Assembly (NCBI GenBank): GCA_030698565.1
Contig: JAUYJS010000008.1
Span: 86,513 to 150,512, forward strand
Origin: Candidatus Shapirobacteria bacterium
GTDB taxonomy: Bacteria > Patescibacteriota > Microgenomatia > UBA12405
Reading direction: 5' to 3'
Length of the DNA: 64,000 nucleotides
Shown: piece after piece, positions 1 to 64,000 of the stretch
Numbering within the stretch: the first letter of the stretch is position 1
Layout: the number at the start of each line of letters is the position of its first letter
Program-made: the position numbers and the translations under genes
Notes under the pieces: generated by a model
Database searches by the model: none
Told to the model about the DNA's origin: nothing
What the model saw: only the letters and a program-made list of their open reading frames with translations

Positions 1-870
1 TAATTTTCGTTTTTAGCTTCCAGACTAATTACAGTCCCCAACATACCATTATAAATACCTTTACTATGATTATTTCTTAAACAAATTACTCGATCTCCTG
101 GTTCCGGAATAAACGGGTTTCTCTCCAAGTTGCCTCGAATAAATTGGTTCAATTTTATTCTAGTGGAATTATAACCACACAAAATTAATGTATCCAATCG
201 ATGTTTTCTCAATATCTCTTCCACTTCTTCACCTGATTCTGGTTTATTACGAGCAATCTTTTTAACTCCAGCACCAAAAATTCCAATTGGTATTTTACCC
301 AATTCTCGTGCCAAAATAGAAAGTTCAATTATTGGGTTATTCCTTGCTTGGCGATGAATTTCGTTTAATTTAATTAATGGGTGTTCCATCAAATTAAAAG
401 AACCTCTAATCGGTGGTAATTGTCCATGATCACCAACAGCAATAATGGGAATTCGGTAACTCAAAAGATCAGACCAAATTTTTTCATCCACCATTGACGC
501 CTCATCGATTATCAATAAATCCAATTCAATTTCTTCTTTGGTTTTCCAGCCAGTAATTTCCTTTTTATCATTAATTATTGGTGAATAAATTAAAGAATGA
601 ATCGTTCCTACAGTATCTTGGGAATGAATCGATTCGGCTTCAATCAGTTTTGATTTTAAAACTCGAGTCGCTTTCCCTGTAAAACTACAGAAAGCCACTC
701 TTATTTTTTTGTCCTTTTGATGTAATTTTTGCCTTAAAAGCGAAATTAAAGTTGTTTTGCCTGTTCCCGCAAAACCACCCATGGTTATAAATGCTTGTTT
801 TTGGTCATCCTCAAACCAATCCATTAATGCCATTAACGCTCGCTTCTGATCCGCCGATAAATCTATCATT
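1..870 (-). CDS. RecD/TraA-like (AAA_30 family) ATP-dependent DNA helicase. Only the N-terminal ~290 aa are in the window; the gene continues past coordinate 1.
   Basis: Minus-strand ORF running from the window edge. Walker A 'GGFAGTGKTT' and a 'LLIIDEASMV' DEAD-like box. The start ATG at 868-870 overlaps the stop of the bcp gene by 4 nt (ATGA). Confidence 0.65.
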
Positions 871-1336
871 GAACCTTTTCTGATAAATCTGTTATCACTT
901 CCTGGGCGTGACCTTCCGGCTTAACATTATTATAAATTTTAGCGATTTTTCCCTCTGGGTCAATTAAAAATGATGATCTAACAGTACCTATAAATTCCCG
1001 ACCCATAAATTTTTTCGATTGCCACACTTCATAAAGCTGATTAACTTTAGTATCCTCGTCGGCTAATATTGGAAAATTAAGATTATATTTTTTGGCAAAT
1101 TTTTGGTGGCTTTTGACCGAATCTTTACTTATACCCAAAACCACCAAATCAATTCGGTTGAAATTACTTAAATTATCGCGCATACCACAAGCTTCTTTAG
1201 TGCATCCTGGCGTATCGTCCTTGGGATAAAAATAAACTAATACCCATTTACCCACATAATCTTTTAGACAACGCGTTTCATCATTTTGATCTGGCAAACA
1301 AAACCCCGGTGCTTTTTTTCCAACTTTTATATTCAT
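866..1336 (-). CDS. bcp: Peroxiredoxin, Bcp-type thiol peroxidase
   Basis: Six-frame ORF of 156 aa. Thioredoxin fold with the peroxidatic motif 'FYPKDDTPGCTKEAC'. Confidence 0.9.
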   Translation of the reverse strand: MNIKVGKKAPGFCLPDQNDETRCLKDYVGKWVLVYFYPKDDTPGCTKEACGMRDNLSNFNRIDLVVLGISKDSVKSHQKFAKKYNLNFPILADEDTKVNQLYEVWQSKKFMGREFIGTVRSSFLIDPEGKIAKIYNNVKPEGHAQEVITDLSEKVQ

Positions 1337-1493
1337 AACTTATTATCTCATTTATTAGTTACCTCGCTCTCGCCTTATTTTTTTAATTTTTAATTAAATC
1401 CAATTATATTAAAACTAAATTTTAATATAATTCTAAGCATCTAAAAATATTAGTTTTTACTCATGTTAAAATAAAACACTTATTTAAGAAGCT

Positions 1494-2366
1494 ATGGGTG
1501 AAAATGAATATAAAATAAATCCTATTGATCTGGAAAAACCAATTATCCAATGGGTTGATGATGGTAATCCTGGGCAAAATTGTACCTTTGCTCCAGATGG
1601 TAATATCATTAGGGCTAATCAATCTTGCCAAGAAATATGGGATCCTCATGATCGACGTTTTGATGGAGAATTAAATTTTTTTAGTTCCATGATGGAAATT
1701 GAAAAGCCTTTGATTATTCAAAACCTTTCTTTACTCAATGTTCATCAACCACATTTATTAGCATTAACTTCATTTTTTACTCCTGACCGTCGACTTCATT
1801 TAGTTCAATGGCGGATTCGGGCTAATTTTGACGATACAGGAATGCCATTAGATTTTAATGCTACTGGTGTTGAATCGAATTTTGCTGGTTACGACCAAAA
1901 CACGGGAGTTTTTAGTCAAGACTATCTGTCTAAAATAAAATCAGACTTAAATAATAATCCTAATCAAATATTTTCAGTAATTTATGTAGATATTAATGGT
2001 GTCAAGTCTGCTAACGATAAATCAGTTGATGGCCACGCAGAAGGGGACAAATTAATATTTTACACGGCTCAAATTTTAAAAAAATCCTGTCGTCCAGAAG
2101 ATATGATTTTTAGAGCTGGTGGAGATGAATTTATTGTTCTTATGTGGAGTGACTCTTCTAAATTAATTAGAACAGTCGAGCGTCGAATTGCAGATCAAAG
2201 AAAGAATTTTAATCAGGCAAACTTAGAATTACCTCACATCAATTTTGCACTTGGATTCTCCACCTCTGCACAAGGTTCAGTTGATACAGTGATAAGTCGA
2301 GCAGATCATAGAATGTTCCGCCACAAAAGGTATCAAAAATATATTAACCCCAAATTAAATCGGTAA
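1494..2366 (+). CDS. GGDEF-domain protein, putative diguanylate cyclase with an unassigned N-terminal sensor region
   Basis: Intact 'RAGGDEFIV' active site. An upstream 'DINGVKSANDKSVDGHAEGDKLI' stretch is typical of GGDEF domains. Confidence 0.8.
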   Translation: MGENEYKINPIDLEKPIIQWVDDGNPGQNCTFAPDGNIIRANQSCQEIWDPHDRRFDGELNFFSSMMEIEKPLIIQNLSLLNVHQPHLLALTSFFTPDRRLHLVQWRIRANFDDTGMPLDFNATGVESNFAGYDQNTGVFSQDYLSKIKSDLNNNPNQIFSVIYVDINGVKSANDKSVDGHAEGDKLIFYTAQILKKSCRPEDMIFRAGGDEFIVLMWSDSSKLIRTVERRIADQRKNFNQANLELPHINFALGFSTSAQGSVDTVISRADHRMFRHKRYQKYINPKLNR

Positions 2367-2376
2367 TTACTTAGAA

Positions 2377-2982
2377 TCATTTTTTTCTTATTCCATCAAA
2401 GTAACTTTTAAAATAAAACTGAAATTCATCTACATTTGGAGTTTGTAAATTTAATCCCATTAATTTTTCAACATTACCCGGTTTTGCCATTTGGTCTAAA
2501 ATTCCTTGCATTTTTTTATCTCTACTAATCTGCTTTAAAAGTGGTTTTGCTAAATCTGGACTAACTTCATTTAAAACGACAAGAGAAATTACTGCAAAAG
2601 CACGAGGTTTAATATCAGTATCTTTTAGTGACCTCTTTAATTTTTCAGCCGCCATTTTGGGATTAACCAGTGATAGTTGAGCCAGATAAATATTAGTAAT
2701 ACTTCGGACACCTGAATCTTCGTCGGTTAAAAAGGCGTCAAGTAAAGGTAGGGCCAATTCAGTTTTATCAATTAATAATTTTTCCAAAACGCTTAACAAA
2801 CCCATTCTTATTTCCAATGATTCTTGATTATTACCTTTATTTATATTTAATTCTTCAATAGTTTCAGTCACCGCTCTTTCTGAATCAATACCTACTAATG
2901 CCACAAATCTATCGGTACCAATAGACCCACTTAAACCAAACTCACTAGTTATGTCAAAATTATCAATTCCTATTTCAGTCAT
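2377..2982 (-). CDS. Hypothetical protein, possibly HEAT-like alpha-helical repeat
   Basis: 201-aa ORF with leucine-rich helical repeats. No diagnostic motif. Confidence 0.4.
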   Translation of the reverse strand: MTEIGIDNFDITSEFGLSGSIGTDRFVALVGIDSERAVTETIEELNINKGNNQESLEIRMGLLSVLEKLLIDKTELALPLLDAFLTDEDSGVRSITNIYLAQLSLVNPKMAAEKLKRSLKDTDIKPRAFAVISLVVLNEVSPDLAKPLLKQISRDKKMQGILDQMAKPGNVEKLMGLNLQTPNVDEFQFYFKSYFDGIRKK

Positions 2983-2995
2983 GGTTTATTTTAAC

Positions 2996-3445
2996 TTATT
3001 GTCGCCAACCATATCTAATACCATAAAACGCAGTCTGAACCATATATGTAGCTTCAACCATATTTCCTTCTATTAAATATTTTTTAAATTGCTCAGCGAT
3101 TTTTATTTTATTTTCTTCAGCATCGTGATTTATTTTTAGAGCCGCTTCCATTAAAGGGATTAGTATACTTGGTTTGGCCCTAACTATTGGGCCTAAACTA
3201 TCATCAACTCGGGCCAATACACAAAAAGTTTTATCTTTCATTAATTCAATAATTTCTTCAATAACTTCTTCTTCTCCATTTTCTAGCACTCTTTTAAGTA
3301 AATCTTTTTTAGCAAAACTTAATCGGGCACCATAATTACTTTCATAAATTCGTTTTTCATTTTCCTCTGTCACTAACATAAATATATCACTTAAATATAA
3401 AGATAGTAAATATTTATATTTTTTAATAATGCTATAATTCGCCAA
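2996..3445 (-). CDS. Hypothetical protein
   Basis: 149-aa ORF tightly packed with its neighbours. No recognisable motif. Confidence 0.4.
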   Translation of the reverse strand: MANYSIIKKYKYLLSLYLSDIFMLVTEENEKRIYESNYGARLSFAKKDLLKRVLENGEEEVIEEIIELMKDKTFCVLARVDDSLGPIVRAKPSILIPLMEAALKINHDAEENKIKIAEQFKKYLIEGNMVEATYMVQTAFYGIRYGWRQ

Positions 3446-3879
3446 TGAAGGAATCTAAAAGAAATCTGTCTTCTTCTGAATCACACCCAAAAGAATTAGA
3501 TAAATTAAGAAATACCATCGATAATTTAATTGAAAAAAATGGAACCCCAACCAATCTATCGGCTCCATTCAAATTATTTACAAAATTATTTCCTTGGGCT
3601 TGTATCCTAAAAAATCCAACCCCAATCGATATTTTAGTTACCAAAGAATCTTTGGTTTTCACAGCACAATCAATATATCCCAATACCTCTTTATCTTGGT
3701 CTTGGAATAATTCTAATCCAAATCAAATACTTTTCGAAAAAAAGGATGGTTCAAACTCCTCTGATAATACTCAGTCCGTGGTTATTACCCCTTCAGCTTC
3801 TGACATTGAAAACATTGACCGTTTACTAAATAAACCAGAATTAATTCCTACAAATTTCCCACTTGTTTTGGGGCAGTAA
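3445..3879 (+). CDS. Hypothetical protein, Ser/Asn-rich. Uncertain; the competing antisense ORF is 3432-3683.
   Basis: 144-aa ORF that fills the gap before the ABC-F gene. Low-complexity sequence. Confidence 0.25.
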   Translation: MKESKRNLSSSESHPKELDKLRNTIDNLIEKNGTPTNLSAPFKLFTKLFPWACILKNPTPIDILVTKESLVFTAQSIYPNTSLSWSWNNSNPNQILFEKKDGSNSSDNTQSVVITPSASDIENIDRLLNKPELIPTNFPLVLGQ

Positions 3880-5295
3880 AAATTTTCGCGACGGTTTTAG
3901 TTCTTCCACAAAATCCGGAGTGTGACTAACTACAATCATGGCTCCTTTATACGCTTTTAAAGCTTCCAGAATTAATCTTTGGGACAAGACATCAAGGTAA
4001 GTTGTCGGTTCATCCAAAATTAATAAATTATAATTTCTCGCCAAAAGCATAGCAATCGATAATCTAGTTTTTTCACCACCAGACAGGGAACCGACTTTTT
4101 GAAACACTTTTTCCCCGGGGAATAAAAATCTGCCCAAAAGTGATCTTAGTTGTTGTTCTCCTAATTCACATTTTTCTTTAACTGTTTCGATCAATGTCTC
4201 ATCAAAATCAAACGTTTCAAATTCTTGGGAATAATAACCTACATTCAATTTATCATCCTTAACAATGTCTCCTGAGTCAGCCACCAACATACCCATTAAA
4301 ATTTTTATTAAAGTACTTTTTCCAGCTCCGTTTTGACCTACTAAAGCAATTCTTTCGCCTCGTTTTATATCAAAATAAACATTTTTTAATATCTTTTTTG
4401 AGCCATAAGATTTGCAAATATTTTCGGCAATCAAGGGTAATTCTCCCACCCAAGTCGGAGTCGGTAACTGAATTTTTATTTTCTTAGCCTCTAGTGGCAT
4501 TGGCGGCAAATTACTTTCCAACTTGTCAATTCTTTTTCCCAAATTTATTCTCTGGCGAACACCCTTTTCTGATTTAACGTGGGAAATTTTTAACCAACCC
4601 TTTTTCATTTGAACAATATGTCTTTCTTGAACATGGATTTGTCTAACCAACAAAGATTCTTTTTCTTTTTTTAATTTAAGGTAACTGGTGTAATTACCGG
4701 TATACTCTTCAATTTGTTTGTTTTGTAAATTTACCTCCAGAATTTTATCAATATTTTTATCCAGTAAGGCCAAATCATGGGAAATGACAATTAAGGTTTT
4801 AGGGTATCTACTCAAAAAATTCATCACCCATAGTTTTCCTTCCGTATCCAAAAAATTAGTTGGTTCGTCCAACAGTAATATCTCTGGTTCCGACACCAAT
4901 GCTCTAGCAATTGCCAATTTAGTTTTCTGACCACCACTTAAATATTGTGGTGCATCATCTAAAGATAAATGAGCTAACTCCAATCGAGAAATTATTCTCA
5001 TAAGTTCATAATCTTCTTTTAAATTTTTCGGGTTCAAATAATCCCTAATCGACTCGGCCGCTTCCATTTTTTCATCTCTTTTGACTTCCTGGGGAACCGA
5101 CAAAATATTGCCACTCACTTCTACTTTTCCTTCTTCCGGATATTCTTCACCGCAAATTAATTTAAACAAAGTTGACTTACCCGATCCATTGGCTCCGACC
5201 AGTCCTACCTTGCTATTTTTGGCCACGAAAAAATTCGCCCCCTTAAACATGGGCTCTTCGCCATAACCGTAAGATAAGTTCTTCACCGAAATCAT
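3841..5295 (-). CDS. ABC-F family ATPase (EttA/Uup-like translation factor) with two ABC domains and no transmembrane domain
   Basis: Two Walker A sites (GANGSGKST, GQNGAGKST). Two signature motifs (LSGGQKTKL, LSGGEKTRL). Two Walker B sites (LLLDEPT, LILDEPT). Confidence 0.85.
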   Translation of the reverse strand: MISVKNLSYGYGEEPMFKGANFFVAKNSKVGLVGANGSGKSTLFKLICGEEYPEEGKVEVSGNILSVPQEVKRDEKMEAAESIRDYLNPKNLKEDYELMRIISRLELAHLSLDDAPQYLSGGQKTKLAIARALVSEPEILLLDEPTNFLDTEGKLWVMNFLSRYPKTLIVISHDLALLDKNIDKILEVNLQNKQIEEYTGNYTSYLKLKKEKESLLVRQIHVQERHIVQMKKGWLKISHVKSEKGVRQRINLGKRIDKLESNLPPMPLEAKKIKIQLPTPTWVGELPLIAENICKSYGSKKILKNVYFDIKRGERIALVGQNGAGKSTLIKILMGMLVADSGDIVKDDKLNVGYYSQEFETFDFDETLIETVKEKCELGEQQLRSLLGRFLFPGEKVFQKVGSLSGGEKTRLSIAMLLARNYNLLILDEPTTYLDVLSQRLILEALKAYKGAMIVVSHTPDFVEELKPSRKFLLPQNKWEICRN

Positions 5296-5355
5296 CCTGT
5301 GATTTTATCATCTAGCTTCTAATAAAACCTAAAAATAAGAGATAATGGTAAATAT

Positions 5356-6600
5356 ATGGCCAACAATCAAATTAACTGTCCCAAATGTGGTGTTGAAATT
5401 TCCATTGACGATGTTTTGACCCATCAATTGGAAAAAAAAATTAAGCAGGCTTATGAAGCCAAACAAAAACAAAAAGATTTAGAAATAAATACCAAAGAGC
5501 AGGAACTTTTGGCCAAACAAAAACAGATTGATTCGGCCAAGGAAAATTTAGTCAATATTGTCAACAAAAAAGTTGCTGAAAATTTACAAATCGAAAAAGA
5601 TAAATTAAAACTTCAACTTAAAGAAGAAATTGAAAAAGAAAAAGCTGGAGAAGTCAAATTTCTTAGTGAGCAACTTTTGGAAAAAGATAAAAAATTGGAA
5701 GAGTCTCGTCAGGCCGAACTTGATTTGAGAAAGGAAAAAAACCAACTCGAAGAAGATAAAAAATCCTTTGAAGTTGAAAAACAACGACAATTGGATGAAG
5801 AAAGAAAAAATATTTATGAAGAGGCGTCCAAAAAGGCTTCCGCAGAAGAACAATTTAAATTATTAGAACTAAAAAAACAATTAAACGATGTTTCTAAAGT
5901 TAACGAAGAATTAAAACGAAAACTCCAACAAGGTTCCCAACAAACCCAAGGCGAAGTTTTGGAATTGGAACTCGAAGATTTGCTCAAAAAAGAATTTCCA
6001 CGAGATGAAATTCTACCAGTAGGCAAGGGTATTAATGGCGCTGATATCACCCAAAAAATAATAGACAATTATGGCCATGTTTGTGGCACTATTGTCTGGG
6101 AATCAAAACACACTAAAAACTGGACTGAAGGCTGGGTTCAAAAACTCAAAGACGATCAAAGGAATGAAAAAGCCGAAATTGCCGTCATTGTCACTACTGT
6201 TTTACCCAAAGAAATAAAAACCTTTGGTTTAAAAGACGGAGTCTGGGTTACTGATTTTGTTTCGGTTGTTGGTTTAGCCATAGTATTAAGGTCCAATATT
6301 ATTCAATTAAATTCTTTAAAACTAGCCTCTGTTGGTAAAAACGAAAAAATGGAAATGCTTTTTAATTATTTAAGCGGCACTGAATTTAAACAAAAAATAG
6401 AAACTATTGTCGAGGCTTTTGGCACTATGAAAGAGGATTTAGAAAAAGAGAAAAAAGTTTACACCAAAATGTGGGAATCACGGGATAAACAAATTAGTAG
6501 GGTAGTCGAAAGCACTATTGGAATGTACGGTAGTCTCGAAGGCCTCATGGGTAAATCCCTCCCTAAGATTGATGTATTAGAATTACCCGAAGAACTTTAA
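5356..6600 (+). CDS. Coiled-coil protein with an N-terminal zinc ribbon, DUF2130-like
   Basis: 'NCPKCGVEI' zinc ribbon, a long K/E-rich coiled coil, and a C-terminal globular domain. Confidence 0.55.
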   Translation: MANNQINCPKCGVEISIDDVLTHQLEKKIKQAYEAKQKQKDLEINTKEQELLAKQKQIDSAKENLVNIVNKKVAENLQIEKDKLKLQLKEEIEKEKAGEVKFLSEQLLEKDKKLEESRQAELDLRKEKNQLEEDKKSFEVEKQRQLDEERKNIYEEASKKASAEEQFKLLELKKQLNDVSKVNEELKRKLQQGSQQTQGEVLELELEDLLKKEFPRDEILPVGKGINGADITQKIIDNYGHVCGTIVWESKHTKNWTEGWVQKLKDDQRNEKAEIAVIVTTVLPKEIKTFGLKDGVWVTDFVSVVGLAIVLRSNIIQLNSLKLASVGKNEKMEMLFNYLSGTEFKQKIETIVEAFGTMKEDLEKEKKVYTKMWESRDKQISRVVESTIGMYGSLEGLMGKSLPKIDVLELPEEL

Positions 6601-7055
6601 AACTTATCTATATAGAAACTATAGTTATTTATCAAAAATTCCAACGCTGGTCTTTCGTCGGATATAATATCCAAAGATAAAACTTTGTCTTTGTGTACCC
6701 AATAGCAGCCCTCAATTGTCGATTCATCTTCCTCTTTTGCTTGAGCTAAATCACCATCAATATATTTACAGACTCTGGCTACTGCATTTATTTGGACCAA
6801 ATCCTCACCCTTTTTATATTCCCAATTCCAACAATATATAGGTAATCCAGGAATACAATTAACCCCAGTTTCTTCTTTAACTTCTCTTCTAACCGATTCA
6901 TCTGGAACTTCTCCAAACTCAATTCTGCCACCCGGCAAAGCAAACTTGCCCGATATTTTATCGGCCATATATTTCCCACCCGAATATTTTATTAATAAAA
7001 TTTCATCCTTATCATCTATCACAATTCCCTTTTGAGCAAACCGTTGAATATTCAT
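6597..7055 (-). CDS. NUDIX hydrolase
   Basis: Nudix box 'GGRIEFGEVPDESVRREVKEETGV' (GX5EX7REUXEEXGU). Confidence 0.8.
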   Translation of the reverse strand: MNIQRFAQKGIVIDDKDEILLIKYSGGKYMADKISGKFALPGGRIEFGEVPDESVRREVKEETGVNCIPGLPIYCWNWEYKKGEDLVQINAVARVCKYIDGDLAQAKEEDESTIEGCYWVHKDKVLSLDIISDERPALEFLINNYSFYIDKF

Positions 7056-7165
7056 GAAAAGATTTTAGCAAATTACTCAACAATCTGTTGTAAATTCACT
7101 TTACTATTTCCAAACATTTTTTTAACTTATGATTTGTTTTGACATAATCTCGTCACCTTAAGGGG

Positions 7166-7198
7166 GTGAGTCTGGAACCTTTCTGTCCTTATAATAAG
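7166..7198 (+). promoter_or_regulatory. Conserved intergenic motif, copy 1 of 5 (GTGAGTCTGGAACCTTTCTGTCCTTATAATAAG)
   Basis: Near-identical core recurs at 8953, 16147, 16962 and 17671. Ends in a TATAAT-like hexamer. Lies between divergent genes. Confidence 0.5.
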
Positions 7199-7486
7199 CT
7201 GAACTTTTAAAAACATTTTTATAAATGCTTTTCCGACATCCTTATTCCTGAGATCACTTGTTCCATAACCGAAATTAACGAAGGAGCTCACTAACCATTT
7301 TTTTTGCCAATATCCACCTGTTTTTAGGTAATTAATATAATATTAATTATTATGATAATAGTCTTTTTATCCTAATTCTTTTCTCTATATATTATGGTGG
7401 TTGCCATAATATTATTTCTATGGTAGAATGCGCCATATTAGTTTTTTTGCTTTATAAAAATTCTCACCAATATTCAGACTTCTCAA

Positions 7487-8599
7487 TTGGGCGGCATTGG
7501 CCAAACGTTCTATAATTTAGTAAATTTTTTAGAAAAAAATAATTTAGAAAAAGTCAAAATCGTCGGAGTTGATGTCACCTCAGAGCCAAATTCCAGTGAT
7601 AAAGGAATTTACTACAAATCAACACCTAGCTCAGTCTTAAAAGTTGTTTCAGTCAATTTGAAAACCCCTTATTTTGGAGATGTCATTCAAACGGTTAGTA
7701 ATATTGATGAAATTAAAGATACTTATTCCGAGTTAATCGATACCTATATTTCCATCATCAAAAAAGAAAAACCAAGTTTAATTCTAATCAATGGCACTTA
7801 CTTTGTTCCTTGGTGTTTATTCCAGGCCGGAAATCAACTAGGCATCCCTATGGTTCTTCATTATCACGGTATCCTCACCAAAGAAACGTCTCATTATGCT
7901 CCTGAGTTACATAAGTTAATCAAAGAGATGGAAACAACCTTTGATAACGACAAACTTCTATATATTTTCCCCTCAAAATTAGCCAAAACAGTGGTAGAAG
8001 AAGAAGTTTTTGGGCACAAAATTTCCAGAACCGCCATTATTCCCAATGCCATCCCAAATCACTTTTTTAAAATCAAAACTTCTGGAAACAAAAGAGACGT
8101 TGCCTTTGTCAGTCGTTGGTCGACAATTAAAAATCCTAATTTCATTAAAAAAATAACCAGATATGACCAAAAAAATAATCGGGACTATTGTTTTAATGTT
8201 GTCTCCGACAAAAAGGATGCTCAAAAAAGATATAAAAATATTTTAGAGAATATTAAGTTTTATGACCCGATGAATAGCTCCAAATTAGCCAGATTTTATG
8301 GAAAGATGGGGGTAGTCATAAGTCCATCGTTTTTTGAAACGTATGGTAATGTTGCCCAGGAAGCAATTGCCACCGGAACTCCGGCCTTAGTTGGTCCTAA
8401 TATGGGTGTAGCAGAACTTTTTAGAGAACTTGGTTTGTCTCAATACATCGTTGATTTTAAGTCAACAAAGAATGTATATGAAAAAATCAAAAATTTCAGT
8501 GGTCAAATGGTTAGTGACAAAATCAGAAAAATGATGAAGTACAACCTAACTCCACACGCCGTCAACAGTCGTTATATCAGCGCCCTAAAATCAGCTTAA
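7487..8599 (+). CDS. Glycosyltransferase, GT1/GT4 (group 1) family
   Basis: C-terminal 'ETYGNVAQEAIATGTPALVGPNMGVAELF' motif (E-x7-E type). The annotated start is a TTG and the true start is uncertain. Confidence 0.6.
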   Translation: MGGIGQTFYNLVNFLEKNNLEKVKIVGVDVTSEPNSSDKGIYYKSTPSSVLKVVSVNLKTPYFGDVIQTVSNIDEIKDTYSELIDTYISIIKKEKPSLILINGTYFVPWCLFQAGNQLGIPMVLHYHGILTKETSHYAPELHKLIKEMETTFDNDKLLYIFPSKLAKTVVEEEVFGHKISRTAIIPNAIPNHFFKIKTSGNKRDVAFVSRWSTIKNPNFIKKITRYDQKNNRDYCFNVVSDKKDAQKRYKNILENIKFYDPMNSSKLARFYGKMGVVISPSFFETYGNVAQEAIATGTPALVGPNMGVAELFRELGLSQYIVDFKSTKNVYEKIKNFSGQMVSDKIRKMMKYNLTPHAVNSRYISALKSA

Positions 8600-8952
8600 T
8601 TTAGTGGAAGGGATGGTCTACTTCGCTTTCAGCTTCGTAAGACCATGGGGAACCCAACCATTCTTAAAATCTTTTGTATGCAAACGCTTTTCCAGACCCA
8701 GTCTTAAGATATAATTCAAAATCTCTTGATTGTTTTTCTGTTTCGAATCCACCATATCAAACTAATTTCCATGGCAAATGCGGTTTAGTAGATTTTACTT
8801 GACCAGTATTATGGAGATTAAATCTAGTCTTTAAATCAATTGTGGATCCAAAATAGAAAATATGAGATTTTGAACTATGTAATATGTAAGCGTAATACAT
8901 ATTACAATATTATCAGATTAGGCATGCAATTCTGAAGCTATAGCGAAAGATT

Positions 8953-8993
8953 GCGGAGCAGTGGGGTCTGGAACCTTTCTATCTCTATAACTC
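8953..8993 (+). promoter_or_regulatory. Conserved intergenic motif, copy 2 of 5 (TGCGGAGCAGTGGGGTCTGGAACCTTTCTATCTCTATAACTC)
   Basis: Same core as 7166, with an upstream GCGGAG extension shared with copies 3-5. Confidence 0.5.
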
Positions 8994-9000
8994 TAATCTA

Positions 9001-9200
9001 AATAATCATGTACATTAAATTCCTCAACCGAAAAATCTTTCCCGTCAAAATTGAAAATAGTGTATCCACCTTCATGAATTTTAGAATCAATAATTATGTT
9101 ATTGTCCGGTCTAAATTTTGGTTCAAGAGCATAAACCGTATTTCTAATAATTCCTCCATGAGTTGAAATAAAAATTAAATTACTTGAATCTTTTTGTTAA
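9001..9200 (-). pseudogene. C-terminal fragment of a histidine-phosphatase (phosphoglycerate-mutase family) gene
   Basis: Reverse-strand frame reads '...ISTHGGIIRNTVYALEPKF...NVHDYLD*'. This matches the second catalytic His motif 'SAHGNSIRLF' of the intact paralog at 26272-26838. It has no start codon and sits in a 700-bp noncoding stretch. Confidence 0.4.
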
Positions 9201-9291
9201 ATTTATTTAAATCTAGGACTACTTCGGAGCAATTTGAAAGAATCAGAAATACTATAACTAATTATGGTATGAAATAGAAATACACTAAAAT

Positions 9292-10380
9292 TTAATTTCT
9301 AATTCTAAAATCCTGGGATTCTACTGGCACAATATTTCCATCTAGCCTTGCCATGTCGCTGAAGATTTGAATTAAAGCATTTCTTTCATTACCAGCTTTC
9401 ATAATTAAAGATAATTCTTTTAATCTCTTCCAAGAAGGATCGGTATAAACGATAGGATTAGCCATTGGTATTCTAAGTTGTTTAAATACATTAAAATTTC
9501 CTTTTTGCAGGTCTTTCTGAATAGCGCGAGCAAAAAATTCAATATCCTCCATACCCATAATACTAAATCTTGTACCATCAACAGTTTTTATTTCTTTACC
9601 ATTACATAAAGGATTATATCCACCTAATTCTATTAATTTTGAAAGCGGAATTAAATTTAAAGTATTTCTCATGGCATAGACAAGCTCAAGCAATTGGACT
9701 TGAGATTGTAATGGTTTTTTAATTAACCCTTTAAGTTTTTTTCTAGTTTCTATTAAATCAGTTTTAAAAGGTAGTTCTCCCTCACCAGTTTTTCTAACTG
9801 TGAATATATATCTTTGTTCACCAGCTAGCCTTGCCATCTTTTGAAGTTCGACATCTTCTATTTCTACATCAAACGACATATTGAGCATTCTTATATTTTC
9901 TCTATCTATTCCTTTTTCTATTGCAATTTCATTAACTAAAGCAATTCCAGAATTTAATCCCGAAGTCCAAGTATAACCCTTAATTTTGACCGGCAAAATT
10001 GGTACGGCAAATTCTCTTTGTTGAGACAATAATTCTAAATTTGCTTCTGTCATGTCGTTTTTATCCTGATCATGATTGATTGCTAGTACAACACCGACAA
10101 GCGCTGGAAAATTATTTTTAATTGTCTGGATACGATATGCAAGTTCACCAAGCAATTTTGTATCTTTACCCCAACATCTAATCACTGCGACAGCAGCCTG
10201 TCCACCATTTTCAGTACTTTTTTTGATGGCATCAATAAAACCAGGAAACACTTGCCGTCCCATTTCTGACACTTCAACACCTGCGCCATTCGGCAACAAA
10301 ATTTTTTTTATTGTTGTGTCAAAAGAGAATAGAGTTGTTTGTTCTAGGTCTACCGCGTGTAAATTTTCTGCTCTTGTCAT
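9292..10380 (-). CDS. Conserved hypothetical protein of 362 aa
   Basis: Long ORF with coding-like composition. No motif I can assign. Confidence 0.5.
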   Translation of the reverse strand: MTRAENLHAVDLEQTTLFSFDTTIKKILLPNGAGVEVSEMGRQVFPGFIDAIKKSTENGGQAAVAVIRCWGKDTKLLGELAYRIQTIKNNFPALVGVVLAINHDQDKNDMTEANLELLSQQREFAVPILPVKIKGYTWTSGLNSGIALVNEIAIEKGIDRENIRMLNMSFDVEIEDVELQKMARLAGEQRYIFTVRKTGEGELPFKTDLIETRKKLKGLIKKPLQSQVQLLELVYAMRNTLNLIPLSKLIELGGYNPLCNGKEIKTVDGTRFSIMGMEDIEFFARAIQKDLQKGNFNVFKQLRIPMANPIVYTDPSWKRLKELSLIMKAGNERNALIQIFSDMARLDGNIVPVESQDFRIRN

Positions 10381-10589
10381 ATGAAGCCAAATTATATCAT
10401 TATATTACAATAGTTCAATATCATAGGCAAAAGATGATAGTAAGCACTTACTCAGTTTATATAAAATTTTAGTAATTAGTTTTCAATAAAAGTTCCAACG
10501 CTCTCAGATCCCTCGGTTTCAAAATCCCAGTCGAAGCATAATTCAAACACCACCTCATTAAGAAACAAAAGGGAGATATACTTCAACTA

Positions 10590-11354
10590 ATGTTTTTTAA
10601 TAAAAAAAGTATTGGTTTAGTCCTCGGTGGCGGCGGAGCGAGAGGTTTTTTTCATATTGGTGTAATCAAGGCTATCCAAGAATTAAAAATAAAAATAGAT
10701 AAAATATCAGGAACCTCGATTGGAGCCGTAGTGGGAGCAATGTACGCCATTAATCCACAAATCGATTTGGAAAAAGTAATTGCAGAGCTTGATTATTTTG
10801 CAATAATTAAAACAATGGCTTTTGGGACCAAAGAAAGTTCAACTCATGGAGTTGAGTCACTTTTAAGAAAATATGTATCAGTGGAAAAGTTTTCTGACTT
10901 AAAAATCCCATTTTGTTTTAATGCCACTGATATTAATCAAAAAAAAGAAGTTATTTTTAGTCACGGCTCTCTATTTCCTGGTTTATTAGCAGCCATTTCA
11001 ATTCCAGGAGCTTTTTCTCCTGTAAAAATAGGCGAAAGATTTTTGGTTGACGGGGGAGTAACTAACAATATCCCTATTTCTTTAATCAAAGACACAACGG
11101 ACTTAATAGTTTCCGATATTACTGGACCAATTAAAAAAGTAGACGATAAAATTTCAGCTCTTGATGTACTTTATAGTTCAGTGGCTTTAATGCAATTTAA
11201 TAAAGGTCAAGAAGAAATTAAAAAAGCCAAAAAACAAAAAATAACTTATTTAAACTTGGACGATGATCAAGTATTTATTTTTGATTTTAGAAAAAGTAAT
11301 TATCAAAAGTTGATTGAATTAGGCTACCAAGCAATGATGAAAAAAAATATTTAA
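10590..11354 (+). CDS. Patatin-like phospholipase
   Basis: '[17 protein letters not shown]' oxyanion motif and 'GTSIGA' lipase GxSxG. Confidence 0.85.
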
Positions 11355-12745
11355 TACCGATAGTTTTCCGATTTAAACGGACCTTTTATAGATATTCCCA
11401 AATAGTCAGCTTGGTTTTGAGTTAATTCGTCCATATCCACACCTACTTTTGCCAAGTGTAATCTGGCCACTTCTTCATCTAATAATTTTGGTAAAGTGTA
11501 AACTCCAACTGGGTAATTTTTAGTTTTAGTAAATAATTCAATTTGAGCCAATACTTGATTAGTAAAACTAGTTGACATAACAAAACTAGGATGACCAGTT
11601 GCGTTTCCCAAATTCAACAATCTACCTTCCGACAATAAAATTATTTCCCTCTTATTAGATAAATGAATTATATCCACCTGTGGTTTTACATTTTCCCATT
11701 TATATTTTTTTAATTTTTCGACTTGAATTTCAGCATCAAAATGACCTATGTTACCCACAATTGCCCGATCTTTCATTTGCAATACATGTCGTTCTAAAAT
11801 TACATCTTTACATCCTGTCGCAGTAATAAAAATATCTCCAATTTTACAAGCATCATCCATTTTCATCACCTGATATCCTTCCATAGCTGCTTGCAGGGCA
11901 CAAATCGGATCGACCTCTGTCACTACAATTCTTGCACCTTGTCCTTTGAATGCCTGTGTTGTTCCCTTACCCACATCTCCAAAACCAGCCACCACCACTA
12001 CTTTTCCAGAGATCATTACGTCGGTCGCTCGCATCACTCCGTCCACAGCAGAATGCCGGCAACCATAAAGATTATCAAACTTTGACTTAGTCACTGAATC
12101 ATTCACATTAATAGCTGGGATTTTTAATTCTCCTTTCTGATGCATTTGATATAAACGGTGTACTCCAGTAGTCGTTTCTTCACTTACTCCTTTAATTTCC
12201 GCCATCATTTTATGAAATCTTTTAGGATTTTTCTTAATTGATTTTTTAAGTTGATTCAAAATTATTGCTTCTTCATTATTACTAGCTTTTCTATCTAAAA
12301 ATTTTGGATCTTCCTCAGCTATATAACCCCAATGTAAAAATAGGGTAGCATCCCCACCGTCATCTAAAATCATATTTGCTTGGGTTTTTTTTCCCCAATC
12401 AAAAATATAATCAACATATTGCCAATATTCCTCTAAGGATTCACCTTTAACTGCAAACACCGGCACACCGGCTTTAGCAATTGCCGCTGCCGCATGGTCT
12501 TGAGTTGAATAAATATTGCAACTTGCCCATCTTACTTTGGCTCCGAGCTCGATTAAAGTTTCAATCAATACTGCTGTCTGAATCGTCATATGAAGCGACC
12601 CAATAATCCTCGCTCCCTTAAGTGGTTTTTTTGTACCAAATTTTTTTCTCAAAGCCATCAAACCCGGCATCTCCTGTTCTGCTAATGTAATTTCCTTTCG
12701 GCCCCAGTCGGCCAACTTAATATCTTTGATTTGATAGTTTTTCAT
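11351..12745 (-). CDS. ahcY: Adenosylhomocysteinase (S-adenosyl-L-homocysteine hydrolase)
   Basis: 464 aa. NAD-binding '[12 protein letters not shown]'. Overall SAHH-like sequence, e.g. '[34 protein letters not shown]'. Confidence 0.95.
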
Positions 12746-12748
12746 TTA

Positions 12749-13717
12749 TTATTTTAAATTTTTAATTTTATTTATTAATTCTTTTTTAGTAGTTGTATAC
12801 AGCTGCCCGCCTTTTTCTTCCACACTTTTTGCTCCCATAAAAGCCCCGAACCTACAAGATTCTTCTAAACTTTTATTTTTCAATAATCCATGGATTAATC
12901 CAGCCCTAAAAGCATCTCCTGCACCAGTTGTCTCGGTTACTTTTTTGGGTTTTATTGCCTCAATTTTTATAGGTGACAAATCTTTTTGATGAATAAGACA
13001 ACCATCTTCACCTCTAGTTTCAATTATAGCTTTTAATCCCAAATTAAGGACATCCTTAGTGCCTAAACCAAAAATGTTTTTTAATTGAGCTATTTCAGTT
13101 TCATTGCCTATGAAAATATCAGCCAGACTTAAACATTCTAATAATAATTTTTTATCATAAAAAATTGACAATACTTGGCTTGGATCAAAAATTATAGTTA
13201 CCTTATTCTTTAATTTTTTTCTCAATTCTTTCATATGGTTTCTAGTACTTATTCCTGTTCCAGGTGAAAAAATAGATACTTTAATTAGGGAATAATCACT
13301 CTTTTTTAAACCTTCTTTTAATTTGGTCTTGTCGGAGAAGTCAGCATACACATTTGGCTGCCAGATTCCAATTTGTTGCAACACTTCATCTGAAATTCCA
13401 TAAAAAGTCGGAGTAAAACCCTCTTTTTTAATAACCCTTAATTTTATCTTCAGCTTTTTTAAATAAGGTTCGTAGTCCGTGCTAAAATCTTTTCCTGCCA
13501 CTGAGAACAATATTGGTCTATCTCTTAAAAGAGCCAATCCATAGGCAATATTACCCGCTGTCCCTCCATAGTATTTTTGTTTTCCCTTAGCAGTAAACAT
13601 TAAGTTTACCCGACCAACTTTACCATTCTTAACAATAATTTCTTTACGTATATCTCCGTGTATTCCAAAAATTAAATCATAGGCTACTGTTCCTACGACT
13701 AAAGCTCGATTATTCAT
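12749..13717 (-). CDS. PfkB-family carbohydrate/nucleoside kinase, probably adenosine kinase
   Basis: 'TTGAGDAFRAGLI' PfkB signature. Lies between metK and ahcY. Confidence 0.75.
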   Translation of the reverse strand: MNNRALVVGTVAYDLIFGIHGDIRKEIIVKNGKVGRVNLMFTAKGKQKYYGGTAGNIAYGLALLRDRPILFSVAGKDFSTDYEPYLKKLKIKLRVIKKEGFTPTFYGISDEVLQQIGIWQPNVYADFSDKTKLKEGLKKSDYSLIKVSIFSPGTGISTRNHMKELRKKLKNKVTIIFDPSQVLSIFYDKKLLLECLSLADIFIGNETEIAQLKNIFGLGTKDVLNLGLKAIIETRGEDGCLIHQKDLSPIKIEAIKPKKVTETTGAGDAFRAGLIHGLLKNKSLEESCRFGAFMGAKSVEEKGGQLYTTTKKELINKIKNLK

Positions 13718-13747
13718 GCTGAAGTATTTTTATCATTTTTATTCTTT

Positions 13748-14854
13748 TCAGCCTTTTATCTTTTCCCAAGGATAACTTTCATTACCAAAATGACCATATC
13801 TGGCAGTTTTTTGGTAAATTGCTTGTCTTAGATCTAACCCTTGGTTAATACCGTCAACCGACAAGTCTAATAAATTCCAAGCAAAGTCTTCTATTACCGA
13901 CAATGCTTTATTGGCGGTATCAAAAGTTTCTATTGCTCTAACAATCGGCTCAACACAACCAATTACATAAGCCAATTGGACTTCGCATCTATCAGCCAAT
14001 CCGGCAGCAACAATATTTTTAGCAATGTATCTAGCGGCATAAGCCGCACTTCTATCCACTTTTGTTGTGTCTTTACCAGAGAAACATCCACCACCAATTC
14101 TAGCCATTCCTCCATAAGTATCAACCACAATTTTTCGTCCAGTGACTCCAGTATCACTTGCCGGTCCGCCAATTTCCCATTTGCCGGTACCATTAAAAAC
14201 AAATTCATCTATTGGGATCAGATTCATTTTGTACTTTTCTAAAACCGGACTTATTACCTCATCAAACAGAACTTTTTTAACTTCAGTGTTGTCAATTTTT
14301 GAATAGTCAAATGGCTTGGCTAAAACAATATTTTTAATTGACTTTACTTTCCCATTTTCGTAATTTACAGCCACTTCAGATTTTCCATCCGGCCGTAACC
14401 AGACATATTTAGAATGCAAAGTGTCCATCTTTTGGCAAAGTTCATGAGCTATAGTAATTGGTAGGGGCATAAATTGTTTGGTTTCGTTACAGGCATAGCC
14501 AAACATCATTCCCTGATCACCCGCTCCACCATCATCAACTCCTAGTGCGATATCGGGAGACTGTTGGTGAATATATACTTCGATACTGGCTTTATTATTA
14601 AATTCAAATTTATCTTCCAAATACCCCAATTCCTCAACCTTATTTCGAGCCAACTTTTCAAAATCAATTGATTTTGGACAAGTTACTTCACCTGCCAAAA
14701 CTATTTTATTGGTGGTAACCAATGTTTCACAGGCGACTCGTGATTTGGGATAAATACTAATGGCGGCATCAACAACAGAGTCGGAAATCTGGTCACAAAT
14801 TTTATCGGGATGACCGGCACATACTGATTCTGACGTAAAAACGGAATATTTCAT
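13748..14854 (-). CDS. metK: S-adenosylmethionine synthetase
   Basis: Canonical N-terminus 'MKYSVFTSESVCAGHPDKICDQISD', preceded by a strong SD (AAAGGAGGAAAA). The tracked ORF extends to 14917 from a GTG, and I judge that extension spurious. Confidence 0.95.
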   Translation of the reverse strand: MKYSVFTSESVCAGHPDKICDQISDSVVDAAISIYPKSRVACETLVTTNKIVLAGEVTCPKSIDFEKLARNKVEELGYLEDKFEFNNKASIEVYIHQQSPDIALGVDDGGAGDQGMMFGYACNETKQFMPLPITIAHELCQKMDTLHSKYVWLRPDGKSEVAVNYENGKVKSIKNIVLAKPFDYSKIDNTEVKKVLFDEVISPVLEKYKMNLIPIDEFVFNGTGKWEIGGPASDTGVTGRKIVVDTYGGMARIGGGCFSGKDTTKVDRSAAYAARYIAKNIVAAGLADRCEVQLAYVIGCVEPIVRAIETFDTANKALSVIEDFAWNLLDLSVDGINQGLDLRQAIYQKTARYGHFGNESYPWEKIKG

Positions 14855-15073
14855 TTTTCCTCCTTTAATTAATAAGAGGCATGTCTGAGTCCTGACTTGG
14901 TCAGGGTTCTTTGGCACCGTGGATTTTTATCTCGGTTGTCGACCCCTACAGCATTTGCTAAGGAGATACTCTGGACATTGCTATTTGAATACTAACCAAC
15001 TACTTCTTACTTGTCAATTAATTAGTTTTAAATTATTCCATCACCACGATTTAATTAAATTTTTGCAAAACCA

Positions 15074-15415
15074 TCAAACCAAAGCGGTCTCATCATTTTC
15101 ATATATCTCAATAACTTTATATCTTCCTTTTGTATAAATTTCTCCATTTTTTAAAAAATGTACCGCTTCTAAAATTACGATACTTGCCTTAGGTTTTGAT
15201 AAATTACCATTCCCTTTAGTTTCTAATAGAGGAATTTCACCCATCAGCCAATAAATCCGCTGACCCTTTTTTAAAAAATTATATTCCTTATTTATTTCTA
15301 TATTTTCTGGAATACATTCTTCAACATCACGATTACCATTATTGTATTCACTAATATTTCTTAATGCTAAATCGGGATTAAATTCTACTTGTATTCCCAT
15401 TATGTATTTTATCAT
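15074..15415 (-). CDS. Hypothetical protein
   Basis: 113-aa ORF with no motif. Confidence 0.35.
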   Translation of the reverse strand: MIKYIMGIQVEFNPDLALRNISEYNNGNRDVEECIPENIEINKEYNFLKKGQRIYWLMGEIPLLETKGNGNLSKPKASIVILEAVHFLKNGEIYTKGRYKVIEIYENDETALV

Positions 15416-15459
15416 TTAATCCAAAAATCTATACAAAATGCGGCGAACCATTGATGCAG

Positions 15460-16116
15460 TTAGAATCTACTATCTTGAGCAATCTTTATTAGAAAATCTT
15501 CAAAACTAAGTCTCTTTTGCCAATAATCTAAAAGTATCGGCCATTTTGCTCGTACTTCCGGGTACGAATTTACACTGCTTTCTGTGTCAGTACCTGGAAA
15601 CAAACTCTTTGCTTTCGTCTTAAATAATGCTAATGCGGCTACTCCTTCGGTAAAAATAGTTTTGTTTAGTCTCGCTGTCATCTTCATTTTGTCGACCACA
15701 TAGTAATAGTGGCTGTGAAACAACTCATGTCCTACTAAAAACTTAGGGTTAATAATTGCCCCTGTGGTTAATGCAATTTCTTGACTCCTTAAATTAAATG
15801 GATTACTAAAACCAATCATTGAGCTGAAAGCCAAAAAATAGGCATGGTATGTTTTGTATAGCCATGGAGTTCCGGTAATTTTTTCAAACAGCTTAAAATA
15901 ATCTTTCTCTATTAATTTCCATTCGCTTTCAATTTTCTTGATTAGTTCTTTGTCGTCATCATCCCAGAAACCGGCAATCTTCTTTGTGATTCTAGATTTA
16001 TTTTTGATTGGAGTAAAAGAAAAAATAGACATACCTTCAAATCCTAGAGTATTACAAAAAAGCTGATGATATTCATATTCTTTTTCTGAATTAATCTCAA
16101 ACTTAACCATTGGCAT
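15460..16116 (-). CDS. Hypothetical protein with an HExxH motif, putative zinc metallopeptidase
   Basis: 'VGHELFHSHYYY' contains HELFH. Confidence 0.4.
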   Translation of the reverse strand: MPMVKFEINSEKEYEYHQLFCNTLGFEGMSIFSFTPIKNKSRITKKIAGFWDDDDKELIKKIESEWKLIEKDYFKLFEKITGTPWLYKTYHAYFLAFSSMIGFSNPFNLRSQEIALTTGAIINPKFLVGHELFHSHYYYVVDKMKMTARLNKTIFTEGVAALALFKTKAKSLFPGTDTESSVNSYPEVRAKWPILLDYWQKRLSFEDFLIKIAQDSRF

Positions 16117-16146
16117 TTGGGCTAATTATACCTTGTCAACATACGA

Positions 16147-16187
16147 GCGGAGAGGATTAGTCTGGAACCTTTCTGTCTCTATAACTC
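16147..16187 (+). promoter_or_regulatory. Conserved intergenic motif, copy 3 of 5 (GCGGAGAGGATTAGTCTGGAACCTTTCTGTCTCTATAACTC)
   Basis: Lies 31 nt upstream of the start of the minus-strand gene at 16116, when read on the minus strand. Confidence 0.5.
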
Positions 16188-16204
16188 GAGAGGGTTCAAT
16201 AAGA

Positions 16205-16939
16205 TTACTCAATCGGGAAATTTTGTCCATTAATACCTCGTGCTTCATCAGAGCAAAGAAAAACTATTTTTTTTACAACATCCTCCGTTTCCAAAAGTTT
16301 ATGGTTTGGATTTCTTGCCAATCTTGCCTCTAGTTCTTCTCTTGGTGCAGTTAACCAATAACCAGTATTAACCGCCCCTGGTGAAACAGAGTTAGCTCTG
16401 CCTCCAAAAGATGATAATAATTTTGAATATGATTGGTGGGTCACATTTATTACTCCAGCTTTAGCAGCTCCATAGGATATAGAATCTGTATGACCAGAAA
16501 TGCCATGTTTTGAAGCTACGTTTACGATAATACCGCTACCTTGCTTCTCAAAAAACTCTGTAGCATATTTTGAAACACTTATAACCGAAATAAGATTTTG
16601 CTTTATGGATTTTATCCAAGTTTCAGATTTTAGATTCCATTCATCACCATCAATATAACGACCAGCATTGTTTATAACTATATCTAATTTTTTAAACTCT
16701 TTGATTACACTCTTTACTGCTTTTTTAGCATCTTCGTCTTTAGACAGATCAGCCTTTATTTTTATAGATTTTCTACCCATACTTTTTATTTGATCTACAA
16801 CATTCTCGGCACCTTTTTTGTTACTTTTATAAGTAATAGCGACATCAGCACCCTTTTCGGCAAATAAAATAGCCGTGGCCATACCTATACCGCTTGAGCC
16901 TCCAGTTACTAATACAACTTTATCTTTAAACATTATCAA
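16205..16939 (-). CDS. Short-chain dehydrogenase/reductase (FabG-like)
   Basis: 'VVLVTGGSSGIGMATA' Rossmann motif and 'YGAAKAG' catalytic YxxxK. Confidence 0.9.
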   Translation of the reverse strand: MIMFKDKVVLVTGGSSGIGMATAILFAEKGADVAITYKSNKKGAENVVDQIKSMGRKSIKIKADLSKDEDAKKAVKSVIKEFKKLDIVINNAGRYIDGDEWNLKSETWIKSIKQNLISVISVSKYATEFFEKQGSGIIVNVASKHGISGHTDSISYGAAKAGVINVTHQSYSKLLSSFGGRANSVSPGAVNTGYWLTAPREELEARLARNPNHKLLETEDVVKKIVFLCSDEARGINGQNFPIE

Positions 16940-16961
16940 TATTTAACCATAAAAAAACTTT

Positions 16962-17010
16962 GGCGGAGAATGTGAGTTTGGAATCTTTCTATCCTTATAA
17001 TTAAACCTGA
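16962..17010 (+). promoter_or_regulatory. Conserved intergenic motif, copy 4 of 5 (GGCGGAGAATGTGAGTTTGGAATCTTTCTATCCTTATAATTAAA)
   Basis: Lies 23 nt from the start of the SDR gene on the minus strand. Slightly diverged (TTTGGAATC). Confidence 0.5.
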
Positions 17011-17621
17011 ATTATTTGAATTGAATCGTTAATAATCCAAATATATTGTTGATTAGTTATCGGAGTTATTTTTACGCCTTCTGTATACATCAATTCAAAG
17101 CCCTTAAGATATTCATCACGAAAAATATCACTTCCCCAATGAGGCAAAATAGCTAAATCTATTATTTCTAACCCAGTCAATTTTAAATCAGGAGCTTTTG
17201 ATTGATCGTCGATTGTTGAGACTAAATCAATTCTCTTTCCAATAATCATTGATCCTGCACTCGATCCAATATAAATAACCCCTTTTTCAATCTTATTTTT
17301 AATTATTTCATCACAACCAGTTTTAATTACCTGATCTAATAAATAAAAAGTATTTCCACCACAAAAATAAATTATTTGTTTGTTTTCTAATCTCTTCTCG
17401 ATTTCTTCTTTAGACATTCCTTTAATTGAAAATTCATCAACCTTAAAACCAACTTCAATTAATTTATCCTTTTCAGCCTTAACCCACCAATGATCCCCAT
17501 CTTCAACTTCAGCAGCCGTATTAATAAAAGCCAAGTTTAATTCTTTAGGAGATTTTGGTAATTTATCAACAATGTCGTCCATAACATCTTCACTACTTGA
17601 TGTTAAAAATAATTGTTTCAT
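17001..17621 (-). CDS. Peptidase S51 family (dipeptidase E / cyanophycinase-like)
   Basis: 'IYFCGGNTFYLLD' and 'GVIYIGSSAGSMI', typical of S51. Confidence 0.65.
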   Translation of the reverse strand: MKQLFLTSSSEDVMDDIVDKLPKSPKELNLAFINTAAEVEDGDHWWVKAEKDKLIEVGFKVDEFSIKGMSKEEIEKRLENKQIIYFCGGNTFYLLDQVIKTGCDEIIKNKIEKGVIYIGSSAGSMIIGKRIDLVSTIDDQSKAPDLKLTGLEIIDLAILPHWGSDIFRDEYLKGFELMYTEGVKITPITNQQYIWIINDSIQIIQV

Positions 17622-17670
17622 AAGTTATTTTATCAGTCTAATTTCAAAATTACTCAAACAATACCCGAAA

Positions 17671-17713
17671 TGCGGAGCATGTGAGTCTGGAACCTTTCTA
17701 TCCCTATAATTCC
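17671..17713 (+). promoter_or_regulatory. Conserved intergenic motif, copy 5 of 5 (TGCGGAGCATGTGAGTCTGGAACCTTTCTATCCCTATAATTCC)
   Basis: Lies 50 nt from the start of the S51 peptidase gene on the minus strand. Confidence 0.5.
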
Positions 17714-17727
17714 TTGTTTTTTGCGTA

Positions 17728-18246
17728 TTAAACCAGTATTTTTTTATAAATATCAAAACTACCAAGTGAATGTTTACTCAAACCACTCCTTTCTCTTTTT
17801 TCTTTCATTTTTAATATTTTAAGTTTATTTTTTTCATTTAATTTAGCTTTCATCAAATTATCTACTTCTTTCTGATCATTAGATTCTTTATTAAAAAACC
17901 AAATTTCTATTTCCCATTTTCTATCATTAAAAGGCAAAATCAAATTTAAAATATAAGATTCAGGTCTTTTCTCTCTTTTAAAAGTTACAAAATCACCATA
18001 TTCATATTTTTGAGCCAATTTAGCTTCAATAACTTTATTTAATGCCTCTAATGAAGATTTTCTTGTATTTTGACAAACCACCGTAATATCAATATCGGCT
18101 CCCCACATAATGTCATATTTAAAACTTCCACCAACAATTACTTCACCATATTTTTTTAAAATACTTATTAAATCAGTATTTTTTAACAAAAAAGTCGCGT
18201 CATCTTTAGTTTTTTTAGAAAATTCCAAAATATCTCTATCTTTCAT
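17728..18246 (-). CDS. Minimal nucleotidyltransferase-fold protein
   Basis: 'VGGSFKYDIMWGADIDITVV' fits the GS-x(9-13)-DhD Pol-beta-like NTase motif. Confidence 0.5.
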   Translation of the reverse strand: MKDRDILEFSKKTKDDATFLLKNTDLISILKKYGEVIVGGSFKYDIMWGADIDITVVCQNTRKSSLEALNKVIEAKLAQKYEYGDFVTFKREKRPESYILNLILPFNDRKWEIEIWFFNKESNDQKEVDNLMKAKLNEKNKLKILKMKEKRERSGLSKHSLGSFDIYKKILV

Positions 18247-18272
18247 ATCAAATTATACAATGTCATAATAAG

Positions 18273-18359
18273 TGCGGAGGAGGCGAGATTCGAACTCGCG
18301 AGTCCTTGTGAGACGCAGACTTTCCAGGTCTGTGCAATGAACCACTATGCGACTCCTCC
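18273..18359 (-). tRNA. tRNA-Ser(GGA)
   Basis: Cloverleaf with acceptor GGAGGAG/CUCCUCC, anticodon loop CUGGAAA, a long variable arm, and T-loop GUUCGAAUC. CCA is not encoded. Confidence 0.8.
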
Positions 18360-18360
18360 A

Positions 18361-18490
18361 ATTTGTTAATGTATAGAACCACGATGTTGAGCGAAGCGAA
18401 ATCCCCGTAGGGACGACTCCTCCAGTTTGTTAATGAACCACGATGTTGAGCGAAGCGAAATCCCCGTAGGGACGACTCCTCCAGTAGGGT
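18361..18490. repeat. Tandem direct repeat, two ~58-bp copies, each ending in a copy of the tRNA-Ser 5' acceptor sequence
   Basis: 'AACCACGATGTTGAGCGAAGCGAAATCCCCGTAGGGACGACTCCTCCAG' occurs twice (about 18377-18426 and 18435-18484), immediately 5' of the tRNA. Confidence 0.7.
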
Positions 18491-18499
18491 ATTATATCT

Positions 18500-19021
18500 T
18501 TATTTTTTAGTTTTTAATAATGCTTCTAACTTACTTTTAGCCTTTTTGAGCAAAGTCTTTTCCGAATCATAAGCCAATTTTTCTTTGGCTTCTTCGAAAG
18601 TAAACCAATCCCTAGCCAATACCATTTCCGTATCAAAATGTTTTAAGTTGCTTACAGAAAGATACTCCATTAAAAAGAAAGTTACCTTTTTGATTATTCG
18701 CTTTTTTTGAAGTTTATCCCAAATAATATAATTATTCGATCCTAGTTTAGTTACAATTTTAGCCTTAACTTGGCCTTCTTCTTCTACTTCTCTTAGGGCA
18801 GTTTGTTTCAGAAACTCCTTATTTTGGATATGACCTTTTGGAAACTTGTAAACAATCCTATTGTCTTTTGTATTACCACCAGTTCCATTCTTCTTTTTTC
18901 TGTCAGTTGTAGTTTTAACTAAAAGCCAAAAAGTTTTATTGTTTTCTTGTTTATAGACCAATCCACCCGCCGATCTCTCGTCATACTCGACTATTTCTTT
19001 TCCTTCCGGTTTTAAACTCAT
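18500..19021 (-). CDS. NUDIX hydrolase
   Basis: Nudix box 'GHIQNKEFLKQTALREVEEEGQV'. Confidence 0.75.
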   Translation of the reverse strand: MSLKPEGKEIVEYDERSAGGLVYKQENNKTFWLLVKTTTDRKKKNGTGGNTKDNRIVYKFPKGHIQNKEFLKQTALREVEEEGQVKAKIVTKLGSNNYIIWDKLQKKRIIKKVTFFLMEYLSVSNLKHFDTEMVLARDWFTFEEAKEKLAYDSEKTLLKKAKSKLEALLKTKK

Positions 19022-19080
19022 AAAATTTTAAATAATGAATCTCCGATTTTAACAGGTTTTGCCCGGTTTTTATATCTTTG

Positions 19081-19154
19081 TGTGTCCGAGAGGACTTGAA
19101 CCTCCAACATCTCCCTTCGGAGGGGAGTGCTCTATCCAATTGAGCCACGGACAC
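19081..19154 (-). tRNA. tRNA-Arg(CCG)
   Basis: Acceptor GUGUCCG/CGGACAC, anticodon loop CUCCGAA, T-loop UUCAAGU. The ORF 19070-19255 overlapping it is spurious. Confidence 0.8.
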
Positions 19155-19205
19155 ATGCCCTTATATTTTACCTCACAACCTATAATTTTAGGAAAACTAG
19201 AATAA

Positions 19206-20936
19206 TTAAATTTTAGTTGTTTGCAGTTGCCAGAAGTGTTTGTATAGTCCACCATCTTGGCTTAATAATTCATTGTGGGAACCAATCTCTTTAATTCTAC
19301 CTTTTTCCATAACTACTATTTTTTCGGCTTTGGCAATTGTTGATAGTCGATGGGCAATTACAATAGTGGTTTTATTTTCTCTGGCTTTCCAAAAGGCGTC
19401 TTGGATCAATCTTTCCGATTCGGAATCGAGCTGCGATGTTGCTTCATCAAAAATAATAATGGAAGGATTAGATAAAATCATCCTAGCAATGGCTAATCTT
19501 TGTTTTTGTCCACCAGATAATTTAACCCCTCTTTCTCCCACCCTTGTTTCATATTTTTCAGGTAAGCTCTGAATAAAATCATTTAAATTCGCCATTTTAG
19601 CTGCACTTTCAATTTCTTTTTGGGTGGCCATTGCCACCCCATAAGCTATGTTGTAACCAATGGAACGATTAAACAAAATTGGTTCTTGAGGAACTACTCC
19701 CATAAAAGATCGGAGTCTATTTTTAGATAATTTTTTGATATTAACACCATCAATTAAAATTTCACCTTTGTCCGGATCAAAGAATCGCATCAAAAGTTTT
19801 ACTAATGTAGTTTTGCCAACACCCGAATGTCCCACCAGGGCAATAGACTGCCCTTGTCTGATTTTTAAATTAATATCGCAAACTGCTCTATTTTTGTTTG
19901 AAGGATAAGCAAAAGACACATTATTAAATTCAATTTCACCTCGAATCGATTTCAAATCGATTGCATTTTCAGGATCTTTTATTTTAATTTCTTCATCTAA
20001 AATCGATAAATATTTTTGGAGATCCGTTTGATTTTTGGAAATATTTCTAAGCTCATAAATTAATTCATAAAAGCGGGGATAAAAAGAAATAGTAAAGCCC
20101 AAAACCATAATAAATTCAGCTGGACTAATTTTGGATTGGTACATTTGTAAAATTCCAAAAAACAGCACGAAGAACAGACCTAAGTTACCCAAAACACCCA
20201 CACTAATATCGATCATTCTAAAAGAATTAGCATAACCCCACAACTTTTTCATCCAATCTTTAAATACTATCTCTAGTCTGTTTCTTTCTCTCTCTTCTTG
20301 GGCAAATAATTTAACAGTTTCAAAATTTATCAAGTTATCGACAATAATATCCGACACATTGTCTTCTGCGTTATTAAATTCTGTTCTGGCCTTAACGTTA
20401 TTTTTGATTAAAAACTTAGCCAAAATTAAATTAATCGCAAAAGAAAGAATAATTACTAAGGTAATTTGCCAATTTAAATGAGCAAAGAAAAAGATTATTA
20501 CTAAAAGATTTATTATTACTAAACCTACTCTTTTATTTAGAGAACGATGTAGATTGTCAAAAGCACCGTCACCTCTTTTTATAGCACTAATCAAAGACCC
20601 GGTACTTTTTGACAAATGAAAGGCAAAATCCAAATCCTGAATTTTTTTAAAAACAGCTATCCTTGCGTCTCTGCCTGCCGGAAAAATTACTACATCTCCC
20701 AACCAATCTACTAAAAAATCAAAAAGTATTTCTAAAAACCGGATTCCGATAAAAACAAAAAGAACTAATAAAACTTCTTTTCGGTCAACCTTATTAATCG
20801 CCTCCAAAAACAATTTATAAAAATAAGGTTGAATACTAGAAACAATACTAGAGATTATCAAGGCCGACGCAAACAAAAACATTTGCCATTTGTACCGCCA
20901 CAAAAATTTATAATAAGTTAAATATAGCTTCCACAT
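19206..20936 (-). CDS. ABC transporter, fused permease/ATPase exporter (MsbA-like)
   Basis: N-terminal TM domain. 'GHSGVGKTTL' Walker A, 'LSGGQKQRLAIAR' signature, 'IIFDEATSQLD' Walker B. Confidence 0.9.
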   Translation of the reverse strand: MWKLYLTYYKFLWRYKWQMFLFASALIISSIVSSIQPYFYKLFLEAINKVDRKEVLLVLFVFIGIRFLEILFDFLVDWLGDVVIFPAGRDARIAVFKKIQDLDFAFHLSKSTGSLISAIKRGDGAFDNLHRSLNKRVGLVIINLLVIIFFFAHLNWQITLVIILSFAINLILAKFLIKNNVKARTEFNNAEDNVSDIIVDNLINFETVKLFAQEERERNRLEIVFKDWMKKLWGYANSFRMIDISVGVLGNLGLFFVLFFGILQMYQSKISPAEFIMVLGFTISFYPRFYELIYELRNISKNQTDLQKYLSILDEEIKIKDPENAIDLKSIRGEIEFNNVSFAYPSNKNRAVCDINLKIRQGQSIALVGHSGVGKTTLVKLLMRFFDPDKGEILIDGVNIKKLSKNRLRSFMGVVPQEPILFNRSIGYNIAYGVAMATQKEIESAAKMANLNDFIQSLPEKYETRVGERGVKLSGGQKQRLAIARMILSNPSIIIFDEATSQLDSESERLIQDAFWKARENKTTIVIAHRLSTIAKAEKIVVMEKGRIKEIGSHNELLSQDGGLYKHFWQLQTTKI

Positions 20937-21043
20937 ACCAAACTAATTTACCCTATTAACAGCCTTTTATAAATAGGCTGCTTAAAGTATTGAAATACGA
21001 CATTCTAATAACCAATAAAATTATCTAAATATTATAATTAATA

Positions 21044-22027
21044 ATGAAGTTTTTTAGGCCTTTACTAATAATCTGTGTAATTTTTGTCCCGATTTTAGTA
21101 TTGGCCGTGTTTATGGGATATATAAAATATCCCCGAAGACCCGATCCTGTAGTTGGTTATCCAAAGCATCCAGATGCAATTGATCAAATTAGTAAACGAG
21201 TTTTAACTAATCAGGCAATTACTGTCGAAAAAACCATTACTACCACCGATAATCATCAAACTTATTTGATTTCCTATCCTTCTGATAACTTTAAACTTTA
21301 TGCTCTCATGAGCCAGCCAGTTGGGACTCCACCCGAGGGTGGCTGGCCAGTTGTGGTCGTAAATCACGGTTATATCCCGCCGAATCACTATTCCACCACC
21401 AGTTCTTACATCAACACTTTTAATTATTTTGCCTCCCAGGGTTTTGTAGTTTTAAAACCGGATTATCGTGGTCACGATAATTCCGAAGGTGGGCCCGACC
21501 CCATCTTAGGTCGGCTTCAATATGCCGTCGATGTTTTAAATTTAATTGCCGATATTAAATCTATAAACGAAGCCAATCCCAACAAAATTTTTCTTTTTGG
21601 GCATTCAATGGGCGGAGATGTGGCTTTGATGGTAGCCGAGGCCTCTCCCCAAATCAAAGCCTTAGTTTTATGGGCCCCAGCAGTCACCACTTTTCCAGAA
21701 AATATTACCTATTTTATGCATTATCATTTATCTAAAACAACCGATTTTAAAAAACTAGAAGAAACTCTTAATCAACTAATTAGCCAATATGGCAAAGACC
21801 AATTTTCTTCATTTTCCAATGCCACTAAAATAAATATTCCTATTATTTTGCAACAGGGAAATGCCGATGAATCAGTTCCTTTTACTTGGGGAGAAGCTCT
21901 CAATAAACATCTTAAATCAGAAGGCAAAAATATCACTTTTTACCAATACCCCAGTGACAACCACAATATTTCTAACCATTGGTACGACGCTCTTTCAAAA
22001 GACGTAGAATTTTTTAAAAGTTTTTAA
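21044..22027 (+). CDS. Alpha/beta hydrolase (S9 peptidase / dienelactone-hydrolase-like) with an N-terminal TM anchor
   Basis: 'LFGHSMGGDVA' nucleophile elbow and a C-terminal 'SDNHNI' His region. Confidence 0.7.
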   Translation: MKFFRPLLIICVIFVPILVLAVFMGYIKYPRRPDPVVGYPKHPDAIDQISKRVLTNQAITVEKTITTTDNHQTYLISYPSDNFKLYALMSQPVGTPPEGGWPVVVVNHGYIPPNHYSTTSSYINTFNYFASQGFVVLKPDYRGHDNSEGGPDPILGRLQYAVDVLNLIADIKSINEANPNKIFLFGHSMGGDVALMVAEASPQIKALVLWAPAVTTFPENITYFMHYHLSKTTDFKKLEETLNQLISQYGKDQFSSFSNATKINIPIILQQGNADESVPFTWGEALNKHLKSEGKNITFYQYPSDNHNISNHWYDALSKDVEFFKSF

Positions 22028-22118
22028 TCTTTATCTTGGCAACATTATTAGTTTAAGTCTAATGGCAAAAAAAACACCTATTAGGAAAATATACTCGATC
22101 TTAGGATAAAATAAAAAG

Positions 22119-22739
22119 ATGCAAGACATTCTAATCGCCACAACTAATCAAAATAAAGTCGGAAGAATCAAAAGACTTTTGGATTTAACAAAAATAAATG
22201 TTTTGTCATTAAAAGACTTGAATTATCAAATTGATCCACCCAAAGAAACAGGTCAGGATGGATTGGAAAACGCTTTATTAAAAGCCAACTATTATTATCA
22301 CAATTTAAAGTCACCAATTCCTGTTTTGTCACAGGACGAAAATATATTTTTAGCAGAAGTTTCTCCAGATGAGAATCCGGGTAAAGATATTAAATTGCCA
22401 GTAATTAATACTTATGGAGAATTTAACGACGAAAACGCCAAAAAATATTACACCAATCTGGTCAGAAAATATAATAAAAAATTTTTAAATTTAGAAATTA
22501 ATTACAGCTATGCCCTTTGTTGGCAGCCATTTTTGCAAGGTTCTACCTCAATTTTGTCAGCCCGTCTATTCAGTCAACCAAATACTACCAATACCCCTGG
22601 CTACTTTTTAGCTGATTTAATGAAATTAAAATCAGGGAATACTTGGAAATATTTTTCAGATTTAACCGAGCAAGAATTAATCTATCAAGACCGCTTTGCT
22701 CAAAAAATCCTAAACGATTTAATAAAAAAGATTTTATAA
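22119..22739 (+). CDS. Ham1/RdgB-like non-canonical NTP pyrophosphatase (tentative)
   Basis: N-terminal 'ILIATTNQNKVGRIKRLL' resembles the ATxNxxK Ham1 motif. Confidence 0.45.
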   Translation: MQDILIATTNQNKVGRIKRLLDLTKINVLSLKDLNYQIDPPKETGQDGLENALLKANYYYHNLKSPIPVLSQDENIFLAEVSPDENPGKDIKLPVINTYGEFNDENAKKYYTNLVRKYNKKFLNLEINYSYALCWQPFLQGSTSILSARLFSQPNTTNTPGYFLADLMKLKSGNTWKYFSDLTEQELIYQDRFAQKILNDLIKKIL

Positions 22740-22912
22740 AATATTTATATTCTTTTTCTATACACTGGTATTTTGGCAATCGGACTATCCATAAAATCCC
22801 TCCAAGTTAAAATATTTTTAATCAGTCAAAACTTTCTGGCATCCACCAACCATTGTATGTATTGATCCAAAATATTAATCTCTAATATTTTACAAAGTTA
22901 CTTATCTATATA

Positions 22913-23179
22913 TTAATACCTGTCCTTAATATCCAAAACAAATATTTTTGGATATTTAATTCCTTTGTAGGTGTCAATAATCCTCAATTTATGTTTATTT
23001 TCCATTACTAATATTAAATTGGCCCACTCAATATCTTTTTCACAAATTTTTCTTTCACTATTTGAACTTAATCCAACGGAACGAATATTAAATCGAACAT
23101 CATTTTTAAATAAATATTCAGCCGTTCTGCTTCGTATTTTATTACGACCACAAACAACTAAAATATTTGGTTTAATCAT
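22913..23179 (-). CDS. Low-molecular-weight phosphotyrosine phosphatase/ArsC-like P-loop protein, short form
   Basis: 'VVCGRNKIRSRTAE' fits the CX5R(S/T) P-loop. Only 88 aa, so it may be truncated. Confidence 0.45.
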   Translation of the reverse strand: MIKPNILVVCGRNKIRSRTAEYLFKNDVRFNIRSVGLSSNSERKICEKDIEWANLILVMENKHKLRIIDTYKGIKYPKIFVLDIKDRY

Positions 23180-23224
23180 AACTCGATTCTATCCTTATAA
23201 AATTTATTTATTTTCTAATTTTTA

Positions 23225-23345
23225 GATTTAATTTATGTAATTCTTTTGCATTTTTATTAGTAATAGCAATTTCTGGATCGGCAATTTCTTCTAATCTTTC
23301 ATAACCAACTTGAGCCAGCCATAATTTAAAAGGCTCGGCGTTTGG
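23225..23345 (-). pseudogene. Gene remnant with no start codon, ~48 aa ('...SPNAEPFKLWLAQVGYERLEEIADPEIAITNKNAKELHKLNLKIRK*')
   Basis: Reading frame with a stop codon at each end and no Met. Lies between a truncated phosphatase and two tRNAs. Confidence 0.3.
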
Positions 23346-23429
23346 AGAGGGAATAGATTAAATTCCAAAGATTAAAACAAAAAATCGGTTTTTAAAAAAT
23401 CGCCCGCTTTTGCAACGGTGCCGGTGCCG

Positions 23430-23514
23430 GAGGAGAGAGGGGGACTCGAACCCCCAAGCCCTTGCGGGCGGCAACTTTCGAGGTTGCTGCCTTACCAATT
23501 CGGCGCATCTCTCC
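23430..23514 (-). tRNA. tRNA-Ser(CGA)
   Basis: Acceptor GGAGAGA/UCUCUCC, anticodon loop CUCGAAA, long variable arm, T-loop GUUCGAGUC. Confidence 0.8.
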
Positions 23515-23528
23515 AGAAGGGAATAATG

Positions 23529-23602
23529 TGTACCCGAGAGGGATCGGACCTCCAACCTTTGGTTCCGCAAACCAATGCTCTATCCAATTGAGCTACGGGT
23601 AC
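23529..23602 (-). tRNA. tRNA-Arg, anticodon read as GCG, with a non-canonical T-loop
   Basis: Paralog of the Arg(CCG) tRNA at 19081. Anticodon loop UUGCGGA. T-loop UCCGAUC instead of UUCRANU. Confidence 0.65.
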
Positions 23603-23638
23603 TTATAAATTAATCAGTGAATTATATCCTAAACTCGA

Positions 23639-24187
23639 CTATTTTTCTCTGTTTTCTAGGGGCAGTTTGCTAGTCACCCAATTCGTCAATTTATCGATAA
23701 AAGTGGGGGACGATTCAATCAAAGGAATTCTTTTGGCAACAATCTCTTTAATTTTTTCTTTATCTTCTGGATTAATTACCAAAGATATTTGTCGGGGAAA
23801 ATGTAAATTAGTTTCAATTTGCAAAGTTTCCGAACTTAATATTTGTTTAAACCAGAACCGGTACAAAAGAGACCATTCATATCGACCTTCACCAAAATAA
23901 ATACCTCGATTGGTAATTTTACTTTTGATATTTTCCGGGGGAACGGTATGGAGAACATAATATAAAAACATAGCAGCGACCAACGCCAAGATCAAATAAA
24001 ACTCTTTTATAAAAATCAAAATTACGGAAAATAAAACTAAAGTAGCGATGATCGTAATCCAAAAATCACGGTCTTTTTTTTGAAACGACCTTTCGGCTGC
24101 TTCCCATTCGAACAAAACTCTTTCCTCATTTGCATCAGGTGCTTTCTTAACTTCAACTTGAATTACTTTTTGTTGTTCTTCTGCCAT
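23639..24187 (-). CDS. Hypothetical membrane protein
   Basis: Two hydrophobic helices ('WITIIATLVLFSVILIFI', 'LILALVAAMFLYYVL'). Confidence 0.5.
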   Translation of the reverse strand: MAEEQQKVIQVEVKKAPDANEERVLFEWEAAERSFQKKDRDFWITIIATLVLFSVILIFIKEFYLILALVAAMFLYYVLHTVPPENIKSKITNRGIYFGEGRYEWSLLYRFWFKQILSSETLQIETNLHFPRQISLVINPEDKEKIKEIVAKRIPLIESSPTFIDKLTNWVTSKLPLENREK

Positions 24188-24239
24188 ATTTTATATTTAA
24201 GTCTACAAAATAATAATAAATCATTTAGTTAAAATTTGA

Positions 24240-24640
24240 TATACTTGAACGGAGTTCAAAGGGGACGTTTAAATTTGAGAAACAAATTTATTACGTTCCT
24301 TGATTTTCCTGAGACGTAAGAACATTTAATTGCTACGCAATTTTTACGTTCAACGTTTCTGTCGAGAAAATAAATTTCTCTCAGGAAGGGTGCGCCGAAT
24401 GGTAAGGCACAGGTTTGCTAAACCTGCGTCCCGCAAGGGGCATGGGGGTTCGACTCCCCCCTCTTCCGCCACGTAAATTTGCTACGCAAATTAACGTGGC
24501 TGGAACGTTAATTTTACGAAGTAAAATTTTACGTTCCGCTTTATTCACAAACTTACGTCTTGCCCTTTTTATTCAAACGCTGCTAGGAACGTAAGTTTTC
24601 TGAAAGAAAACTGTACGTTCCGCCTTCACTTCCTCCCAGT
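24240..24640. repeat. Cluster of ACGT-centred imperfect palindromes (TTACGTTCC / GGAACGTAA modules) on both sides of tRNA-Ser(GCU)
   Basis: Left of the tRNA: TTGAACGGAGTTCAA and ACGTTTAAATTTG-agaaa-CAAATTTATTACGT. Right of the tRNA: CGTAAATTTGCTACGCAAATTAACG, GGAACGTTAATTTTAC-gaag-GTAAAATTTTACGTTCC, and GGAACGTAAGTTTTCTGAAAGAAAACTGTACGTTCC. Confidence 0.6.
24384..24471 (+). tRNA. tRNA-Ser(GCU), with CCA encoded
   Basis: Acceptor GGAAGGG/CUCUUCC, anticodon loop UUGCUAA, long variable arm, T-loop GUUCGACUC, 3' GCCA. Confidence 0.85.
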
Positions 24641-24659
24641 TTCCTCTTATACTAATTGT

Positions 24660-24914
24660 ATGTTTTATTACATCTACATTTTACGGAGTCTAAAAAATAA
24701 CAGTTTATATATTGGCTACACGGCTGATTTAAAAAAAAGATTTTACCGACATAATGCCGGTTTAAACAAAGCCACTAAACCATTTATTCCTTATCAATTA
24801 ATCCATTACGAAGCCTTTTTAAATCGAGTTGATGCCAAAAGGCGAGAAGTTTATTTAAAGTCTGGCTGGGGAATAAAAAGCATTCACAAAATGCTTGAAA
24901 GATATTTTATATAA
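24660..24914 (+). CDS. GIY-YIG nuclease superfamily protein (COG2827-like)
   Basis: 'YIYILRSLKNNSLYIGYTADLKKRFYRHN' GIY-YIG motif. Confidence 0.75.
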   Translation: MFYYIYILRSLKNNSLYIGYTADLKKRFYRHNAGLNKATKPFIPYQLIHYEAFLNRVDAKRREVYLKSGWGIKSIHKMLERYFI

Positions 24915-25623
24915 TTTAATTATGAATCTTGATCTTCTTTTATCCGAACTAGAATCTCTCAAAAATCTTAGTAGAGTCAAAGATTTTTCTTGGTTTTTTA
25001 AAACCGGGCCGGGGCAATATGGGGAAGGGGATCAATTTTTGGGGATTATGACCCAACCTCTTAGAAAAGTTACCGACAAATATTGGCAGGATCTGGACTT
25101 TAATGATGTTGAAAAGCTTTTTAATAACCCATTTCATGAATGCCGAAATGTTGCTGTATCCACTTTATGTCGTCAATTTGCCAAAGCTACTCCCGATTTC
25201 CAAAAACAAATTTTCGATTTCTATCTGGCCCACACCAAAAGAATCAATAATTGGGATCTGGTCGATATTTCAGCTCCTGGTGTTGTCGGGAAATATCTTT
25301 TAAATAAAGACCGGAAAATTCTTTACCAATTAGCCAAATCTGATCTTTTATGGGACCGTCGCATTAGTATAATTTCTACTTTTGCCTTCATAAAAAACAA
25401 TGATTTCCAAGACACCCTAAAAATTTCCCAATTACTTTTAAATGACAAAGAAGATTTAATGCACAAAGCTGTCGGCTGGGCCCTGCGCGAAGTCGGTAAA
25501 AAAGACTTAAATACTTTAATAAAATTTTTAGACGAATTTACACCCAAACTTCCTCGCACCACCCTCCGCTATGCTATCGAAAAATTCCCTGAAGAAAAAA
25601 GATTGTATTATCTACATTTATAA
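24895..25623 (+). CDS. DNA alkylation repair protein (AlkD/AlkC-like HEAT-repeat glycosylase family)
   Basis: 'WDLVDISAPGVVGKYL' and 'KAVGWALREVGKKD', typical of the DNA_alkylation family. Confidence 0.7.
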   Translation: MKDILYNLIMNLDLLLSELESLKNLSRVKDFSWFFKTGPGQYGEGDQFLGIMTQPLRKVTDKYWQDLDFNDVEKLFNNPFHECRNVAVSTLCRQFAKATPDFQKQIFDFYLAHTKRINNWDLVDISAPGVVGKYLLNKDRKILYQLAKSDLLWDRRISIISTFAFIKNNDFQDTLKISQLLLNDKEDLMHKAVGWALREVGKKDLNTLIKFLDEFTPKLPRTTLRYAIEKFPEEKRLYYLHL

Positions 25624-26175
25624 CCTAACAAAAACCTCTGCCAATCTTTGTTTTTCTTCTAATGTAGCATCTATTATTTGGTCACTTTCTAAAACAGATT
25701 TTGGGCAAAGAATTACATGTAGAGGGTTAGCTCTTTTTTCTGCACAACTTATTGCAGGAGCATAAAAAGGAATCCAACTGGCATTATATATATCCTGTAT
25801 TTGAGTTATATGTATCCTGTTTTTACTATGTGGAATTCTTCCGATTTGGTTAAGGTATGACGTTCGTATATCTCCTTGATTTGATTGTGGTGTACCAAAA
25901 TATAAAGAGGCTGATATTCCCGGGCAAACGGCTCCTAATAATTCATTATTAAAAGAGTAAATGTTAAATATTTTCTGATCACCAGGTTTTAAGCTTAAAT
26001 GCTGTGGGAGTAGGTTTTGTTGTCCAGTTTTAGAAATAAACAATTGGCCATCTTCGATTGGTTTAGCTGGGTATAAAAACTTATAACCTTCACTCCAATA
26101 TATTAAAAGTCCTAATTCGTCATGTAAATAATCAGAATCATAAGGACTTCTGGATGGTGAAAAATTTTCCTTCAT
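25618..26175 (-). CDS. Hypothetical protein
   Basis: 185-aa ORF with no motif. Confidence 0.4.
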   Translation of the reverse strand: MKENFSPSRSPYDSDYLHDELGLLIYWSEGYKFLYPAKPIEDGQLFISKTGQQNLLPQHLSLKPGDQKIFNIYSFNNELLGAVCPGISASLYFGTPQSNQGDIRTSYLNQIGRIPHSKNRIHITQIQDIYNASWIPFYAPAISCAEKRANPLHVILCPKSVLESDQIIDATLEEKQRLAEVFVRL

Positions 26176-26271
26176 AGAATAACTTATAATATACCATAAA
26201 AAATGTTATTAGCAACGCTATTATCAAATCCGCCACTGACTTTTATTTGAGAAATAAGTAAAATATAACTT

Positions 26272-26838
26272 ATGGCTACTATTTATCTATTTCGTCACGG
26301 GCAAACCGATTTCAATCGCGATCAAAAATTTACTGGCTGGCTTGATTCTCATTTAACTGATTTAGGTCGGCAGCAGGCCCAAAAAGTTGCCGATTCTTTG
26401 GCTAATAAAACCATTGATTATGCTTACCAAACCCGCCTTTCTCGATCTCAAGAAACATTAACTATTGTTTTAAAAACCCACCCAGAATGTAAAAAAATAT
26501 TTACCGATGATCGGATAATCGAACGTTCTTATGGTGATTTTGCCGGGGAAACTCACCAAGAAGTAATAGATGGGCTAGGAATTGGTCAATATGAACATTG
26601 GCACCGAGGTTTTTATGATCACCCTCCTGGTGGCGAAAGTTTTGCTGAAGTTGAAGAAAGAGTGATGTCGTTTATCGCCGATTTAAAGCAAAGATTTTCT
26701 GGTCAAAAATTAAATATCGCCATTTCCGCCCATGGCAATTCCATTAGACTTTTTAGAAAGATTATAGAAAACGCTAGTATAGAAGAAACTTGTTCTTGGG
26801 TAATTCCTTACGATAAATTTTTCCAATACGAGATCTAA
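26272..26838 (+). CDS. Histidine phosphatase (phosphoglycerate mutase family)
   Basis: 'LFRHGQTDFN' RHG motif and second His 'SAHGNSIRLF'. Adjacent to eno. Confidence 0.8.
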   Translation: MATIYLFRHGQTDFNRDQKFTGWLDSHLTDLGRQQAQKVADSLANKTIDYAYQTRLSRSQETLTIVLKTHPECKKIFTDDRIIERSYGDFAGETHQEVIDGLGIGQYEHWHRGFYDHPPGGESFAEVEERVMSFIADLKQRFSGQKLNIAISAHGNSIRLFRKIIENASIEETCSWVIPYDKFFQYEI

Positions 26839-28109
26839 TTTTTATCCGACCCCATCTCTTCTTCAATTCTCATTAACCGATTATATTTACACACTCTTTC
26901 GCCCCTGGTTGGTCCAACTTTAATATAATCACTGCCCACGGCTACCGCCAAATCTACCATAAATGTATCATTTGTTTCGCCACCACCACGGTGGGAGGGA
27001 ACTGTCATAAATCCATTATCTTTGGCAAGAATACAACAATCGACAGTTTCAGTTAAAGTTCCGGCTTGATTAAGTTTAATTAAAATAGAATCAGCTGCAT
27101 TTAAACTAATAGCCTTTCTTAAAAGTTCAGTATTGGTCACAGTCAAATCATCAGCAATTAACCGAACCTTTCCTCTGATTTGTTCCATTAATTTTGGCCA
27201 ACTTTCCCAATCAAATTCCGACAACATATCTTCCCAAGAAAGCATTGGATATTTTTGTAGCCAATCAAGATAATAACTTATTATTTCATCCGAACTTAAA
27301 TTTTTATTTTCTAATTTCAGTTCGTACTTCATCGATTCCATTTTAAAAAATTCCGAAGCCGCCGCATCAAGTGAAATCGCCGCATCAACTCCTGGTGTAT
27401 AACCGGCATTTTTAATTGCTTCAGTTAAATATTCCAATGGTTTTTCGTTACTAGCAATTCCGTTTGGCGCGAAAGCCCCTTCATTACCCACATTAGTCGA
27501 TAAACCTTCTCTTTTTAAAATTTTTTTCAAATTATCATAAATTTCCATTTCCATTCGGACATTTTCTGCCGCTGTTTTATTGCCTAGGGCACTAATTAAG
27601 TACTCTTGAAGATCAGTAGTATTATCGGCGTGTTTACCACCTTCAATCATTACTACCATTGGTTTCGGTAATTTATTTTCACCATCAACAATATCAAAAG
27701 CTTTTCTCAAATAAGCATATAAAGGTAGATTTTCTTCATTAGCCTGGGCTCGGGCTACCGCCAAAGATACTCCCAAAATAGTATTGCCTCCTAATTTACT
27801 TTTATTTTCCGTTCCATCCATCAAAATCATTTTTTGATCAACCATTCTTTGCAATCCAGCTTCAACCCCGATTAAATTCGATTTAATTTCACTATTTATA
27901 TGATGTATCGCCAAAAGCATACCTTTGCCGTTGTAGCGATTAGCATCGCCATCTAATAAAACTGCAGCCTCTTTGCTTCCCGCCGAAGCACCATAAGCCA
28001 CCGAAGCTTCACCAACAGCTCCCGATTCCAAGGTGACCGTGACTTCTAAACTAGGGCTACCGCCCGAAGCCAAAATTTCTCGAGCAAATATATTTTTAAT
28101 TTTAGACAT
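26835..28109 (-). CDS. eno: Enolase
   Basis: 424 aa with 'SHRGGGETNDTFMVDLAVAVG' and 'IKLNQAGTLTE'. Confidence 0.95.
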   Translation of the reverse strand: MSKIKNIFAREILASGGSPSLEVTVTLESGAVGEASVAYGASAGSKEAAVLLDGDANRYNGKGMLLAIHHINSEIKSNLIGVEAGLQRMVDQKMILMDGTENKSKLGGNTILGVSLAVARAQANEENLPLYAYLRKAFDIVDGENKLPKPMVVMIEGGKHADNTTDLQEYLISALGNKTAAENVRMEMEIYDNLKKILKREGLSTNVGNEGAFAPNGIASNEKPLEYLTEAIKNAGYTPGVDAAISLDAAASEFFKMESMKYELKLENKNLSSDEIISYYLDWLQKYPMLSWEDMLSEFDWESWPKLMEQIRGKVRLIADDLTVTNTELLRKAISLNAADSILIKLNQAGTLTETVDCCILAKDNGFMTVPSHRGGGETNDTFMVDLAVAVGSDYIKVGPTRGERVCKYNRLMRIEEEMGSDKN

Positions 28110-28150
28110 GATCTATTCTAATCAATCTATTAGCTTTTGTCATTCCGATT

Positions 28151-29002
28151 CTATGTCAACGGTCTGCTAAGCATTCTTTTTACCCATTTTTTCAACCAAA
28201 AATCTTGTAATTGTCCCCAATAAAATCCAAAATCTTTATCTTTTTTCACCCATAAATTACCATAATTATTTTTTTCATTAACTTTAAAATTTCTATCCAG
28301 CCAATTTTGGTTTTTACCTAAATATATTTGAATATACTCATCAATGTAATTGGTTGATCCATAATTTTGCCTTAAAAATTCCGTCATTTCTTTGCCACCC
28401 AATTTTGCCTGGTGATAAGCCCATGGCCAATATTCAAAAAAGATTGTTGGTTTGTAATTTTGGATAGTTTCTTTGGCACCTTCAATCACTGCCGGTTCCC
28501 ATCCTTGAGTATCAATTTTTATAAAATTAACTTCTTTACCACCCAAATCTTTTAGTAAATCATCCAACCTCCGGCAAAAAATTTCCATTGTCATTTTGGA
28601 CTCTCCCCAAACTCTATGATCTCCAAAATTTTCTTCCGATTCAAAAAATTTCATCTTTTTATTTGCATTCCCCAAAGCCGCCTTTACCACCACCACATTC
28701 TTAAGACCATTAGATTTAATGTTTTTTTCTAAAATAGCAAAGTTAGTAGGATCCGGTTCAATTGAATACACTTTCCCATTTTTACCCACCTTTTTGGCAA
28801 AAAGTACTGTGTCATAACCGATATTAGCACCCACATCTACCACTACATCGCCCTCATTAATTTGATCAAGCATTAATTTAGTCACGTATGGCTCATATTT
28901 TCCCAAAGCCACTCTTTGACCAATAAATTTATCATCTTTCAGGTACCAAAATTTACATTCATATCCATGGACTTTTATTTCCACCAGTTTCAAATCTTTC
29001 AT
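28151..29002 (-). CDS. FkbM-family SAM-dependent methyltransferase
   Basis: 'VVDVGANIGYDTVLFAKKVGKNGKVYSIEPDPTNFAIL'. Confidence 0.7.
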   Translation of the reverse strand: MKDLKLVEIKVHGYECKFWYLKDDKFIGQRVALGKYEPYVTKLMLDQINEGDVVVDVGANIGYDTVLFAKKVGKNGKVYSIEPDPTNFAILEKNIKSNGLKNVVVVKAALGNANKKMKFFESEENFGDHRVWGESKMTMEIFCRRLDDLLKDLGGKEVNFIKIDTQGWEPAVIEGAKETIQNYKPTIFFEYWPWAYHQAKLGGKEMTEFLRQNYGSTNYIDEYIQIYLGKNQNWLDRNFKVNEKNNYGNLWVKKDKDFGFYWGQLQDFWLKKWVKRMLSRPLT

Positions 29003-29045
29003 TGAGAAATTTTAACATCATATTAATTATTGCTAGAATTGTTTT

Positions 29046-29585
29046 ATGAAAATTCTGCATTATTCCGACGCTGGTTCGCCTGATTTTTTAAAGTTATATT
29101 CCGAGGCTGATATTTTAATTACCACTGGCGACTTATCTCTTTTTGACTTCGCCGGGTTGGAAAATATCTCTCCCGAAATTCCCAGTTTCGGCGTTTATGG
29201 CAACCACGATACAAGAGGATATTTAGAGCAATTAAATATACTAAATTTACACAACAAAATTGTCGAATTTAATGGCCTAAAACTTGGCGGCTTTCAGGGT
29301 TGTTTGCAATACAAAGAAACCAGTGAATTTCAATTTTCCGAAAACGAAGCCAAAGTTTTTGCCGACACCTTTCCTTATGTCGACATACTATTACTACATG
29401 TCGGCCCCAAAGGCATGCTCGATGCCCCCGACCCAGTTCACCAAGGCTCGGAACATATTCGCCGCTATGTTTTGGAAAAACAACCTAAATTTATTTTCGT
29501 CGGCCACGAGCACAGCACAGCTAATTTACAAGTCGGTCCAACTAAAATTTATCGGACTTTCCGAACCTCCCTCTTGACGATCTAG
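29046..29585 (+). CDS. Calcineurin-like metallophosphoesterase
   Basis: 'GDLS', 'GNHD' and 'GHEH' motifs in order. Confidence 0.7.
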   Translation: MKILHYSDAGSPDFLKLYSEADILITTGDLSLFDFAGLENISPEIPSFGVYGNHDTRGYLEQLNILNLHNKIVEFNGLKLGGFQGCLQYKETSEFQFSENEAKVFADTFPYVDILLLHVGPKGMLDAPDPVHQGSEHIRRYVLEKQPKFIFVGHEHSTANLQVGPTKIYRTFRTSLLTI

Positions 29586-29673
29586 CTTAGCTTGCATACA
29601 ATATTAGCAGTCTTCTCTTTTGAGTGATAAAATAAGTTTATAAGTATAAATTAATAATTAATATCAACCAAAT

Positions 29674-29976
29674 ATGTCAGATACGAAATCAAAAATAATT
29701 CCTGCTGCCGGTTACATTTTAGTTCAACCTCAAAAAAAGGAAAAAACCACTGCCTCTGGCATAGTTTTACCTGATTCTCATGAAGATAAGCCACAACAAG
29801 GCATAGTCTTGGCTGTTGGTAATGATTTTGTGAGTGATTATGGCACCAAAAAAAGTGCTCCTTGCCAGATTAATGATGTTGTTATTTACCGCGAATGGGG
29901 TGGCAAAGAATATAAAGAAGGTAGTATTGAACTTTTAATTTTAAAGTTCGACGATATCATGGCTACCATAAAATAA
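29674..29976 (+). CDS. groES: Co-chaperonin GroES
   Basis: 100 aa containing 'ILVQPQKKEKTTASGIVLPDS'. Immediately upstream of groEL. Confidence 0.9.
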   Translation: MSDTKSKIIPAAGYILVQPQKKEKTTASGIVLPDSHEDKPQQGIVLAVGNDFVSDYGTKKSAPCQINDVVIYREWGGKEYKEGSIELLILKFDDIMATIK

Positions 29977-30050
29977 AAATTGCCCTTTTTAAGGGAAATG
30001 TCCCGAAGGGACAAAGGGTTTTATACATTTAAAAATTAGTAATTAAATAA

Positions 30051-31715
<1,665 letters not shown>

Positions 31716-31744
31716 AAATATTATTATAAATAATAGGGGCGTAT

Positions 31745-31774
31745 TACAATACGCCCCTATTTTGATTATGTACC
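31745..31774 (+). terminator. Rho-independent terminator of groESL
   Basis: Perfect hairpin AGGGGCGTATTACAATACGCCCCT followed by ATTTTG. Confidence 0.75.
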
Positions 31775-31789
31775 GAATCTGAAGCTATC

Positions 31790-32400
31790 TCCGCCGGACT
31801 CCAAAAATCCAAAGACTGTCCAATAAGATAACCATATATCCCATAACTTGAATTAAATTTATTTCCGTGTTATATTCCGCATACATTGTCATACAAGACA
31901 TTGGTCCTTTAAAACAAACCTCAGCAGGTGATTATTTTCAGAACAACCAAAAGTTGTTTTGTTAGACTCAGGGATCCAAATCAGAATTCGGGAGGTCAAA
32001 TTTTAGTGTCCACAAATCCGAGTTCCAAGAAAAATCCGAAGGTCAAAGTTACTATTGGTCCTTCTGGTCGGGTAGTGAGGGAACTCGTCTCTCACCCCGT
32101 GTTCGACGTACCTGGTCCCAAGCAGTTTAAGGTCGCTACCCATAGTAACCTTAAACTAGTCAGCGCCGAATCAGGAGAATACTCTCCTCCAGAGAGGCCG
32201 ACTCACTATCCCATGGTTCACAGTTGCACCTGCTGAATCCCTTCCGTAAAGATAAACTGAACATTCTATCTCGTTGCGAGGTAGGGCTTGTTCAATTTTT
32301 CTTGTGAAACAGGAGAGGGAACGGACGACACAATCCAACACTGTAAGCTTTCAGCTTGCAATCCATCTACGTATGTCTCCCCGTTCCCTCCCCGTTCCTT
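31790..32400. ncRNA. Candidate structured ncRNA of unassigned class. The region is GC-enriched and free of convincing ORFs.
   Basis: About 610 bp between the convergent genes groEL and idi. GC content is well above the flanks. Many stable hairpins, e.g. GTTTAAGGT..ACCTTAAAC, GGAGAATACTCTCC, GAGGGAACGG..CCGTTCCCTC and AAGCTTTCAGCTT. The only ORF, 31928-32236, looks non-coding. Confidence 0.3.
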
Positions 32401-32402
32401 TC

Positions 32403-32942
32403 TTAAATTTCCAACAATTTTTCGTTTTCTCCTCGTCTTTTATTTAATTCCTTCAAAGTTACCTTGAACCAAAAAGTATAACTGCCTGGATTTTTATTTA
32501 CATCTTCATTTAAATTTTCCCAACTAATCCATTTCCAATCTTCTGCCTCATCGCGGTTAATTATCGGGTCTTCATCATATTTGCCTATAAATACATGCAA
32601 GTATTCATTTTCACTTAATCCATGGTCTAGTTTAATTTGATATTTATATTCAAAAACTTCTTTTAATTTACAATCAAACCCCATTTCTTCTCCAAGTCTT
32701 CTATGGGCTGCTGCCAAAGTATTTTCTTCTGGTCGGGGATGGCTGCAACAAGTATTCGTCCACAATCCACCACTATGATATTTGCTCAATGCTCTTTGTT
32801 GCAACATTGTTTCGCCTTTTTCGTTGAAAATTAAAATCGAAAATGCTCGATGCCTTTTGCCATCACCCTCATGCGCCTTCATTTTTTCTTCAATTCCAAT
32901 TTGTTGATCATTTTCATCGACCAAAATTACAAAATCAGCCAT
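32403..32942 (-). CDS. idi: Isopentenyl-diphosphate delta-isomerase, type 1 (NUDIX fold)
   Basis: 'WTNTCCSHPRPEENTLAAAHRRLGEEMGF' matches the IDI-1 active-site region. Confidence 0.85.
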   Translation of the reverse strand: MADFVILVDENDQQIGIEEKMKAHEGDGKRHRAFSILIFNEKGETMLQQRALSKYHSGGLWTNTCCSHPRPEENTLAAAHRRLGEEMGFDCKLKEVFEYKYQIKLDHGLSENEYLHVFIGKYDEDPIINRDEAEDWKWISWENLNEDVNKNPGSYTFWFKVTLKELNKRRGENEKLLEI

Positions 32943-33036
32943 AAATTTATTTAAAATTAATTTCTAATTATATCTTTAGTAGTTATTTTAGTTCAAATTC
33001 ATTCGCTTCTGGTAAAATAGGAAGATTTATATAAGT

Positions 33037-33109
33037 GACCCGGTAGCCAAGCGGTTAGGCAGTGGTCTGCAAAACCATATAGATGGGTTCAACTCCCGTC
33101 CGGGTCTCA
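33037..33109 (+). tRNA. tRNA-Cys(GCA)
   Basis: Acceptor GACCCGG/CCGGGUC, anticodon loop CUGCAAA, T-loop UUCAACU. Confidence 0.85.
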
Positions 33110-33114
33110 AAATC

Positions 33115-33582
33115 TTAATCATTCCTATTTTTAATTTCCATTTCCAAAATTTCCTCATTTTCTCCAAACACAAATATTGCTTCGATTTTTTCTCCACTCA
33201 AAACTTTTGGTAACCAAAATCTATCATCAACCCACATTTTATCGTAAGGAATTTTGTCTATGTCGTACCACATCGGCGCCATTTCTTCCGATTCTTGCGG
33301 TTCATTTTCCCATTCATTAATTTTATAAACCACCACTTCCTGGTTCCAATCTTGATTATTTTTAAAATAAAATTTTATTTTTGCCACCAGCTCTTGATTT
33401 TTAAATACCACCCCTATTTCTTCCATAATTTCTCTTTTTAAAGTTTCTTCGATTAATTCTCCATCATTTGGTTTTCCGCCAACCCCATTCCATTTTCCCG
33501 CCCCAAAACCTCTCTTTTTCATGGCCAATAAAATTTGATTGTCTTTAATTAAAAATCCTAATGTTGTTTGCCTTAAATTCAT
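33115..33582 (-). CDS. NUDIX hydrolase (MutT-like)
   Basis: Nudix box 'GGKPNDGELIEETLKREIMEEIGV'. Confidence 0.75.
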   Translation of the reverse strand: MNLRQTTLGFLIKDNQILLAMKKRGFGAGKWNGVGGKPNDGELIEETLKREIMEEIGVVFKNQELVAKIKFYFKNNQDWNQEVVVYKINEWENEPQESEEMAPMWYDIDKIPYDKMWVDDRFWLPKVLSGEKIEAIFVFGENEEILEMEIKNRND

Positions 33583-33617
33583 AATCTATTTTACTACCGC
33601 TTATTATTATCTACTGG

Positions 33618-34337
33618 TTGTATACTCTTTTCCATATGGTCAGAAAAAAACGTCAACGCGAAAAAATTATTGCCTTTGTTGGTCCGATGAATGCCAGGAA
33701 GACACTTCTTTTAATCGATCATATTTTGGCTTCAGAAGCGGTTAATCTTCAGGTCGATGTATTTAAACCAGCCATTGACAATCGTTACCCTGAAAATATT
33801 ATTCGATCAGGTGCTGGTGGTGAACATCAAGCCATTCCCGTGGCCAACTCCAAACAAATATTAGACCATATTTTTTGCACTCCCAATCGCCCTTTGCCCG
33901 ATTTAGTCGCCATTGATGAAGCCCAATTTTTTGATGAAAATATTGGCAAAGTAATTACCTATCTTTCTGAACACGGCATAGAAGTAGCCTTTTCTGGATT
34001 AAATATGGATTTTAAAGGTGAAGCTTTCCCTTCCATGAAAGACTTGATGCCCCTAGCCACCAGAATAGAGCTATTGACTGCCAGATGCACTTATTGTCAC
34101 AAAGACGGTCGTAGTTGCGGTGCCCCAGCCACCATGACCCACCGACTTATTGATGGTAAGCCCGCACCTTACAACAGTCCTTTAGTGGTAATCGAGTCTA
34201 CTAGCCCATCAAAAATTACCTACGAAGCTAGGTGCCTAAATCACTGGACAGTGCCAGGAAAACCCAAAATAGAAATGTGTCTAGATTCAGACGCCCATTG
34301 TTTGGATGATCACTGTACGATCTCGCGAGCAATCTAA
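33618..34337 (+). CDS. tdk: Thymidine kinase
   Basis: P-loop 'FVGPMNARKT' and a C-terminal zinc ribbon 'CTYCHKDGRSCGAP'. Confidence 0.85.
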   Translation: MYTLFHMVRKKRQREKIIAFVGPMNARKTLLLIDHILASEAVNLQVDVFKPAIDNRYPENIIRSGAGGEHQAIPVANSKQILDHIFCTPNRPLPDLVAIDEAQFFDENIGKVITYLSEHGIEVAFSGLNMDFKGEAFPSMKDLMPLATRIELLTARCTYCHKDGRSCGAPATMTHRLIDGKPAPYNSPLVVIESTSPSKITYEARCLNHWTVPGKPKIEMCLDSDAHCLDDHCTISRAI

Positions 34338-34742
34338 TTCAATCGCCAAAATCCTCTGCCAAATACCAAGCATTAATTTACCATCAATAATAGGAACGAC
34401 CTCTGAATTCCTCATTAAAAAATGAGTGCAATGTGAATGGCCATTTAAACAATCTGAAGCAGTTGGATCACACACTAAATTCTCAGTTCTAATACTCAAA
34501 TCGTTATGACGATAATAAGTTTCTTTGGGAATTAATTTACACAAAAGATCCTTAAAATCAGCAAAGATACCTCTCTCGCTTTCATTAATGCAAATAGCCA
34601 AAGTCGTGTGGGTCGAATAAACCAAGACTTGACCATTTTTAATTTTGCTTTGCAGAACGAATTTTTCTACATCTTTAGTTAAATCAATAAAATCAATATA
34701 ACTATTACTTTTTAATTTAACGACATTATTAATAATTTTCAT
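34287..34742 (-). CDS. Hypothetical protein. Its 3' end overlaps tdk by 51 nt, so the real extent is uncertain.
   Basis: 151-aa ORF with Cys/His-rich patches. Confidence 0.35.
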   Translation of the reverse strand: MKIINNVVKLKSNSYIDFIDLTKDVEKFVLQSKIKNGQVLVYSTHTTLAICINESERGIFADFKDLLCKLIPKETYYRHNDLSIRTENLVCDPTASDCLNGHSHCTHFLMRNSEVVPIIDGKLMLGIWQRILAIELDCSRDRTVIIQTMGV

Positions 34743-34841
34743 GTTAATTTGGTCGTAAAATTTCAGGCAAACACCCGGTCTTCTTTGATATCAATCCTAT
34801 CTCAATCTCCAGTTCAATGGCACATGACTTTCGTTTATTTT

Positions 34842-35183
34842 TTATACCTTTTTAAATACTTTAAAAATCCAAAATGCGATATAAGAAAATGCTAGTAATT
34901 CTATCAGTACAATAAAAGCAAAAACAGCTCCGACCGAGCTTACTAATTCTCCATAGCGATAATGATCCCAAAAATACCGAGCCGTGGCATAAATAATAGC
35001 GGGGGAGACCGCGGTTAATGCTAATAAAAATATTTGAGATTTATCCCTATCTTTAATCAAAGTTTTTAAAGTCAAAAATGGTTCGTAAACCAAATGATAT
35101 AAATTGCACAGGAGTTTCCATATTTGTCTGACCGCAATCAAAAATCCCAGTTTAATAATCTTTTTAATTCTTTTTTTGATCAT
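34842..35183 (-). CDS. Small membrane protein, putative anti-sigma factor partner
   Basis: Lies immediately downstream of the ECF sigma factor and overlaps it. Three TM helices. Confidence 0.4.
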   Translation of the reverse strand: MIKKRIKKIIKLGFLIAVRQIWKLLCNLYHLVYEPFLTLKTLIKDRDKSQIFLLALTAVSPAIIYATARYFWDHYRYGELVSSVGAVFAFIVLIELLAFSYIAFWIFKVFKKV

Positions 35184-35664
35184 AATTCCATTTTTGTCGA
35201 AATTTTAATTTAGCCCGCAATAATCTTGATTCGACCGCTTTAATACTCATTTCCAGTTTTTCGGCTATCTCGTTAATTTTGAATCCGTCTATATACTTTA
35301 GTCGCAGAATATGACTATAACCTTTGTTTATTTCAGCGAATGTTTTTTTTATTTCATCTTTTAATTCATTTTTTAGTACATCTCTTTCCGGACTCAAGGC
35401 TTCATCAGCAATTTCTTCAAAAAATGGACTAACAGAAAACAAAATTGTTTTTAATTTCTTTTTCCGGTAATAATCAATAATTTTGTGCTTAGCGATACTA
35501 CATAGCCAGCTAAATTCCGAGCATTTATGATTAAAGGCAGAATAGGTACTTATCCCCGCCATTAATACATCATTGCTCAATTCTTCCACCACATCCTCAT
35601 CATCAATTTTTTGGGCAATAAATCCTCGAACGCCCAAATAGTACTTTTGGTACAAATCTTCCAT
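35164..35664 (-). CDS. ECF-subfamily RNA polymerase sigma-70 factor
   Basis: Region 2 'FSWLCSIAKHKIIDYYRKK' and region 4 'ILRLKYIDGFKINEIAEKLEMSIKAVESRLLRAKLKFR'. Confidence 0.8.
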   Translation of the reverse strand: MEDLYQKYYLGVRGFIAQKIDDEDVVEELSNDVLMAGISTYSAFNHKCSEFSWLCSIAKHKIIDYYRKKKLKTILFSVSPFFEEIADEALSPERDVLKNELKDEIKKTFAEINKGYSHILRLKYIDGFKINEIAEKLEMSIKAVESRLLRAKLKFRQKWNYDQKKN

Positions 35665-35725
35665 TATGGTCTAATGTAGCACACTGGATCAAAATTTGTA
35701 ATTTTGTCAACCGTGTCACCCTGTA

Positions 35726-35847
35726 GAGACGCATTGAATGCGTCTCAAAATATAATTTATAAAAATATGGGTAGGGGCGTATTGCAATACGCCCCTACAA
35801 AAACAATAAATTCATTCACGTACGGACAGGTCGCGACCTGTCCGTAC
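35726..35847. repeat. Three consecutive perfect palindromic hairpins in a divergent intergenic region
   Basis: GAGACGCATTGAATGCGTCTC (35726-35746), GTAGGGGCGTATTGCAATACGCCCCTAC (35771-35798) and GTACGGACAGGTCGCGACCTGTCCGTAC (35820-35847). Each is followed by AAAA(A)C. The second is nearly identical to the groEL terminator stem. Confidence 0.7.
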
Positions 35848-35941
35848 AAAAACGAATCAATAAAAACATAAAATCATTACATCCCAATACTGGGAAAATT
35901 ATGGAATCATACCTCTTTATTTTTGATAGAATAGGACAACA

Positions 35942-37720
35942 ATGAGCAAGGAACTTTTGGAAATAATTTCGGGTTTCAAAAGAACATTCCACCTGATGGA
36001 TCGTTCGGAAAAGATAACTCTGGTTATATCCTCAACTCTAATGCTCACCACCGGTATTCTCACTAACTTACCTGCCATTATTTTGGGACGATTGGTAGAC
36101 AAACTCACTGAATCGGCCAATATTCAATTTAGTTGGGCGTTACCTTTTATTTTATTAATAGTAGTAATTATCATTGTCCGTGAGGTATTGACTGTCATTA
36201 GAAAATATTTAGTAGAAAACATTGCCACCCAAACAGAAAAGAAACAAACTGTTGCCGTAATTAGTCATCTTCTTAAGGCAGACATTGCTGTCATCAACCA
36301 GCAGCAAATTGGTTCCCTCCACGGAAAAATTTTCCGTTCTATTCAAGGGTTAGTTAAAATAATTAAACTTGGTTTTCTTGATTTTTTTCCAGTTTTCTTC
36401 AGTGGTATGGCTGCTATTGCTATTGCTCTTTTGCAAAAACCATTATTAGCATCAGTAATGATTCTGGTCATACCTACTGGATTATTTATTATTTTCAAAC
36501 AATTATCATCTCAAAAAGGACTTCGGGTTGCCTTCCTTAGGAAACAGGAAACTATTGATGGTGCTGTTGTAGAAATGCTTGGTGGTTTAGAAACCGTTCG
36601 GGTGAATGATACCACTGATTTGGAAGTTAAGAAGGTAGAACTGGTTGCAGAAGAATTGCGGGCAAAAGAAATAAAACACCATATTTCTATGGCTTTGTTT
36701 GATTCGGCAAAATACCTAAACGAAGGTTTTTTCTATATCTTGGTCATCAGTTTATCAATCCTTTTTTCCGCTCAAGGCTTAATCAGTAGGGGAGATATTT
36801 TGGTTTATTCAATTTTGTTTTTAAGTATTACTGGCCCCTTAAGAGAAATCCATCGCATTCTTGACGAAGCTCACGAGAGTTCGATCAGGGTTAACGATTT
36901 ATATGAGTTATTAGACGAGCCGATTGATGAGTCGTTTAAAACTGTTACTCAAAAATTAAAACCGACCCCCGCTGTTCTCCAAGTCAAGAATTTGTCATTT
37001 ACTTATCCTGATAAAACTAAAAAGGTTATCGATGATATTAGTTTAACCATCAAACAAGGAGAAAAAATTGGCATTGCCGGTGCTTCTGGTTGTGGCAAAT
37101 CAACCATGATAAAAATCATCCTTCGCTTAGTTCACGACTATTCAGGGGACATGTTTCTTTTTGGTCAGGATTTAAAAAGCATTTCCCGATCTCAAATTGC
37201 TCAAAAAGTTGCCTATATTCCTCAGAAAAGTTATGTCTTCTCCGGAACAATTAAGGAGAATATTGTTTACGGTTGCCAAAATAAAGTTTCCGAAGAAGAA
37301 ATCGTTTCTGCTGCTAAAAAAGCCAATATTTATAATGAAATTATTGATTCTTTGGGTGGTCTCAGCGGCCGGGTGGGGGAAAACGGTAACAATTTAAGTG
37401 GCGGTCAAAAACAGCGATTAACTATTGCCCGATTAATTTTAAAATCTCCGGATTTATTTATTTTTGATGAAGCTACTTCTGCTTTAGACAATACCAACGA
37501 AGTTCTTATTCAGAAAAATATTGAGAAACTATTTAAAGATAAAACGATGATTACTATTGCCCATCGCCTAACTTCTTTAAAAAATAGTGATCGAATATTC
37601 GTCCTTAATAAAGGCACAATAGCCCAGGAGGGGACTTTTGATATGCTTGCAAACCAAAAAGGACTATTTCAAGATTTCCTAAATCAGAAAGAAGAAACAA
37701 TTCTACAATCCCACAATTAA
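35942..37720 (+). CDS. ABC transporter, fused permease/ATPase exporter
   Basis: 'GASGCGKST', 'LSGGQKQRLTIARL', 'FIFDEATSALD'. Confidence 0.9.
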   Translation: MSKELLEIISGFKRTFHLMDRSEKITLVISSTLMLTTGILTNLPAIILGRLVDKLTESANIQFSWALPFILLIVVIIIVREVLTVIRKYLVENIATQTEKKQTVAVISHLLKADIAVINQQQIGSLHGKIFRSIQGLVKIIKLGFLDFFPVFFSGMAAIAIALLQKPLLASVMILVIPTGLFIIFKQLSSQKGLRVAFLRKQETIDGAVVEMLGGLETVRVNDTTDLEVKKVELVAEELRAKEIKHHISMALFDSAKYLNEGFFYILVISLSILFSAQGLISRGDILVYSILFLSITGPLREIHRILDEAHESSIRVNDLYELLDEPIDESFKTVTQKLKPTPAVLQVKNLSFTYPDKTKKVIDDISLTIKQGEKIGIAGASGCGKSTMIKIILRLVHDYSGDMFLFGQDLKSISRSQIAQKVAYIPQKSYVFSGTIKENIVYGCQNKVSEEEIVSAAKKANIYNEIIDSLGGLSGRVGENGNNLSGGQKQRLTIARLILKSPDLFIFDEATSALDNTNEVLIQKNIEKLFKDKTMITIAHRLTSLKNSDRIFVLNKGTIAQEGTFDMLANQKGLFQDFLNQKEETILQSHN

Positions 37721-37749
37721 AATCAAATTCGGCATATAATTTCAAAATA

Positions 37750-38406
37750 ATGGCAGAAATATTATTTGATAATCGTATTGCTTGGGAAATATCTAAAATC
37801 TCAAAAATAAAAAAATATTTTAAATTTTTCTTTTTTGGGCTAATTCCCCTTTATTTTTTAGCTGTTCCGTTCTTAATATTTATCGAACGTGAACACGGTA
37901 TTTTGCGGGTTAGAGTACCAGTAAATTTTAATTTTCATCAATCATTAGATATCTATTTAATCGGTCTTTTTACATTAATAAGTATTTTCTTGATTGTTAT
38001 TTTTATAGTTTATCTTTTTAGTCCAAACGAATCTTATATTATTGATCAACAAGGTATGGTTAAAACCATTAACAGCTTATCTAAAAGATATTCTTGGTCA
38101 GATTTAATTGAATTTTATAGTTATTCTAATTTAGTCGATCGCAAACAGTGTTCGATTAAAAATCTCCCTAGTGGAACTTTTGTTAAAGTAAATTCACACG
38201 CAATTAAAAACCTGCCTATTTTTGATTATCCAATTATTTGTATATCGATTAAAAAGCAGAATACCTCTTCAAATAACGGTAATAAAATTTTAATGATTAG
38301 AACACTGCCGGAAAACTTTAAGCAAGTAATAATATTTTTAAGTCGAAAATTACCGATCTTTTTTCCCGAGTATATTACAAAAGGTCTTTTCAGTCATTTT
38401 GAATGA
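37750..38406 (+). CDS. Hypothetical membrane protein
   Basis: Two TM helices. Follows the ABC exporter. Confidence 0.45.
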   Translation: MAEILFDNRIAWEISKISKIKKYFKFFFFGLIPLYFLAVPFLIFIEREHGILRVRVPVNFNFHQSLDIYLIGLFTLISIFLIVIFIVYLFSPNESYIIDQQGMVKTINSLSKRYSWSDLIEFYSYSNLVDRKQCSIKNLPSGTFVKVNSHAIKNLPIFDYPIICISIKKQNTSSNNGNKILMIRTLPENFKQVIIFLSRKLPIFFPEYITKGLFSHFE

Positions 38407-38457
38407 TATCTGATATTCAAAATTGTATTTTATAACCTGGATTTTATATACTGAATT

Positions 38458-39282
38458 ATGTTTTATTCTGTTCGCCATCCGTTACAAAAACTTTCCACCG
38501 AATTAAGACTAGATTTATTGGATTTGATTTATCAAAACGGTGGCCATATTGGCGGTTCATTATCATCACTAGATTTAATGGTTGCAGTTTATTTTGGCAA
38601 AATATTTGATCTAAAAAAAGATAAATTTATCCTATCCGCTGGTCATATTTGTCCAGCTCTTTATACGGTTTTAGCAAAAGCCGGTTATTTTTCCCAAGAA
38701 AAACTAAAGACTTACAGTCAGTTTAAATCCTTTTTGCAAGGCCACGTGTCAACTGAAACACCCGGAGTCAATTATTCTTCCGGTTCGCTTGGCCAAGGAT
38801 TATCTTTTTCCGCCGGCTTAGCCCTGGGCAATAAAAAAAATATGGCAATTTGTTTGACTTCCGACGGGGAGCACCAGGAAGGCCAGGTCTGGGAAGCGGC
38901 CATGTTTGCCGCCAAATATCATTTGGGTAATTTAATTAATATCGTTGACGTTAACCGATTTCAAATTGATGGCAGTACCGATGAAATCATGCCACTCAAA
39001 AATCTAGCCGCCAAATATATTCAATTTGGTTGGACTGTGACTACTGTCAATGGTCACAACTTTAATCAAATTTTAAAAGCCCTTAACAAAGCCAAAAATT
39101 CGACTTATCCAAACTGCATTATCGCTCAAACTACGTTTGGTAAAGGCATTTCTTTTATGGAAAATAATTATCATTTTCATGATGTTAAAAATCTTTCCGC
39201 CGACCAATATTCGGAGGCAAAAAAGGAATTGATGAATATCAATTCCCGTAGAGACGTATTGCATACGTCTCAATCCAAATGA
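38458..39282 (+). CDS. Transketolase, N-terminal (thiamine-diphosphate-binding) subunit
   Basis: 'GGHIGGSLSSLDLMVAVYFG' and 'SDGEHQEGQVWEA'. Followed by a separate C-terminal subunit gene. Confidence 0.85.
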   Translation: MFYSVRHPLQKLSTELRLDLLDLIYQNGGHIGGSLSSLDLMVAVYFGKIFDLKKDKFILSAGHICPALYTVLAKAGYFSQEKLKTYSQFKSFLQGHVSTETPGVNYSSGSLGQGLSFSAGLALGNKKNMAICLTSDGEHQEGQVWEAAMFAAKYHLGNLINIVDVNRFQIDGSTDEIMPLKNLAAKYIQFGWTVTTVNGHNFNQILKALNKAKNSTYPNCIIAQTTFGKGISFMENNYHFHDVKNLSADQYSEAKKELMNINSRRDVLHTSQSK

Positions 39283-39301
39283 TATTTAACGAAAATCAAA
39301 C

Positions 39302-40252
39302 ATGAACAATAATCAAAATTTATCATCTATTCGCCAGGCATTCGGTGACACCCTCCACCATCTGGCTACTCTTAATCCTAAAATTTTTGTCGTCGATGCC
39401 GATTTAAAATCTTCCTTATTTTTGGATAAATTTGCCACTGATTTTCCCGACCGTTTTATTGAATGCGGTGTGGCCGAAGCCAATGCTGCCGGGATTGCGG
39501 CTGGTTTGGCAAAAACCGATAAAACTGTTTTTTTAACTTCCTTTGCCTGTTTTTCTCCGGCCATCAATTGGAACACGATCAAACAATCAATTTGTTACAA
39601 CAATGCCAATGTCAAAATTATCGGTTCCCACTCTGGTTTAATGAGTACTGATCTAGGGGCCACTCACCAGATGCTCGAAGACGTCGGCCTTATGCGTTCG
39701 CTTCCCAACATGGAAGTTTTTGCTCCGCTTGATGCTATCGAAACCGAAAAAATTATAAAAACCGCTGCTCATAGCCCCCACCCGGCCTATATACGTTTGG
39801 TTCGGCCACCAACAGAAATCATGTTTGATAAAAAATCAAGCTTTACTATCGGTAAATCTCATGTTCTCAAAAAAGGCAAAGATCTAACTATAATCGGTTA
39901 TGGACCAATTCTAAATCTAGCTTTTCAGTCTCAAAAATTACTCAAGGAAAAGGGTAAAAATATAAGTATTGAAATAATAAATTGTTCATCAATAAAACCC
40001 TTAGACACTATTACTATTTTGAAAAGTGTTAAAAAAACCAAAAGATTAATTGTACTTGAAGACCATCAAAAGCAAGGGGGATTGGGCGAAGCTGTCGCCT
40101 CCTTGGTTTTAAGTAATAATTTAAACTGTCATTTTGCTCATCTAGCTGTCGATAATAAATTTGGTCAGTCCAGCAAAGATGTCGACGAACTTTACAACCA
40201 TTTTGGTATTAGCCTTAATCATTTAATGGAAACAATTAAAAAAATCTTATGA
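39302..40252 (+). CDS. Transketolase, C-terminal (pyrimidine-binding) subunit
   Basis: 'ECGVAEANAAGIAAGLA' and 'SHSGLMSTDLGATHQMLEDV'. Confidence 0.85.
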   Translation: MNNNQNLSSIRQAFGDTLHHLATLNPKIFVVDADLKSSLFLDKFATDFPDRFIECGVAEANAAGIAAGLAKTDKTVFLTSFACFSPAINWNTIKQSICYNNANVKIIGSHSGLMSTDLGATHQMLEDVGLMRSLPNMEVFAPLDAIETEKIIKTAAHSPHPAYIRLVRPPTEIMFDKKSSFTIGKSHVLKKGKDLTIIGYGPILNLAFQSQKLLKEKGKNISIEIINCSSIKPLDTITILKSVKKTKRLIVLEDHQKQGGLGEAVASLVLSNNLNCHFAHLAVDNKFGQSSKDVDELYNHFGISLNHLMETIKKIL

Positions 40253-41091
40253 ATTCTTTAAGACAGGTTTTAAGTGAATATAAATTAAACCATAAAGCTC
40301 TCCCGGCTTTCAATATTGATAGTTTTGAAATTTATCAGGCCATCGAAAAAGCTGTGGCTGATACAAATCTGCCCTGTATTGTTCAATTGTCTGCCGGTGA
40401 AGATAAATTTATTTTAGCCGAAAGACTTTATCTTTTAGTTAAACGGGCTCAAATTGAAGGTCTACCTATTTATTTAAATATGGATCATTCCGAGGACACT
40501 CAAAGGTTGGAACATTTGATTAAATTAGGTTTTGATATGGTTCATTTAGATTTGTCCCTTCAGGATTATCAAACCAATTTAAACACGACCGCTGAATTTA
40601 TCAAAAAAATTCGGGCAATCAATCCGGAAGCCATAATTGAAGCCGAATTTAATCATATTAGTCTGGCTGGTTCCCAAATTGATCCCAAAAGTTATACCAA
40701 TCCCACTCAAGCCAAAGAATTTATAGATCAAACTCAAGCCGATCTTTTGGCAGTTTCAGTTGGTAATGTCCACGGGGTTAACCAAAAAGTTCCCGAAAAA
40801 TTGGACTTAAATTTACTCAAACAAATTCGTCAAAGTCTAGGCGATGCCCAATATTTAACTCTTCATGGTGGCTCGGGTGTTTCCATTGACGATATTACTT
40901 CGGCTATAAATTTGGGTATTGTCAAAATTAATATTAATACCGATTTAAGACTCGGTTTTAAACAATCTTTAAACCAAAACTTAGCTCAAATCCAATCGGA
41001 AAAAATATACGAACTATTAAACCCGGTCGTCGAATATCTGGAAAATATAGTCAAAAGTAAATTATTAAATTTTTCCTCCGCCAATGTTTGA
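40249..41091 (+). CDS. fba: Class II fructose/tagatose-bisphosphate aldolase
   Basis: 'LNMDHSED' and 'LTLHGGSGVS' motifs. Confidence 0.85.
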   Translation: MNSLRQVLSEYKLNHKALPAFNIDSFEIYQAIEKAVADTNLPCIVQLSAGEDKFILAERLYLLVKRAQIEGLPIYLNMDHSEDTQRLEHLIKLGFDMVHLDLSLQDYQTNLNTTAEFIKKIRAINPEAIIEAEFNHISLAGSQIDPKSYTNPTQAKEFIDQTQADLLAVSVGNVHGVNQKVPEKLDLNLLKQIRQSLGDAQYLTLHGGSGVSIDDITSAINLGIVKININTDLRLGFKQSLNQNLAQIQSEKIYELLNPVVEYLENIVKSKLLNFSSANV

Positions 41092-42031
41092 TGTCATTAC
41101 TATTGGCGGCGCGACTGCCGATATTTTTGTTAAATCAGACAGTCTGGTGGTCAAACAAGATAAAGACTTCAATACTGGTCTGTCGATTTCCTTGGCTCAT
41201 TCTTCCAAAAATGAAGTTAGTCAAAGTTTAATCTGTTCTGGTGGGGGAGCCACTAATACTGCAGTATCCTTTTCTCGCTTGGGTTTAAAGCCTACTTGTT
41301 TATCGCTTTTGGGCAATGACCCTTTGGGTGAATATGTGTTTCAGGAATTAGGTAAAAATCGAGTCGATACTAGTTTTCTAATTCATCCCCGGGGTGAAAA
41401 AACCGATTATTCTATTATTCTAGTTGCCCCAGATGGCGGCCGGGCAATTTTGATAAATCGCGGTGAGACTCACCTAGAAGAAAAACATATAACTTGGGAA
41501 AATCTAAACCAAAACAAGTGGTTTTATATTAGTTCTCTTGAGGGCAATATTGATCTTTTGGAAAAATTAATCGGTTTTGCCAAAGAAAATAATATAAAAG
41601 TTGCCCTAAATCCAGGTAATCGAGAACTATCTCAAAAAAATAGACTTCTACCTTTAATTAAACATATTGAATTTTTACTCTTAAATAGGACTGAATCGGA
41701 AGATTTATTGCAGCTAGATATTGATAATTCTAGTTTTTGGACCAAATTAAAATCTCTTGGTGCCAATATTGCAGCGGTAACTAATGGTCGAGAAGGAGCA
41801 CACGTACTTACAGTCGACGGTCAAAATTTATATTCACCCATAATTAATACTACTCCGGTCGATGAAACTGGCGCTGGCGACGCTTTTGGTTCCACTTTTG
41901 TAGCGGCCTTAATTCATCAAAAAACTATTGAGGAATCTCTTTTTTGGGGCATTAAAAATTCAGCTTCAGTGGTTTCATTTATGGGTGCCAAAACCGGATT
42001 ATTAACTTTAGATCAAGTCAATGCTACCTAA
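41084..42031 (+). CDS. PfkB-family sugar kinase (ribokinase/fructokinase-like)
   Basis: 'DETGAGDAFGSTFVAAL' PfkB signature and an N-terminal GG motif. Confidence 0.8.
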   Translation: MFDVITIGGATADIFVKSDSLVVKQDKDFNTGLSISLAHSSKNEVSQSLICSGGGATNTAVSFSRLGLKPTCLSLLGNDPLGEYVFQELGKNRVDTSFLIHPRGEKTDYSIILVAPDGGRAILINRGETHLEEKHITWENLNQNKWFYISSLEGNIDLLEKLIGFAKENNIKVALNPGNRELSQKNRLLPLIKHIEFLLLNRTESEDLLQLDIDNSSFWTKLKSLGANIAAVTNGREGAHVLTVDGQNLYSPIINTTPVDETGAGDAFGSTFVAALIHQKTIEESLFWGIKNSASVVSFMGAKTGLLTLDQVNAT

Positions 42032-42656
42032 ACCCGACAAAACCAAAAAAAAATCAGTCGAACAACTAGATATATTGGACTCGTTATCAATTGAAAAAAA
42101 ACTTCAAAACAAACGCCGGTTTATTTTATTTGTTTTAATATTAACCGTCGGTCTTAGTCTCTGTTTTTGGATTTATACATTTATTAAACGAACTCTATCT
42201 TCACCGCCTACATTAAGTTTGAGTCTTAATTTATCTAGATTCAATCCTCAAATTATCCTTCCCAATAAATTGGATATTAAAAAAGAAATATACGATATTT
42301 TAGGCAACAATGCTAGTAATTGGCTAGTTTTATATCAAACCAATCCCCCCACAGATAATTTTTATTGGCCTGACAATAACACTAACTCCTTTTTTACTGG
42401 AAACACCTCGAAAATTATGAATGATTTAGATAAACTCGAAGTTAATCCGTCGTTAATTACTGACGCACTGCCACCAGGTGCATCGGTTAAGCAGTCAGTT
42501 TTTTCTCAAGACAATATCAATGAATGGCGCTTTTTAATATCAGTTCCTCAAAAGCAAATTTTAATGATGTTTCGCTTTACTGGTTCAGTTGAATCTGCCC
42601 AAAAAATCTTACCCCTGTTAGTCGAAAAGCTTTATTGGTTTTCTTTAAAAAGCTAA
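42021..42656 (+). CDS. Hypothetical membrane-anchored protein
   Basis: N-terminal TM 'FILFVLILTVGLSLCFWIY'. Confidence 0.4.
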   Translation: MLPKPDKTKKKSVEQLDILDSLSIEKKLQNKRRFILFVLILTVGLSLCFWIYTFIKRTLSSPPTLSLSLNLSRFNPQIILPNKLDIKKEIYDILGNNASNWLVLYQTNPPTDNFYWPDNNTNSFFTGNTSKIMNDLDKLEVNPSLITDALPPGASVKQSVFSQDNINEWRFLISVPQKQILMMFRFTGSVESAQKILPLLVEKLYWFSLKS

Positions 42657-42897
42657 AATTAATTTAAAAAATTAGTCTATAATTTTTTTAACTTCCGGTT
42701 TAAAATTATTAAATTTAATCAAAAATTCTAAATAATTTTCTAGTAATTCTTGTGTTACTGCCATTCGTTCAAACTCATAATTCTTATTTTTTAAAATCGG
42801 CCTCATGTTTATGTGTTTTATTTAACAATTAATTAATTAAATAAAACACATAATGTAAGACCGCGCAAGTGCTTGGTACTATTTAGTACAAATTACA

Positions 42898-44949
42898 TTA
42901 ATTCACTATTACTGGTGTTGGCAGAACCGGACAATGAATTGATTTATCAGTATCATTGATAAAATATTCTTCTTTACCACAGACATTGGATTTATGGACC
43001 TCACTGGGTGTAGCCCAATTTTCGTCAGGCTTGCCTTCTAAAATATTTTTCATTATATTTTGCCAAATCGGAGTCGCGCCAGTTACTCCCGAAGCCACCC
43101 AACTCATGGGCGCATTGTTATTATTACCCACCCAAGTCGCCACCAAATAACTTGGTGTCCAACCGATACACCAATTGTCTTTTAGACCATTGGTCGTCCC
43201 GGTTTTCACCGCCACGGTCTTGCCGTCAATTTTTAGCTTAGAATTTAACCCAAAGATAGGGGATCTAGCCTGATTGTCACTTAGAGCGCTATTGATCAAA
43301 AAAGCATAACCTGGTTCAATGACATCTTTTTCGTCAATTTCTTTTTGATAAACTGTTTCTCCCAAATAATTTTCAATTTTTAAAATTGGATTAATTTCTA
43401 CTTTTTTACCTAGATCAGCAAAGATACTATAAGCTTGAGCCAGCTCGATCATTTTAACTTCACCACTTCCAAGCGCCAGCGATAAACCATAACGATTTCT
43501 GTCGGTCCAAGTATTTATCCCCATTTGTTCAGCCAAATCAATCATATTATTGACGCCATTTTCAGCTAAAAGTCTAACCGAGGGAATGTTCAAAGATGAA
43601 GCTAGTGCTGTTTTTAAACTAACTCGACCTAAAAATTTGCCGGTATAATCTCTTGGTGAATAAGGCTTTTGGCCCTTAATATCATAAGTTACTGGACTAT
43701 CGTCAATCATTGATGCCAAAGTCTTGCCGTTTTTTAGAGCCAAAAGATAGTTAATTGGTTTAATAGAAGAACCTGGTTGGCGTAAAGCCGTCACAATATT
43801 GTATTGACCATCAATATCGCTGGCATTGTAATTTTTAGATCCGACCATGGCTAAAACATCACCGTTTTTAGTGTCCAAAACCAAAGAAGCACCATTACTA
43901 ATATTCATACCTTTAATTTTTTCCACCTCATCCTTCACCGCCGCTTCAGCCATCGCTTGAGTATTCAAGTCTAAAGATGTAATGATAGTCAATCCCTGTC
44001 GGCCAAAATTAGTAAATCCATATTGTTTTTCTAATATATTTTTTATATAAAAAATAAAATGGGGCGCCTTCATTTTTCGTTTTTCTTTTAATAAATTTAT
44101 TTTTTCTTTTTCTGCACTTTCACCTTCTTTTTGACTGATAAATCCAGCGTTAATCATTTCCGAAATTACATGCTTTTGTCTTTCAAAGGCAAATTGAGGG
44201 TTATTGCCAAACGGCGAATAAGAACTAGGTGCGGCCGGTAATCCGGCCAAAAACGCCGCTTCACTTATATTTATTTCCCACACATTTTTGCCAAAATATT
44301 TTAGTGAAGCTTCCTCGACTCCATAGGTATCGCCACCATAAGCCACCTGGTTAAAATACTTTTCTAAAATTTCTTTTTTACTTAATTTATTTTCCAAGAC
44401 AATCGCTAAAACAGCTTCTTTTATTTTTCTTTTGAAAGTTTTTTCATTACTAAAAAAAACATTTTTAATTAGCTGTTGGGTAATTGTCGATCCACCCCGT
44501 AATTTATCTGCCCCATTTTTTTTAAAATTATAAAGTGCTGCCTTACTTAAACCTTTTAAAGAAATGCCGTTATGATAGTAAAAATCCTTATCTTCTATGG
44601 CTAAAGTTGCCCAAATTAATGACTGGGGAATCTTATCGATTGGCACCCAAGTTCGGTTCTCCTGATCATAAAATTGATATAGCAAATTGCCGTTTCGATC
44701 AACTATTTTACTGGCCATTCTCGGTGGCAAATATATTTGGTTAATATTGGGCAAATCTACTAGAATTTCTTTGTAAAAAACGACACCGATAATCGAAAAT
44801 ATTATTAAAGGAATACTAGCAATTAAATAACCCCACTTAATTTTCCTAAATAAACGCCACCCACACAATACTAGTAAGTATGCTGGATATCCTATTTCTA
44901 TTAGTATTTTCTTTATTATATTTACTCCAAGTGTCGGTTTAATTAACAA
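42898..44949 (-). CDS. Class A penicillin-binding protein (transglycosylase + transpeptidase), copy 1
   Basis: GT51 'RGGSTITQQL', then 'QPGSSIKP' (SxxK) and 'KTGTTN' (KTG). Confidence 0.9.
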   Translation of the reverse strand: MLIKPTLGVNIIKKILIEIGYPAYLLVLCGWRLFRKIKWGYLIASIPLIIFSIIGVVFYKEILVDLPNINQIYLPPRMASKIVDRNGNLLYQFYDQENRTWVPIDKIPQSLIWATLAIEDKDFYYHNGISLKGLSKAALYNFKKNGADKLRGGSTITQQLIKNVFFSNEKTFKRKIKEAVLAIVLENKLSKKEILEKYFNQVAYGGDTYGVEEASLKYFGKNVWEINISEAAFLAGLPAAPSSYSPFGNNPQFAFERQKHVISEMINAGFISQKEGESAEKEKINLLKEKRKMKAPHFIFYIKNILEKQYGFTNFGRQGLTIITSLDLNTQAMAEAAVKDEVEKIKGMNISNGASLVLDTKNGDVLAMVGSKNYNASDIDGQYNIVTALRQPGSSIKPINYLLALKNGKTLASMIDDSPVTYDIKGQKPYSPRDYTGKFLGRVSLKTALASSLNIPSVRLLAENGVNNMIDLAEQMGINTWTDRNRYGLSLALGSGEVKMIELAQAYSIFADLGKKVEINPILKIENYLGETVYQKEIDEKDVIEPGYAFLINSALSDNQARSPIFGLNSKLKIDGKTVAVKTGTTNGLKDNWCIGWTPSYLVATWVGNNNNAPMSWVASGVTGATPIWQNIMKNILEGKPDENWATPSEVHKSNVCGKEEYFINDTDKSIHCPVLPTPVIVN

Positions 44950-47104
44950 TTACTGCTGGCTGACTTTGACCGTCTGGTTGGGTTCCTACGAGAGGACAGT
45001 CCAGACAAATTGTCACCCCACTAGCGTCTTTGACAACAGTATGTTCTTGCCATTCAGCATTTGGTATATTTTCACCTTGCTGGACTAATCGGCCAGTATC
45101 CTTATTAATTAAAACATTACTTTTAATTGGTTCGCTTTTAATTGGTACAAATTCTTTTTTGAAATATTCGAAATGAGAATCACAACCACTATCTGGTACA
45201 GCCCCACCAGTTAAATTACAGACATTCACCCCTACTACTCCATCTGGTTTTGATGGTTTTCGAATAGTTTGATTTTTCAATATTTGAGTCATTATTTTAT
45301 TCCAAATTGGGGCTGCTCCGGTCACCCCTGAAACCACTCCACCCATTTTAGAATTATCATTGTTGCCCACCCAAACAGCCGCGACAAAATCTGAAGTATA
45401 ACCCATCGTCCAATTATCTCTTAAGTCATTGGTAGTTCCAGTTTTTACTGCCACTTCTGGATGGCCTTTGATATTCAAAAGTGACCCAGCACCAAAAACC
45501 ATACTTCTGGCTCCATCATCAGATAATGTTTGTTGAATTAAATATGAAGTTTCTGCTGATAACACCCTAGAATCAGGAATATATTTATATTCGTCTAATA
45601 TAGCACCGTGGCGATCAGTTACTTTTAATATAGAAACTAAATCTTGTTTTACACCCATATTAGCTAAAACACCATAAGCTTTGGCCATATCGGTCATTAT
45701 GACTTCTCCTCCTCCCAAAGTTAAAGATAATCCATAATTTGACGGATCTTTAAATGTGCTAATTCCCATAGCTGAAGCCGAGGCAACAAAAGTTTCCAAG
45801 CCATTTATCTTTAGAACTTTAACGGCCGGAATATTTAAAGAATTGGCCAGTGAATTTCTTGTTGTTTGTAGACCATGATAGTGATTACCGTAATTTGATG
45901 GACAATAAGGTTTTTGGTTTTCTTGATTAAAGCAAGTTGGATCATCGTCAAAAACCGACGCCAAGGTAATTTTGCCCAATTCCAAAGCGGTAGCATAATT
46001 CAAAGGTTTTATAGAAGAACCTGGCTGTCTAAAAGCCGTGGTTACGTTATATTTACCATCAATATCATCAGCAAAATAATCCTTAGATCCGACCATGGCC
46101 AAAATTTCTCCGGTTTTTGGTTTAGTAATTAATACTGCCCCATTGGTCACATTTGATTTCTTAAGTTTAGCCACTTCAGAAGCCACGGCTGTTTGAGCAA
46201 AATCTTGCAAATCTAAATCTAGTGTCGTCTGAATCTTCAATCCACCCTCATTTACGGCTTTTAGGCCATATTTATCAATTAATTGTTCCTTCACATAAAA
46301 AACAAAATGGGGTGCTTGAATATTGCTTCTATTTAAGTAATATTTGAGCGGTTCTTCATCAGCCTTTTGTTTTTCTTCTTTAGTTATATACCCCAATTCA
46401 TACATTCTATTTAAAACCAACGCTTGTCTTTTTTTGGCTAAATCAGGGTGAGCAAATGGGGAGTATTGAGTGGGTGATCCGGGCAGTCCAGCCAGCAATG
46501 CCGTCTCTGCCAAATCTAAATCAGAAATATTTTTATTAAAAATTCCTTGGGCTGCTGCTTGGACTCCCCACATAGTTCCGCCATAAGGGGTTTGATTAAA
46601 ATACATTTCCAAAATTTGGTCTTTACTATAAAGCACCTCTGTAGCGATCGTTAAAATTGCCTCTTTAACTTTTCGCGTCACGGTTCTTTCAGGGGTTAAC
46701 AGTGCATTTTTAACCAATTGTTGAGTTAAAGTTGAACCACCCTGTAGTCTCTTTTTGATAAGTGTCCGATATAATCCTCTTAAAATTCCTTTCCAGTCAA
46801 AACCACCATGTTTATAAAAATTGGCGTCTTCAATTGCCAACGTAGCTTTCTTCATACTATCTGGAATTTGAGATAAATTAACCGTTACCCTTCTTTTGTC
46901 CGAATAAAATTCGTATAGCAATTTGTCATTTCTATCAAAAATTTGGGACGATTCAGGATATTCATCGGTCACCAGTTTGGTCGGATTAGGTATGTCTCTG
47001 ATAATATATATAGTTCCAATCAAAAACACAGATAAAAACAAGACCAAAAATCGTATTGGCCAGTTTTTTTTAATCCCCGTTTTTTTCTTTTTGCTTTTCT
47101 TCAT
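44939..47104 (-). CDS. Class A penicillin-binding protein, copy 2
   Basis: 'QGGSTLTQQLVKN', 'QPGSSIKP', 'KTGTTND'. Sits in tandem with copy 1. Confidence 0.9.
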   Translation of the reverse strand: MKKSKKKKTGIKKNWPIRFLVLFLSVFLIGTIYIIRDIPNPTKLVTDEYPESSQIFDRNDKLLYEFYSDKRRVTVNLSQIPDSMKKATLAIEDANFYKHGGFDWKGILRGLYRTLIKKRLQGGSTLTQQLVKNALLTPERTVTRKVKEAILTIATEVLYSKDQILEMYFNQTPYGGTMWGVQAAAQGIFNKNISDLDLAETALLAGLPGSPTQYSPFAHPDLAKKRQALVLNRMYELGYITKEEKQKADEEPLKYYLNRSNIQAPHFVFYVKEQLIDKYGLKAVNEGGLKIQTTLDLDLQDFAQTAVASEVAKLKKSNVTNGAVLITKPKTGEILAMVGSKDYFADDIDGKYNVTTAFRQPGSSIKPLNYATALELGKITLASVFDDDPTCFNQENQKPYCPSNYGNHYHGLQTTRNSLANSLNIPAVKVLKINGLETFVASASAMGISTFKDPSNYGLSLTLGGGEVIMTDMAKAYGVLANMGVKQDLVSILKVTDRHGAILDEYKYIPDSRVLSAETSYLIQQTLSDDGARSMVFGAGSLLNIKGHPEVAVKTGTTNDLRDNWTMGYTSDFVAAVWVGNNDNSKMGGVVSGVTGAAPIWNKIMTQILKNQTIRKPSKPDGVVGVNVCNLTGGAVPDSGCDSHFEYFKKEFVPIKSEPIKSNVLINKDTGRLVQQGENIPNAEWQEHTVVKDASGVTICLDCPLVGTQPDGQSQPAVIVN

Positions 47105-47672
47105 TTAATTTATTTAGATCTGTAATTATTTGTTGATACTTTGCTTCATCCAATCCAAATATATTATTAATTGAAGTCATTATTTCTTTATAAGCATTTC
47201 CAGTTTGGAAAATTCGTATCTCCATCTGTTCCTTAAAAATATCTTCTTTTTGATAATTAGCAATCAATTTATCAGCATATTTTAGTTTATCAACTGCTTC
47301 TATACCAGCATTTAATCCAATTTCTAATTGGTCGTTATTAAATAAAGCAATAGCTTCAGCTATTTTTTTGTCTGACAAAAGCAGGGCAATTTGACTTTTT
47401 TTAACCGGTCCGTTACTAAAGGTAAGCCACAAGTAATCCCTTAACCTTTTCAAACCATAAAAAGGACTAGTTGGCAGTGTGTCTACTGGGGGTAATTTAT
47501 AAATGGAATCAATAAAATCCACTGGCACCACGCCGTATTGACCTTGTTGCTTGGCAGCTATCTCCAATCCAGCACGAGACAGAGAAATAAATAGAATCAT
47601 AAAGGCAAAAAACAAGATTAAAGTTGGCAAAACAACACTATTTAAAATATTTCTTTTTATTGGGAAACCCAT
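47070..47672 (-). CDS. Hypothetical membrane protein
   Basis: N-terminal TM segment. Overlaps the PBP start. Confidence 0.4.
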   Translation of the reverse strand: MGFPIKRNILNSVVLPTLILFFAFMILFISLSRAGLEIAAKQQGQYGVVPVDFIDSIYKLPPVDTLPTSPFYGLKRLRDYLWLTFSNGPVKKSQIALLLSDKKIAEAIALFNNDQLEIGLNAGIEAVDKLKYADKLIANYQKEDIFKEQMEIRIFQTGNAYKEIMTSINNIFGLDEAKYQQIITDLNKLNEEKQKEKNGD

Positions 47673-47819
47673 TAGCCTATTTTAGCAAAATAAATCCAAT
47701 CCCGCGCTACGTCTCTACTCACACATGTTTCGTCATTGCAAGAAAACCCGGCAGTAGTTGGGTTGACATGTCAATCTCTATTTATTTACAATCATATATA
47801 AAGTATAAAAATTAAATCA

Positions 47820-48080
47820 ATGGACCAAAATTTAGAAAATTTTAAAACCCAAATTGAAAAACAAATAATTGCTGTTTTGGATTTTCTTTTAACCGACAAT
47901 CAAATTACCACAGAAAGAATTAAGGAAATTTCTTATTTAGTTTTAAATTATTTCGATTCATCCAAAAATTTTACCGAATTAAATTCTCGCTTTAATTTAA
48001 TTTTAAAAAATTATCCGGAACTAGCCAGCCACCTCCAGCAAGCCAAAAATTCCTTAGACGAGTTAGCGGTAAAAGCCTAA
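47820..48080 (+). CDS. Small hypothetical protein of 86 aa
   Basis: Immediately upstream of the 1244-aa gene on the same strand. Confidence 0.35.
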   Translation: MDQNLENFKTQIEKQIIAVLDFLLTDNQITTERIKEISYLVLNYFDSSKNFTELNSRFNLILKNYPELASHLQQAKNSLDELAVKA

Positions 48081-48108
48081 GTATTAGTGTATAAATTAAG
48101 TATAACTT

Positions 48109-51100
48109 ATGGCAGAACCAGGCGGCCCCGAAGGCCCTCAAATTCCAAGATCAGAAACAAATAAACCCTCGGAAACAAGGAGAATTTTTGACGCCCTCAA
48201 AGCCGGAATAACTGGACAAATCCCACCAAAAGAAGTATTTAAGCAAATTCTTAATGTTGCAACCGAAACAAAATTAACCGCACAGAGCTCAGTGTCAGTC
48301 ATAGAAACTGTAGTGTCTGAACCGATAGTTGAACAGGAAAAAGTATTAGATCTCCACGAAGCCAGTGTAAAAAAAATTGATCAGTATTTAGAAGCGATTA
48401 AGGCTGATAAAAGTAGAGAATCTTTTTTGCAAAAAAATCTTGATGAAGTCAATTATGGTAGAGAAAGACTTCGTAAATTAGCTAGTAAGAACCCTATAGA
48501 TCGATTATATCTGGCAAAGGATAGACGAGATGTTATAGCTAAATTAGGTCAGAATGGAATTAATAATCCGGAAGTCTTGGTGGAAATGTTAGAAAGTATT
48601 GGTTCTGATTTACTTTTGGCTTCAAGAGACGTATCTAAAAGGGTTAAAGATGAAAATGGAATGAGGACAAGGATAGGTGAACCAGTGTATGTTGAATATA
48701 CCGACTATCGGGAGCTTGGCAGAAAAATAAATTTGGAAACAGTAATAGAACTCAACAAGGGACTAGGAGACGCCCAGAAGATCGGCGAGGCTATCAGAGT
48801 TGGAGAAATTTTTGGTCTTGCTGGGTATCAACTTGCGGAAAACACTGATCTACTAATAACATTAGGAAAAATTCCCATAACAAGACTAAACGAAATTGTC
48901 GATAAATTAAAAGAATTTTCCTGCATATATCAATTTAATAATTGTAAGACAGTAGAGGCCAAAAAGAAATTCGGAGAGTTGATGACAAGATTTGCTAAGG
49001 ACCCGATCTATTTTCAAGGTATTGTTGATAATCTAAAAGATGCCGAAAGATTGTTTCGGGTTTCAAGATCAATTAATGATCCAATTTTATTGGAAGATCT
49101 AGATAGGGGCAATACTGATTCACAAGTATTGACTGTGATTGGCAACATGTTAACTGAAGATACCAGCGATATAAATCTTGATTTTAGAAGCACAGTTCAT
49201 ACTTTAAAAATTAACCCGGAATCAACTAGAGAAATAATTAAGCTTATCGATTCTGGTTTTACGATTGATAAAGAAACTGCCAGTCAAATGAGTGGATATC
49301 GCTTCAAAGAAAAATTAGCTACCAAGATCAGGACAGCAACAGATATATTAATTTCGGATGAATCGGGAAGTAGACTGGTAAAATACTTAACAGGATTTTT
49401 GGGCATCTCCGATTTTGATGGTTTATTTCATGCAACTGAAATCACTGACAAAATTAAAACTAGACTGGCTGATGGCTCGGCTGACGATTCCCTGGATAAT
49501 ACCGATGTTATATTGTCAGAGATTGTTACCCATCTTAATAATGATAAGGAATTCGCCGATCGGGTCTTTAAGGGTCGGGAAGATTTATTGTTATCTCTAG
49601 CCAAAAAAATGGATCCGGCCAGGCTAGGTGAAGTGATTAAAAGTACTGCTTCTACATTTTCCCCTGAATCAGCGATATTTTGGCAGTTCTTTTCCAAACA
49701 TGGAAATTTTAAGGATTTCTTATTAAATCATTATCAAGATTTCCATAGGTTTTTCACTAAAATCGACAATAAGTTTGTTCCCACTCTTGCATGTGTTAAG
49801 ACAATGATAGCGTCCAATGACAGTAATTGCGTAGATTATTTGCGTGATGAATTTAGTAGTAATCAGAGAATGGAAACACTACCGGTCGAGGAACAAGTAA
49901 CATTGGCAACAACCATAATTCGATCATTAGAATATTACCAAGAGGTCTCAAATCGAGCTTGGCCTGAAAGAGCTGCGCTTCTGAAAAAGTATATGTCAGA
50001 CGGAAAACTAAATCAGCAATTTTTCGAGGATATTGCCTGCAGTAATACTACCTTAGCGATAAATCTCTTAACAGACCACAATCTAAGTCTAATGTCGCTT
50101 GAAGACAGATATTTCTGGTCTATTTTTAAAAAAATTAACCCTAATATTAGAAGAGATTTTTTGGATTTAAAAGAGAACTTTGGTCAGTATGTAGATAACG
50201 ACGGTCATTTAAAAGCAGAGTTGTTTGAAACTTTAGCAAAAAAAGGTAGATTAGAAGCAGTTAATCGGGCATTAGATCTGGAAACAATCAGTAATTTTCC
50301 TGAAGAAAAAAGAAAATATTGGCAACTATTAATTAATTTAAAGTCTGTGCAGGCCAAGGAAGCATTGCTCGGAATTATAGAACCATTATCTCAATATGCA
50401 GAAACAGGTGATACTAAGTTGCTTATTGAACAAGTAAATAGTTTAGGAATTGATGAGGCTGGGTCTCTTGTAGGTAAATCTTTACAACTGGACTTTTTAG
50501 ATATTGATCAAAGATATTTGACGCCGATTGGATTAACCGGTTGGAATACGTATAAAGAATTTTTGGCACAAAAACAAAATGAAGTTGGTCCATTAACTGC
50601 TGTCGATTTTGAAAAAATAATTAGCATTTCTAGAGAAAAAGTGATTAAGAGATTAAAAGCTATAAAAAGTATGGAATTAACAGTACCTGAAGGCTTGAGA
50701 GTGAGTCTGGGAATAGAAATAGAAGTAGTAAAAAATGGGCTAGCGAGAACTGGTAAGATTACAGAAGACGAGATTGTTGAATATAATCAAGCATGTCAGC
50801 AAGCAGGTAAACGGCAAAGCATCTTTGTAGAAGATTTTATTAAAGAAATTGGGCAAAAAATTCAAGATGCTAAGTATTTATATCGGAATCAAACAACATT
50901 AGTTGATGAGATGGATGTTGGCAGAGGTAATGATGCCACCCACGAATTTGCCAATCGCCCGGTACAAAATTATTCATTATTATTATGGGAACTCTCAGAG
51001 CTCCAACATCTTGGATATATTAATTTCGATCGCAAATTTCTTCAACATATCGAAAAGGGGTTACATTTAACTATATCGGCTGAAAGCGGAGGGATAGTTT

Positions 51101-51843
51101 TGGATGAAAACTCAACACTCCTTCAAAACGCAATCCTGATTTCAGGGTGGGGTACTAGTGCTTTAGATGGTATTGGTGCAATGGAAGTTGTTGATGTGGC
51201 AGCAGACAATTCAGAAAAATTTTATAAACAAGCAAAAGGATTTATTCTAGAAAGAAGTGGATTAAAAGAAGAGGTTTTTCGCGATGGAACTGAGAAAAAA
51301 GGAGTGGAAAATCGTACAGTAGGGTTAGTCAGCTTTAATCATCTAGCCAGGACACTTAGGTCTTTTCAGGTATTATCTGTATCTCTAAAAGCTTTTCAAA
51401 CCTATAAAAAAACATTTGGTAGTACTAGGGGAAGAGAAATAGTTTTATTTGTTAGAAAAAAACTAGATGAGAGTAGATCTCTATCAGAAATAATGACTGA
51501 TTCAACCAGAATAGCACCTGAATTTAAAGACGAAAAAATAAAGAAACTAGCCATATTATGGGCATATTTTCGGGAAAACACAACAATAAACTTCGAGGAA
51601 AAACAAACATCGGCAGGTAAATACCGTTTAAAATCACCACTGTTAGAATACAGTCCTCGTGATATGACCCGTTTAGGTGGGGAATTATTTAAAGTTTTTG
51701 GTGGTAGAAAGGATGATGGTGGTTTAGAGGAAGACGCTCTAAAGTCTTACCATAAAAGGCCTCGTAAAGGCAGTTTACCCGATATTGAAAGACAGCTCAT
51801 TATTAGTTGCCGTCGAGAAGTAATCAAAATTCTAAAAAATTAG
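48109..51843 (+). CDS. Large multidomain protein of 1244 aa with a C-terminal YbdK/GCS2-like carboxylate-amine ligase (glutamine-synthetase-fold) domain
   Basis: C-terminal motifs 'SLGIEIEVV', then ~78 aa, 'ATHEF', then ~42 aa, 'GLHLTIS'. These mirror YbdK's 'LGIELEMQVV', 'GTHPF' and 'HVHVG' in order and spacing. The N-terminal ~850 aa are unassigned and have no TM segment or signal peptide. Confidence 0.55.
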   Translation: MAEPGGPEGPQIPRSETNKPSETRRIFDALKAGITGQIPPKEVFKQILNVATETKLTAQSSVSVIETVVSEPIVEQEKVLDLHEASVKKIDQYLEAIKADKSRESFLQKNLDEVNYGRERLRKLASKNPIDRLYLAKDRRDVIAKLGQNGINNPEVLVEMLESIGSDLLLASRDVSKRVKDENGMRTRIGEPVYVEYTDYRELGRKINLETVIELNKGLGDAQKIGEAIRVGEIFGLAGYQLAENTDLLITLGKIPITRLNEIVDKLKEFSCIYQFNNCKTVEAKKKFGELMTRFAKDPIYFQGIVDNLKDAERLFRVSRSINDPILLEDLDRGNTDSQVLTVIGNMLTEDTSDINLDFRSTVHTLKINPESTREIIKLIDSGFTIDKETASQMSGYRFKEKLATKIRTATDILISDESGSRLVKYLTGFLGISDFDGLFHATEITDKIKTRLADGSADDSLDNTDVILSEIVTHLNNDKEFADRVFKGREDLLLSLAKKMDPARLGEVIKSTASTFSPESAIFWQFFSKHGNFKDFLLNHYQDFHRFFTKIDNKFVPTLACVKTMIASNDSNCVDYLRDEFSSNQRMETLPVEEQVTLATTIIRSLEYYQEVSNRAWPERAALLKKYMSDGKLNQQFFEDIACSNTTLAINLLTDHNLSLMSLEDRYFWSIFKKINPNIRRDFLDLKENFGQYVDNDGHLKAELFETLAKKGRLEAVNRALDLETISNFPEEKRKYWQLLINLKSVQAKEALLGIIEPLSQYAETGDTKLLIEQVNSLGIDEAGSLVGKSLQLDFLDIDQRYLTPIGLTGWNTYKEFLAQKQNEVGPLTAVDFEKIISISREKVIKRLKAIKSMELTVPEGLRVSLGIEIEVVKNGLARTGKITEDEIVEYNQACQQAGKRQSIFVEDFIKEIGQKIQDAKYLYRNQTTLVDEMDVGRGNDATHEFANRPVQNYSLLLWELSELQHLGYINFDRKFLQHIEKGLHLTISAESGGIVLDENSTLLQNAILISGWGTSALDGIGAMEVVDVAADNSEKFYKQAKGFILERSGLKEEVFRDGTEKKGVENRTVGLVSFNHLARTLRSFQVLSVSLKAFQTYKKTFGSTRGREIVLFVRKKLDESRSLSEIMTDSTRIAPEFKDEKIKKLAILWAYFRENTTINFEEKQTSAGKYRLKSPLLEYSPRDMTRLGGELFKVFGGRKDDGGLEEDALKSYHKRPRKGSLPDIERQLIISCRREVIKILKN

Positions 51844-52625
51844 TCTTTATGAAAAAATGCCCTCTTCAAGTCCACCTTTTCTGATCCAATTTTCGGCCAC
51901 ATGAATAAAAACTGAGGGGTAAAAACCAAAAAATTTAAAATATATAAAATTTCTGCCCCCCCCTTTTTCAAAGGGGGGTTGGGGGGGATTTGAGTAGCCA
52001 AAAGACAGAGGATTTCATTATATCCAGTGGCAGTATATTTTTTCGCCCACCCGTTTTCTTCTATAAATTTTTTATAAATATTATCTTTATTAATTAATGG
52101 TTTCATTAAAACCAAATCAATGGCATTTTTTAAATTATGCTTGTCTTTGGGTAATTTTAAAGCATTTTCATCTAGCCAAAAATTAAAACAAAACTGATCT
52201 CTTTTTTCCTGTTGTCCATATCGGCGATGGGGCAGGTGGTGACTAAAAATATACCATCTTAGTAATAGTCGAACGATCCATAAAGTATCTTTTTTGGTAA
52301 TTATTAGTAAATCAATATCATCGTTTTTTGCAGGATACCCGGCTGCGACCGAACCAGTTAAACCAATAAATAAAATATCTTTAAATTTTTGGCCAATAAT
52401 ATCGGCTAAATTTTTAGCCTTTTTAGTTTTAGTAATCAGCCAATAATTATTATTACTTTTTACTAAAGAATTTTTAAGTCTATTTTTACTTAAACCTTCC
52501 TTAATTTCTTTGTCCAGATAAACATCTTTACTGATCAATCTTTGCTTTAATTCATCAAAAGTGAGTTGTACCCCAAACTCTTTGGCATAACTCATAGTTT
52601 CCTCAATTGACCTTGCTAAATTCAT
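51840..52625 (-). CDS. Nucleotidyltransferase-fold protein
   Basis: 'GLTGSVAAGYPAKNDDIDLLIIT' GS-x11-DhD motif. The C-terminal codons run through a C8/G7 homopolymer hairpin. Confidence 0.5.
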   Translation of the reverse strand: MNLARSIEETMSYAKEFGVQLTFDELKQRLISKDVYLDKEIKEGLSKNRLKNSLVKSNNNYWLITKTKKAKNLADIIGQKFKDILFIGLTGSVAAGYPAKNDDIDLLIITKKDTLWIVRLLLRWYIFSHHLPHRRYGQQEKRDQFCFNFWLDENALKLPKDKHNLKNAIDLVLMKPLINKDNIYKKFIEENGWAKKYTATGYNEILCLLATQIPPNPPLKKGGAEILYILNFLVFTPQFLFMWPKIGSEKVDLKRAFFHKD

Positions 52626-52682
52626 ACATTTAATTTTAACTTAGTTTTTTGCTCTATTTTGATATAATTACTTGCCCAGCTT

Positions 52683-54203
52683 ATGAAACCCAAACCAAAA
52701 ATCTATCGTCTCTGGGAAGCCATCCCTGGTTTTTTTGCTTGGATGGTAATTTTATTTCCCATTTGGGGCGCTTATTTAGTACCCAAGGCCGTGGCTTATT
52801 TTGTCATCTCCTTTCTGGTTTACTGGCTTTATCAATCATTTAAATCCTCTTATTTGGCTGTTTTTGGTTACTTTAAAATTAAAGCCGACAAAAAACGTGA
52901 CTGGCTGGAATCCTTTAAGGAAGACTTTCGGGCTAATTGGTTGCATTATGCCGATATTAACCATGTCATCATCATCTCTTCTTATAAGGAGCTCAATGAT
53001 GTTATTGAAATGGCTTTTGGTAGTTTGGCAGCCCAAGTCGATATTGATTTAAAAAAACTTCATGTAGTTTTAGCTCAAGAAGCTCGAGCAGGACAGGAAA
53101 ATAATCAAAAGACTGTTGATTATTTTTTATCAAATTACAAAGATACTTTTGGATCCTTAACTTTTACCGAACATCCAGCCAATCTTCCTGGAGAAACCCC
53201 AGGTAAACACACTAACGAAGCGTGGGCAGCCAAGTATTTTAAAAAAGAATTTATTACCACCAACCCTAGATCACTTAAAAAATTTAGTATCAATCATTTA
53301 ACTCTGACATCCTGTGACGTCGATACGATTTTTCACCCCAAATATTTTTCAGCTTTAACCTACCGTTTTGCTTCAAATCCTAATCGCTATGTTCGTTTTT
53401 GGCAGTCACCCATATTTTGGCACCACAATATTAATGATGTTCCCGGGCCCATCCGGATAATTGGTACTATGGGCAATGTGATTCATATTGCCAATATTCA
53501 GGAACCAGATGGTTTGTTTTTTAATTATTCCTGCTACTCCTCTTCTTATAAATTGATTGATTTAGCCGGGTACTGGGATCCCGACATGATCCCTGAAGAT
53601 TGGCATATATTCTTGCAAGCCTTTTTTGCTTCTGGCGGCAAGGCATTAGTTGAACCAATATTTTTACCTACAATTGTCGATGCACCCGAAGGTAAAACTT
53701 ATTGGTTAGCTTTAAAAAATCGGTACAATCAATGTTTACGTCACGCCTGGGGAGCGATCGATATTCCATATACAATTGAACAAGCCAGAATTCACACCGA
53801 GATCCCTCTTATTACTCGAGTTTTAAGGATTTTTAAAATTATCCAAACCCATTTAATTTGGTCGAGTAATTGGTTTGTCTTAACTTTGGGTACTTCATTG
53901 CCAGTAATTCTAAATCCTCATTTTTTTCAAACAGCTATTGGTTATAACTTACCCAGAATTTCCAATTTAATTTTAACTATTTGTCTTATCCCATTATTTA
54001 TCTTAATTATTTTGGACTGGAAACTACGACCCGTGTCTCAGAAAAAAGGGTTTAAAGTATTTATAAAAAATCTACTTCAATGGCCCTTTTTTCCCATTGC
54101 CACTTTAACTATGTCAGTTTTACCCGGGCTGCATTCACACACTCGTCTACTTTTTGGTAAAAAATTGGAATATAAAACCACTGTCAAAAAAGCCAGCGTT
54201 TAA
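52683..54203 (+). CDS. Membrane-embedded GT2-like glycosyltransferase (synthase type)
   Basis: N- and C-terminal TM helices. 'SCDVD' DxD motif and 'QCLRHAWGA' resembling Q-x-x-R-W. Confidence 0.55.
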   Translation: MKPKPKIYRLWEAIPGFFAWMVILFPIWGAYLVPKAVAYFVISFLVYWLYQSFKSSYLAVFGYFKIKADKKRDWLESFKEDFRANWLHYADINHVIIISSYKELNDVIEMAFGSLAAQVDIDLKKLHVVLAQEARAGQENNQKTVDYFLSNYKDTFGSLTFTEHPANLPGETPGKHTNEAWAAKYFKKEFITTNPRSLKKFSINHLTLTSCDVDTIFHPKYFSALTYRFASNPNRYVRFWQSPIFWHHNINDVPGPIRIIGTMGNVIHIANIQEPDGLFFNYSCYSSSYKLIDLAGYWDPDMIPEDWHIFLQAFFASGGKALVEPIFLPTIVDAPEGKTYWLALKNRYNQCLRHAWGAIDIPYTIEQARIHTEIPLITRVLRIFKIIQTHLIWSSNWFVLTLGTSLPVILNPHFFQTAIGYNLPRISNLILTICLIPLFILIILDWKLRPVSQKKGFKVFIKNLLQWPFFPIATLTMSVLPGLHSHTRLLFGKKLEYKTTVKKASV

Positions 54204-54219
54204 TGTAGAATATAAATAA

Positions 54220-55695
54220 ATGGTAAAGATTCTTAAGCATAAATATTGGCTAATTCCCTTAGTCTTCTTTTTTCTATTAAGATTACCTTCTTTATTCGAA
54301 CCTTATTGGTATGGCGATGAAGGTATTTATCTCACCTTGGGCCAGGGGATTAGAAAAGGACTAACACTTTATAGTCAAATTTATGACAACAAACCCCCTC
54401 TGCTTTATTATTTAGCCGCTTTTGGTCGTTCGGTCTTCGGTTTTAGATTATTGCTATTAATTTGGATGATTCCCACTATTTACGCCTTCTTTAAACTGGC
54501 CAATAAGTTTTTTTCCAAACATCTAAGCTATTTTGCTACCCTTATATTTTTATTTATCACATCAATTCCTCTTATTGAAGGCAATATTGCTAATGCTGAA
54601 ATATTTATGCTTTTACCCACTATTTTGGGTATATTTTATTTTTATAAAGCCACCACTGTCTGGCAATATTTTTTGGCGTCATTGTTTTTAGGAATCGCTT
54701 TTACTATTAAATTTCCAGTAATTTTTGAGTTTATTTTCATTATAGCCTTTCTTTTTTTGAAAAAATTTAATTTGTTTTCGGAGTTTTCACTTAAAAGATT
54801 GATTAAAGTTTTACCTTCTTTTTCACTTGATTTGTTTGTTATGTTGTCTGGGTTTATTCTACCTATTTTACTTTGGGCTGCCTATTTTGCGTCAAAATCA
54901 ACATTTTTACCATTTCTATCGGCTGCCTTATTGCGCAATTTTTCTTACGTATCTTCTTGGAGTACTGGCAACCAGCAAAGTTCATTCATGGCGGGTGGGT
55001 TAATGCTTCGTGGACTTTTATTTTTAGCCGCATTTATCAGTGTTTACTTTTTAGTATTAAAAAAATTAATAGATACAAAACTGGCTTTTCTTTTGTTTTG
55101 GTTTGCCACCTCCATTTTTGCTGCAACAATTTCCGGCCGGCCTTATCCTCATTATTTAATTCAAATTCTACCTCCGTTGTGCCTTTTATTACTTTATTTT
55201 TTTTCTCATAAAGAAAAATTTGTTGGTTTATCTATCGGTCTATCGTTATTTTTTCTCACTTTAACTATTGTTAGGCTTAACTTTTATTTTTACCCTGTTT
55301 TAGATTATTACACCAATTTTTATTCTTACGCTTTTCATCTTGATTCAAAAGATAAATATCTTGCCAGTTTTGGTTCGGATATAAACAACAGCTATAAATT
55401 AGCTCAATATATAAAAAATAATTCTTCACCGCAAGATAAAATATTTATTTGGAGTGACAACTCTAATATTTATGCTCTAAGTGATCGTTTACCAGCCAGT
55501 CGTTTTATTGTGGCTTACCATGTAATTGATTTTGGTTCATTTGAAGACACTGCCAATCAGCTTAAAGCCAATTTACCCAAATTTATTATCTACTCGTCAG
55601 TTAATCAGCCGTTTACCCAACTGGATAAATTTATTAACCATTATTATTTTATTAGTCAAGTTTACGATCAGACCATACTTTTTCAGTTAAGGTAA
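54220..55695 (+). CDS. Polytopic membrane glycosyltransferase (ArnT/PMT-like, GT39/83 type)
   Basis: More than 10 TM helices and an N-terminal 'YWYGDEGIYL' loop. Confidence 0.5.
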   Translation: MVKILKHKYWLIPLVFFFLLRLPSLFEPYWYGDEGIYLTLGQGIRKGLTLYSQIYDNKPPLLYYLAAFGRSVFGFRLLLLIWMIPTIYAFFKLANKFFSKHLSYFATLIFLFITSIPLIEGNIANAEIFMLLPTILGIFYFYKATTVWQYFLASLFLGIAFTIKFPVIFEFIFIIAFLFLKKFNLFSEFSLKRLIKVLPSFSLDLFVMLSGFILPILLWAAYFASKSTFLPFLSAALLRNFSYVSSWSTGNQQSSFMAGGLMLRGLLFLAAFISVYFLVLKKLIDTKLAFLLFWFATSIFAATISGRPYPHYLIQILPPLCLLLLYFFSHKEKFVGLSIGLSLFFLTLTIVRLNFYFYPVLDYYTNFYSYAFHLDSKDKYLASFGSDINNSYKLAQYIKNNSSPQDKIFIWSDNSNIYALSDRLPASRFIVAYHVIDFGSFEDTANQLKANLPKFIIYSSVNQPFTQLDKFINHYYFISQVYDQTILFQLR

Positions 55696-55699
55696 TCTT

Positions 55700-56080
55700 A
55701 TGTCTATTTTAAAATCAGTGTCTTTGTCCGTTTCTATTCTGGGTGAATTTTGGCAAGAAAAAATTAACGGCATAGTTTTTCGTTGGAACGTTTTAATTAT
55801 TATTTTAGAATTAAGCTTTTTATTTTTAAAATTTAATGATTTACCAGTTCAAGTACCTCTATATTTTTCCTTGCCTTGGGGGGAATCACAACTGGCTTCA
55901 GCCTCAACTCTATTCCTACTACCAGCTTTTTCCATAGTAGTCTTATTGTTAAATAACCTTTTGGCCGCACTGTTTTTAAAATCAATTCAGTTATTATCCC
56001 GATTGTTGGTCGTATTCTCTCTTATATTTTCCTTTCTTTCAGCCATTTCTCTTTATAAAATTATTACCCTCATTTCTTAA
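55700..56080 (+). CDS. Small membrane protein
   Basis: 126 aa with four TM helices. Confidence 0.35.
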   Translation: MSILKSVSLSVSILGEFWQEKINGIVFRWNVLIIILELSFLFLKFNDLPVQVPLYFSLPWGESQLASASTLFLLPAFSIVVLLLNNLLAALFLKSIQLLSRLLVVFSLIFSFLSAISLYKIITLIS

Positions 56081-57136
56081 ATGTGGATTAAATTTTTATT
56101 GGCTATCATAATTTCAGCAGCCATTTCCGCCTTTTTTACTCCTCAAGTCCGTCGGTTCTTTGTACATCATCATTGGGTTGAAGACCCAAAAGAAAAGGAT
56201 CTTAAAACTAAAAATGCCACCGCGACAGCACCCGTTCCCCGAGGTGGTGGACTGCCTATTTTTCTAGGTATTTTTATTAGCACTATAATTTTATTGCCTC
56301 CCGACAAACACCTTTTAGGAATTCTATTAGCCGCTTTTTTGTCTTTAGTCGTCGGACTTTGGGATGATATAAAAGATATAAGTCCAAAATTAAGGCTAGT
56401 ATTTAATATCGTTTCAGCTTTGATTGTCGTGGCTTCTGGTATTGGTATTGCCTTTGTTTCCAATCCTTTCGGTGGAGTCATTAACTTATCGATTTGGCAG
56501 TTTAGTTTTAATTTTTTGGGCGACCACAGTATTTGGGTAATTTCCGATTTATTAGCTCTTGTTTGGATAATTTGGTGTATGAATATTGTCGGTTGGGCCA
56601 GTGGTATTGAAGGTCAATTACCAGGATTTACTGCCATTTCAGCTTTTTTTATTGGTATTTTAGCCCTAAAATATTCAACAGATATTACCCAATGGCCGGT
56701 AATAATTTTAGCTGGGGCTGTTAGCGGGGCTTATTTAGGATTCTTGCCATTTAATTTTTATCCCCAAAGCATCATGCCTGGTTATAGCGGTAAAAGTTTG
56801 GCTGGTTTTTTCCTGGCGGTTTTAGCCATTTTATCGGGAGCTAAGCTAGCCACAGTAATTCTCCTTTTGGGTGTACCAATGCTAGATGCTGTCTTTACTA
56901 TTTTTAGACGAATTAAAGAGAAAAAGCCAGTTTATCTTGGCGATGGTCGACATTTTCATCACAACCTTTTGAAACTGGGTTGGAGTCGCAGGTCAATTTC
57001 ACTTTTTTATTGGTCTTTTAGTTTAGTTTTAGGAATTGCTTCTTTGGCTCTCAACAGTCAACAAAAGTTTTATGTCTTTACCGGATTAACCTTAATTTTA
57101 TTCAGCCTTTTTATTGGGATTTCTCGGCGTACTTAG
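56081..57136 (+). CDS. Polyprenyl-phosphate N-acetylhexosamine-1-phosphate transferase (MraY/WecA family, GT4)
   Basis: 'GLWDDIKDISPKLRL' DDxxD, 'VPMLDAVFTIFRR' and 'HFHHNLLKLGW' C-terminal motifs. Confidence 0.8.
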   Translation: MWIKFLLAIIISAAISAFFTPQVRRFFVHHHWVEDPKEKDLKTKNATATAPVPRGGGLPIFLGIFISTIILLPPDKHLLGILLAAFLSLVVGLWDDIKDISPKLRLVFNIVSALIVVASGIGIAFVSNPFGGVINLSIWQFSFNFLGDHSIWVISDLLALVWIIWCMNIVGWASGIEGQLPGFTAISAFFIGILALKYSTDITQWPVIILAGAVSGAYLGFLPFNFYPQSIMPGYSGKSLAGFFLAVLAILSGAKLATVILLLGVPMLDAVFTIFRRIKEKKPVYLGDGRHFHHNLLKLGWSRRSISLFYWSFSLVLGIASLALNSQQKFYVFTGLTLILFSLFIGISRRT

Positions 57137-57902
57137 CTGATATCCATCCGCTTTTACCATTTCCTAAATCAATTTTATCCCACTCAGTTGTTTCCTCTAA
57201 TAAAGTATATTTTTCCTTGGGTTTAACTCTACCAACCTCTATCGCAGCGCTCGACGAACTTTCCCGCACTCGAAGCCAACCCGTTTCAGTTTCTTTAATT
57301 GTTATTGAATTGTTTAGCTGAGCAGTTGGGTTTGCTTCCAATTGAATATCATCAGTCTTAATATCTTCTTCGGCTAATTTATTTTCGATTATAAATTGAT
57401 AACTATTAACAGCCTTGATAAAGACATTGGCACTTTTGTAACCCGGGAAAGAAATCGTAATTTGTCGATCTCCCTCACCAATATCATCAATTTTTAAAGG
57501 CGAGTAATCTTTGATTTCTCCATCAATAGCCACGCTGGATTTATTGGGAAAAGAGTTGACTAAAATGCCAGCTCTCTTGTCATCACCGGTTTTTTCCATA
57601 TAGAGTACATAACCACCCGACAAATTATCCTGGCTGCCAAATTCCCAATCAATCACAGTATTAGAATTGTTTTGCAATTTTATTTTTTGTTGCCATTGTT
57701 GATCACCGGCAATTAACTTAACTTCACTATCACCAGGAGACAGGGAAGTGTTTTTATAAGGTGTCATCCCCATTTCCTTACCATTAATGATTACTTTAGC
57801 TGCCGGGTAGCTCATTATTTCCACACCTGATCTTTTTGGCGTCAAGGCACAGCCGCTTAAAACAAACGACGAAATTAAAATAATAGCTAGCCTTAATAAC
57901 AT
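57111..57902 (-). CDS. Lipoprotein with PEGA-like domains and a C-terminal SH3b domain
   Basis: Lipobox 'VLSGC'. 'VIINGKEMGMTPY' PEGA-like segment. C-terminal 'GWLRVRE...GKSGWISAKY'. Confidence 0.55.
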   Translation of the reverse strand: MLLRLAIILISSFVLSGCALTPKRSGVEIMSYPAAKVIINGKEMGMTPYKNTSLSPGDSEVKLIAGDQQWQQKIKLQNNSNTVIDWEFGSQDNLSGGYVLYMEKTGDDKRAGILVNSFPNKSSVAIDGEIKDYSPLKIDDIGEGDRQITISFPGYKSANVFIKAVNSYQFIIENKLAEEDIKTDDIQLEANPTAQLNNSITIKETETGWLRVRESSSSAAIEVGRVKPKEKYTLLEETTEWDKIDLGNGKSGWISAKYAEKSQ

Positions 57903-57938
57903 GTAAATTCTATTTTAGCTTAATTTTTTTCAATGGAC

Positions 57939-58484
57939 TTAAGCAATACAAGATTCTACGGCTCTAAATACCGCCTCGCCTAAATCATTTTCAACCAAAA
58001 TAGTTCCGCTACGTGTTATTTTATTAATTCCCATTCCTGAGTCCCTCCCTTTCCATTCTATTTCTTCAATGACTCCAGTTTCAGACAAAACACCACTCAC
58101 CCAACACTTATTCTCATTGCTTTCAGATTCATTAGTAGGGAAATCAAAAGAAAGCCTGACACCTCTCCACCACTGTTTTTCACCCATCCTTATAGAAGTA
58201 TACCTAATTTCAGCTGGTCCGAAAGATAATCCTACTACCCTAGAATCTCGAAGCTCCTCAAAAATACCACTTAACCCCGACTCCCTACAGAGTCCTTCTG
58301 TTTCCCGTAGTTGTTCTTCTCGCTCTAATCTTTCTTTTTCTCTTTGTTGCATTTCTTGTATTCCGGCGATCCGGATTCCAGCGGAAACTGTATTAATTTG
58401 GTTACCAATTTCCTTAATTCTTACAACCATTCTTTCATTTTGATTCATAAAATGGTTTATATCATAAAGAAAATATTTGTACAA
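57939..58484 (-). CDS. Hypothetical protein
   Basis: 181-aa ORF with no motif. Confidence 0.35.
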   Translation of the reverse strand: MYKYFLYDINHFMNQNERMVVRIKEIGNQINTVSAGIRIAGIQEMQQREKERLEREEQLRETEGLCRESGLSGIFEELRDSRVVGLSFGPAEIRYTSIRMGEKQWWRGVRLSFDFPTNESESNENKCWVSGVLSETGVIEEIEWKGRDSGMGINKITRSGTILVENDLGEAVFRAVESCIA

Positions 58485-58553
58485 TAATTAATCGCGAGTC
58501 TTTACTAGAAAAGTTTAATTTAAATTTATTTAAAAGTCTGCTATATTTATTTA

Positions 58554-59534
58554 ATGGGTAAATATGGGACATGGCTTATCGCCGTATCTATGGTTGCTCC
58601 ATTTTTTATAATTCTGTTTCAGAACCGGGCTGATCTAAATAGTCCACAGGTACTCTCTTCGACTTCAACTATTTCCAATAACGAGTCTGTAGTTAGTTTT
58701 GGTCTGATGGGGGATTTGGGTTTAGGCCGCAATATTACAGCTCAAGCCCGGCTTAAAAAAGATTTTAATTGGAGTTTTGGAGGAGTAACAGAATGGTTAA
58801 CCCAAAACGATTTTAATTTATCCAATCTTGAAAGTCCGATAATTAAAGATTGCTCCACCGACTTCAAAAATACTATGATTTTTTGCGGCGATCCTCAATT
58901 TTTACCCAGTCTAAAATATAATAAATTTATATTAAGTCTGGCCAATAATCACATCTTTAATTATGGTCAAAACGGCTTTACTCAAACCAAAGACTATTTA
59001 TCCCAAAACGATATAAATTTTGTATATTCTGATCCACCTGTCATTGCGAGCGATAGTGTGGCAATCTCTCCCAATTCAATATTAACCCTCAAACAAATCA
59101 ACGGCATTAAATTTGGCTTTTTAGCCTACGATTTGGTTATTAGTGGGCGCGTCATTGCGAGCGATAGTGTGGCAATCTCAAACGATATTAAAAAATATAA
59201 ACCCGAAGTTGATTGGCTCATCGTTTCCCTTCATTGGGGTAATGAGTATTTATCTAAACCAGAAAAGTGGCAAATTGACTTAGTCCACCAACTAATTGAT
59301 GTCGGCGCTGATATTATTGCCGGTCACCACCCACATGTTGTCCAGCCCGTAGAAACATATAAAAATAAGCTGATTTTTTATTCTTTAGGTAATTTTATTT
59401 TTGATCAAAATTGGTCCCAAGCCACTTCCGAATCGGAAATTTATCGCCTTAAAGTCTCAAAAGATAAAATCTTAAATATCGACAAAACACCCATAATAAT
59501 AAAGTCCAATTCCCGCCCAGAGATAAGAAAATAA
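58554..59534 (+). CDS. CapA/PgsA-family metallophosphatase-like protein containing an in-frame internal duplication
   Basis: 'FGLMGDLGLGR', then 'HWGNEY' and 'GADIIAGHHPHVVQP'. The 29-bp exact direct repeat GTCATTGCGAGCGATAGTGTGGCAATCTC occurs at 59040 and 59151. Confidence 0.65.
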   Translation: MGKYGTWLIAVSMVAPFFIILFQNRADLNSPQVLSSTSTISNNESVVSFGLMGDLGLGRNITAQARLKKDFNWSFGGVTEWLTQNDFNLSNLESPIIKDCSTDFKNTMIFCGDPQFLPSLKYNKFILSLANNHIFNYGQNGFTQTKDYLSQNDINFVYSDPPVIASDSVAISPNSILTLKQINGIKFGFLAYDLVISGRVIASDSVAISNDIKKYKPEVDWLIVSLHWGNEYLSKPEKWQIDLVHQLIDVGADIIAGHHPHVVQPVETYKNKLIFYSLGNFIFDQNWSQATSESEIYRLKVSKDKILNIDKTPIIIKSNSRPEIRK

Positions 59535-59574
59535 GTTTGTAATGCCAGTGTATGTATGATATAAGTTTTGGAAT

Positions 59575-60180
59575 ATGAGTGTAGAACAATATGTGGGAAT
59601 GTACAGAGAAATGGCAAAAAGAAAGGCTCCTATTCATTTTAACAATGATGAACAAAGACTTAGAATTAAATTAATGAACAAACAAGCCATAAAACTTAAT
59701 GAGCAATATTGTTATTTTAAAATTTACAATGCTATCACTCAATTTTCAGAACAAGTCTGTACTTATAAACCGGACACAACCTTGTTTTTTAGTGGATACC
59801 AAGGCGTATGGGTCAAATATTTACAAAATGGGAACAATCTATCAAATCAAGGCGTATGTGAAGATAAGCAGCGATTTAACCTTCCTGGTTCTGAATTTAG
59901 GTCCCGATTTTATTCTACTTGTCTTGTCCGATTACAATGGAATGAATCCATGATAGAAAACCAGTTAAGATCATCTCAACTTTGCTTACAACTATCTCTA
60001 GCTGAAGGAAGGTGCACCCTGGAAATGTTTGCAGGAACTACTGACTATACTCAATTTTGCAATACACCCGAATTTAGACAAAAAGTTTTTTTTGCAGAGA
60101 ATACTAGTCACAAAAAACAAATATTAGCCTTCTTGCCAGCTGAAATAATTGAAACTTGTGCTGATGCTGGTTTAATCTAA
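59575..60180 (+). CDS. Hypothetical Cys-rich protein
   Basis: 201-aa ORF with no motif. Confidence 0.35.
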   Translation: MSVEQYVGMYREMAKRKAPIHFNNDEQRLRIKLMNKQAIKLNEQYCYFKIYNAITQFSEQVCTYKPDTTLFFSGYQGVWVKYLQNGNNLSNQGVCEDKQRFNLPGSEFRSRFYSTCLVRLQWNESMIENQLRSSQLCLQLSLAEGRCTLEMFAGTTDYTQFCNTPEFRQKVFFAENTSHKKQILAFLPAEIIETCADAGLI

Positions 60181-60184
60181 ATAA

Positions 60185-60808
60185 TTAAGCCCTAAATAGT
60201 TCCAACCACTTTAAATAAATCGATTTTTTCTTAATTAATTTTCTTTTATTAAGCAATTCCAACACTTTTTCTGGCCGGTCAACTATTTCATAAACTTCCT
60301 GCTCTTTCTTTTCCAAATTTAAATCCCAGACTAATGTACTTATTATTTCTCTCCAAAAATCACCAAAAAATATTAAAGGTTCATGATGGCCAAATTCAAA
60401 TTTAGCCTTGCTCCACACCAATCCAACTTCCGCCAAAGTTCCAGTACCACCTTTAAAAATTACAAAAGCATCAGCAATTTCGACTATTTTATTTAATCTT
60501 TCTTCATAAAACTGCAATTCATATTTTTTATCAACCAAGTCAGTATTTTCATGGCTTTCACCTTCAAAATTTTTTGGTACCTTTTTTGGATCAATAACAA
60601 CTGCTTGCACTTGTCCACTCCCAGCCTTGGCTCCTAAAGTAGCTGCCAACATCACCCCGGGTCCGCCACCATTGGCAATAATATAACCGTTTTCCGCCAA
60701 TAACTTGGCAGTTTCAAATGCACCAATAAAATGGGCATCTGTTTTTTGAGCATCCGCATCGCCAAAAAAAGCCACAATTTTTATTTGTTTATTTGTTTTA
60801 TTTAGCAT
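60185..60808 (-). CDS. LOG-family protein (TIGR00730, cytokinin riboside 5'-monophosphate phosphoribohydrolase-like)
   Basis: 'GGGPGVMLAA' and 'FKGGTGTLAEV'. Confidence 0.8.
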   Translation of the reverse strand: MLNKTNKQIKIVAFFGDADAQKTDAHFIGAFETAKLLAENGYIIANGGGPGVMLAATLGAKAGSGQVQAVVIDPKKVPKNFEGESHENTDLVDKKYELQFYEERLNKIVEIADAFVIFKGGTGTLAEVGLVWSKAKFEFGHHEPLIFFGDFWREIISTLVWDLNLEKKEQEVYEIVDRPEKVLELLNKRKLIKKKSIYLKWLELFRA

Positions 60809-61433
60809 TAGTCAATTGCTCCCAGTTCATTTCAACGTTACCATTAAAAACAGCACCACCGCAATAAGCGATATCGGCCCCGGCCTTTTTAATTAATTCT
60901 AAATTATCTAAATTAACTCCTCCATCTACACCAATTAAAAATTTTAACCCTTCTTTCTGTCTTAAATTAGATAAATCCTCAATTTTATCTATTACTTTAT
61001 TGTCAAAATCTTGCGGTTCAAAACCAGCTTTCCGAGCCATAAGTAAAACCACATCAGTGTCTTCAGGAATATTTTCAATTTTTGTTTCAATATCAAATCC
61101 TAGTCCTGCCTCAACGCCACTATCTTTTATTTCTTTAACAAATTCATTGAGATCATCCATCATTTCTACTTGCCCTATTATTCGACTAGCACCAGCAAAA
61201 ATATTTTTTTCAATCCACTTTTGCGGTTCTTTGACCATCAAATGTGTTTCCCATAAAGTCTTATTAGTATCAAAATTTATTTTAGTTAAAAGTTCCAATT
61301 GAAAACTTCTACCTTCTGAATAAATGCCATCAATTACATCAATCTGAATCCATTGAGACATGTCTTTAATCAATTTAATTTTGTATTGAGCTTGAGAAAA
61401 ATCTTTATCAAGAATAGTAGGAATTATCTGCAC
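60798..61433 (-). CDS. rpe: Ribulose-phosphate 3-epimerase
   Basis: 'IDVIDG', 'THLMV', 'VDGGVN' and 'YCGGAVF' in the canonical order. Confidence 0.75.
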   Translation of the reverse strand: MQIIPTILDKDFSQAQYKIKLIKDMSQWIQIDVIDGIYSEGRSFQLELLTKINFDTNKTLWETHLMVKEPQKWIEKNIFAGASRIIGQVEMMDDLNEFVKEIKDSGVEAGLGFDIETKIENIPEDTDVVLLMARKAGFEPQDFDNKVIDKIEDLSNLRQKEGLKFLIGVDGGVNLDNLELIKKAGADIAYCGGAVFNGNVEMNWEQLTNAK

Positions 61434-61754
61434 ATTTCGATTCTAACATTAAAATTACTTAAATATTTGCATTTTTTATATCTCTTGCCTATAATCCCCG
61501 CATATGGCTCAAGAAAAACAACCAACTAACAATCATGGTTCAATGCATAGTAATTTTTGGGATGGAAACAAACCCCCACTTCACAAATTTTTAGCAGAGC
61601 AAAGAAAAGCTGAATCCAAACAATTGCCAAATAATGTAGAAAATCCGGAACAATTAGTTCATAGGCGCATAAAAATAATCGACTAGTTCATGTCGCCCGA
61701 AAACATTCAACTAGAACGAACGACAAAGGCTGGACTATTTAATTAAAATAAATA

Positions 61755-62042
61755 TTGTGTGATATTATACGGATTATGTCACAAGAAAAATTTACTGATA
61801 TAGGGATGAGAATAGACGCCTTAATAGACAAGGCAGGAGTCAGCCCTAGCCCAACAGGAAGCATTGCGGTTTTTAATATGGCATTCTCTTGTTTAGATCG
61901 ACAAGGATTAAGACCTGAAGATTATGGTATCAACGAAGATGGTATTCGGGGAATTGTTGAAAGACAGTCTGGATCGCCAAGTTACAAGGCCGCAGTTGCC
62001 CAAAAAACTCAAGAATTGATTAATTTATATTTCAACAAATAA
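61755..62042 (+). CDS. Small hypothetical protein
   Basis: 95-aa ORF upstream of gap. Weak support. Confidence 0.3.
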   Translation: MCDIIRIMSQEKFTDIGMRIDALIDKAGVSPSPTGSIAVFNMAFSCLDRQGLRPEDYGINEDGIRGIVERQSGSPSYKAAVAQKTQELINLYFNK

Positions 62043-62044
62043 TT

Positions 62045-63082
62045 TTATCTCCCCACCCAAATCGCCATTTCGATTAGTCGACAGCTGTAACCGTACTCAT
62101 TGTCGTACCAAACCCCAATAGAAATCATATCGTCGGAAATGACTTTGGTCATTCGTGCGTCAATAACACAGGAGGCATTGTTGCCGATAATATCGGAAGA
62201 AACTAATGGCTCGTACGACACTTTTAGTTTACCAACTAATTTCGGGTCCACACTGGCTTCTTCAAAAATACTATTAACTTCTTCCACAGTTACTTTTCTG
62301 ACTAATTTAAAAGTTAAATCGGAATAAGAACCGCAAATTACTGGCACTCGAATTGCCGTACCTCCAAATCTTCCTTTAGCTTCGGGATAAGCCGCAATAA
62401 CTGCTTCAGCTGCACCAGTCGAAGTCGGCACAATATTGATAGCCGCCGCCCTAGCACGTCGGGGGTCTTTACTCACCCCATCAACTAAATTTTGATTAGT
62501 AGTGTAGGCATGAATCGTAGTCAATACTCCTTCTTGAAAACCAATTTTTTCGTCAATTAGCTTGACGATTGGAGCTACGCAATTAGTAGTACAAGATCCA
62601 TTGGAAACTAATTTTTCCCCATCATATCGATCTTCGTTTACACCTAAAATAAAAACTGGAATTTTGGGATCCTTGGCCGGGGCGCTAATAACCACTTTTT
62701 TGGCTCCGCCTTTTAAATGAGCCAAGGCTTTGTTGTCCGTAAAAGCACCAGTACATTCCAAAACCACATCCACCCCATAATTTTTCCAAGGAATTTTACT
62801 AGGATCTTTTTGCCCTAAAACCGGAATAATATGATCACCAATTTCTAATCGTCCAATTTCATTACTTTTTTCCGCATCGGAAAAAGATACTTTAAAAGGG
62901 GAGCGACCATAAACCGAATCATATTTAAACTGCAAAGCGTAAGTTTCCATATCAAATTCCCCGGTCGTATTTATAGCCCCGACTTCGACATCATATTTTT
63001 CCAAAAGGATAGCTCTTAAAATCACTGTACCAATCCGCCCGAACCCATTAATTCCAATCTTTAATTTTTTATCTTTTCTCAT
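62045..63082 (-). CDS. gap: Glyceraldehyde-3-phosphate dehydrogenase
   Basis: 'INGFGRIGT' and 'SNGSCTTNCVAP'. Confidence 0.95.
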   Translation of the reverse strand: MRKDKKLKIGINGFGRIGTVILRAILLEKYDVEVGAINTTGEFDMETYALQFKYDSVYGRSPFKVSFSDAEKSNEIGRLEIGDHIIPVLGQKDPSKIPWKNYGVDVVLECTGAFTDNKALAHLKGGAKKVVISAPAKDPKIPVFILGVNEDRYDGEKLVSNGSCTTNCVAPIVKLIDEKIGFQEGVLTTIHAYTTNQNLVDGVSKDPRRARAAAINIVPTSTGAAEAVIAAYPEAKGRFGGTAIRVPVICGSYSDLTFKLVRKVTVEEVNSIFEEASVDPKLVGKLKVSYEPLVSSDIIGNNASCVIDARMTKVISDDMISIGVWYDNEYGYSCRLIEMAIWVGR

Positions 63083-63131
63083 GGATTAATCATAGACAAA
63101 AATTAATCTCTTGTCCATTAAATTCAAGCTC

Positions 63132-64000
63132 TTATTCCCAAGCTGGTAGTGTATCTTTTGTCAAAAATTCCAATATTACTCCGCCACCACTACAAATAAA
63201 ATCAATTCTGTCTTTTAGTCCAAGATTAACAATCGAAGCAGTAGTGTCTCCTCCGGCAATGACTTTATATGCGTTTGATTCAGCCACTGCTTTAGCAATT
63301 TCTTCAGTTCCATTTCTATCATCTTCTGATTCATACATTCCCATTGCCCCCGCCCAAATTATCGTTCTGCTTTGCAGAATTATTTCTTTGAATTTTTCAA
63401 TATCATTTTGACTCAAATCAAAACCACTTTCATCCAACTCCGCTACTCTGATCTTGTCATCCTGAACTCGTTTCAGGATCTCTTGATCAATTAATTTAGG
63501 TAATTTTCCCCCAATCAATATCTGATCCGCAATTTTTTCTAACTCCGGTAAATATTTTAATTTGTCCTCTTTGGCCCCGCCCAAAATTATAGTTAGGGGA
63601 CGATCTGGATTAACAATTAATTTACTGATGGCATTTGCTTCGGCAATAAAATTTATTCCATAAAATGCAGGTAACTTGTGGTGCAGCATAATTGACGCCT
63701 GTTTTCTGTGGGCGACCGCAAAAGCATCGTTCACAAACACATCAACTAACGAGATTAAATTTTCCAAAAATTTAGGATCATTATTTTGTTCCCCAGGCCA
63801 GAATCTCAAGTTTTCTAAAAACACCATATTATTTTCAGCCAAAGCCAAATCGATTTTTTTCGCATCATTTAAATCATCAATAAAAACACTATCGTAAATA
63901 TTTTGGCCCTTTTCTAATAAAGCCATTAATTCCACATAAGCCTGTTTTAAACTCAAATTATTATCGATTCCCTGGGGCCTACCCCTATGTCCAATTATTA
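63132..64000 (-). CDS. pgk: Phosphoglycerate kinase. The N-terminus lies beyond the window end.
   Basis: C-terminal 'CSGGGVILEFL'. The reading frame continues to position 64000 and includes 'IGHRGRPQG'. Confidence 0.9.
   Translation of the reverse strand, partial: IIGHRGRPQGIDNNLSLKQAYVELMALLEKGQNIYDSVFIDDLNDAKKIDLALAENNMVFLENLRFWPGEQNNDPKFLENLISLVDVFVNDAFAVAHRKQASIMLHHKLPAFYGINFIAEANAISKLIVNPDRPLTIILGGAKEDKLKYLPELEKIADQILIGGKLPKLIDQEILKRVQDDKIRVAELDESGFDLSQNDIEKFKEIILQSRTIIWAGAMGMYESEDDRNGTEEIAKAVAESNAYKVIAGGDTTASIVNLGLKDRIDFICSGGGVILEFLTKDTLPAWE

Follow-up and report, generated by a model that had tools for sequence, protein, structure and literature searches.

A repeated intergenic motif that most likely marks gene insertion or exchange at tRNA-Ser genes in Shapirobacteria

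The window is the whole 64 kb stretch of Candidatus Shapirobacteria DNA that was analysed. It contains an intact tRNA-Ser(GGA) gene, preceded by a NUDIX gene, at the head of an array of genes and short repeats. The orientation of this tRNA is that of the tRNA-like strand of all five copies of the repeat. The features are as follows.

18274..18359, minus strand: intact tRNA-Ser(GGA), head of the array, 28 nt from the first unit
17728..18246, minus strand: unit 1, a DUF4269-like gene, between tRNA-Ser(GGA) and copy 5
17672..17709, minus strand: copy 5, beginning 18 nt past the DUF4269 stop codon and ending in ...ATGCTCCGCA
17622..17671, minus strand: sequence past the end of copy 5 (TTTCGGGTATTGTTTGAGTAATTT...TGATAAAAT), containing the -10 box of the S51 gene
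17001..17621, minus strand: unit 2, an S51 peptidase gene, between copies 5 and 4
16961..17000, minus strand: copy 4, beginning 0 nt past the TAA stop codon of the S51 peptidase and ending in ...ATTCTCCGCCA
16205..16939, minus strand: unit 3, a short-chain dehydrogenase (SDR) gene, between copies 4 and 3
16147..16185, minus strand: copy 3, beginning 19-21 nt past the SDR stop codon
9292..16116, no strand assigned: long interval from copy 3 to copy 2, with genes for an HExxH protein, metK, a pfkB kinase, AdoHcyase, a patatin and an unknown gene
8953..8991, minus strand: copy 2, after the 3' remnant of a histidine-phosphatase gene (8991-9208)
7153..7194, minus strand: copy 1, a variant that keeps TTATAAGGACAGAAAGG-TTCCAGA-CTCAC
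24384..24471, plus strand: tRNA-Ser(GCT) and its native 3' flank; a GIY-YIG gene (24660-24914) comes next

The preliminary description reported five copies of a 40-nt motif, all on the + strand. The pattern GTCTGGAACCTTTCTRTCYYTATAA, with three mismatches or fewer, gave five matches, all on that strand, at 7170, 8966, 16160, 16976 (two mismatches) and 17685. None was expected by chance (100 shuffles). A profile search matched 7166-7194, 8953-8991, 16147-16185, 16963-17000 and 17672-17709, and it detected no sixth copy in the whole 64 kb. These matches agree with the coordinates first given (7166, 8953, 16147, 16962 and 17671), which are the starts of the 40-nt motif with its GCGGAG extension counted in. 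The extension is present in copies 2-5, as described, and copy 1 has CACCTTAAGGGGGTGAG there. The intergenic placement of all five copies was likewise confirmed, with the next minus-strand start codon at ~23-111 nt. The GAAccTTTC segment had been taken for a GAAnnTTC-type inverted repeat. It is not a true one, because it has one T too many.

On the minus strand, each copy reads TTATAGGGAYAGAAAGG, TTCCAGA (T-loop-like), 5 nt (T-stem-like) and NNNCTCC-G-CC(A). The first part, TTATAGGGAYAGAAAGG-TTCCAGA, is an invariant arm of ~24 nt. The second consists of 16-17 nt that resemble tRNA-Ser positions 61-76 and close in the core (C)TCCGCC(A). From its sequence, this second half appears to be a mimic of the tRNA-Ser 3' end. 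The end imitated is that of the window tRNA-Ser(GGA), CTCGC-CTCCTCC-G-CA. The orientation and the layout of T-loop, T-stem, acceptor and CCA fit, but the identity between motif and resident tRNA is only ~15-17 of 25-27 nt. The acceptor-like 7-mer varies among related loci (designated here with an L). That of L166, CCCCTCC, equals the 7-mer of its resident tRNA-Ser(GGA). The 7-mer of L016, CTCCTCC, equals that of the window tRNA, and no tRNA lies in the 8 kb of L016 sequence examined. The commonest one, ATGCTCC, fits no tRNA-Ser seen in these genomes, so the copies are not simply displaced authentic tRNA ends. Copy 1 shows a 5-7-5 hairpin (TCACC CCCTTAA GGTGA) in place of the acceptor-like CTCCGCCA end. 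This variant is also present in L005, L012, L014 and L024.

There is also a long form. About 30 copies extend to an element of ~150 nt, which carries four TGTCTYATT repeats (two direct and two inverted, 60-120 nt to one side) and an outward promoter, TGnTATAAT, at its far end.

The tight positional link of the motif is with the stop codon of the gene before it rather than with the start of the next one. In ~15/18 cases, a short copy begins within -7 to +19 nt of the point where a co-directional gene has its stop codon. On the minus strand, the SDR gene starts 21-23 nt past copy 4 and the NUDIX gene ~100 nt past copy 1. The block of HExxH-protein, metK, pfkB and AdoHcyase genes starts 30 nt past the CCGC end of copy 3. 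Copy 2 is followed by a hairpin flank and then a GIY-YIG pseudogene (~8600-8912); this flank is common to L017, L021 and L037.

Most units are compact single ORFs, co-oriented and with the site at their end. They include the DUF4269, S51 and SDR units of the window, and the arrays of L005, L016, L020 and L172. The two exceptions in the window, each with several genes, are the interval from copy 3 to copy 2 and that from copy 2 to copy 1. The genes of the former (metK, AdoHcyase and others) are not obviously mobile or cargo-like. The DNA of unit 1 is 88% identical in L016, where its surroundings are different. Some genes recur together with the motif, namely S51 (window, L166, L172) and histidine phosphatase (window, L012). 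The segment 8953-9208, which is a gene end plus the motif, shows 82% identity to L012 7677-7932. Near-identical counterparts of copy 5 occur in L013 and L020. Past the stop codon of S51 there is a copy in L166 and L172 and none in L170, L171 and L173. The gene downstream of S51 homologues differs in every genome examined.

The motif is conserved in related genomes. The motif 25-mer is intact in 41 loci of Shapirobacteria, Woesebacteria and Microgenomates MAGs. The arm is invariant (25/25 nt) across different genera, whereas coding DNA has ~70% identity, and orthologous genes at these loci only 66-75%. In every locus with at least two copies, all are on a single strand. There are five in the window, three in each of L005, L012 and L016, six of a variant in L172, and two in each of L011, L020, L025, L026, L030, L039, L166 and L167. 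In the window, L012, L017, L024, L026 and L166/L167, the array begins with an intact tRNA-Ser(GGA) of matching orientation. The NUDIX gene upstream of this tRNA is conserved, but the downstream genes differ per genome. The variable units at tRNA-Ser carry NUDIX, HD, histidine-phosphatase, CYTH, S51 and SDR genes, as well as genes for defence, among them Shedu and restriction-modification systems. The six L172 copies are lineage-specific. They surround single genes (S51, NUDIX, SDR, DUF5680) and form their own variant family within one genome.

The flanks of the motif show a further link to serine tRNAs. In 12 of 59 copies, the sequence past the CCA end is homologous to the 3' flank of a tRNA gene, and the match begins 1-12 nt beyond the end. 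All 12 matches are with tRNA-Ser(GCT) or tRNA-Ser(GGA) of other genomes; 16 flanks of non-Ser tRNAs, tested against the 59 copies, gave none. The L009/L027 copy flank is 94% identical over 68 nt to the L024 tRNA-Ser(GCT) flank. The L012 copy flank matches the L024 tRNA-Ser(GGA) flank, and L012 has ~1 kb extra between tRNA and flank, formed by a NUDIX gene, one copy, a 73-aa ORF and a full element. In the window, 17622..17671 is homologous to the 3' flank of the L026 tRNA-Ser(GGA) and to the flank of one of the motif copies in L012. The L004 copy flank matches that of the window tRNA-Ser(GCT). This gene is an unoccupied version of the site that the full element fills in loci such as L004 and its relatives. 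Hairpins are frequent in the flanks. Their stems covary, a GAAGTTCTACG loop is conserved in them, and they are inherited from the tRNA-Ser 3' flanks.

The likeliest role of the motif is to mark gene insertion or exchange, rather than to act as a promoter or operator. On balance, it is probably a conserved att-type junction where DNA units were joined at tRNA-Ser 3' ends. The best reading of the arrays is that of cassette-like insertions at these ends, which would make an integron- or tycheposon-like island. The ~24-nt arm would belong to the inserted unit, with the tRNA-Ser imitation and the native flank on the other side. As further units joined at tRNA-Ser(GGA) or at a copy already present, older ones would be pushed outward. 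The order expected from such joining is that of the window: tRNA - DUF4269 - copy 5 - S51 - copy 4 - SDR - copy 3 - ... - copy 2 - ... - copy 1. The anatomy, the arrays, the orientation rule, the homology of the flanks and the variable genes behind a conserved tRNA are shown by the sequences. From these we infer that the exchange would be site-specific, by a recombinase whose gene lies elsewhere in the genome, with the crossover in or close to CTCCGCCA. In the long form, the four TGTCTYATT repeats are putative accessory (arm-type) binding sites. They overlap a promoter-like TATAAA and could be operators instead. The behaviour of the arrays agrees with that of known tRNA-targeting elements, which accumulate beside the tRNA and leave partial tRNAs behind (PMC4383910; doi 10.1101/2020.12.28.424599).

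Neither the 64-kb window nor the ~4-10 kb around ~60 copies yielded a tyrosine or serine recombinase, an HUH enzyme or a related transposase. This screen consisted of crude regex motifs without a positive control and of partial Pfam annotation, and it may have overlooked distant recombinases. Circular, viral or plasmid forms were not found either. One unrelated IS3, in L011, is the only transposase seen near the copies. Other observations also speak against the att-type reading, namely the ATGCTCC 7-mer, the metK block between copies 2 and 3, the motif-free adjacency of S51 and SDR in L170, and gene replacement between the related genomes L166 and L167 with no motif copy at its borders.

More tentatively, the sites may form a gene-capture platform of the Microgenomates (CPR), integron-like in its working but different in its build. 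Single-gene cassettes, each ending in a 40-170-nt site that mimics a tRNA-Ser end, would be inserted, stacked and exchanged at tRNA-Ser 3' ends. The recombinase would be encoded elsewhere, possibly of the host Xer type, and neither attC hairpins nor IntI would take part.

Several known systems share parts of this organization. The first consists of the genomic islands at tRNA genes of the Islander model (PMC4383910) and the Prochlorococcus tycheposons (doi 10.1101/2020.12.28.424599). As in these, the motif arrays have an intact tRNA at one end, tRNA-3'-like direct repeats inward in the tRNA orientation, and hypervariable genes behind the conserved tRNA. Newer units would lie by the tRNA, with older ones pushed outward. 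The native tRNA flank lies outside the distal repeat, as the Islander definition has it. However, the integrase that this definition places inside the island was not detected in the window or in the surroundings of ~60 copies by the crude regex screen, and no replication module was found in the units or near them. The units are also mostly single genes of 0.6-1.2 kb, and the host is a CPR bacterium. Moreover, the repeat is composite (an invariant 24-nt non-tRNA arm plus a mostly non-matching acceptor 7-mer, ATGCTCC), not a plain tRNA copy.

Integron cassette arrays and CALINs, the latter being attC clusters without an integrase, form the second system. They share with our arrays the co-orientation of mostly single, unrelated ORFs and a conserved site within a few nucleotides of each stop codon. 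Sites of one genome resemble each other more closely (L172), as in chromosomal attC families, and no integrase is adjacent, as in CALINs. On the other hand, the motif lacks the R''/L''-L'/R' symmetry, any R''/R' consensus and the single-strand hairpin of attC. Folded as DNA or as RNA, the sites do not outperform shuffled sequences (z-scores ~0). Neither IntI with attI nor Pc was found at the head of the array, which is tRNA-Ser after the NUDIX gene. The array is anchored at this tRNA gene, and each unit has its own -10 promoter. Finally, the long form resembles the attP/attR sites of lambda type in its short core shared with the target (CTCCGCCA). Its four repeats of 9-10 nt, 60-120 nt aside, may be likened to P-arm sites, but no integrase or excisionase gene is adjacent.

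An unlikely alternative is that the motif punctuates transcription units at the RNA level. It would act in the minus-strand 3' UTR, in termination, 3'-end processing or stabilisation through a tRNA-like end. The flank would be the promoter of the next gene, and the whole would be kept as an insulator. The motif indeed lies tightly against the preceding stop codon, a -10 box is always present between it and the next ATG, and the flank hairpins have covarying stems and the conserved loop. In L170, a distant relative, S51 and SDR lie 4 nt apart, and in the window copy 4 and a promoter separate them. The strong sequence conservation also implies a present function. Nevertheless, the five copies show no conserved fold, and their folding energies on both strands equal those of shuffled controls. 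RNAalifold found little. Consistent covariation was not seen, candidate pairings shift register from one sequence to another, and there is no U-tract terminator. This reading also leaves unexplained the orientation rule relative to the tRNA, the homology to tRNA flanks and the variable gene content. A known structured RNA family was rejected, as Rfam returned only tRNAs at the gathering score and no match to the motif even at E<=1, and covariation was not consistent.

We regard as quite unlikely that the copies are inert scars of old, integrase-carrying islands that integrated at tRNA-Ser and later lost their integrases. The setting is that of classic tRNA-linked islands, no integrase was found near, and some copies are decayed, such as the one past the stop codon of S51 in L166 (0/1000 shuffles score as well). 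Weak profile matches occur in L004, L010 and L015. However, inert scars do not fit an arm invariant over 41 loci, nor a separate variant family in L172. Nor are the units blocks of island size; they are single genes whose ends coincide exactly with the motif.

It is doubtful, and less probable again, that the motif is a small non-autonomous mobile element (MITE-like, ~46-170 nt) that inserted itself after stop codons or tRNA-Ser-like ends, with the genes between as residents. The S51-SDR adjacency is relevant here. It is interrupted by copy 4 in the window and by copies plus NUDIX in L172, and it lacks the motif in L170, so insertion of a small element only fits at least as well as independent cassettes. 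The metK block between copies 2 and 3 and the sharp, discrete boundaries in varied contexts also favor it. As in REP/BIME, MITEs and 'mobile promoters', short conserved intergenic repeats follow stop codons, several per genome. In contrast to these, the motif is non-palindromic, terminal inverted repeats and target-site duplications are absent at the five window copies, and no transposase is associated. The strict single orientation per locus is unusual for MITEs, and the outside flank is specifically that of tRNA-Ser.

The preliminary description favored a -10 hexamer with an operator for a dedicated regulator, and gave a small repeat element as its fallback. Only the fallback stands, in a broad sense. 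A promoter with an extended operator (for such a regulator or an alternative sigma factor), serving the minus-strand genes or + transcripts from TATAAY, is highly improbable. It agrees with the TATAAT/TATAAC end, which looks like a -10 box, and with the protein-binding-type repeats and outward promoter of the long form. It also agrees with the co-directional gene start that lies within 15-150 nt in ~19/27 copies, but in ~8/27 copies elsewhere a convergent gene comes next. The sigma-70 promoter or operator was rejected because no -35/-10 pair overlaps any copy on either strand and the distance to the next ATG varies. On the minus strand, a separate -10 box precedes the ATG of the next gene by 5-8 nt, and its distance from the motif varies (16-90 nt). 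The TATAAY end, read on the + strand, is directed toward convergent genes at their 3' ends. Conservation over 40 unbroken nucleotides, 'spacer' included, is not promoter-like.

The reading as an att-type junction bears on gene flux in CPR bacteria. Their genomes are tiny and have few recognisable mobile elements, so little is understood of how they gain or swap accessory genes. In many Shapirobacteria and Woesebacteria genomes, the motif family gives the exact borders of variable units by tRNA-Ser. It offers a sequence handle for mapping gene flux and for seeking the enzyme that works on the sites. Should the sites be active, they would be a second, independently evolved cassette system beside integrons. 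The motif is also a practical marker, as assemblies break at its repeats.

The 25-nt core of the motif, GTCTGGAACCTTTCTRTCYYTATAA, is present at five sites in the window, where chance predicts none. All five copies are intergenic and a pattern search places them on the plus strand, as the preliminary description had said. Its coordinates also agree with the spans of the five copies, GCGGAG extension included. The motif is real and its occurrence is highly non-random. A profile of the five copies gives no sixth one in the 64-kb window (G+C 34.6%); among its weak extra matches the top one (E=6) falls on the 3' end of tRNA-Ser(GGA), at 18268-18295. This tRNA gene heads the array, which reads along the minus strand (the tRNA-like strand) as follows.

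18274-18359, minus strand: tRNA-Ser(GGA), followed by the DUF4269 gene
17672-17709, plus strand: copy 5 (core at 17685), followed by the S51 peptidase gene
16963-17000, plus strand: copy 4 (core at 16976), followed by the SDR gene
16147-16185, plus strand: copy 3 (core at 16160), followed by the genes for the HExxH protein, metK, pfkB, AdoHcyase and patatin, an unknown gene and a histidine-phosphatase remnant
8953-8991, plus strand: copy 2 (core at 8966), followed by a GIY-YIG pseudogene and the GT4 glycosyltransferase gene
7166-7194, plus strand: copy 1 (core at 7170), followed by the NUDIX gene

As a caveat, the stretch from copy 3 to copy 2 contains metK and AdoHcyase. Next to the array's distal end is a DUF2130 protein (5356-6600), which has a long coiled coil and, at its C-terminus, a nuclease-like E-x-K motif.

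We scanned one genome per species with a degenerate 25-mer and obtained 41 loci (L-numbers below denote loci from related genomes). Eighteen are MAGs deposited as Shapirobacteria, Woesebacteria or Microgenomates. Another 18 are deposited as 'uncultured Gammaproteobacteria' and a few under other names; the odd labels are probably mislabelled bins. By this distribution the host of the window is a Shapirobacteria-like CPR bacterium. The motif is kept at 25/25 nt between genomes whose orthologous genes are only 66-75% identical in DNA alignments. Exact-protein look-ups of the window genes matched only identical fragments from the same strain.

A longer element is present in about 30 loci, with the motif (module A) as its sharply defined left end. 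After A, a variable linker of 8-19 nt leads to module B, which contains four TGTCTYATT repeats around a TATAAA (one forward, two direct reverse, one forward). A module C, with an outward promoter of the TGnTATAAT type, often follows. B was never seen without A. The Y position of the B repeats varies independently from repeat to repeat, as would be expected of DNA repeats bound by protein more than of an RNA stem. The short form is A alone and ends exactly after TATAA(Y). It comprises the five window copies and about a dozen elsewhere.

Read on the opposite strand, A begins with TTATAGGGAYAGAAAGG. It continues with TTCCAGA, retaining the tRNA positions G53, T54, T55, C56, A58 and C61, and with 5 nt like a T-stem 3' strand (CTCAC, CCCAC or CCCTA, against CTCGC or CCCAC in resident tRNA-Ser genes). 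The acceptor-like 7-nt strand NNNCTCC, G73 and CC(A) close it. From this part-by-part layout, the left half of the motif as first described is a mimic of the tRNA-Ser 3' end.

The acceptor-like 7-mer of an L166 copy, CCCCTCC, equals that of the tRNA-Ser(GGA) of the same genome. An L016 copy carries CTCACCTCCTCCGC, identical at 13/14 nt to the 3' end of the window tRNA. A mid-motif crossover proposed from L016 was withdrawn, since the match there is limited to the first 13 nt and the alignment is not significant. The prevalent 7-mer, ATGCTCC, fits no tRNA-Ser seen in these genomes. Metagenomes do contain tRNAs ending in ATGCTCCGCCA (Ser-GCT, Asp-GTC and others). Among 120 metagenome loci with such tRNAs, none has the motif and no link to Microgenomates was found.

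A 59-nt unit, in 2.2 tandem copies, occupies 18350-18485 of the window, between a TATAAT promoter and the real tRNA-Ser(GGA). Each unit joins the tRNA's first 10 nt to a 31-nt insert (TCCCTACGGGGATTTCGCTTCGCTCAACATC) and to the D-loop GTGGTTCA, and short-read contigs of the same strain break at this repeat. L029 has a similar GGGGATTTCCG..CGCTTCGCTC stretch beside the tRNA-Ser-end-like GGCGGAGGAGG. A motif copy of L013 is preceded, at 47 nt, by an 84-nt class-II-like tRNA (1756-1839), named Ile(GAT) by ARAGORN; its score with the Rfam tRNA model is only 36.6 bits.

For 59 copies, we compared the 70 nt past the CCA end with the 3' flanking sequence of each of 28 tRNA genes from the same set of loci. 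There are 12 cross-genome matches, all to tRNA-Ser(GCT) or tRNA-Ser(GGA) flanks and all beginning 1-12 nt after the copy end. The 16 non-Ser tRNA flanks gave none. L009 and L027 match the tRNA-Ser(GCT) flank of L024 at 94% over 68 nt, and the flank of the L004 copy matches that of the window's own tRNA-Ser(GCT). Past the full element of L012, homology to the tRNA-Ser(GGA) flank of L024 runs for more than 100 nt; the real tRNA-Ser(GGA) of L012 lies about 1 kb upstream, separated from the element by a NUDIX gene, a 73-aa ORF and a short copy. Exact identity between tRNA and copy ends is confined to (C)TCCGCC(A), which, from these alignments, is likely the exchange core.

This homology accounts for two other features of the copies. 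First, the hairpins in copy flanks, with a conserved loop and covarying stems, are there because the flanks are homologous to tRNA-Ser 3' flanks. Second, small GIY-YIG genes are enriched beside copies (7 loci) because such a gene natively follows tRNA-Ser(GCT), as at 24384-24914 in the window. Small UPF0213-like GIY-YIG genes occur at 8600-8912 (a pseudogene with an in-frame stop codon) and 24660-24914 of the window and in L005, L008, L012, L016, L021 and L034. Each lies directly 3' of tRNA-Ser(GCT) or 3' of a copy or, as in L012, a short way upstream of tRNA-Ser(GGA). In L021, a 27-nt unit (GCATGCAATTCTAAACTTGGGAATGTG) is repeated four times in tandem (about 1100-1210), immediately outside the CCA-side end of a copy.

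Every locus with at least two copies has all of them on a single strand. When each locus is read along its tRNA-like strand, about 15 of 18 short copies begin at -7 to +19 nt relative to the stop codon that ends a co-directional ORF. Sometimes the TTATAG or TTATAA of the copy provides the stop codon. The next ORF usually starts 23-150 nt past the copy. In L012, L017, L024, L026 and L166/L167, too, the copies stand behind an intact tRNA-Ser(GGA) that has a conserved NUDIX gene before it, and the genes that come after the tRNA are different in every one of these genomes.

Gene and motif also recur together. L012 7677-7932 shares 82% identity with 8953-9208 of the window, a stretch made up of copy 2 and the 3' remnant of the histidine-phosphatase gene. 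The region right of copy 2 (8991-9290) is non-coding, and its remnant is homologous to a 205-aa ORF of L012. The S51 stop codon is followed by a copy in the window and in L172, and by a decayed one in L166 (0/1000 shuffles score as well). The downstream neighbours of S51 homologues are different in every genome examined. L172 has six copies of a lineage-specific variant, ..TCCAGAC-N4-ATGTCCCGCCA-TTTTCAACATGTTCC.., all on one strand and bracketing the single genes S51, NUDIX, SDR and DUF5680. In the distant relative L170, S51 and SDR adjoin, 4 nt apart, with no copy. Insertion of the small element alone, without a gene, is therefore possible. Gene replacement is also seen between L166 (6069-7662) and L167 (2814-4407), where a 362-aa ORF stands against a 453-aa ORF plus a CsoR-like repressor; the borders have no motif copy and the S51 proteins of both assemblies are identical.

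Integrative elements that target tRNA genes leave a regenerated tRNA and direct repeats of partial tRNA; the native flank lies past the distal repeat, and newer elements push older ones outward (PMC4383910; doi 10.1101/2020.12.28.424599). The motif pattern matches these traces. The units also resemble integron cassette arrays and CALINs, being compact, with single genes, and ending in a conserved, genome-specific site. From these likenesses we read the motif as an att-type junction, and the best-supported interpretation is that it belongs to insertions of a cassette-like kind at the 3' ends of tRNA-Ser genes. The exchange point would be CTCCGCCA or close to it. Protein would bind the site at its invariant 24-nt arm and, in long forms, at the TGTCTYATT repeats as well. 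Overall, the evidence best supports a family of recombination junctions that mimic the tRNA-Ser end and are interspersed through variable gene arrays of Microgenomates. They would be a variant of tRNA-linked islands and integron-like arrays; we found no prior description of the family or its element in the literature.

A promoter or operator, the latter suggested in the preliminary description, is not supported. A sigma-70 scan predicts no hexamer pair coinciding with any copy. Along the plus strand, the TATAAY end points toward genes that are convergent, at their 3' ends. Every gene that comes next on the minus strand carries a -10 box of its own, 5-8 nt ahead of the ATG and 16-90 nt away from the motif. 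Such short spacing of the boxes (often TGnTAnAAT; window 17622-17640, 16117-16146, 7056-7090 and 18247-18273) suggests leaderless mRNAs, and L026, L166 and L168 show it too. TATAAT boxes lie 7 nt upstream of the window tRNA genes. For sigma-54, TGGAAC-N5-TGTC has TC in place of the GC of the -12 element.

A structured RNA is rejected. Folding energies of the five copies equal shuffled controls on both strands, RNAalifold on 29-32 long forms gives almost no structure, and Rfam reports true tRNAs only, even at E<=1. Pairing of the variable 5-mer with linker or arm was dropped, since the register shifts between sequences. A real or split tRNA, or tmRNA, is not found by ARAGORN or Rfam, and the 5' acceptor strand is absent. 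Unlike integron attC, the sites do not fold into an attC-like hairpin. Transposon ends (Tn7-, IS605- or IS91-like) are dismissed, with no transposase, TIR or TSD found.

A six-frame regex screen, run with no positive control, for tyrosine-recombinase box II, serine-recombinase and HUH motifs gave none in the window, the 41 loci and eight loci of 16-20 kb. Viral, plasmid and phage searches gave 0 matches. Partial Pfam annotation shows only the IS3-family transposase of L011 (400-1257; rve domain). It lies about 1.1 kb from a full element, is the only transposase seen near any copy and is probably unrelated.

A ribbon-helix-helix protein and a Shedu (SduA) defence gene come after the full elements of L007 (4564-6698), L027 (3598-5966) and L040. 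L007 has, in addition, a ParB-like N6/N4 DNA methylase and another N6/N4 methylase. Defence systems are therefore carried in the variable regions, too.

What the first reader, a model, noticed from the sequence alone, without database searches (positions are those of the whole stretch)
24240..24640. Array of ACGT-core palindromes flanking tRNA-Ser(GCU)
- At least six imperfect palindromes with 12-16-bp arms are built from the same module, TTACGTTCC and its complement GGAACGTAA.
- They occupy the 190 bp upstream and 190 bp downstream of a tRNA gene. It is the only tRNA here that encodes CCA.
- Examples are CGTAAATTTGCTACGCAAATTAACG, GGAACGTTAATTTTACgaagGTAAAATTTTACGTTCC, and GGAACGTAAGTTTTCtgaaaGAAAACTGTACGTTCC.
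- This density of related dyad symmetries is not terminator-like. It suggests multiple binding sites for a dimeric DNA-binding protein, or a degenerate small mobile or recombination element carrying the tRNA.
- A GIY-YIG nuclease gene starts right after the array.
Basis: seen in the sequence. Interest (0 to 1): 0.55.

Follow-up and report, generated by a model that had tools for sequence, protein, structure and literature searches.

The report
Hairpin repeat family at tRNA ends
The palindromes around this serine tRNA gene are copies of an apparently undescribed ~70-bp double-hairpin repeat that sits on the ends of many tRNA genes in ultra-small (CPR) bacteria and is the regular landing place for a tiny GIY-YIG nuclease gene, so it looks like a new kind of selfish DNA rather than a regulator's binding sites.

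Summary
Within 24240-24640 lie 12 of the window's 54 ACGT sites and all 5 TACGTTC sites. They form five strong hairpins plus one decayed one around tRNA-Ser(GCU).

The window comes from a Candidatus Shapirobacteria (CPR) genome. The hairpins belong to a dispersed family, a two-hairpin "A-B module":
- Hairpin A starts at the tRNA discriminator base N73, and its stem pairs with N73.
- One linker nucleotide follows.
- Hairpin B is clamped by GRAACGT/ACGTTYC.
- N73-C is repeated after B.

I collected 131 non-redundant copies. 75 sit directly on the 3' end of tRNAs with at least 24 different anticodons. 10 sit inverted on a tRNA 5' end. Most others follow tRNA 3'-end remnants. Inner stems are hypervariable but stay paired.

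Only 4 of 59 examined DUF5673-linked tRNA-Ser(GCU) loci (the window included) carry the module. Copies in one contig resemble each other more than copies in different contigs. Tandem copies occur, as in this window.

An 84-aa GIY-YIG nuclease gene follows 26 of 121 modules. All 10 independently sampled genes of that subfamily have a module just upstream, and filled and empty sites both exist.

Best reading: a REP/MITE-like palindromic element partnered with a homing-type GIY-YIG nuclease. A role in pre-tRNA processing is not excluded. Dimeric operator sites, terminators and chance are poorly supported.

The parts
24237..24245 (+). Extended -10 promoter box (TGATATACT) of the tRNA-Ser(GCU) transcription unit
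   Evidence: The block AAATTTGATATACT is conserved in most of the 58 related loci, and the -10 box usually ends 10-16 nt before the tRNA. Here it ends 138 nt before it. The leader hairpins therefore lie inside the transcribed leader. This is an inference from a consensus, not mapped transcription.
24262..24299 (+). P1: B-type hairpin (GGGACGT-T-TAAATTTG agaaa CAAATTTA-TT-ACGTTCC) in the tRNA leader
   Evidence: Model R1 scores it 44.9 bits on + and 26.3 on -. Its arms ACGTTTAAATT / AATTTATTACGT are identical to those of hairpin B in L173 and L174 and of the leader hairpin in L171. Fold shown.
24312..24359 (-). P2: extended B-type hairpin in inverted orientation (GAGACGT-AA-...-A-ACGTTTC, with a nested GAAC..ACGTTC clamp)
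   Evidence: Fold. L171 has the same element at the same place, and L174 has a decayed one. The 'extended B' variant with two ACGT per arm recurs in L203, L224, L231 and L304.
24364..24380 (+). Small leader hairpin (GAGAAA ataaa TTTCTC) ending 3 nt before the tRNA
   Evidence: Fold. A hairpin of different sequence sits at the same place in L171 and L174. It has no ACGT clamps and is not a member of the family.
24384..24468 (+). tRNA-Ser(GCU), up to discriminator G73
   Evidence: ARAGORN and Rfam RF00005 at 52.1 bits, 24384-24468.
24468..24500 (+). Hairpin A of module 1 (GCCACGT-A-AATTTGC tac GCAAATT-A-ACGTGGC). Its stem starts at G73 and contains the 'CCA'
   Evidence: I5; R2 scores 76.1 bits for 24468-24538.
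24502..24537 (+). Hairpin B of module 1 (GGAACGT-T-AATTTTAC gaa GTAAAATT-TT-ACGTTCC)
   Evidence: (61.4 bits). It is identical, 36 of 36 bases, to hairpin B of metagenome locus L299.
24538..24539 (+). GC: repeat of G73-C74 directly after hairpin B
   Evidence: Across the family the base after B equals N73 in 98% of copies, against 50% expected by chance.
24551..24583 (+). A': decayed second hairpin A. The 5' remnant TTACGT lies at 24553-24558 and the 3' arm AAACGCTGC at 24575-24583
   Evidence: The junction AAACGCTGCTAGGAACGT matches the A/B junction of L138, L173 and L174. R2 gives a partial hit at 24576-24622, 33.6 bits. A direct repeat of period 84 links it to module 1 (D1).
24586..24621 (+). 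Hairpin B' of the tandem second module, followed by GC at 24622-24623
   Evidence: (51.8 bits), (D1: 78% identical to 24502-24542).
24660..24914 (+). 84-aa GIY-YIG nuclease gene (catalytic domain only)
   Evidence: Pfam PF01541, E = 8e-15. Nearest solved relatives are the UPF0213 proteins 1zg2 and 1ywl. Catalytic-type residues Y4, Y6, Y17, G19, R27, H31, N32, E51 and N55 are invariant in the family. A module lies upstream in all 10 independently sampled family members.

Best explanation
**What it is.** The palindromes are copies of a dispersed ~65-75-bp double-hairpin repeat, the 'A-B module', found in Microgenomates/Patescibacteria genomes.

**Anatomy (shown).**
- A 7-bp outer stem begins at the tRNA discriminator base: N73-C-N-N-C-G-T pairs with A-C-G-N-N-G-N73'.
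- A small internal loop follows, then a hypervariable inner stem and usually a 3-nt loop.
- One linker base separates the hairpins.
- Hairpin B has the clamp GRAACGT/ACGTTYC, a T/TT internal loop and its own hypervariable inner stem.
- N73-C is repeated after B.
- Hairpin A has the format of an inverted B, so both DNA strands can form nearly the same two hairpins.

**Behaviour (shown).**
- The module sits on tRNA gene ends with A always next to the tRNA.
- It is present or absent between related genomes, and it duplicates in tandem.
- It is more alike within a contig than between contigs.
- An 84-aa GIY-YIG nuclease gene is inserted directly after it in about a fifth of copies.
- In several loci the module+nuclease cassette is bracketed by a duplicated piece of the tRNA 3' end.

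**In this window.** tRNA-Ser(GCU) has collected one intact module, a decayed tandem second module, two more B-type hairpins inserted in its leader, and the nuclease gene.

**Mechanism (inferred).** This is a selfish REP/MITE-like palindromic element. It is copied to tRNA ends by DNA breakage and repair. The GIY-YIG enzyme is most likely the nuclease that cuts at or beside the hairpins. It would thereby home its own gene into module-bearing sites and drive copying of the module. The module is transcribed with the tRNA and discarded with the leader, trailer or spacer, so the tRNA stays functional.
For: **Real, structured and strand-symmetric**
- Folds have z = -6.3 and -5.0; the bottom strand folded as DNA has z = -7.9.
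- In a 14-sequence alignment 95.8% of cells pair and 18 of 30 pairs show double changes. 0 of 500 shuffles reach four of the five measures; 7 of 500 reach the fifth, further pair types.
- Hairpin B alone: 97.8% paired.
- G.T pairs make up about 1% and are equal on both strands, 41 against 39.
- 74% of loops are triloops, mostly C..G-closed.
- Model R2 scores both strands highly.

**Dispersed and tied to tRNA ends**
- Of 131 non-redundant copies, 75 start 0-2 nt after a tRNA 3' end (at least 24 anticodons), 10 abut a tRNA 5' end on the other strand, 12 are at contig edges, and most of the 34 others follow acceptor-like CCGC/CCAC ends.
- N73 pairs with its partner in 126 of 131 copies. The base after B equals N73 in 98%, against 50% expected.

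**Gain and loss**
- 58 related loci keep DUF5673 and tRNA-Ser(GCU). Only L138, L173 and L174 share the window's trailer module; L145 and L166 run straight from the tRNA into the DNA-alkylation gene.
- The Arg(GCG)-Ser(CGA) spacer carries the module in L130, L138, L150 and L154, but not in the window or L162.
- The leader is 10-16 nt in most relatives but 138 nt here.

**Copying within genomes**
- Same-contig pairs are 86% identical, different-contig pairs 71% (p = 5e-5).
- Tandem modules occur in L201, L203 and L210.

**Nuclease link**
- 26 of 121 modules are followed by the GIY-YIG ORF on the same strand; in 20 of the 24 with a mapped start the ATG lies 5-53 nt after B.
- 5 of 5 close homologues in genome loci and 5 of 5 distinct loci fetched by protein alone have the module upstream.
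- Filled and empty site pairs exist: L303 against L130/L250/L265, and L217 against L299.
- tRNA 3'-end remnants follow the nuclease gene in L200, L240, L138 and L212.
- The nuclease is 80-84% identical in L138, L173 and L174, where the flanking DUF5673 protein is only 52-63% identical.
- Catalytic residues are invariant across six candidate phyla.
Against: - No cleavage, excision or insertion event has been observed. Mobility is inferred from comparative patterns only.
- An 84-aa GIY-YIG domain has no DNA-binding domain and no known transposase activity. No gene for a classical transposase or RAYT was seen next to the modules.
- The exact placement, with the stem starting at N73, and the strict covariation with the discriminator could equally reflect selection on a pre-tRNA structure.
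- 31 of the 138 raw pattern matches lie in short tRNA-tRNA spacers that must be co-transcribed.
- The metagenome copies were found with a pattern that fixes the clamps and the AA/A loop of hairpin A. Those features are conserved by construction.
- Copies are not phylogenetically independent.
- Only 64 kb of the source genome was available, and the module occurs at one locus in it. Copy number per genome is unknown.
Confidence: 0.5

Rival explanations
1. The module is a functional RNA element of tRNA precursors. It would be a structured 3' trailer or inter-tRNA spacer, stacking on the acceptor stem through the N73 pair. It would direct or protect processing (RNase III/Z/P, exonuclease blocks), and where a GIY-YIG ORF follows it would form the stable 5' end of that mRNA.
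For: - The stem starts exactly at N73 and covaries with it in 126 of 131 copies.
- 31 of the 138 raw matches lie in 8-39-nt-flanked spacers between tRNAs that leave no room for promoters.
- The leader copies lie downstream of the conserved -10 box, so they are transcribed.
- Compensatory changes are strong.
- The nuclease ATG often follows B by only 5-20 nt with no room for its own promoter.
Against: - It is dispensable at orthologous tRNAs: absent from 55 of 59 examined tRNA-Ser(GCU) loci, and from the Arg-Ser spacer in the window itself.
- It occurs inverted at tRNA 5' ends and after tRNA remnants with no tRNA.
- G.U pairs are almost absent and show no strand bias. Triloops dominate. Both are unusual for selected RNA helices.
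- Paralogous copies within a contig are more alike than copies in different contigs.
- A stable helix that sequesters N73-C74 would be expected to hinder RNase Z rather than help it. This point rests on general knowledge and was not tested.
Confidence: 0.25
2. The palindromes are operator sites for a dimeric DNA-binding regulator that controls the tRNA and/or the GIY-YIG gene.
For: - Four GNAACGT half-sites occur per module.
- The A/B junction (AAACGTTGC-T-GGAACGTTT) is a 17-19-bp palindrome with fixed 1-nt spacing in all 131 copies.
Against: - The spacing between the two clamps of one hairpin varies (ACGT-to-ACGT 18-32 nt).
- The intervening sequence is selected for self-complementarity, not for sequence.
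- The sites sit after tRNA genes and between co-transcribed tRNAs rather than at promoters.
- No regulator gene is linked.
Confidence: 0.05
3. They are intrinsic transcription terminators or attenuators of the tRNA unit.
For: - Stable hairpins lie directly after a tRNA gene.
- Some copies are followed by T-rich runs, for example the spacers in L154, L138 and L150.
Against: - The terminator scan found none at these hairpins.
- The bases after B are N73-C-(C/A)-(A/T), not a U-tract.
- Modules sit 8-39 nt upstream of the next tRNA with no room for a new promoter.
- Copies also lie in the leader, before the tRNA.
- Terminators do not keep sequence-specific clamps across loci and phyla.
Confidence: 0.04
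4. The hairpins are attachment-site scars of integrase-driven genomic islands that target tRNA 3' ends.
For: - tRNA 3' ends are classical integration sites.
- Duplicated tRNA 3' fragments of 12-30 nt flank module+GIY cassettes.
- The region downstream of tRNA-Ser(GCU) varies between relatives.
Against: - No integrase gene is adjacent in the window or in the loci inspected.
- The inserted units are only ~70 bp (module) or ~350 bp (module plus an 84-aa ORF).
- The duplicated tRNA piece varies from 1-3 nt to 30 nt instead of being a fixed core.
- The module pattern has 0 matches in 2.9 million viral contigs.
Confidence: 0.04
5. Chance symmetry in AT-rich intergenic DNA.
For: The window has 34% G+C, and window-wide counts of the 7-9-mers are not above shuffle expectation.
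Against: - All copies cluster in 400 bp.
- Fold z-scores are -5 to -8.
- The same architecture recurs at more than 120 places elsewhere and at 0 places in viral contigs.
Confidence: 0.01

Closest known systems
REP / REPIN elements with their RAYT transposase (Enterobacteria, Pseudomonas)
   Same: - Short imperfect palindromes dispersed in non-coding DNA.
- They are organised as doublets of two hairpins in inverted format.
- Stems are variable but stay paired.
- Copies within a genome are more alike than copies in different genomes.
- A minority of copies flank a single small enzyme gene thought to mobilise them.
   Different: - There is no conserved 5' GTAG.
- The partner gene is a GIY-YIG nuclease, not a Y1 HUH (RAYT) transposase.
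- Insertion is restricted to tRNA gene ends, with base pairing to the discriminator. REPs are generally extragenic.
- The host is CPR bacteria.
Bacterial MITEs (Correia elements of Neisseria, RUP of Streptococcus, Nezha of cyanobacteria)
   Same: - About 70 bp, non-coding and able to fold.
- The outer arms behave as terminal inverted repeats (xCAACGTAAT... / ...ATTACGTTYC).
- A very short flanking direct repeat is present.
- Presence or absence varies between relatives, and the element is co-transcribed with neighbouring genes.
   Different: - No parent IS with matching inverted repeats and a transposase was seen.
- The flanking repeat (C-N73-C) is also base-paired by an internal segment of the element. 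Ordinary target-site duplications are not.
- Target choice is strict: tRNA ends.
Free-standing GIY-YIG homing endonuclease genes (T4 Seg family, for example SegB in the T4 tRNA gene cluster; PMC13096335 lists SegB as a phage homing endonuclease)
   Same: - A small GIY-YIG ORF is inserted between conserved genes with almost no extra sequence.
- Filled and empty alleles both exist.
- It is linked with tRNA genes.
- The nuclease is more conserved than its neighbours.
   Different: - At 84 aa there is no DNA-binding domain. Seg and I-TevI enzymes carry one; this is from my own knowledge.
- It is chromosomal in CPR bacteria, not phage-borne.
- It is always coupled to a specific hairpin module, which also spreads without it.
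IS200/IS605-type single-strand transposons and their hairpin-only derivatives (PATEs)
   Same: - They have subterminal imperfect hairpins with bulged bases.
- The element recognises flanking bases by pairing with a short internal 'guide'. This is from my own knowledge of IS608. It offers a possible analogy for the N73/N73' covariation.
   Different: - No TnpA or TnpB gene is present.
- The module is strand-symmetric, whereas IS200/IS605 ends are strand-specific.
- A flanking repeat is present.
[quoted passage not shown]
   Same: A conserved palindrome lies just after about half of the tRNA genes of a genome. It was proposed as a 3'-maturation signal.
   Different: - It is an archaeon.
- It is a single short motif pair, not a double hairpin with variable inner stems.
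- There is no nuclease gene link and no evidence of mobility.

Membership tests
REP/REPIN-RAYT | Short imperfect palindromes, multi-copy, in extragenic DNA | tested here: met
   131 non-redundant copies, all non-coding.
REP/REPIN-RAYT | Conserved GTAG tetranucleotide at the 5' foot of the hairpin | tested here: not met
   The feet are N73-C-N-N-CGT and GRAACGT. There is no GTAG.
REP/REPIN-RAYT | RAYT (Y1 HUH transposase) gene flanked by the repeats | tested here: not met
   The only recurrently linked gene is a GIY-YIG nuclease, PF01541. Whole genomes were not searched.
MITE | Small, non-coding, with terminal inverted repeats | tested here: met
   The element is 59-78 nt. The left arm xCAACGTAAT... 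and right arm ...ATTACGTTYC are inverted repeats.
MITE | Target-site duplication of fixed length | tested here: inconclusive
   C-N73-C recurs on both sides, and N73 matches in 98% against 50% expected. However, C72 and C74 are near-invariant anyway, and N73 is also paired by an internal base.
MITE | Autonomous parent IS with the same inverted repeats and a transposase | tested here: not met
   No transposase was seen beside any inspected copy. This was not tested genome-wide.
Intrinsic (Rho-independent) terminator | G+C-rich stem directly followed by a U-tract | tested here: not met
   The scan found none at the hairpins. The bases after B are N73-C-(C/A)-(A/T).
Free-standing GIY-YIG homing endonuclease gene | GIY-YIG catalytic domain with intact catalytic residues | tested here: met
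   PF01541, E = 8e-15. Y, Y, G, R, H, N, E and N are invariant.
Free-standing GIY-YIG homing endonuclease gene | Separate DNA-binding domain that gives a long recognition site | tested here: not met
   The protein is 84 aa, about the size of the catalytic domain alone.
Free-standing GIY-YIG homing endonuclease gene | Filled and empty alleles of one intergenic site | tested here: met
   L303 against L130/L250/L265, and L217 against L299.
Free-standing GIY-YIG homing endonuclease gene | Cleavage of the empty site and gene conversion | not testable with these tools
   This needs biochemistry or genetics.
tRNA-targeting integrative element (att site) | Adjacent tyrosine or serine integrase, and a fixed-length repeat of the tRNA 3' end | tested here: not met
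   There is no integrase in the window or the loci inspected. The repeat length varies from 1-3 nt to 30 nt.
Any Rfam 15 RNA family | Match to a curated covariance model | tested here: not met
   Only tRNA passes. Nothing relevant appears even at E <= 10 in 24100-24750.

The most novel reading that the evidence does not exclude
The A-B module is a new class of non-autonomous palindromic mobile element. It is mobilised in trans by a minimal, domain-only GIY-YIG nuclease that recognises extruded hairpin or cruciform DNA rather than a long duplex sequence.

It would choose tRNA gene ends by base pairing between an internal 'guide' (G-N73') and the C-N73-C of the target. A short staggered cut there would leave the flanking C-N73-C repeat. 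The module would serve both as the nuclease gene's homing site and as its hitch-hiker.
Probability: 0.2. Interest if true: 0.85.

Novelty: new variant of a known kind. Interest (0 to 1): 0.66.

Why it matters
CPR/Patescibacteria genomes are tiny and are usually described as poor in repeats and mobile DNA. A conserved hairpin repeat that colonises tRNA ends would add a new branch to the REP/MITE and homing-endonuclease world. So would its coupling, across at least six candidate phyla, to one of the smallest conceivable nuclease genes.

It would give a function to the widespread orphan 'UPF0213-like' GIY-YIG proteins.

It would also flag a structure that every tRNA-processing pathway in these organisms has to cope with. 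If the RNA reading is right instead, this is a new conserved pre-tRNA processing signal.

Either way it is directly testable with one small protein and a 70-nt substrate. Practically, the module is a sharp marker for annotating tRNA flanks and assembly breakpoints in CPR metagenome bins.

Tried and rejected
2. **Restriction-modification avoidance of ACGT.** From base composition I first thought ACGT was about 4-fold depleted. With a trinucleotide Markov expectation it is 54 observed against 59.9 expected, so I dropped the idea.
3. **Known RNA families, including self-cleaving ribozymes that could release a tRNA 3' end.** There is no Rfam hit, even at E <= 10.
4. **Intrinsic terminators.** The scan found none at the hairpins, and no U-tract follows B.
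5. **Strand test for an RNA function using G.U pairs.** There is no asymmetry (41 against 39). The sense strand is only 0.45 kcal/mol more stable on average.
6. **Module after tmRNA genes.** I suspected this from T-arm-like ends in L198, L207, L237 and L251. ARAGORN finds no tmRNA there; these are tRNA 3'-end-like remnants about 120 nt after an intact tRNA.
7. **A second GIY-YIG-like hit in the window (55092-55241, minus strand).** It is spurious; it lies antisense inside a 491-aa membrane-protein gene.
8. **Source contig.** Exact-protein look-ups returned only a 3.5-kb Logan contig. The 353.7-kb NCBI contig could not be fetched, so no genome-wide census was possible.
9. **Literature.** Seven accepted full-text searches (an eighth query was rejected for its syntax) found no description of this element or of a GIY-YIG/tRNA-hairpin link in CPR bacteria.
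10. **My first palindrome filter in Python.** It was too strict and missed obvious copies. I replaced it with covariance models.
Full report
**1.

The window has about 34% G+C. tRNA-Ser(GCU) lies at 24384-24471 on the plus strand. It sits between a divergent DUF5673 membrane-protein gene (23639-24187, minus) and an 84-aa GIY-YIG gene (24660-24914, plus), which is followed by a DNA-alkylation-repair gene.

ACGT occurs 54 times in 64 kb, and 12 of those fall in 24240-24640. No other non-overlapping 400-bp bin has more than 2. All 5 TACGTTC sites lie between 24292 and 24620, as do 6 of the 9 near-matches to TTACGTTCC.

The repeat finder and folding give these elements:
- leader hairpins at 24262-24299 (P1), 24312-24359 (P2) and 24364-24380
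- trailer hairpins at 24468-24500 (A), 24502-24537 (B) and 24586-24621 (B')
- a decayed A' between B and B'

The trailer folds with z = -6.3 and the leader with z = -5.0. The bottom strand of the trailer, folded as DNA, gives z = -7.9. Only tRNA-Ser(GCU) is followed by CCA. No Rfam family other than tRNA matches, and the terminator scan finds nothing at the hairpins.

**2. Source and orthologous loci**

The DUF5673 protein is 100% identical to a Candidatus Shapirobacteria MAG protein on a 353.7-kb contig. I could only fetch a 3.5-kb copy of the locus.

A profile scan of one genome per species returned 72 related loci. In 58 of them tRNA-Ser(GCU) sits beside the DUF5673 gene as in the window.

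A conserved extended -10 box (AAATTTGATATACT) ends 10-16 nt before the tRNA in most of them. It ends 138 nt before the tRNA in the window, 127 nt in L171 and 94 nt in L174. The window's leader hairpins are therefore a ~125-nt insertion inside the transcribed leader.

Downstream, only L138, L173 and L174 share the window's two-hairpin trailer. L145 and L166 run straight from the tRNA into the alkylation-repair gene. Other loci carry unrelated conserved sequences.

The same three loci are the only ones with an orthologue of the window's GIY-YIG gene. That gene is 80-84% identical, whereas their DUF5673 proteins are only 52-63% identical.

**3. A dispersed family on tRNA ends**

A covariance model of hairpin B was searched over 1.02 Mb of held sequence. 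It found the same A-then-B pair directly after other tRNAs:
- in the tRNA-Arg(GCG)-tRNA-Ser(CGA) spacer of L130, L138, L150 and L154
- after tRNA-Ser(CGA) in L130 and L123, followed in L123 by a GIY-YIG gene
- after tRNA 3'-end remnants in L146 and L162
- between two tRNA-Ser genes of a Woesebacteria genome (L191)

The window's own Arg-Ser spacer is 13 nt and has no module.

A pattern built on the module junction matched only true copies among held loci. It matched nothing in 2.9 million viral contigs.

Together this gives 138 matches, 131 of them non-redundant:

| Context | Copies |
|---|---|
| Start 0-2 nt after the 3' end of a tRNA (at least 24 anticodons, covering Ser, Arg, Asp, Phe, Tyr, Leu, Val, Ala, Ile, Glu, Lys) | 75 |
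| Abut the 5' end of a tRNA on the opposite strand | 10 |
| Too close to a contig edge to judge | 12 |
| Other | 34 |

Most of the 'other' group follow acceptor-like CCGC/CCAC ends, T-loop-to-acceptor remnants, or another module. One is a low-complexity chance match. Hairpin A is always the tRNA-proximal one. Of the 138 raw matches, 31 are followed within 60 nt by the next tRNA.

**4. Anatomy**

The pattern fixes the ACGT clamps and the AA/A loop of hairpin A, so those features are conserved by construction. The features below were not imposed.

- The outer stem of A is 7 bp and begins at the discriminator. N73 pairs with its partner in 126 of 131 copies (G-C 83, A-T 43).
- Positions 74-76 are CAA (51), CCA (39) or CAG (36), each matched by the 3' arm. 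The window's 'encoded CCA' is one variant of the stem.
- The inner stems average 8 bp (A) and 6.8 bp (B). They have 110 and 103 distinct sequences among 131 copies, and G.T pairs make up about 1%.
- The linker is one base in every copy.
- Hairpin B has a T (or A) bulge on the 5' side and TT (or GT) on the 3' side.
- 180 of 244 loops are triloops, mostly C..G-closed.
- The base after B equals N73 in 98% of copies against 50% expected, and the next base is C. Positions 70, 71, 75 and 76 match no better than chance. The module is thus bracketed by C-N73-C.
- Hairpin A has the format of an inverted B. Model R2 scores both strands highly. G.T pairs are equally rare on both strands (41 against 39).
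- In the 14-sequence alignment 95.8% of cells pair and 18 of 30 pairs change on both sides. 0 of 500 shuffles reach four of the five measures, and 7 of 500 reach the fifth (further pair types). The slid controls collapse to 32-45% paired.

**5. Signs of copying and turnover**

- The module is present or absent at orthologous tRNAs (section 2).
- Tandem modules occur in L201, L203 and L210, as in the window.
- Module pairs on the same contig, at different tRNAs, are 86% identical on average. Pairs from different contigs are 71% identical (Mann-Whitney p = 5e-5). This is the opposite of what strictly orthologous inheritance predicts.
- Hairpin B of metagenome locus L299 is identical to the window's, 36 of 36 bases, in a different gene context.

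**6. The nuclease link**

Of 121 modules with enough downstream sequence, 26 are followed on the same strand by a GIY-YIG ORF of one subfamily (MFYY.Y.L...). In 20 of the 24 with a mapped start the ATG lies 5-53 nt after B.

The link is tighter from the gene's side. All 5 close homologues in the genome loci have the module and a tRNA upstream. So do all 5 distinct loci fetched purely by protein identity, for proteins 72-75% identical to the window's; these were named Roizmanbacteria, Moranbacteria and Patescibacteria group by their sources. More distant GIY-YIG genes lack the module but still tend to sit just after tRNAs.

Filled and empty sites show the insertion is little more than the ORF:
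- L303 reads tRNA-Arg, module, GIY, tRNA-Ser(CGA). L130, L250 and L265 read tRNA-Arg, module, 10-13 nt, tRNA-Ser(CGA).
- L217 reads tRNA-Ser(GCU), module, GIY, tRNA-Ser(UGA). L299 has the same arrangement without the gene.

After the nuclease stop codon several loci carry a duplicated piece of the tRNA 3' end: about 30 nt plus a second module in L200, and about 21 nt in L240. In L138 and L212 the piece is 'acatcccttcc(g/a)c', followed by the very sequence that directly follows tRNA-Ser(GCU) in genomes without the cassette.

The protein is a bare catalytic domain. It matches PF01541, and its nearest solved relatives are the UPF0213 proteins 1zg2 and 1ywl. Catalytic-type residues are invariant, and identity is 68-87% across members that their sources name Shapiro-, Collier-, Roizman-, Levy-, Moran- and Uhrbacteria.

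**7. Interpretation**

*Shown.* This is a conserved, strand-symmetric double-hairpin repeat that is attached to tRNA gene ends. It turns over between genomes and homogenises or copies within them. It is the obligatory upstream neighbour of one GIY-YIG nuclease subfamily.

*Inferred.* It is selfish DNA of the REP/MITE kind, and the nuclease acts on it. The nuclease would home its own ORF into module-bearing sites, and probably provokes the breaks whose repair copies modules to new tRNA ends. The T-loop-to-acceptor remnants look like microhomology footprints of such repair.

GIY-YIG homing enzymes are known, from my own knowledge, to make short staggered cuts. This would fit the short C-N73-C bracket, but that is an analogy and not a test.

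The main rival is a selected pre-tRNA structure. The exact N73 registration and the co-transcribed spacers favour it. Dispensability, inverted copies at 5' ends, copies beside tRNA remnants, lack of G.U pairs and paralogous similarity count against it.

Operator sites, terminators, integrase att scars and chance are each contradicted by specific tests; see the rival explanations.

**8. What is in the window**

| Coordinates | Feature |
|---|---|
| 24237-24245 | -10 box |
| about 24250-24380 | Leader insertion with P1 (B-type, plus orientation), P2 (extended B-type, inverted) and a small hairpin |
| 24384-24468 | tRNA-Ser(GCU) |
| 24468-24537 | Module 1, followed by GC |
| about 24551-24621 | Decayed tandem module 2, followed by GC |
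| 24625-24653 | Promoter-like TTCACT-17-TATACT |
| 24660-24914 | Nuclease gene, abutting the alkylation-repair gene |

This is the most heavily loaded tRNA-Ser(GCU) locus among the 59 compared.

**9. Novelty**

Rfam 15 has no such family. Seven accepted full-text searches (an eighth query was rejected for its syntax) found no description. [quoted passage not shown]

I rate it a new variant of a known kind: palindromic repeats plus a homing-type nuclease. There is roughly a one-in-five chance that it is a genuinely new mobilisation mechanism.

Noticed in passing
L125, L131, L135, L136, L142, L151, L162, L176, L182 (class 1); L123, L132, L140, L146, L150, L152, L153 (class 2): the ~110 nt directly after tRNA-Ser(GCU). 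Also after modules in L162 (12200-12310) and L248: Most Shapirobacteria carry one of two conserved ~110-nt sequences after tRNA-Ser(GCU). Class 1 reads AAGGGTCAAAGTTCTATGCGACCC...AACATTTTTCG.T.AAATAGCCTGTAAT; class 2 reads AAACTGCCTATCTTTCCATGTAATTT...CAGCCTGTAAT. Neither is in Rfam. In L132 the sequence precedes a 440-aa membrane-protein gene, so it may be a promoter or 5' UTR. It also turns up elsewhere beside tRNA-end remnants.
   Followed up: partly
L154, L171, L172, L128, L163 (after tRNA-Ser(GCU)); L185, L193, L156, L165, L148, L181: More distant GIY-YIG subfamilies (40-46% identical) also sit 44-210 nt after tRNA genes but lack the A-B module. Some have a different conserved upstream block (TTCGCAGGCCGAAGT..AACGTAGGCCTG ... 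CTTCGGCGGACAATGTCCGC). Each nuclease subfamily may have its own cognate element.
   Followed up: partly
L299, L300, L318, L261, L268, L272 and other metagenome loci, downstream of modules. Absent from the window.: A G+C-rich repeat (GGCGGACAAAGTCCGCC, with GCTTCGCC/GGCGAAGC-type units) recurs after tRNA/module regions. It has 0 matches in the window with up to 2 mismatches.
   Followed up: partly
L321 compared with L322-L325 (Roizmanbacteria; about 1330-1440 in L322): One assembly (GCA_000990565.1) lacks the whole tRNA-Ser(GGA) gene and the 5' arm of hairpin A that the otherwise identical contigs have. This is either a deletion between short CGT(G)ATA/ACGTAA repeats or an assembly artefact.
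   Followed up: no
L264 847-1326 (between two near-identical modules); L248 about 2560 onward: Small ORFs that look like NYN/LabA-type domains lie next to modules: MRVNVYIDAANLYKAV... and MVNNYLFIDGSALL.... The domain assignment is my reading of the sequence and was not tested with a profile. The tRNA flanks of these genomes may collect several kinds of small nuclease genes.
   Followed up: no
L198, L207, L237, L251, L195: A ~60-125-nt insert separates an intact tRNA (Asp, Glu, Ser) from a degenerate T-arm/acceptor remnant plus module. ARAGORN finds no tmRNA or second tRNA there, and the inserts were not identified.
   Followed up: partly
window 18274-18359, 19080-19154, 23429-23602, 33037-33108: Four of the five other tRNA genes of the window also have C right after the discriminator (CAC, CAA, CAT, CAA) without a full CCA; tRNA-Ser(CGA) could not be read unambiguously. 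A conserved C74 may be general in this genome. It is the base that the module's first hairpin always pairs.
   Followed up: no
window 23639-24187 (minus strand) and its 72 relatives: The DUF5673 membrane protein is highly conserved: 46 invariant columns in the 18-sequence alignment. It is syntenic with three tRNA genes across Shapirobacteria. Its function is unknown.
   Followed up: no

What the first reader, a model, noticed from the sequence alone, without database searches (positions are those of the whole stretch)
31790..32400. Six-hundred-bp GC-rich, ORF-free, hairpin-dense region between groEL and idi: probable structured ncRNA
- A ~610-bp noncoding gap between convergent genes is unusual in this otherwise tightly packed window.
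- Its GC content is clearly above the coding flanks, the pattern expected of structured RNAs in AT-rich genomes.
- The only ORF (102 aa, 31928-32236) has non-protein-like composition.
- Many hairpins and long-range complementary segments are present, e.g. GAGGGAACGG at ~32315 pairing with CCGTTCCCTC at ~32385, GTTTAAGGT/ACCTTAAAC, and GGAGAATACTCTCC.
- I could not match RNase P, tmRNA, SRP or 6S consensus elements by eye. It could be a divergent version of one of these or something else.
Basis: partly seen in the sequence, partly recalled or inferred. Interest (0 to 1): 0.55.

Follow-up and report, generated by a model that had tools for sequence, protein, structure and literature searches.

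The report
Strain-variable small gene cassette, not housekeeping RNA
The GC-rich, hairpin-dense stretch between groEL and idi in this Shapirobacteria (CPR) genome is real, but it is the swappable middle of a small extra transcription unit that differs completely between near-identical strains and most likely encodes a small foreign protein on a highly folded mRNA, not a conserved structural RNA.

Summary
The 687-nt groEL–idi gap (31716-32402) has a core of 47-49% GC, against 30% for other intergenic DNA. It folds far better than shuffles (z -5.3 to -5.9, + strand). No Rfam family, protein family or homologue matches it.

Comparison with relatives changes the interpretation. Relatives with 85% GroEL identity have only a 48-96 nt terminator at this site. 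Two close strains (flanking genes 90-97% nt identical) carry inserts here.
- L251 shares the frame: a promoter (31848-31876, 96-100% identical) and a 3' module (hairpin hpA 32258-32294 and long hairpin T2 32308-32396, about 81-87% identical). Its middle, equivalent to 31902-32262 (the flagged core), is unalignable.
- L250 holds a different 2.3-kb, three-cassette insert.

hpA keeps 14 pairs through 2 compensatory and 5 one-sided changes, on the + strand only.

Every cargo carries GGAGG plus a start codon and a small ORF. Here that is GGAGG 31991, GTG 32006, 76 codons (shuffle p = 0.002-0.01). 45 of 52 host genes lack any Shine-Dalgarno motif.

Best reading: a horizontally acquired, strain-variable small-ORF cassette with a structured mRNA. 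A strain-specific ncRNA remains possible. A divergent RNase P, tmRNA, SRP or 6S RNA is rejected.

The parts
31732..31761 (.). T1: perfect 14-bp palindromic terminator hairpin directly after the groEL stop. It is the left edge of the insert.
   Evidence: The core GGGGCGTATTnCAATACGCCCC is conserved in L251. A near-copy lies at 35771-35799.
31762..31847 (+). AT-rich, unstructured stretch upstream of the cassette promoter.
   Evidence: 76% identical to L251. Folding z is about 0.
31848..31876 (+). Sigma-70-type promoter: TTGAAT, 17-nt spacer, extended -10 TGtTATATT. The predicted transcription start is about 31884.
   Evidence: 31848-31901 is 52/54 identical to L251, which is more conserved than the flanking genes. 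In L250 the -35 and the TGnTATATT are kept while the spacer has diverged.
31884..31901 (+). Conserved first ~18 nt of the predicted transcript, with a small hairpin UGUC/GACA at 31887-31900.
31902..32262 (+). Variable cargo. It is a multibranch fold closed by a 10-bp helix (31921-31930 / 32227-32236). Hairpins lie at 31939-31961, 31984-32025, 32038-32064, 32069-32099, 32124-32157 and 32158-32203.
   Evidence: GC 0.457. Folding z is -4.3 (+) and -2.2 (-). It cannot be aligned to L251 or L250. No homologue was found anywhere.
31990..31996 (+). Shine-Dalgarno-like GGGAGGT, predicted to be sequestered in hairpin 31984-32025.
   Evidence: It is the only GGAGG on the + strand of the insert.
32006..32236 (+). 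Candidate 76-codon ORF with a GTG start, in frame inside the 102-codon ORF 31928-32236. The product is Pro/Ser/Val/Lys-rich, hydrophilic and has no homologue.
   Evidence: Shuffle p is 0.0016-0.011. AlphaFold2 pLDDT is 35. No protein or family match.
32258..32294 (+). hpA: conserved 14-bp 3' hairpin just after the ORF stop.
   Evidence: Compared with L251 there are 2 compensatory and 5 one-sided changes and no broken pair on the + strand. Only 6 pairs are predicted on the - strand.
32308..32396 (.). T2: long hairpin with an invariant apical stem-loop (32342-32360). It probably acts as a shared terminator for the cassette (+) and idi (-). It contains the 11-nt tandem repeat CTCCCCGTTCC x2 at 32377-32398.
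   Evidence: The 3' module 32263-32398 is 81% identical to L251 counting gap columns, and about 87% without them.
32390..32412 (+). Tail motif CCCCGTTCC-TTTCTTA-AATTTCC. The same motif ends two further cassettes in L250, and a degenerate copy ends a third.
32403..32435 (-). About 10-codon C-terminal extension of idi (RGENEKLLEI). It is absent from more distant idi proteins and from L251. It marks the right edge of the variable DNA.

Best explanation
The groEL–idi spacer of this Candidatus Shapirobacteria strain holds a small extra transcription unit on the + strand. It sits in a strain-variable locus.

The frame is shared with a sister strain. It consists of an extended -10 promoter (31848-31876), the first ~18 nt of the transcript, a 3' hairpin hpA (32258-32294) and a long terminator hairpin T2 (32308-32396). 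The ~360 nt between them (31902-32262) is exchangeable cargo of foreign, GC-richer origin.

In this strain the cargo is most likely an mRNA. It has a ~120-nt leader, a GGAGG Shine-Dalgarno motif and a 76-codon GTG-started ORF (32006-32236).

The mRNA folds into a compact structure. A 10-bp helix ties the leader to the end of the ORF, and a hairpin encloses the SD and start codon. Translation would therefore be held low or conditional.

What is shown:
- the locus is variable between strains;
- the promoter and hpA are conserved, and hpA pairs on the + strand only;
- the fold is stronger than chance;
- an SD-led ORF is present.

What is inferred:
- transcription;
- translation;
- occlusion of the SD;
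- foreign origin;
- any function of the protein.
For: 1. Relatives with 85% GroEL identity and the same groEL / idi / tRNA-Cys arrangement have only a 48-96 nt shared terminator between groEL and idi.
2. L251 (flanking genes 90-95% nt identical) aligns as a mosaic. The promoter is 96-100% identical and the 3' module 81-87%. The cargo is at random level, 35% with gaps, and alignment z is about 1.
3. L250 (flanks 92-97% identical) has a different 2267-nt insert. It holds a related promoter (-35 and TGnTATATT kept) and three units. Each unit has GGAGG, a start codon and an ORF of 155, 107 or 33 aa. Each ends in a long hairpin followed by the tail motif, which is degenerate in the third unit.
4. 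hpA keeps 14/14 pairs in both strains through 2 compensatory and 5 wobble-type changes. These work only on the + strand.
5. Folding z is more negative on + than on - for the cargo: -4.3 against -2.2.
6. An SD-led ORF of at least 76 codons occurs in 0.16-1.1% of shuffles. The longest open frame has p = 0.03-0.10.
7. GGAGG is otherwise foreign to this genome. 45 of 52 host genes have no SD, and many have a -10-like box directly before the ATG. Yet all five cargo ORFs in the three strains have GGAGG or GGGGGA 6-10 nt before the start.
8. In L251 the SD and GTG lie about 104 nt from the conserved boundary, the same distance as here.
9. T2 is followed by a U-rich tail on the + strand.
Against: - No homologue of the 76/102-aa product exists among 1.84 billion representative proteins or 5.8 billion clustered proteins. 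The only two hits are repeat-protein artefacts.
- No Pfam or PHROGs match.
- AlphaFold2 gives pLDDT 35.
- GC is almost flat across codon positions (0.54 / 0.47 / 0.51). The codon score is below that of host genes.
- The SD-to-start spacer of 10 nt is long, and the start codon is GTG.
- Neither the depositor's annotation nor the Logan gene caller placed a CDS here.
- The cargo is far more structured than the clearly coding cargo of L250, whose z is about 0 to +1. That fits an ncRNA as well.
- The host appears to translate leaderless mRNAs, so use of an SD here is unproven.
- Only three strains are available, and none shares this cargo. Neither dN/dS nor covariation can therefore be measured on the core.
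Confidence: 0.5

Rival explanations
1. The cargo acts as a strain-specific structured non-coding RNA. It would be transcribed from the conserved promoter, and the SD-like motif and open frame would be incidental.
For: - The core folds with z = -5.3 on the + strand, and most helices have pair probability of at least 0.9.
- GC is 47-49% in a 35% GC genome.
- The ORF product has no homologue, no confident fold and flat codon-position GC.
- L250 also carries non-coding, + strand-specific structured segments in its cassettes (z = -6.1 and -5.9).
Against: - No Rfam hit.
- No homologue, so no covariation can be shown.
- The core is not conserved even between strains 90-97% identical in their flanks.
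- An SD-led 76-codon ORF is unlikely by chance and parallels SD-led ORFs in the other strains' cargo.
- The ORF segment alone has only z = -1.8.
Confidence: 0.25
2. It is a non-functional remnant: a decaying piece of foreign or mobile DNA left in a recombination hotspot. The apparent structure would be inherited from its source.
For: - It is specific to this lineage and has no detectable homologue anywhere.
- The locus is a hotspot with different content in each strain.
- GC-rich palindromic repeats are dispersed in this genome.
Against: - The promoter is more conserved (96-100%) than the flanking genes (90-95%).
- hpA shows compensatory change. The frame is therefore under selection.
- 47% GC persists in a genome whose other intergenic DNA is 30% GC.
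- The 107-codon open frame and the SD are intact.
- Folding z of -5 to -6 is not expected of decayed coding DNA. L250 ORFs and host CDS have z about 0.
Confidence: 0.15
3. It is a minus-strand or DNA-level element: either a long structured 3' UTR of idi, or single-stranded-DNA hairpins of a mobile element or recombination site.
For: - The absolute MFE is lower on the - strand.
- T2 forms a longer helix on the - strand and abuts the idi stop.
- A tail motif recurs at cassette ends in L250.
Against: - Folding z for the cargo is better on + (-4.3 against -2.2).
- hpA pairs only on +.
- The conserved promoter and the SD-led ORF are on +.
- Relatives' idi genes need only a short terminator.
- No recombinase, transposase or reverse transcriptase lies in 19-52 kb of the window.
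- The element is single-copy in the window.
Confidence: 0.07
4. It is a divergent housekeeping RNA (RNase P, tmRNA, SRP or 6S).
For: Only the size, GC content and folding.
Against: - No covariance-model match at E <= 10.
- No tmRNA by ARAGORN.
- The core is absent or replaced at this site in all eleven relatives' loci examined. These include strains 90-97% identical in their flanks.
Confidence: 0.01

Closest known systems
Flexible genomic islets (hypervariable loci between conserved housekeeping genes, exchanged by homologous recombination of the flanks)
   Same: - Conserved flanks (groEL, idi, tRNA-Cys) at 90-97% nt identity.
- Unrelated content in each of three strains.
- Foreign composition: 42-50% GC against 35%.
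- No mobility gene nearby.
   Different: - The variable DNA sits inside a conserved expression frame: a promoter upstream and hairpins downstream.
- Units in L250 end in a recurring ~25-nt tail motif. This is not a general property of islets.
Integron gene cassettes with attC sites
   Same: - One to three small SD-led ORF units in a row.
- Each ends in a long imperfect hairpin with a conserved 3' core containing GTT.
- Content is strain-specific.
- A fixed promoter lies upstream.
   Different: - No integrase within about 12-20 kb on either side.
- The arms read GGGAAC / GTTCCC, not RYYYAAC / GTTRRRY.
- Cassettes in L250 have their own promoters.
- No evidence of site-specific recombination.
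Type I toxin-antitoxin loci (hok/sok-like mRNAs)
   Same: - A small independent unit between housekeeping genes that varies between strains.
- A long leader, with the SD and start enclosed in a hairpin.
- A long-range helix joins the 5' leader to the 3' end of the ORF.
- A strongly negative folding z.
   Different: - The product is 76 aa and hydrophilic, with no transmembrane stretch.
- No antisense RNA is shown. A minus-strand promoter-like site at 32028-32000 is no more than chance.
- No sequence homology.
Large structured ncRNAs found by the GC-rich long-intergenic-region approach (OLE, ROOL, GOLLD, HEARO, raiA; PMC6429828, PMC11109978)
   Same: - A long, GC-rich intergenic region in an AT-rich genome, with high predicted structure.
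   Different: - No Rfam match.
- The core is not conserved between near-identical strains.
- It contains an SD-led ORF.
- In that pipeline most such regions turn out to be ORFs, repeats or 'unnamed' (Table 1 of PMC11109978).

Membership tests
RNase P RNA / tmRNA / SRP RNA / 6S RNA (Rfam) | Match to the family covariance model | tested here: not met
   cmscan found nothing at gathering score over the whole window, nor at E <= 10 over 31650-32500. Only terminator-like noise appeared. ARAGORN found no tmRNA.
RNase P RNA / tmRNA / SRP RNA / 6S RNA (Rfam) | Sequence and structure conserved in related genomes | tested here: not met
   The core 31902-32262 cannot be aligned to L251 or L250, whose flanks are 90-97% identical. 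It is absent at the syntenic site in L088, L090 and L092. The rest of those genomes could not be searched.
Known large bacterial ncRNAs (OLE, ROOL, GOLLD, HEARO, raiA) and group I/II introns | Match to the Rfam model, or the intron core (domain V, P7) | tested here: not met
   No hit at E <= 10. No host gene is interrupted: groEL and idi are complete.
Novel structured ncRNA (generic criterion) | Covariation supporting the helices across homologues | tested here: inconclusive
   The core has no homologue, so this is untestable. The 3' hairpin hpA has 2 compensatory and 5 one-sided changes and 0 broken pairs, but with only two sequences.
Integron cassette / attC | Adjacent intI tyrosine recombinase | tested here: not met
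   Pfam scans of ORFs between 19.2 and 51.8 kb found only housekeeping families.
Integron cassette / attC | R'' RYYYAAC and R' GTTRRRY core sites in the hairpin arms | tested here: not met
   The arms read GAGGGAACGG / CCGTTCCCTC and the tail reads GTTCCTT.
Type I toxin-antitoxin | Small (<60 aa) hydrophobic membrane peptide | tested here: not met
   The product is 76 aa, Pro/Ser/Lys/Val-rich, and has no hydrophobic stretch of 15 residues or more (sequence).
Type I toxin-antitoxin | Antisense RNA overlapping the toxin mRNA | tested here: inconclusive
   One minus-strand promoter-like site lies at 32028-32000. The total count of such sites (4) is not above shuffles (3.0 +/- 1.7).
TIGR-Tas guide arrays (PMC12045711) | Tandem repeat units with box C/D-like motifs next to a Nop-domain Tas protein | tested here: not met
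   The only tandem repeat is 2 x 11 nt. There is no Nop-domain protein among the neighbours.
MITE / IS remnant | Multiple copies, with terminal inverted repeats and a target duplication | tested here: not met
   It is single-copy in the 64 kb and in all fetched loci. The 10-bp inverted repeat 31921 / 32227 has no flanking duplication. The remaining ~290 kb of the contig could not be searched.
Protein-coding gene (generic) | Detectable homologues or a family match | tested here: not met
   phmmer against 1.84 billion representatives found only 2 repeat artefacts. A six-frame pseudo-protein against 5.8 billion proteins found nothing. Pfam and PHROGs found nothing.
Protein-coding gene (generic) | Translation signals and an open frame beyond chance | tested here: met
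   GGAGG, a 10-nt spacer, GTG and 76 codons occur in 0.16-1.1% of shuffles. All cargo units in L250 and L251 show the same design.

The most novel reading that the evidence does not exclude
The groEL–idi spacer of this Shapirobacteria subclade may be a cassette-capture and expression platform that works without a nearby integrase. A fixed promoter and fixed 3' hairpins would frame foreign SD-led small genes or RNAs. These would be inserted or exchanged at a recurring site (C-rich arm, GTTCC, T-tract, AATTTCC), which is seen once here and three times in L250. That would be an integron-like system in the Candidate Phyla Radiation. Alternatively, the cargo in this strain may be a new ~320-nt structured RNA class.
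Probability: 0.1. Interest if true: 0.7.

Novelty: new variant of a known kind. Interest (0 to 1): 0.35.

Why it matters
**For genome scans.** This is a cautionary case. A long, GC-rich, strongly folding intergenic region in an AT-rich genome looked like a structural RNA. It turned out to be the exchangeable cargo of a strain-variable locus. The key evidence came from strains above 90% identity, not from more distant relatives.

**For CPR biology.**
- It points to a small hotspot where foreign, Shine-Dalgarno-led small genes are expressed from a conserved promoter.
- The host genome's own genes appear to be leaderless and to lack Shine-Dalgarno motifs.
- If this is confirmed, it raises two questions: how these reduced episymbiont genomes acquire and translate foreign small genes, and what those strain-specific products do.

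Tried and rejected
**Known RNA families**
- Rfam at gathering score and at E <= 10 found nothing in the gap. ARAGORN found no tmRNA.

**Search for homologues of the core**
- blastn, tblastx and nhmmer of the insert against all fetched loci and the rest of the window found no copy.
- Phage and plasmid collections gave nothing.
- Six viral-contig scans gave only chance palindromes or nothing. They used hairpin patterns, ORF peptides, the conserved promoter, the T2 apex and the T2 arm.
- Two metagenome scans, each with six back-translated stretches of the core or the 3' domain, found nothing. They were run before the conserved frame was known, so the best patterns could not be used.

**Search for protein homologues**
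- phmmer of the ORF found two hits. Both are artefacts of 5-11 identical repeats summing weak matches.
- A six-frame pseudo-protein against 5.8 billion proteins found nothing.
- Pfam and PHROGs on all ORF fragments and on the L250 and L251 ORFs found nothing significant.
- The window and L251 ORFs show no protein similarity to each other.
- The AlphaFold2 model had too low confidence to use.

**Ideas considered and dropped**
- The N-terminally extended idi of P0125 and P0126 as a source of the insert. The extension is N-terminal, so it is irrelevant.
- An intron in idi or groEL. Both genes are complete.
- TIGR array, retron, bridge RNA or omega RNA. There are no repeat units and no partner protein.
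- Enrichment of GGTC (7 copies on the + strand in 31903-32134). It is real, but was noticed after the fact and remains unexplained.
- Calling the strand from G.U counts over the whole fold. This was ambiguous.

**Technical**
- One over-long script timed out.
Full report
**1. What is in the window**

groEL (30057-31715, +) and a NUDIX gene (32403-32942, -) converge on a 687-nt gap. Database sources name the NUDIX gene isopentenyl-diphosphate isomerase (idi). The organism is a Candidatus Shapirobacteria MAG from the CPR/Patescibacteria. Its GroEL is 100% identical to MDP4009999.1 and its idi to MDP4010000.1. These accession numbers are consecutive, so the depositor annotated no CDS between the two genes.

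The gap has these properties:
- **GC content.** It is 0.43 overall and 0.47-0.49 between 31950 and 32400. Other intergenic DNA is 0.296 and coding DNA 0.35. Only a tRNA cluster is as GC-rich in the window.
- **Gap length.** Three other gaps of 611-692 nt exist, but they are AT-rich.
- **Folding.** With dinucleotide shuffles, 31884-32400 has z = -5.9 on + and -5.1 on -. The core 31921-32236 has -5.3 and -3.95. The left part, 31762-31920, has z about 0. In 126 control windows, z averaged -0.51 with sd 1.55. The only more extreme windows held a tRNA flanked by palindromes.

**2. Known families**

Rfam gives no hit in the gap, at gathering score or at E <= 10. ARAGORN finds no tmRNA. The element is single-copy in the 64 kb.

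No frame has a protein homologue:
- phmmer of the 102-aa ORF against 1.84 billion representatives returned two repeat-protein artefacts.
- A concatenated six-frame query against 5.8 billion proteins returned nothing.
- Pfam and PHROGs returned nothing.
- Phage and plasmid collections, six viral scans and two metagenome scans returned nothing.

**3. More distant relatives**

Contigs were fetched for GroEL homologues (81-86% aa identity) and idi homologues (67-70%).

- The arrangement groEL → ← idi, tRNA-Cys → is conserved in L088, L090 and L092. There the groEL–idi spacer is only 48-96 nt and consists of one shared terminator hairpin.
- Other relatives have groEL, a terminator and then tRNA-Cys, or other genes.

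The ~640 nt seen here is therefore an insert specific to this lineage.

**4. Close strains: the key result**

Cluster members at 90% identity or more led to two contigs. Their flanking genes are 90-97% nt identical to the window.

*L251* has a 647-nt spacer that aligns with the window as a mosaic:

| Window segment | Content | Identity to L251 |
|---|---|---|
| 31716-31761 | T1 terminator region | 75% |
| 31762-31847 | AT-rich upstream stretch | 76% |
| 31848-31901 | promoter and first ~18 nt of transcript | 52/54 |
| 32263-32398 | 3' module (hpA and T2) | 81% (about 87% without gap columns) |

For the core, global and local alignment z is about 1 and tblastx finds nothing.

*L250* has a different 2267-nt insert (GC 0.42). 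Three kinds of short patch are shared with the window:
- a promoter region, with -35 TTGCAA, a 17-nt diverged spacer and TGcTATATT;
- the end nearest idi;
- the tail motif, a C-rich arm followed by GTTCC, a T-tract and AATTTCC. It occurs once in the window (32390-32412) and closes two units in L250, with a degenerate copy closing a third.

The promoter scan independently flags the two extended -10 promoters in L250, in the window's + orientation.

**5. Strand and RNA-level selection**

- **hpA (32258-32294).** The hairpin keeps 14 of 14 pairs in both strains, through 2 compensatory changes (UA→CG, GC→AU) and 5 one-sided changes between G.U and A-U. On the minus strand only 6 of these pairs are predicted and none covaries.
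- **T2.** It folds on both strands, with a longer helix on -. This fits a shared terminator for the convergent units.
- **Cargo.** Its folding z is -4.3 on + and -2.2 on -.

Together with the conserved promoter, this supports a + strand transcript from about 31884 to about 32400. It rests on only two sequences, so it is suggestive, not proven.

**6. Is the cargo coding?**

*The host does not use Shine-Dalgarno motifs.* 45 of 52 host genes have no SD. Many have a -10-like box directly before the ATG, which suggests leaderless mRNAs.

*Every cargo unit at this locus does carry one*:

| Strain | SD, spacer and start | ORF |
|---|---|---|
| window | GGAGG 31991, 10 nt, GTG 32006 | 76 codons, ending at 32236 |
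| L251 | GGAGG, 6 or 8 nt, GTG | 29 or 54 aa |
| L250 | GGAGG, 8 nt, ATG | 155 aa |
| L250 | GGGGGA, 7 nt, ATG | 107 aa |
| L250 | GGAGG, 8 nt, GTG | 33 aa |

*Evidence that favours coding:*
- In shuffles of the window transcript, an SD-led ORF of at least 76 codons occurs at a rate of 0.0016 (GGAGG core) or 0.011 (four SD cores).
- The 107-codon open frame has p = 0.03-0.10.
- The start codon lies about 104 nt from the conserved boundary in both the window and L251.
- The ORF's low host-codon score (-0.12, against 0.26 +/- 0.11 for host genes) is matched by the L250 ORFs (-0.28 to 0.0). It therefore reflects foreign origin and is not evidence against coding.

*Evidence against coding:*
- There are no homologues.
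- GC is nearly flat across codon positions.
- AlphaFold2 gives pLDDT 35.
- The start is GTG with a long spacer.
- The fold is much stronger than in the clearly coding L250 cargo, whose z is about 0 to +1. The ORF segment alone has z = -1.8. The extreme values come from pairings between leader and ORF: 31921/32227, 31968/32208 and 31984/32017.

*Predicted occlusion.* The SD and start codon are predicted to lie inside hairpin 31984-32025, with pair probability 0.82.

**7. Interpretation**

*Shown:*
- The flagged core is the exchangeable cargo of a strain-variable locus.
- The locus is framed by a conserved promoter and conserved 3' hairpins.
- The cargo is not a conserved RNA.

*Most likely (confidence about 0.5):* a horizontally acquired small-ORF cassette whose compact mRNA limits its own translation.

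*Still open:*
- a strain-specific ncRNA (0.25);
- a non-functional remnant (0.15);
- a minus-strand or DNA-level role (0.07).

*Rejected (0.01):* a divergent housekeeping RNA.

No recombinase, reverse transcriptase, Nop-domain protein or transposase lies between 19 and 52 kb of the window. Exchange by homologous recombination of the flanks is therefore the simplest mechanism. The recurring tail motif leaves room for a site-specific one.

**8. Context from the literature**

In that pipeline 4714 such regions were examined. Of these, 2948 were known ORFs, 607 were low-ranking candidates, 427 were 'unnamed' and 250 were mobile or repeat sequences (PMC11109978). A region whose core has no homologue would be 'unnamed' there. 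TIGR arrays are known from CPR (PMC12045711). I considered them and excluded them.

**9. Limits**

- Only three strains carry an insert at this site, and none shares this cargo.

Noticed in passing
window 31732-31761 and 35665-35941; L251 947-982 and 2163-2213: GC-rich perfect palindromes form a dispersed repeat family. The groEL terminator core GGGGCGTATTnnAATACGCCCC recurs at 35771-35799. The 277-nt gap 35665-35941 holds two more palindromes: GAGACGCATTGAATGCGTCTC at 35727-35747 and GTACGGACAGGTCGCGACCTGTCCGTAC at 35810-35837. Copies of these sit at other intergenic sites in L251, and L250 has a related one after groEL. They may be REP-like mobile terminators.
   Followed up: partly
window 24190-24500: The DNA around tRNA-Ser(gct) folds with z = -7.65. 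The tRNA is flanked by hairpins that share the core TTGCTACGCAA, at 24327-24343 and 24476-24492.
   Followed up: partly
whole window (52 gene starts): 45 of 52 genes have no Shine-Dalgarno motif. Many have a TAnAAT-like box 6-10 nt before the ATG, and all the listed genes start with ATG. This suggests mostly leaderless mRNAs in this Shapirobacteria genome.
   Followed up: partly
window 33109-33130; L250 4291-4947; L088, L090 and L092 next to tRNA-Cys: The DNA on the 3' side of tRNA-Cys is a second variable spot. L250 has an extra Ham1-like gene and a 41-aa ORF there. L088, L090 and L092 carry one to six unknown ORFs. The window has a second NUDIX gene at 33115-33582.
   Followed up: no
window 32403-32435: The idi gene here and in L250 has a ~10-aa C-terminal extension (RGENEKLLEI). 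It is absent from L251 and from more distant idi proteins. The reading frame appears to run into the variable DNA.
   Followed up: partly
proteins P0125 and P0126 (locus L092 5001-5900): In some relatives idi carries a ~125-aa N-terminal extension with no Pfam match.
   Followed up: no
window 31903-32134: GGTC occurs 7 times on the + strand and never on the - strand in 232 nt, against about 0.4-1 expected. The copies include two exact ATTGGTCCTT (31900 and 32054) and two AGGTCAAA (31993 and 32040). This is unexplained and may reflect internal duplications.
   Followed up: partly
window 44201-44500 (+ strand, antisense to ORF 42898-44949, a PBP-type transglycosylase/transpeptidase): A control window inside a coding region folds with z = -5.4. 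It contains an 18-nt imperfect inverted repeat at 44258-44310.
   Followed up: no
L250 6738-6894 and 5991-6410 (in window orientation: insert positions 1052-1208 and 1536-1955): Two non-coding segments of the L250 insert are strongly structured. The leader of ORF-B has z = -6.1 on the cassette strand only. A 420-nt segment after ORF-B has z = -5.9 and -5.0 on the two strands. Rfam gives only sub-threshold miRNA-like noise.
   Followed up: partly
window 8600-9291, 22740-23428, 61434-62044: Three further gaps of 611-692 nt contain no ORF of 100 aa or more. They are AT-rich (GC 0.28-0.35) and were not examined for small genes or RNAs.
   Followed up: no
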